From NCBI GenBank assembly GCA_965649115.1, contig CBFGJN010000052.1:1-14042 (forward strand): 14,042 bases of DNA, in the 5' to 3' direction. Position numbers and translations under genes: made by a program. Positions 1 to 14,042 of the stretch are shown piece after piece. This DNA is from a candidate division WOR-3 bacterium (GTDB lineage: Bacteria > Hydrothermota > Hydrothermia > LBFQ01 > DSFT01). Below the pieces are notes generated by a model. The model was not told where the DNA came from, made no database searches, and was given only the letters and a program-made list of their open reading frames with translations. Numbering within the stretch: the stretch's first letter is position 1; each line of letters starts with the position of its first letter.

Positions 1-11
1 GGGAAGTTGAG

Positions 12-115
12 GGGGGGCGAAGCCCCCCAAAGCATAAGAATGGGTATTTTAAAGCCGAAGGCTTATATTCAGGGTGGGTGGGAGAAGTATAGAAATAATT
101 ATATTTTCAGAATTA
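12..115 (+). repeat. Dispersed structured repeat element (REP/MITE-like), left copy
   Basis: GGGGGGC-GAA-GCCCCCC-AAAGCATAAGAATGGGTATTTTAAAGCC-GAA-GGCTTATATTCAGGGTGGGTGGG...CAGAATTA aligns by eye with the reverse complement of 13938-14039. It may extend beyond the window edge. Confidence 0.85.
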
Positions 116-161
116 CTACACACAGCAGATTTAACTCCCAATTATCCTTTAAAATTTCATA

Positions 162-1406
162 ATGCTCCTTATAACTATTTTACTAACATTACTTATTATT
201 GGTATTTTAATTTTTGTTCATGAATTGGGGCATTTTTTATTTGCTAAATTATTTAAAGTAAAAGTTGAAACATTTTCTATTGGATTTGGACCGGTTATTA
301 AATCAATTAAAAAGGGTGAAACAACATATGCTATTTCATTACTTCCTATTGGAGGATATGTTAAAATGGCTGGTGATGAACCAAACTCTTATCAAGGTTA
401 TCCTTATGAGTTTTTATCAAAACCAAACTATCAGAAAATTTTAATTGTTTTAGCAGGTCCTTTATTCAACATTATTTTTGGATTTTTAATTTTTTATATT
501 TATTTTCAAGTTTTTGGAATTACAAATATAAAAAATCCAGAAATATATAAAAGTGAAATTCCTCAAATTCAAAAAGGAGATATTATATTACAAGTTAATG
601 GAAAACCTTTCAATGGTTGGTTCTTTTTACAAAGAGAAAATGAAAAAAAAGATGTCCAATTAAAAATTTTAAGAAACAATGATACAATAAATTTAACACT
701 AAAAAGAAATGAAGTTTTTAAATTAACACCCAAAATTGAACCTATTATTGATAATGTTATAAAAGATTATCCCGCCTATCAAGCAGGTTTAAAGAAAGGA
801 GATAAAATTATAGAGATAGATGGAGAAAAAGTTGAAGATTGGTCAGAAATAAGCAATATATTATCAAAAAAAGCAAATAAGGAAATTAAATTAAAATATG
901 AAAGGAATGGAAAAATTTATGAAGTTCAAATAAAGGTAAAAAGTGATTTTGTAGAAAAAAAACAAGGTAGAATAGGAATTTCTAAAAAATTTGAAAAATT
1001 CATTCCAAATCCAATTTTGGCTTTTAATTTATCATTTGAAAAAACAATAGAATCTTCTTTACTTATATTTAAAGCTTTAATTGGATTTTTTACAGGTGAA
1101 ACACCTCTAAATGCAGTTGGTGGTCCAATTATGATAGGTAAAACAATTTCAGAATCTACAAAAATTGGAATTGATTTTCTATTACTTTTAACAGGACTAA
1201 TTTCAATAAACTTAGCAGTTATTAACCTATTACCAATACCTGCACTTGATGGAAGTCATATTTTAATTTTCTTAGTAGAAGGAATTTTAAGAAGAAAAAT
1301 AAATCCAAAATTTTACTTTGCAATTCAATTAGTAGGTTTTATTTTTCTTATAATTCTAATGATTATTATTACTTTCTTTGATATTTATAGAATTTTAATG
1401 CCATGA
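162..1406 (+). CDS. rseP: RIP metalloprotease RseP (site-2 protease, peptidase M50, PDZ domains)
   Basis: Contains the HELGH zinc motif, [22 protein letters not shown] and [13 protein letters not shown]-type segments are present ([29 protein letters not shown]), plus several hydrophobic helices. Confidence 0.96.
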
Positions 1407-2410
1407 AAGTTTCTGAAATTTCTAAAATTTTAAATAAAAATTTTCAAGGGGAGGATTTTGAAGTAAATTATGTTAGGGAGATTGAAAACGCAGATGAGAA
1501 TTCAATAACATTTTTATTTGATAAAAAATATGATACTGATAAAATGGTTGGTCTTCTAATAAGTTCATTTATTCCAAGTAATATAAAATATAGAGCAATT
1601 ATTCTATGTGAAGATGTTAAATTAGCCTTAATTAAAATTTTAGAATTATTTGATTGGCATAAAATATCAAAAGAAAAATTTATTTCAGAAAAATCAACAA
1701 TAAATGAAAATGTTGAAATAGGCGATAAAACTACAATTATGGACTTTGTATATATTTCAAAAAATGTTAAAATTGGAAAGAATTGCTTAATTTATCCATT
1801 TGTTTATATTGGAGAAAATGTTAAAATTGGAGACAACTGTATAATTTATCCACATGTTTATATTGGAGAAAATTGCTTGATAGGAAATAATGTTATTTTA
1901 CATTCAGGTGTTAAAATTGGTTCAGATGGTTTTGGATATTATAAGAATTTAAAAATTCCACAAATTGGAAATGTAATTATTGAAGATGATGTTGAGATTG
2001 GTGCTAATAGTTGTATTGATAGAGCAACAATTTCAAGCACAATTATTAAGAAGGGAACAAAAATTGATAATCTTGTTCAAATAGCACATAATGTTGTAAT
2101 TGGAGAAAATTGTATTATAGCAAGCCAAGTTGGAATAGCAGGAAGCAGTAAAATTGGTAATAATGTTATTTTGGCAGGACAGGTTGGAATTGCAGACCAT
2201 ACAATTATTGAAGATAATGTAATTTTGCTTGCAAAAACAGGCGCAAATGGTCATATTAAAGGTAATAATATATATGGAAGTGCCATACCTCCCTTTGAAA
2301 GAACAAACTATTTAAGAATTATAAACATTATAAAAAAACTTCCAGAAATCTACGAGCTATTCAAGAGGCTTAGCTCATCAAATAAAGAAACATCCTCAAA
2401 AAATTCATAA
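1403..2410 (+). CDS. lpxD: UDP-3-O-(3-hydroxyacyl)glucosamine N-acyltransferase LpxD
   Basis: Has an N-terminal uridine-binding-like domain, hexapeptide left-handed beta-helix repeats, [26 protein letters not shown] and [12 protein letters not shown] (catalytic His). ATGA overlap with rseP. Confidence 0.95.
1761..1868 (+). repeat. Tandem 54-bp coding repeat within lpxD (two adjacent beta-helix coils)
   Basis: Units 1761-1814 and 1815-1868 match at 47/54 nt by manual count. They encode [18 protein letters not shown] and [18 protein letters not shown]. Confidence 0.8.
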
Positions 2411-4263
2411 TAGTTATCACTCATAATAATATCATATCCATCAACAAAGTAAATATAATCTCTACAATTTTTTGAACCATAAAACTTATTACCCTTAACA
2501 ACAATATATCCATCACTAAATGCCAAAAATTTAATTTCATTATCTATTTTTATCTCCTTATTTTCAAAACCTTTTGTTTTAATAACTGATTTTAAAGAAC
2601 CATCCCTATGATAAGTTTTTATTTCACCATTAAGATAAGCAATAGAAAGATAGTCATCAAATCGCTTAATACCTGTAATGGGCTTTGAAGGATTATAAGA
2701 TAAAACTTGCTTAATATCCCAAATATCAGTAAACAAATAAATTCCAAGTTTGTCACAAACACAATAATAATTCTTATATTTTGAGATAAGTTTAATCTCA
2801 CTATTTGATATATTATATTCTCTAATTTCATCATTCTCCAAAACAACAATTTTACCATCTTCCGTTCCAAGGATTACTCTTTTGTTATCTAATAAATATG
2901 AACTAACTCTTAAATTTAATGTTTTTTGAACTTGTCCATTCAATTTACAAATATCAACTCTATCATCAAAAATTAAAAACAATAAATTATTATAAAAGAA
3001 ATCATTCAAGCTAACTTTAATTGAATAAACTTCATCAAACTTTTCCAAATCAAAAACCTTCAAAACGCCATTACTATAAGCAAAAAGGTAATTATCAAAA
3101 ATTTTAATTAGGTTAATTTTTTCATTTGAAATGTCAATTTTCTTTAACTTCTTCAACGTTTCAAATTCTTTAAAGGCGATTTTTTCTTTAAGCTTATAAA
3201 CAAGAATATATCCATCACAGCCAAGAAATAGATAATTATCATTAAAGCATATAGAATAAACATTATCACTAATTTTGATAGATTTTTTAAGTTTATAATC
3301 GTTTAAATCATAAACTTTTAAATTATTCAATTTGTCAAATGTTATAAGAAAATCATTATTGTAAGAAAATGTAACTTCATCAGAAAGTGATAAAATAGCT
3401 GAATTTTTTTCAAAATCATAAAGGTAATGTGTTTTATCTTTCATAAGAATAAAATTTTTAATAAAACCAACGATATTTTCCGTAGGAATTTCATATTCAA
3501 AGACTTCTGATAAAGCTTTATTATTTTCAGAAGCATAAATAATTTCTCCTTCATGAATAAAAACAAATCCCTTATCTAAATCAATCCTAACATTCAATTG
3601 AGGTAATTTATCATAAACATCAGCCAAATCATAAACGATATCATTATCAAAAATTTTAACACCCTGCTTAATTTTACCATAATAAACATAAACAACATCA
3701 TTATTTAATTCAAGAGACAAAATTTCACTTGGAAACTCTTTTTCATTTATTTTCACTTCTGACTTTATATTATAAACTATCAACTTATTTCCAATTGTAT
3801 AAAACAGATAATCTTCAAGTTTTTCATAATGTCCATATCCACAACCATATTCCCCAATTTCTTTAAGAAAATAGAACCAATTTTCGTAATAAATCCAAAA
3901 TCTAACAAGTCCATCTTCCCCTCTACTAAATAATAAATTATCTCTAAATTTTACATCTCTATATTTACTTTTCGTAGGAAATCTAAATTTTAAAACTGGA
4001 TATGAAAATCCACTCTTTTTTAAACTTTCAATAAGCTCATCAGATATAAAACCATCTAAATTATCAATAGCGGAGGGTTCTATGGATAATGACTTCTTCA
4101 ATAGAGAATAAAAGCTATCTAAAACCTTTTGAACATCAATAGCCATTTCCTTTGAGAGTATTTCTACAACAGTTTGCATTTTAACAGAACTTCCTTTATA
4201 TAACTTATAGTATTCAACAAATCTTCCAATAAAAGCAATTTCCCAATCATTTAACTTAACCAT
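2350..4263 (-). CDS. WD40/beta-propeller-like protein with an N-terminal helical domain; function unknown
   Basis: 637-aa ORF with strong SD AAGGAGG. Repeated blade-like motifs: [63 protein letters not shown]. No obvious signal peptide. Confidence 0.75.
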
Positions 4264-4306
4264 TTTTTAACCTCCTTATTTTACAATAACTTTTTCAACA
4301 TGTCCT

Positions 4307-4549
4307 TTACACTAAATATCTCAAAAGGAACTTTTGAACTAATGTAGCTGTTAAAAATAAAGCATTCCTATTCGTTCCCCAACAAGATGTACAATCTTCT
4401 GCAATTTTTATTCCACTTATAGGATTACCATTGAAATTCCCACCAGAAGCATTATTATTATCCTCATCAACCCAAAAAAGAAATGCTTTTACGATATTAG
4501 CATCTCTTGTTGACCCAAAGCAAACACTTCCTATGCTACTTCCTGTCAT
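4307..4549 (-). CDS. Small 80-aa protein, probably a truncated remnant of a larger beta-rich (DUF3344-like) protein
   Basis: SD GGAGGT and ATGA overlap with the upstream dehydrogenase stop; fills the intergenic gap. The IVKAFLFW...FNGNPISG.KI....SCWG pattern resembles, from memory, the A-Y-L-Y-W...F-N-G...C-W segment of extracellular beta-sandwich proteins. Confidence 0.45.
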   Translation of the reverse strand: MTGSSIGSVCFGSTRDANIVKAFLFWVDEDNNNASGGNFNGNPISGIKIAEDCTSCWGTNRNALFLTATLVQKFLLRYLV

Positions 4550-5535
4550 GTCCCACCTCCTAAGCTTATAATAACCTTAATTGCCTTTGGACTTCTTGCC
4601 ACTTCAAAAGCTTTTTTTATTTCACTAAAACTGAATTTATGAGTTATTAGTTCTGATGGCTTAATAACTCCACTTGATATTAAATTTAAAGCAAATTTTG
4701 TATCTTCATGGCTTGAAGAATAACTTGGAATAATAGAAATTTCATTAAAGTAAATGTAATTTATATTCAATTTTAAAAATTCAGAAGGTGGTGTTGGTGC
4801 AAATAATATAATTCTACTTGCTTTATCTGCTAACTTTAAAGCAAACTCAACTGCTTCAATCGTAGGAGGTCCTACAATAATAAGGCTAAATTTTTCTTTA
4901 AAATTAAATTCATCAGGATGATAAACTTCATCAATTTTAGCCCAATTCTTAGCAATCTCCATTCTATTACTATTTAAATCAAATCCAACAACTTTTCTTG
5001 CTCCAAAAATTTTCAATAACTTACTATTTAAAAGACCCATAAATCCAAGACCAATAACCGCACAATTATCATAATTATTTAAATTAGCTTTTCTTATTGC
5101 TTTAATAGAACAAGCAAGGGGTTCAATTAAACAAGCATCTTCATCACTAACAAAATCTGGAATCTTTAAAACATCAACTTCATATATATTTTTTGGAATA
5201 CTTATGATTTCACTAAAACCCCCTGGATAAATTTTTATTTTCCTCCAAGTTTCACAAGCAGTCCATTCTCCTCTTTTACAATAATCGCAATTTAAACAAG
5301 GTGCATGATGATGAACAAATACTCTATCACCAACCTTAAATTTAGCAATCGGTGATTTTATAACCTCACCAACAATTTCATGTCCTGGTGTATAGGGTGA
5401 TTTTGACTTTACATACCAATCCATTAATTCACCTGTACAAATACCACACATTCTAACCTTTACTAAAAATTCTCCTTCTATTTCACCCTCTACAATTTTC
5501 AAATTTGCAAAATCATTAAATAATAAAAATTTCAC
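4546..5535 (-). CDS. Zinc-dependent medium-chain dehydrogenase (sorbitol/L-iditol or threonine dehydrogenase-like)
   Basis: Catalytic Cys in CGICTG, GHE motif, structural Zn site C-x2-C-x2-C-x7-C, LIEPLAC, and Rossmann motif GLGFMG. GTG start overlaps the upstream TAG. Confidence 0.93.
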   Translation of the reverse strand: MKFLLFNDFANLKIVEGEIEGEFLVKVRMCGICTGELMDWYVKSKSPYTPGHEIVGEVIKSPIAKFKVGDRVFVHHHAPCLNCDYCKRGEWTACETWRKIKIYPGGFSEIISIPKNIYEVDVLKIPDFVSDEDACLIEPLACSIKAIRKANLNNYDNCAVIGLGFMGLLNSKLLKIFGARKVVGFDLNSNRMEIAKNWAKIDEVYHPDEFNFKEKFSLIIVGPPTIEAVEFALKLADKASRIILFAPTPPSEFLKLNINYIYFNEISIIPSYSSSHEDTKFALNLISSGVIKPSELITHKFSFSEIKKAFEVARSPKAIKVIISLGGGT

Positions 5536-6011
5536 TAACTTTCTCTTAAAGCACTAATTATTTGGTTTTCAAACCATTCTTTACTCCTATAACCGATAGC
5601 TTTTGCTTTGACTTTACCATCTTTACCAATAATGAATGTTGTTGGAAGACCATTAATACCACCGAATAATTTTTCTATATTATCATTAGAATAACCAATT
5701 ATATAATTTATACCCATACTTTTTACAAATTCTTTAATTTGCGATTCCTTCTCACCAACATTAAGTCCTATAAATTGAACTTCATTTTTATATTTCTCTT
5801 GAAGCTCAATAAAATGAGGAATCTCCTTAGTACAAGGGGGACACCAAGTAGCCCAAAAATCAACAATAATAACTTTACCATAAAATTGAGACAAATCTAA
5901 AACTTTATTATCAATTGTTTTAAACTGAAAATTTGAAACTTTATCACTTGAAAAACTTTTCTCGCAACCTAACACAAATAAACCTAACCAAATAAACCTA
6001 AGCATAAACAT
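5535..6011 (-). CDS. TlpA/ResA-family thiol:disulfide oxidoreductase, probable lipoprotein
   Basis: DFWATWCPPC active site, cis-Pro motif GLPTTFII, and an N-terminal signal ending in a lipobox-like LFVLGC. Confidence 0.92.
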   Translation of the reverse strand: MFMLRFIWLGLFVLGCEKSFSSDKVSNFQFKTIDNKVLDLSQFYGKVIIVDFWATWCPPCTKEIPHFIELQEKYKNEVQFIGLNVGEKESQIKEFVKSMGINYIIGYSNDNIEKLFGGINGLPTTFIIGKDGKVKAKAIGYRSKEWFENQIISALRES

Positions 6012-6034
6012 AAAATGGGGGAATTTAACCCCCT
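6012..6034 (-). terminator. Possible intrinsic terminator/hairpin after the Ton-cluster genes
   Basis: On the - strand, GGGGG-TTAAATT-CCCCC (6017-6033) is followed by ATTTT and lies directly after the stop at 6035. The + strand reading is followed by TTTATTT. The 5-bp stem is short. Confidence 0.4.
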
Positions 6035-6958
6035 TTATTTAAACTTAACAACAATTTTTTCTAACTTTATACCTCCTCCTTCATAATATCCAGGCTTTAA
6101 AACGAGGTTCCCTTCCTCAATAGGTAATCTACTCATTATGAATTGTTTAAGAATTCTCATTCTTTCTTCCATAACACCCATAGCCTCTGGACTTGGATAG
6201 TAAGTTATCTCAATAGGAGAAGTCCATGGATAATTCTCCTTCAATATATTTAATGCTTCTATAATTCTATCTTCTTGACCTTCTCTAAAAACAGCAAATC
6301 CCTTTTCAAAGACATCTCCAATATCAACAATTGTGTATTTATATCCACCTTCTTCATAATAATAACCTTTTACAGAAAAAGGCTTACTTAATTCTCTTCT
6401 TGTTTCTCTACCATCAGAAACTGTTATTCTATAATGGAATAATTGACCAGGTTCAGCTACAGCTTTACCTTTAGTATCTTTACCATCCCAATAAACAAAA
6501 TCAGGTAATTTACCTTTTCCTGAGTACTCTTTTAATTTATTACCCCAAGAATCATAAATCTCAATTTTCCATTCTTTAACATTTCTATACTTCTTATTAA
6601 ATTCACCAACATTTAAAGGAATTTCCCTATATACATTTATAGGATAAACAGGCTGACGGATAAACAAGTTTTCAAGCTTTATAACCTTTCTTATTTCATC
6701 TTCAATTGTTTTAGGAAGTCTAAGCTCAAGTTTTCTCTCCTTTCTATAAAGTAATGAATCTATTGGCTCAAAAGGAGCAAGTGTAACATCAGTTATTGGC
6801 TTAACAGCATCATCAATTGAGTACTCAGCCTTTTCAACAACTTCTTCCTCTTGCTCAGTTCCTGAACCAGCAGATTGTTGTTGTTGCTGTTGTTGTTGCT
6901 CCTGAGACATCAAAAAACTAACAAAAGCAAATAAAATTAAAAATTTAAATATTCTCAT
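6035..6958 (-). CDS. Exported protein with FlgD/CTD-like Ig domain and a degenerate OmpA-like C-terminal domain
   Basis: Signal peptide MRIFKFLILFAFVSFLMSQ followed by a polyQ/acidic linker. WKIEIYDSWG...VYWDGKDTKG...YRITVSD is an FlgD-Ig pattern. The C-terminal beta-alpha pattern VFEKG...IIEALNILKENY...IEIT...EERMRILKQFI looks OmpA-like. SD AAGGAGG. Confidence 0.7.
   Translation of the reverse strand: MRIFKFLILFAFVSFLMSQEQQQQQQQQSAGSGTEQEEEVVEKAEYSIDDAVKPITDVTLAPFEPIDSLLYRKERKLELRLPKTIEDEIRKVIKLENLFIRQPVYPINVYREIPLNVGEFNKKYRNVKEWKIEIYDSWGNKLKEYSGKGKLPDFVYWDGKDTKGKAVAEPGQLFHYRITVSDGRETRRELSKPFSVKGYYYEEGGYKYTIVDIGDVFEKGFAVFREGQEDRIIEALNILKENYPWTSPIEITYYPSPEAMGVMEERMRILKQFIMSRLPIEEGNLVLKPGYYEGGGIKLEKIVVKFK
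6875..6898 (-). repeat. Trinucleotide microsatellite (CAA)3CAG(CAA)4 encoding Q8
   Basis: + strand reads TTG x4, CTG, TTG x3. Confidence 0.9.
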
Positions 6959-6969
6959 AATCTCCCTCC

Positions 6970-8088
6970 TTATGTTAGAACAAATCTAACAGTTAATCTT
7001 CCTTTTTCCTCAGGTTTTCCAGGTTTAGGAGCAAACTTCCACTGTTGAAGTGCTTGGATAGCAGCATTATCCAAATCAGCATAACCTGATGAACGGACAA
7101 CTTGTATATTAAATACATTACCATTAGCATCTACTGAAAATGATAAAACGACAGTTCCTTCCCAACCTTGCTGTTTAGCTCTCTTCGGGTATATAGGTTT
7201 TACCCTATTGAGAATTTGCCTATTTGCTACTTCACCTTCAAGTTGCATACCAGCAGGAGCTGAAACACTCGCTACTTCCTGAACTGATGGAGCAGAAACT
7301 GTTGGTTTGCTAACCTCCACCCTAACCTCACTAGCAAGACTTGGATTTTGAGTAAGACTAACTGCACTTCCTCCACCAATACCACCACCTACATCAGTTC
7401 CAAGTCCAAGACCACCACTTCCTCCACCTTCAATTCCTCCACCAAGCGAAATAGCTGGCACTGCTTCTTTTGATAATATGTCAGATATACTAGCACCTTT
7501 ACCAGTGACACCTACAACAACATCTGCAACGCCAACATCAGCTAAGTTTTGAGAACTAATATCTATTTCAGCTTGTAAATTAGCTATATTCTCTATATTT
7601 GTTTTACTTAAATCCACTTTAACATCAAGTTGTTCAGTCTGAACAGAAGGCATATTTAAAAGTCTTGGATCTATATTCACATTAACATCAAGTTTAGGAC
7701 CACCACCAAGACCAGGTGTTGGTTTTGGGAGTTCTGTTGATCGAGTTAAGAGTTTTGAACTTAAATCAATTTTCTTTTCTTGACCAGGTTTATTATCTTC
7801 CTTCTTAGCTTGTTCAGGCTTCTTTTCCTCCTTCTTTTGAACTTCCTTTTTCATTTGTTCAACTTTCCTTTGAAGTTTTGGATTTAAAAACTTTGATTTC
7901 ATAGCCTTTTCTTCAAGAAGTTGAATTTCCCTTAACCTTGCTTCCTCAATAGCCTTCGCTATCTGACTTCTTAATGTCCAAAGAACACCAGCATGGATAA
8001 GAATAGCAAAAATTAGAAAAATCAAGAACCTCCTCTTTGACCCCCTATCTTCCTCCCATTCTGGGAGGACCACTTGTCTCTCTCTCAT
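6970..8088 (-). CDS. tonB: Energy transducer TonB family protein
   Basis: Single N-terminal TM helix with His (IFAILIHAGVLW), a long low-complexity linker and a TonB C-terminal domain (PIYPKRAKQQGWEGTVVLSFSVDANG...RSSG...LDNAAIQALQQWKF). SD GGGGGTGA. Confidence 0.92.
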   Translation of the reverse strand: MRERQVVLPEWEEDRGSKRRFLIFLIFAILIHAGVLWTLRSQIAKAIEEARLREIQLLEEKAMKSKFLNPKLQRKVEQMKKEVQKKEEKKPEQAKKEDNKPGQEKKIDLSSKLLTRSTELPKPTPGLGGGPKLDVNVNIDPRLLNMPSVQTEQLDVKVDLSKTNIENIANLQAEIDISSQNLADVGVADVVVGVTGKGASISDILSKEAVPAISLGGGIEGGGSGGLGLGTDVGGGIGGGSAVSLTQNPSLASEVRVEVSKPTVSAPSVQEVASVSAPAGMQLEGEVANRQILNRVKPIYPKRAKQQGWEGTVVLSFSVDANGNVFNIQVVRSSGYADLDNAAIQALQQWKFAPKPGKPEEKGRLTVRFVLT

Positions 8089-8100
8089 GTTATCACCCCC

Positions 8101-8535
8101 TTATGTTGTTCTTTTGATAACTGCTAATGTTATCCTTTTACTTCCACCTCTTTTAACTGCATCAATAGCATCCAAAACTGTTTTCCAATCAACCGATTTG
8201 TCCGCTCTTATTACTACCAATTGTTCTCCCATTTCTGCATCAGGATTTTTTGATTTATATTCCTCTTGTGCTTGCTTAACTAATTGCGTTAATGTTTGTA
8301 AATCAACTTGTTTATCTTTAAAATACAATGTTCTATCTTTCTTTATAGAAACTGCTATACTTTGCTCTAAGTCAGCTTCTATTACCTTTGCCTTTGGAAC
8401 TTCAACTTCAACACTTGTGCTTTGGAACATTTGCTTAGAAGCTATTATCAAAGTTATAAATATAAATGCAAAGATATTAGCAAGATTAAAGACTGCTTGT
8501 GCAACCTCGCCTTCTCCACCCTTAGCCTTTGCCAT
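8101..8535 (-). CDS. exbD: ExbD/TolR family protein (non-canonical, Asn at the conserved Asp position)
   Basis: N-terminal TM helix, VEVPKA, and periplasmic motif VVIRADKSVDWKTVLDAIDAVKRGG. SD GAGGAGG. Confidence 0.88.
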   Translation of the reverse strand: MAKAKGGEGEVAQAVFNLANIFAFIFITLIIASKQMFQSTSVEVEVPKAKVIEADLEQSIAVSIKKDRTLYFKDKQVDLQTLTQLVKQAQEEYKSKNPDAEMGEQLVVIRADKSVDWKTVLDAIDAVKRGGSKRITLAVIKRTT

Positions 8536-8537
8536 AA

Positions 8538-8972
8538 TTAACCTCCTCTTTTCATTATTAAAACATCACCAGCACCCTTACTCTTTAAGAAATCTATCAT
8601 TTGAACAACATTGTCATATACAACTTCATTATCAGCAGAAAGAAGAGCATTCTTTTCTATACTTCTTGCTAAGAGCTTTGGAACTAAATCTTCAAGTTGT
8701 TCCTGCGTAACAACTTTCTTATTTAATTCAATAGTCCCATCTGCTCTCATATGAATACTAACCTTAACATCGGTCTTAATTTGCTTTTGTTGTATAGGTC
8801 TATTTAATTTTGCTGCCATAGAACGACTTACAAAAATTCCTGATTCAACAAGAAAAGGAATTGTAAGAACGAAAACCTTTACAAGAGAACCCATAACATC
8901 GGTTAATGAAATGAGGCCCGCTGCGGGGACCTCAGCTTCTACTGAGCCATGTTCCATTCTTCTCCTTGGCAT
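8538..8972 (-). CDS. exbD: ExbD/TolR family protein
   Basis: TM segment LISLTDVMGSLVKVFVLT with the conserved Asp, and LLSADNEVVYDNVVQMIDFLKSKG. ATG at 8972 is preferred over the GTG at 8981 because SD GAGGGGGTGA sits at 8978-8987. Confidence 0.88.
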   Translation of the reverse strand: MPRRRMEHGSVEAEVPAAGLISLTDVMGSLVKVFVLTIPFLVESGIFVSRSMAAKLNRPIQQKQIKTDVKVSIHMRADGTIELNKKVVTQEQLEDLVPKLLARSIEKNALLSADNEVVYDNVVQMIDFLKSKGAGDVLIMKRGG

Positions 8973-8977
8973 TAAAA

Positions 8978-9634
8978 TCACCCCCTCGTTGCTTGATATT
9001 CCCTAAGGATAACTAAAAACTCTTGAACAGCTGCTTCAATTCTTGAAACAAGAACATCAACATTCCTATTAAAGATATTAAAGAAAATAACAGCCAATAC
9101 TGCTATAATAAGTCCTGTCCATGTAGCTACAAGGGAAGTAGATATTCCTTCACCTACAACCTCTGGACCACCTGTTCCAGTGACTGCTATTTCGTGGAAA
9201 GCGTGGATTAGACCATCAACTGTTCCAAACAAACCAAGAAGAGGAGCTAAAACGCTTATAACACTTATAGGTGTTAATCTCTGAGTTAATCTATCCTTTT
9301 CGTTTAGAATTCTAGCGTACATAAGTTTCTCAACTTCTTCGGGAGGAAGTTCAGCATTTTGAAGGCCAACTCTTAGAACATTTCTTATAGGTGTATCTTG
9401 ATCACCAAGTCTCTTCAATGCACCCTCAATATCTCCTTCTCTAAGATGTGTTAGCGTTTCCTTTACTATCCTATTAGCATCAGGTTCTCTTCTTCTGTTG
9501 TAAGCTATGAATCTTTCAATAACAAGAGCAATAAGGATAATTGAAACCACCAAGAGAATGAACATTGGGAAACTTGAAAAATAGGTTTTGGGTCCTACGA
9601 CCCCATCCCAAACTGCATATAGTTTAAAGATCAT
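8978..9634 (-). CDS. exbB: MotA/TolQ/ExbB proton channel family protein
   Basis: Three TM helices, including LAPLLGLFGTV.G..AF, GIS..LVAT..GL.IA and IERF after TM1. Strong SD AAGGAGGTGA. Confidence 0.93.
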   Translation of the reverse strand: MIFKLYAVWDGVVGPKTYFSSFPMFILLVVSIILIALVIERFIAYNRRREPDANRIVKETLTHLREGDIEGALKRLGDQDTPIRNVLRVGLQNAELPPEEVEKLMYARILNEKDRLTQRLTPISVISVLAPLLGLFGTVDGLIHAFHEIAVTGTGGPEVVGEGISTSLVATWTGLIIAVLAVIFFNIFNRNVDVLVSRIEAAVQEFLVILREYQATRG

Positions 9635-9651
9635 CTTCCTTCACCTCCTTC

Positions 9652-12243
9652 TTATTTAGGTAAAATTTGTAAAATTTGATCTATTTGGCTTACCATTTGT
9701 GTATTTCCCTCTTGTTCAAATAATGTTCTTGCTTGTTGTAAATAAGTTATTGCTTCTCTTGAATTACCGAGTTGAGAATAAGAATAACCTATCCAATATA
9801 ATGTATTTGCTTTGTTTTTACTTTCTGGAAACTTTTGCAATGCTTCTTGACCTATTTGAATAGCAGAATTAAAATCACTTGAAGCTAAATATGCTCTCAT
9901 AAGGTAATCATAAACATTTTCAATTTGTTGTCCATTAGGGAAGAAATCTTTATATTTCTTTAATGCTTGAATTGCTTGTTGATATTTCTTCTGCTTCAAA
10001 TATAAAGCACCAGCAGTATATAATGCTTCTGAGGATTTAGGACTGTTTGGAAATTCATTAGCTACCCTAAAGAATAAATCTGCTGCTTTTTCCTCATCAC
10101 CATTTTGATAAGCCTGGGCTGCTTGATAGTATAAGGCTTCTGCTGCTTTATCACTTGCCGGATATTTTTGAGCAAGTTGTTCAGCGTACTTAGGATCTTG
10201 TGTTGAAGCAACTAAGTAAACATCTTCAACCCTTTTTCTAACATCAGGAGCAAGCTCGTGATCTGGATATAAGTATAAGAATTTCTCATATACTTGAATT
10301 GCTTTATCAAATTCTTTATTTACTGAATAGTTCCTACCTAATGAGTACATTGCTCTTGGTGTTATAGGATGACCAGGGAAATGCTCAACCTCCCATTCTA
10401 ATAACGCTATCGCCTTATCAAGTTGTCCAGCTTTTACATAAATATCAGCTGCCCTATAAGCAGAAAGAGCAGCTCTTGGATGATCAGGATATTCATTAAC
10501 TACCCTCTCCCAAAGTCTAACAGCATCACCATAAGATTTAAGTGCAAGAGCTGCAAATCCTTGGAAATACAAAGCTTCTCCACTTTCATACCTTGGAGTA
10601 TATAATGCCGCAATAGCAAAGTCTTTAAATGCATCCATATATTCAACCTTATTGAATTTTGCAACACCTTTGCCAAGGAAAAGAGCAATAATTAATGAGG
10701 TATCACCTCTTGCTCTAACAGCACCATCTATGGAATTAAAGTGCGCCAGTGCATCATCATATCTTTTTTGATGATAAGCTATCCAACCAAGACCAAGCCT
10801 TGAAAGTATTACTAAATCTCTCGTTAATTGTTTCTTGATGTTTATATTATATCTTAATTCTGCTTCAGTATAAGCACCTGCATAATAGTGAGCTTCAGCT
10901 AAACCATAAACGTACCAACCTTTCCATAAATCAAATGAGGTATCTTGGGCTTCTGGTCTAATCGTATCTTGCATTTCAGAATAGTAGATATTACCTTTTA
11001 ATAAGGCTTCCTTGAATTTCCTATCACGAACAAGTGATAACATCTCCATAGCCATAGAAGGTTTTCTTAGAAATGTTTGCTTATAATTTTCAATTACGAG
11101 CTCAAAATTCTTAGCAGCAGGTGTGAATTTTCCAAGAGAATAATCAATTGCACCTCTGGCATATTCACCGATTCCTGCCTCTTCTGGTGGGAATTTCATT
11201 TGCTTCAATTGATCAGCCATAGTATAAGACTTTAAAGTATCTCCAACAAAGAAATTAGCTTGCATAAGTCTTATAAATGAAACATTATAAATATCTTGAT
11301 CATTTGCTTTTGAAAGTGCAGTTTCATAGTACTTAACAGCTTCCTTATATTTAGCTTTTGCATCATCTGCCTTCCCTTCTTGCTTATATTGATTACCCCA
11401 TTCTCTTTCAGCATTTCCAGCAAAATAAGCAGCTAAATTAGCAAATTCAAAATTCTGCTTCTTTGAAATTAATGTTAATTTTTCAATAGAACTTTCAAAT
11501 TCCTTCATTCTATATAAAGAAATACCCCAGTAGTACTGAACCCAATCTGAAAATAATGAACCATGATATTTTTCAATAAATGTTTTCGCTAGCTCAGCAG
11601 TCCCCTTATAATCACCATATATAAAATTAGCCTCAACCATAGCATAAGATATAAATGGTTCTCTTGGTGTATTCTTATATTTTTCTAATAGAACCTTATA
11701 TACTCCAATAGCTTGAAGTGGTCTTTGTAATAATGCTAAACTTCTTGCATAATAAAATTGAGCTTCAGGAATATCAGTTATATCTTTTAATTTTTCAATA
11801 GCCTCATCATATCTTCCTTCTCTATAATCAATTATTCCAAGAAGCATCTTTGTTCTATTTGAATTTTTATAATATGGATATTTTTGAAGTTCTTGAATAA
11901 CCTGCTTTGCTTCCTTAGGGTCTCTAAAATTCGTAAAGAATACTGAAATAGCATAAGCAACTTCACCTTTTAAATAAGGAAGTTTTTTCTCAATATATCC
12001 ATCTTTATATAATGACATAAACTGATCATAAGCAGCTTTATAATCACCTCCATTAAATCTACACTCAGCTATTCTGTAAAGAAATTCTTTTTCATAACCG
12101 AATTTTCTAGCATCTGTAAGAAGTCTTCTATATATCCTTTCCGCTCTATCGTACTTTCCAGCAAAGAATAGTGCCTCTGCTTCTCTATATGATTTATAAA
12201 ATTCTTCATAGGTCAAGCTTATAATCAAAATTGTACCCATCAT
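9652..12243 (-). CDS. Large tetratricopeptide-repeat protein (CpoB/YbgF/BamD-like repeats)
   Basis: Repeating helical TPR pattern across 863 aa, with many (Y/F)P-x-(S/H) turns (NEYPDHPRA, HFPGHPIT, LYPDHELA, EFPNSPKS, KFPESKNK). Short hydrophobic N-terminus. SD GGGGGTGA; overlaps the upstream stop. Confidence 0.88.
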   Translation of the reverse strand: MMGTILIISLTYEEFYKSYREAEALFFAGKYDRAERIYRRLLTDARKFGYEKEFLYRIAECRFNGGDYKAAYDQFMSLYKDGYIEKKLPYLKGEVAYAISVFFTNFRDPKEAKQVIQELQKYPYYKNSNRTKMLLGIIDYREGRYDEAIEKLKDITDIPEAQFYYARSLALLQRPLQAIGVYKVLLEKYKNTPREPFISYAMVEANFIYGDYKGTAELAKTFIEKYHGSLFSDWVQYYWGISLYRMKEFESSIEKLTLISKKQNFEFANLAAYFAGNAEREWGNQYKQEGKADDAKAKYKEAVKYYETALSKANDQDIYNVSFIRLMQANFFVGDTLKSYTMADQLKQMKFPPEEAGIGEYARGAIDYSLGKFTPAAKNFELVIENYKQTFLRKPSMAMEMLSLVRDRKFKEALLKGNIYYSEMQDTIRPEAQDTSFDLWKGWYVYGLAEAHYYAGAYTEAELRYNINIKKQLTRDLVILSRLGLGWIAYHQKRYDDALAHFNSIDGAVRARGDTSLIIALFLGKGVAKFNKVEYMDAFKDFAIAALYTPRYESGEALYFQGFAALALKSYGDAVRLWERVVNEYPDHPRAALSAYRAADIYVKAGQLDKAIALLEWEVEHFPGHPITPRAMYSLGRNYSVNKEFDKAIQVYEKFLYLYPDHELAPDVRKRVEDVYLVASTQDPKYAEQLAQKYPASDKAAEALYYQAAQAYQNGDEEKAADLFFRVANEFPNSPKSSEALYTAGALYLKQKKYQQAIQALKKYKDFFPNGQQIENVYDYLMRAYLASSDFNSAIQIGQEALQKFPESKNKANTLYWIGYSYSQLGNSREAITYLQQARTLFEQEGNTQMVSQIDQILQILPK

Positions 12244-13352
12244 ATCCCTTTCACCCCCTTCTTAACATTTACTAATCCTCCTCTTCTTTTATATATCTTG
12301 CCATCTTCCGTTCTAACGATAAATTCATAATAATAAACACCTTTTCCTACATATCTACCTTCTTCATCAACAACATGCCAATAAATACATTCACTTGGTG
12401 GAGGACCATCCCCCCAATATGTCTTATAAATTTTACCCCATCTATTTGTTATATTAAATGTCCACCTTGAAACTTTTGAAGGTAAAATATACCTAAAACA
12501 AACCTTCGTAACACTTGCCTCAGCTTCTGGCAAAACTTCTATAATTTTAGGTGAAGATTCAGCCCAAACTGTATAACCAAAGAACTTAACAGTTAAACCA
12601 AATGTCCAAACTTTATTTTTACTTTCAGCTTTAATATCATTAACACTTACATCTCCTAATATATCAACAGTATTATAAACATAGATTAAACCCAAGCCTG
12701 CTGGAATTTTATGTTTTATGATTGAATCATTTGGATTATAATTATAGCCAAATCTTAAAAATAAAGGATAAAATGGATCAATTTCAAAACCAATAGATGC
12801 CAAATCTTGACTTTTAACATTTCTCGCAAATGTTGAATTTAAATCCATAGTCATTGCTAAACTTCTCCCAATAACAGGCAAAGGATAATTTGCTAATTGA
12901 ATACCAAATCTTAAAGACAAGGCATTTGGTGTATCTAAATTCTCAGCAGTGAAACCAAACATAAAATAATCACTAAAATAAAAACTAAATCCACCATAAA
13001 CATGTGGTCTTAAATTATTCTTTAATAATGTATCTGATGTCCATGGGTATTGAACACCAAGACCTATATTAAAACCACTAAAATTCCTTGCCAAAACACC
13101 ATAAATCATACCATTTTTGGTTGTATCAATAGAACCTGCCAAACCAATTGAAATGAATCTATTTGGAATAACAATGCCACCACCATAATAACCATTTTGT
13201 GAATAAAATCCACCAATCATAACTCTACTTGCCATTGAAGCAGCAGAAGGATTAAAAAAGATACCATCAACCCTTTCAGCATATGCATTATAAGCAGAAC
13301 CCATAGATATAGGATGAGGTCCAACCATTAAACTAAAAATAAAGTTTATCAT
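12240..13352 (-). CDS. PorV/PorQ (FadL-like) family outer-membrane beta-barrel with C-terminal FlgD/CTD-like Ig domain
   Basis: The N-terminal GPHPISMGSAYNAYAERVDGIFFNPSAAS matches the G-x-R-x2-(G/A)MG-x-A...D...(Y/F)xNPA signature of PorV/PorQ/FadL-like barrels. Amphipathic strands follow (FNIGLGVQY, LFLRFGYNY, WTFGLTVKF), then an ~100-aa Ig-like tail. Confidence 0.75.
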   Translation of the reverse strand: MINFIFSLMVGPHPISMGSAYNAYAERVDGIFFNPSAASMASRVMIGGFYSQNGYYGGGIVIPNRFISIGLAGSIDTTKNGMIYGVLARNFSGFNIGLGVQYPWTSDTLLKNNLRPHVYGGFSFYFSDYFMFGFTAENLDTPNALSLRFGIQLANYPLPVIGRSLAMTMDLNSTFARNVKSQDLASIGFEIDPFYPLFLRFGYNYNPNDSIIKHKIPAGLGLIYVYNTVDILGDVSVNDIKAESKNKVWTFGLTVKFFGYTVWAESSPKIIEVLPEAEASVTKVCFRYILPSKVSRWTFNITNRWGKIYKTYWGDGPPPSECIYWHVVDEEGRYVGKGVYYYEFIVRTEDGKIYKRRGGLVNVKKGVKGI

Positions 13353-13355
13353 ATT

Positions 13356-13883
13356 CTATAATTTTAAAGCATAAGTTTTAAAAACTTTATAGACAGGCCC
13401 AGATGGATAAAGAATACTCTCAAAAAGCGTAATTTTTTCAATTTGGAACTCAAAATTAAATTCAATAGGTTTAAAGTTTATGGCTTTTAGTTTTTTATTT
13501 CTTGCTATGGTTATATGAGGAGAAAAGGGTTTATTATCGCCATAATTTTTAAAGCTCCTCTGAATATCCTTAGCTAAGTTTTCTAATTCTTCATTACTTT
13601 CAACACCTATCCAAAGAACATTTAATTCATCGCCATAAACAGGAAATTTACCCAAATTTTTAAGTCTTAAAGAAAAAACCCTATATCTATTTGAAATTTC
13701 ATATAATTTTCTATCAATTTTATCTATTTCTTTATCAGTAATTTCACCAAGAAATTTTAATGTTATATGATAAAGATGATAATCAACCCACTTTAAATCT
13801 AAAACTTTAATCATATCTTCTATTTTACTATATATATAATTTTTTGCCTCTAAGGGTAAATCAAGACCTATAAACATTCTCAT
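13356..13883 (-). CDS. thpR: RNA 2',3'-cyclic phosphodiesterase (2H phosphoesterase, LigT/ThpR)
   Basis: MRMFIGL start, two HxT motifs (YHITLKFLG, FSPHITIAR), LFES.L...GPVY at the C-terminus. SD GAGG. Confidence 0.94.
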   Translation of the reverse strand: MRMFIGLDLPLEAKNYIYSKIEDMIKVLDLKWVDYHLYHITLKFLGEITDKEIDKIDRKLYEISNRYRVFSLRLKNLGKFPVYGDELNVLWIGVESNEELENLAKDIQRSFKNYGDNKPFSPHITIARNKKLKAINFKPIEFNFEFQIEKITLFESILYPSGPVYKVFKTYALKL

Positions 13884-13937
13884 TTTTAAACCTCAAAAGT
13901 ATAAACGAAAGCCCCAAAATTATAATGCCTTGTCCAA

Positions 13938-14039
13938 TAATTCTGGAATTATTTATTTTTCTTTATTTTCCCACCCACCCTAAATAAAAGCCTTCGCCTT
14001 TAAAATACCCATTTTTTGCTTTGGGGGGCGAAGCCCCCC
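13938..14039 (-). repeat. Dispersed structured repeat element, right copy (inverted relative to 12-115)
   Basis: Reverse complement reads GGGGGGC-TTC-GCCCCCC-AAAGCAAAAAATGGGTATTTTAAAGGC-GAA-GGCTTTTATTTAGGGTGGGTGGG...CAGAATTA. Confidence 0.85.
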
Positions 14040-14042
14040 TAA

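Follow-up and report, generated by a model that had tools for sequence, protein, structure and literature searches.

A conserved seven-gene operon of candidate division WOR-3 pairs a Ton-type motor with a FadL/PorV-fold barrel and may encode an envelope-spanning machine

Seven genes from a bacterium of candidate division WOR-3, kept together in the same order across its phylum, encode an ExbB/ExbD/TonB-type motor together with an outer-membrane barrel of the FadL/PorV fold, a giant TPR protein and a secreted protein with Ig and OmpA-like domains. We give slightly less than an even chance to the reading that the seven genes specify one dedicated, proton-driven machine that spans the envelope. 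Proton-driven 5:2 motors power flagella, TonB-dependent uptake, the Tol-Pal system, gliding in Myxococcus and type IX secretion systems (T9SS) and gliding of Bacteroidota. The operon described here is probably an envelope-spanning machine of its own rather than the missing engine of a T9SS.

The DNA analysed is a stretch of 14,042 nucleotides (the window) from a hot-spring bacterium. In the ORF reading of the window, seven tightly packed, co-oriented minus-strand ORFs span positions 6035–13352 in the order barrel, TPR protein, ExbB, ExbD a, ExbD b, TonB-like transducer, and Ig and OmpA-like protein (p307). Their junctions measure −4, +17, −4, +2, +12 and +11 nt, all below 20, and GGAGG or GGGGG motifs of Shine-Dalgarno type lie upstream of six of the seven starts, so that the contiguity, spacing and mostly strong ribosome-binding sites described in an earlier, sequence-only reading of this DNA are borne out. 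The start of the barrel gene has no such motif and lies in AT-rich sequence, and a promoter-like match upstream of that gene ends at 13353. The closing hairpin of the same reading is real (GGGGG-TTAAATT-CCCCC, 6017–6033, minus strand, followed by a T-rich run) and lies downstream of the last gene's stop and ahead of the next co-oriented gene, whose ATG is at 6011, but its stem is of only 5 bp and co-oriented genes continue beyond it; it is a possible weak terminator or attenuator. Because co-oriented genes lie to either side of the operon (LigT is 3 nt upstream, and genes of thioredoxin-like, ADH-like and other types follow downstream), the limits of the unit rest on its conservation in relatives with differing flanks and not on strand switches. 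Pfam and NCBIfam name ExbB, two ExbD, TonB_C and TPR among the operon products, and the 14 window ORFs scanned with these libraries include no match to Plug, TonB_dep_Rec, TolB/PD40 or Pfam OmpA, in keeping with the earlier statement that no TonB-dependent receptor, tolB or pal lies in the window. A PDB sequence search with a downstream 637-aa protein, a weak β-propeller, gave nothing useful on its candidacy as a TolB. A 207-aa plus-strand ORF at 8087–8710, which runs antisense to the two exbD genes, was presumed to be spurious.

Gene order is conserved well beyond the immediate relatives. We sampled 20 loci around full-length barrel matches, from about 20 families of the phylum (candidate division WOR-3 / Ca. 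Hydrothermia lineage), and all seven genes were present in the same order and on the same strand in 16. Of the remaining four, L099 has all seven genes together with an insert of 4 kb, two run off the ends of their contigs, and the last is split. Approached from the other end of the operon, 36 of the best 40 p307 matches have a barrel match on the same contig, 5–7.5 kb away. Across 151 genomes of the phylum, 89 hold a barrel-plus-Ig match of at least 238 bits and 93 a p307 match of at least 150 bits; the operon is accessory, since roughly one third of the phylum as sampled lacks it. Judging by the Atlas taxa, its conservation may extend beyond the phylum. Values of dN/dS lie between 0.016 and 0.086 for the seven operon genes, against 0.17 for both flanking genes, and this comparison of sequences shows strong purifying selection on all seven. 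Contigs of an RNA library with sequence identical to the window fall on five of the seven genes, although strand, level and a single transcript cannot be read from contigs of this kind, and none of those listed bridges a gene junction. An RNA run (X5) gave no cover in most window bins outside 6098–13132, an absence that is uninformative, and a DNA run (X2) covers 30 of 30 bins.

The first gene (12240–13352, minus strand) encodes an outer-membrane barrel of 370 aa, recognised from its predicted structure and from fold searches. A very short hydrophobic N-terminus leads into a plug-like segment, a 14-strand barrel (residues ~43–259) and a C-terminal Ig domain (261–365). The AlphaFold model (pLDDT 88.3, pTM 0.82) aligned by VIA-align with FadL at Z 29.1 and with PorV (8gl6_F) at Z 27.6, rmsd 3.0 over 254 residues, a result that ties the two; other, unrelated barrels follow at Z 17.6 or less, and Foldseek also returns the FadL and PorV families. 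On the model, then, the barrel is FadL/PorV-like by structure, as the earlier reading had supposed. Membership by sequence is another matter: PorV_fam NF033709 scores 22.9 bits against a cut-off of 90, no Pfam family, PF03349 Toluene_X included, matches the window barrel, and Toluene_X appears below threshold in two of 24 relatives scanned. True PorV-family genes lie elsewhere in the same genome, on contigs C10 (182 bits) and C3 (120 bits). The Ig domain, which resembles the C-terminal domain (CTD) of T9SS cargo in its predicted fold and aligns with that of PorU at Z 10.9 (VIA-align), should face the periplasm. Compared with a 93%-identical relative, the barrel gene has a dN/dS of 0.086.

A barrel that matches FadL/TodX transporters as well as it does PorV (Z 29 versus 27.6), and whose N-terminal segment aligns with the FadL hatch region, could also belong to an unconventional importer, in which a hydrophobic or polymeric substrate enters when TonB pulls the plug of a FadL-like barrel, and the TPR and Ig-OmpA proteins are accessory. 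The TonB_C head of the transducer is in place for such a role, and TonB-dependent uptake of cellodextrins is hypothesised for the similarly composed FSU_2400-2403 of Fibrobacter succinogenes in the accessible text of Raut et al. (2019; PMC6851124). We nevertheless consider this improbable. There is no Plug domain and no receptor bearing a TonB box; a TPR protein of 863 aa, a periplasmic Ig handle and an OmpA-like brace would be superfluous for import; and the N-terminal segment GG.PG, the most obvious candidate for a TonB box, is kept in the barrels of other families but has been lost from that of the window.

The gene content of relatives points instead to surface display. Directly upstream of the barrel in 12 of the sampled loci is a gene for an Ig-repeat protein of ~550 aa with FlgD_ig, CHU_C and Por_Secre_tail matches; two further loci have shorter CTD-bearing ORFs in this position, and each of the five upstream proteins that were scanned has a match to the C-terminal end of the NCBIfam model for PorU, for PorZ or for both. 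Binding of such a CTD by the barrel is putative and is suggested by this adjacency in the sequenced relatives. The gene for the Ig-repeat surface protein is absent from the window's operon, from its genome and from its family; as this family lacks the surface protein and its barrel lacks the GG.PG segment, a role in handling an adhesin may not apply here.

The motor genes occupy the middle of the operon. ExbB (218 aa; 8978–9634, minus strand) is a proton-channel subunit of ExbB/TolQ type that matches PF01618 at 103.2 bits (cut-off 22.9), with TolQ as its best NCBIfam match (84.4 bits, well short of the 221 of that model), 54 bits against 206 for the ExbB equivalog TIGR02797, and TolQ (50.6 bits) and ExbB (46.2 bits) as the closest solved chains. 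The two ExbD/TolR paralogues differ at the transmembrane Asp, a position assigned by eye, and so presumptively, from the motif of E. coli ExbD/TolR: paralogue a (147 aa; 8538–8981, minus strand; PF02472 48 bits) keeps the Asp in the motif LTDVM, whereas paralogue b (144 aa; 8101–8535, minus strand; 60 bits) has Asn in its place (LANIF). Every locus read has exactly one Asp-bearing paralogue in its ExbD pair. Against the TolR equivalog the two score 33.7 and 44.4 bits, far from its cut-off of 127.3. The TonB/TolA-like transducer (372 aa; 6970–8088, minus strand) consists of an N-terminal transmembrane helix with a His, a Lys/Glu-rich segment, a middle motif, a Gly-rich linker and a TonB_C head (PF03544 79.7 bits on residues 297–370; TIGR01352 80.1 bits). 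An alignment of 15 orthologues shows conservation of the middle motif ADVVVG...S..ILS.EA.P and, in 13 of them, of the helix residue His32. TolA (TIGR02794) scores 23.7 bits on this protein, below its cut-off of 59.45.

With Pfam memberships for ExbB, ExbD and TonB_C and a conserved His in the transducer helix, the resemblance to a Ton system is plain, and the motor might mainly serve receptors elsewhere in the genome, its neighbours being loosely associated. Seven Plug-domain genes lie outside the window, and the genome as a whole has only two MotA/ExbB genes. Its second Ton operon, on C3 beside one receptor, has Asn in both of its ExbD proteins, which leaves the operon pair as the only one in the genome with the transmembrane Asp. 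A hybrid TonB on C15, checked in the window's own genome (G000) only, has an N-terminus 51% identical to the motor-docking N-terminus of the operon TonB and a receptor-type head 69% identical to that of the receptor-operon TonB. However, the operon contains no Plug or TonB-dependent receptor partner, one of its ExbD proteins lacks the Asp, and 16 of the 20 sampled loci keep the seven genes together, among them loci from genomes in which the receptor operon is equipped with its own motor. In the ExbB tree, operon members (n = 23) and receptor-linked members from the same phylum (n = 7) are divided by a single branch, which has support of 93/90 and appears in 98% of bootstrap trees, so the motor does not group with receptor-serving Ton systems. 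We therefore think an ordinary Ton system distinctly improbable as a full account of the locus.

The two remaining proteins are predicted to be periplasmic. The giant secreted TPR protein (863 aa; 9652–12243, minus strand) is covered by Pfam TPR families over residues 553–845 and passes the NCBIfam cut-offs for TIGR02795 (YbgF; 154 bits in five stretches, cut-off 90.1) and for BamD (112.6 bits), its C-terminal half consisting of YbgF/BamD-type TPR units. The N-terminal 520 aa are specific to it, with 11 matches among 5.8 billion proteins, and the solved chains found by a PDB sequence search with the protein are limited to YbgF and to TPRs of designed or consensus type. The protein lacks a lipobox cysteine, its relatives have signal-like N-terminal peptides, and its dN/dS is 0.032. 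The last protein, p307 (307 aa; 6035–6958, minus strand), was described from its predicted structure and Foldseek matches: a signal peptide, a disordered poly-Gln/acidic region, a FlgD-type Ig domain (~110–190) and a degenerate OmpA-like domain (198–306), modelled at pLDDT above 90 over residues 100–307. Foldseek returns the OmpA-like domains of FopA, MotB and DotD-type chains (rmsd 3–4 Å over ~124 residues) and the Ig domain of FlgD, and CHU_C matches weakly. There is no lipobox and no Cys in the signal peptide, and as Pfam OmpA gives no match, binding of the cell wall by p307 is uncertain. Its dN/dS is 0.016.

Taken by themselves these parts would suit a Tol-Pal analogue, that is, the system by which this lineage tethers and constricts its outer membrane, in which TolQ would be accompanied by a pair of TolR proteins, a TolA-like transducer, a TPR protein akin to CpoB and an OmpA-fold protein akin to Pal, and the barrel would replace TolB or the lipid anchor. 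The likeness to Tol-Pal (TolQRA, TolB, Pal, CpoB) extends from the TolQ/TolR-like motor and the long transducer with its TonB/TolA head to the CpoB-type TPR and the OmpA-fold periplasmic protein, and the TPR, TolQ/TolR and OmpA-like parts suit such a role equally well: TolQ and TolR are the best NCBIfam matches of the motor genes, TIGR02795 is passed at 154 bits, the closest solved chains are TolQ and the last protein has an OmpA-like fold. The genome has no TolB over cut-off (best TIGR02800 match 52.4 bits against 343, none of it in the window) and only the two MotA/ExbB genes, and the accessible text of Williams-Jones et al. (2025; PMC12204202) reports no identifiable tol-pal loci in Bacteroidetes and a non-helical TolA outside the γ-proteobacteria. 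Yet the TolQ, TolR and TolA equivalog cut-offs are missed by wide margins, the two TolR paralogues of the operon differ from each other and are joined by a barrel, and neither a TolB-like propeller nor a lipoprotein Pal is encoded in it. A Tol-Pal role also leaves unexplained the T9SS-tailed surface protein and the PorV-type barrel that are integral to the locus in most of the phylum, and roughly one in three sampled genomes lacks the operon, four of these having no second motor of any kind. We regard a Tol-Pal analogue as unlikely.

The genomic setting might suggest a further role, since SprA_N is matched in 143 of 151 genomes of the phylum and the window's own genome (94.5% complete) has a PorV at 182 bits and a PorU-like protein at 393 bits, along with 41 CTD matches over cut-off. 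The same genome has no match to the GldL, GldM, GldN and GldK models (TIGR03513, TIGR03517, TIGR03523 and PF03781), and over cut-off there are none for GldL in 81 genomes, GldM_1st in 61 or GldN in seven, although the L, M and N models matched no control genome either, so that their silence is weak evidence. With this qualification, the phylum is in keeping with the expectation that host genomes have sprA and CTD cargo and lack gldKLMN. The FGE-sulfatase domain, which has the GldK fold, occurs in three of 41 genomes of the class, the window's own not among them; in genus g8 the FGE-sulfatase genes are 314-aa ORFs with no obvious gldLMN-like neighbourhood by ORF sizes. The Ton-like motor could then power secretion of all CTD cargo in phyla with SprA and without GldKLMN, an idea we find very improbable indeed. 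Four near-complete relatives (G006, G020, G007 and G084; 100, 99, 100 and 85% complete) have no p307 match, only weak matches to the barrel profile and one MotA/ExbB gene each, which lies in a Ton operon in the three whose context was read (G006, G007 and G084) and is receptor-linked in G006. All four keep SprA matches and 36–50 CTD matches, and for that reason the operon is not a general engine of T9SS. Comparative evidence thus favours the dedicated and uncharacterised envelope system of the sequence-only reading and contradicts its suggestion of an alternative energiser for T9SS secretion in general.

As a dedicated envelope machine, the operon is, on our best reading by analogy, closest in its logic to the Agl-Glt core complex of Myxococcus xanthus and to SprB-SprF. 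The former (aglR, aglQ, aglS, gltD, gltE, gltG and gltC; accessible text of Luciano et al., 2011, PMC3169522) shares with the window a single operon with one TolQ-like and two TolR-like subunits, a membrane-anchored TonB-like transducer and secreted TPR protein, a likeness of composition only, and both are linked to outer-membrane proteins. It differs in having three TPR proteins where the window operon has one giant one, and the window operon adds an Ig-OmpA protein and a barrel of the FadL/PorV fold that bears an Ig domain, while an FHA domain is absent from its transducer; at 32.5 bits, the match to the AgmX/PglI tail model NF033768 stays below the cut-off of 40. The Bacteroidota T9SS has anchor pairs (PorU-PorV, PorZ-PorQ and SprB-SprF), and a disulfide bond joins SprF/PorG to the GldK/PorK track, which GldLM moves (Liu et al., 2025, PMC12635249, as far as its accessible text goes). 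In relatives of the window, similarly, a surface protein with a CTD of the retained type is encoded beside its cognate 14-strand barrel, and in both systems a proton-driven motor of the 5:2 type presumably acts on the outer-membrane barrel from its periplasmic side. The window motor, by contrast, is of ExbB/ExbD/TonB type and not GldLM, with no GldK/N track; its barrel, unrecognised by PorV_fam, has a periplasmic CTD-like Ig domain of its own; and the surface partner is absent from the genome.

Two partial parallels are found elsewhere. Clusters of the PVC group combine a TPR protein, a tolQ-like gene, a heterologous tolR pair and a transducer with a vWA head (accessible text of Williams-Jones et al., 2025; PMC12204202), and their TPR, TolQ-like and two unlike TolR-like proteins and membrane-anchored transducer with its conserved His correspond to the front half of the window operon, in which the head is TonB_C instead of vWA and to which the barrel and Ig-OmpA protein are added. 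In Fibrobacter succinogenes S85, FSU_2396-2403 comprise OmpA family, TPR, TPR, ExbB, ExbD, ExbD and TonB genes, and the accessible text of Raut et al. (2019; PMC6851124) reports a higher abundance of their products in the cell envelope on cellulose, and places the TPR and OmpA proteins in a cell-surface multiprotein complex; the same kinds of gene stand side by side, judging by gene names and consecutive locus tags alone, and that text does not mention a PorV-like barrel. The literature searched on ExbB/ExbD/TonB/PorV/T9SS and on T9SS in FCB phyla contained no description of the operon, although supplements (e.g., those of PMC12204202 and PMC3169522) may list such loci, and a search on WOR-3 and type IX secretion found no paper.

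The envelope machine that we favour would work as follows. An ExbB pentamer would house a heterodimer of ExbD a and ExbD b with a single protonatable Asp, and proton flow would move the TonB-like transducer, docked through its His-bearing transmembrane helix and conserved middle motif. The TonB_C head, aided by the giant TPR scaffold in the periplasm, would pull on the Ig handle or the N-terminal plug of the barrel, with the Ig and OmpA-like protein bracing the assembly on the cell wall. As its output the machine would handle a surface protein that the barrel holds, moving, tensioning, loading or releasing it, much as the GldLM-driven track drags SprB-SprF in Bacteroidota or AglRQS drives Glt proteins in Myxococcus. 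In the genus of the window, where the surface-protein gene is absent, the barrel may act alone or with an unrecognised partner, and a second, hybrid TonB probably lets the same motor serve TonB-dependent receptors too. More speculatively, and rather improbably in our estimation, phyla that have SprA and lack GldKLMN may couple a Ton-type motor mechanically to an anchor barrel of PorV/PorQ type, propelling or loading the surface protein it holds, as an independent, TonB-based equivalent of the drive that SprF/PorG receives from the GldLM track.

In conclusion, this phylum has SprA, PorV, PorU-like proteins and dozens of CTD cargoes with no detectable GldKLMN, and the operon is not a general substitute. 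Since every locus read has one protonatable Asp per ExbD pair, the operon offers a natural experiment on motor design. The coupling of a Ton motor to an anchor barrel, if true, would link Ton systems, T9SS anchors and the Agl-Glt machinery of Myxococcus. The operon would then add a new output to the known 5:2 motors, a Ton-type motor wired to a T9SS-style anchor barrel and conserved across a whole uncultured phylum.

The seven genes of the operon lie on the minus strand: the barrel gene (13352-12240), the gene for an 863-aa TPR protein (12243-9652; Pfam and NCBIfam matches), exbB/tolQ (9634-8978; PF01618, 103 bits), exbD-a (8981-8538) and exbD-b (8535-8101), both matched by Pfam and NCBIfam ExbD/TolR models, the gene for a 372-aa TonB-like protein (8088-6970) and the Ig-OmpA gene (6958-6035), all seven called as open reading frames. 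Intergenic distances, in that order, are -4, 17, -4, 2, 12 and 11 nt, and just past the last gene comes a G/C hairpin (6033-6017) of 5 bp whose tail is T-rich; this bears out the contiguous, co-oriented and hairpin-closed set described in the sequence-only reading. The strong Shine-Dalgarno sites that it reported are present, as GGAGG/GGGGG-type ribosome-binding sites, ahead of six of the seven genes, but the barrel gene has no such motif (window 13353-13382 and 13350-13352). A promoter-like match, TTTAAA-18 nt-TAGAAT, ends one base before the barrel ATG, 3 nt past the LigT stop, and may point to a promoter internal to the unit or to a nearly leaderless start. Genes on the same strand (LigT, thioredoxin-like, ADH-like) extend beyond the operon at both ends, so its limits are set by conservation in relatives and not by strand. 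One metatranscriptomic run contains 48% of the operon's sampled words; its contigs, identical to the window, fall on the Ig-OmpA, TonB-like, exbB, TPR and barrel genes, and are of a kind from which strand, level or a single transcript cannot be read. A 207-aa open reading frame antisense to both exbD genes (8087-8710, plus strand) is probably spurious. Four genes downstream, a 637-aa protein (2350-4263, minus strand) has only sub-threshold WD40/beta-propeller matches, and a sequence search for solved relatives of it returned none. Genes for the site-2 protease RseP and for LpxD on the plus strand (162-2410) confirm the host as a lipid-A-making diderm.

The linkage of these genes is conserved across the phylum. 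Among 151 genomes sampled, the barrel+Ig profile matches at 238 bits or more in 89 and the Ig-OmpA profile at 150 bits or more in 93; for 36 of the best 40 Ig-OmpA matches a barrel match shares the contig at a distance of 5-7.5 kb, and for the remaining four it is on a different contig of a fragmented assembly. In 20 fetched loci from about 20 families, all seven genes keep the same order and strand in 16, even where sequence identity to the window drops to 22-30%, and the gene order is conserved in relatives, the absence of which would have told against the sequence-only reading. Locus L099 has all seven genes with a 4-kb insert, L082 and L085 are cut by contig ends, and L092 retains the barrel and TPR genes alone, the other operon genes being elsewhere in the genome. 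Each of L094, L095 and L096 carries a second ExbB gene, which is fused to an ExbD. The operon is split in genus g27 (G015:C17, G040:C72, G050:C1): the barrel and TPR genes share a contig, and the Ig-OmpA gene is on a different one, 17-18 kb from the SprA gene; as the three genomes belong to one genus, this counts as one event. Constraint on the operon is strong: against a 93%-identical relative, dN/dS is 0.016-0.086 across all seven genes; LigT and the ADH-like gene each give 0.17. In the Atlas, look-alikes of the barrel and Ig-OmpA proteins are most frequent in WOR-3, Krumholzibacteriota, Elusimicrobiota and Calditrichota.

The source genome (G000, a 1.85-Mb metagenome-assembled genome, 94.5% complete, with the window as contig C52) holds a second Ton system on contig C3 (4035-15986, minus strand), comprising ExbB, two ExbD, TonB, a 1085-aa TonB-dependent receptor, a 763-aa protein, a PorV-family barrel, a 735-aa protein with a type IX secretion system (T9SS) C-terminal domain (CTD) and a TPR lipoprotein. 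A tree was built from 31 ExbB proteins, and a single branch in it (support 93/90; present in 98% of bootstrap trees) parts 23 operon-type from seven receptor-linked sequences. By this tree the operon motor is a lineage separate from receptor-linked Ton motors, and does not group with receptor-serving Ton systems; such a grouping would have told against the sequence-only reading. ExbD-a of the window has the transmembrane aspartate and ExbD-b an asparagine at that position. Every locus read has exactly one Asp-bearing paralogue: ExbD-a for the window's clade, and ExbD-b for the other, fused forms included. This agrees with the division of the ExbB tree into two main clades. Both ExbD proteins of the C3 operon have asparagine at the expected position, so that no ExbD in the genome other than ExbD-a of the window bears the aspartate. 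Furthermore, a third, hybrid TonB of 269 aa (contig C15, 14586-15395, minus strand) is 51% identical to the window TonB over 69 aa of its N-terminal transmembrane region and middle motif, whilst its C-terminal head shares 69% identity with the TonB of the C3 receptor operon. Together, the sole Asp-bearing ExbD and the hybrid TonB suggest that in the window's genus the operon motor also serves TonB-dependent receptors. That the operon is an ordinary Ton motor with loosely associated neighbours would sit easily with such service; set beside the conserved gene order and the separate ExbB lineage, we consider it distinctly improbable.

The barrel protein has no match in a Pfam search and scores only 22.9 bits against NCBIfam PorV_fam (cut-off 90). 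Its AlphaFold model (pLDDT 88, pTM 0.82) is a 14-stranded barrel with a plug-like N-terminal segment, and in structure alignment FadL (Z 29.1) ties with PorV (Z 27.6), other barrels reaching at most Z 17.6; the description of the barrel as PorV-like thus stands at the level of predicted fold, despite the low sequence score. A TonB-dependent FadL-type importer, with which the FadL side of this tie would agree, is improbable. Tested for membership of the Ton, Tol-Pal, PorV and FadL families, the operon fails at least one defining feature of each. In the model, a C-terminal Ig domain of the barrel aligns to the PorU C-terminal domain (Z 10.9). Outer-membrane barrels with an even number of strands have both termini in the periplasm, and given its even strand number the window barrel should do likewise.

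In 12 sampled loci (L082, L084, L086-L090, L093, L096-L099) the gene immediately before the barrel gene, in the same orientation, encodes a secreted protein of about 550 aa, and L091 and L094 have shorter CTD-bearing reading frames there. The longer proteins are homologous to one another (23-36% identity across their length) and consist of Big_1/invasin-like Ig repeats followed by a terminal domain matching FlgD_ig/CHU_C/Por_Secre_tail; in the five scanned against NCBIfam, this domain matches the PorU and/or PorZ models at their C-terminal ends. In Bacteroidota these ends are tails that are retained and dock on PorV and PorQ. The general form of the operon, present in most families, thus has eight genes: ahead of those for the TPR protein, motor, transducer and Ig-OmpA protein stand one for a surface protein with a T9SS tail and one for the barrel that probably anchors it. 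In the window's family the upstream protein is missing at the locus and, by tblastn, across the source genome, and the barrel is the shortest, without the conserved N-terminal GG.PG segment.

The C-terminal half of the TPR protein passes the YbgF and BamD models. For its N-terminal half, the only named match from a cultured organism is a 996-aa Halalkalibaculum sp. TPR protein, P0176 (E 4e-6; 26% identity over 57% of the query), a possible experimental handle if its gene neighbourhood matches. The TPR and Ig-OmpA proteins have signal-like N-terminal peptides, and in the window's class those of the barrel and TPR proteins are unusually short. The TonB-like protein has a transmembrane helix with a conserved histidine, a conserved middle motif, a Gly-rich linker and a TonB_C head. 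The Ig-OmpA model, confident over residues 100-307, combines a FlgD-type Ig domain with a predicted OmpA-like domain resembling FopA, MotB and DotD-type chains; searches of the protein found neither a Pfam OmpA match nor a lipobox. A Tol-Pal-like tether, with which an OmpA-like fold beside YbgF-type repeats would agree and the missing lipobox less so, seems unlikely. A poly-Gln run, QEQQQQQQQQ, at Ig-OmpA residues 20-31 (window 6862-6893) is absent from the 94%-identical locus L049, where the protein has 295 aa in place of 307, and the low-complexity stretch therefore varies in length; read mapping skipped a repeat at 6868-6953.

The sequence-only reading had also raised an alternative energiser for T9SS-like secretion as a possibility, to be checked by whether hosts have sprA and CTD cargo but lack gldKLMN. 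In favour of this, SprA_N is matched in 143 of the 151 phylum genomes, and the source genome has SprA (C32:4946-5878), PorV (C10:31100-32032; 182 bits), a full-length PorU-like protein (C5:31065-34130; 393 bits, just below cut-off) and 41 of 47 CTD matches above cut-off. GldL exceeded its cut-off in 0/81 genomes, GldM_1st in 0/61 and GldN in 0/7; these three models were equally silent in the control genomes, so that their silence is weak evidence. The GldK fold (FGE-sulfatase) was found in 3 of 41 class genomes and not in G000. Counting against the proposal, the operon is missing from whole lineages. Four genomes without it (G006, G020, G007 and G084; 100, 99, 100 and 85% complete, in 3, 4, 30 and 2 contigs) give no match to the Ig-OmpA profile and weak matches only to the barrel profile. 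Each has a single MotA/ExbB gene, which lies in an ExbB-ExbD-ExbD-TonB-receptor operon in G006 and in an ExbB-ExbD-ExbD-short-TonB set in G007 and G084. All four nevertheless show SprA matches above cut-off together with 36-50 CTD matches. The operon is therefore not what powers T9SS generally in this phylum; a general T9SS engine, which the SprA and CTD inventory might have invited, is very improbable.

In composition, the nearest system is the Agl-Glt core complex, with one TolQ-like, two TolR-like, TonB-like and TPR proteins; the available portion of the source describes its function as unknown outside Myxococcus and its occurrence in Fibrobacter too (Luciano et al., 2011, PMC3169522). Fibrobacter succinogenes FSU_2396-2403, likened to the operon by gene names alone (OmpA, TPR, TPR, ExbB, ExbD, ExbD, TonB), encodes proteins that increase on cellulose, according to an excerpt of PMC6851124. 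PVC bacteria combine TPR proteins with tolQ, unlike tolR pairs and vWA-headed transducers, and no tol-pal is reported for Bacteroidetes in the accessible sections of the same paper (Williams-Jones et al., 2025, PMC12204202). In logic, the SprB-SprF/PorG-GldK drive is nearest, going by the available part of PMC12635249. A literature search covering paper listings and the passages cited here found no description of the operon.

The leading, if tentative, reading is that the operon encodes a dedicated proton-driven envelope machine acting on the barrel and the surface protein it holds. A motor made of an ExbB pentamer and a heterodimer of ExbD-a and ExbD-b would turn proton flow into motion of the TonB-like arm, whose head would be organised by the periplasmic TPR scaffold, whilst the Ig-OmpA protein would brace the assembly on the cell wall. 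The head may then act on the periplasmic Ig handle or the plug of the barrel, through which force would reach the surface protein held outside. Read in this way, the operon would be a variant among the Ton/Tol/Agl-type proton-driven envelope machines.
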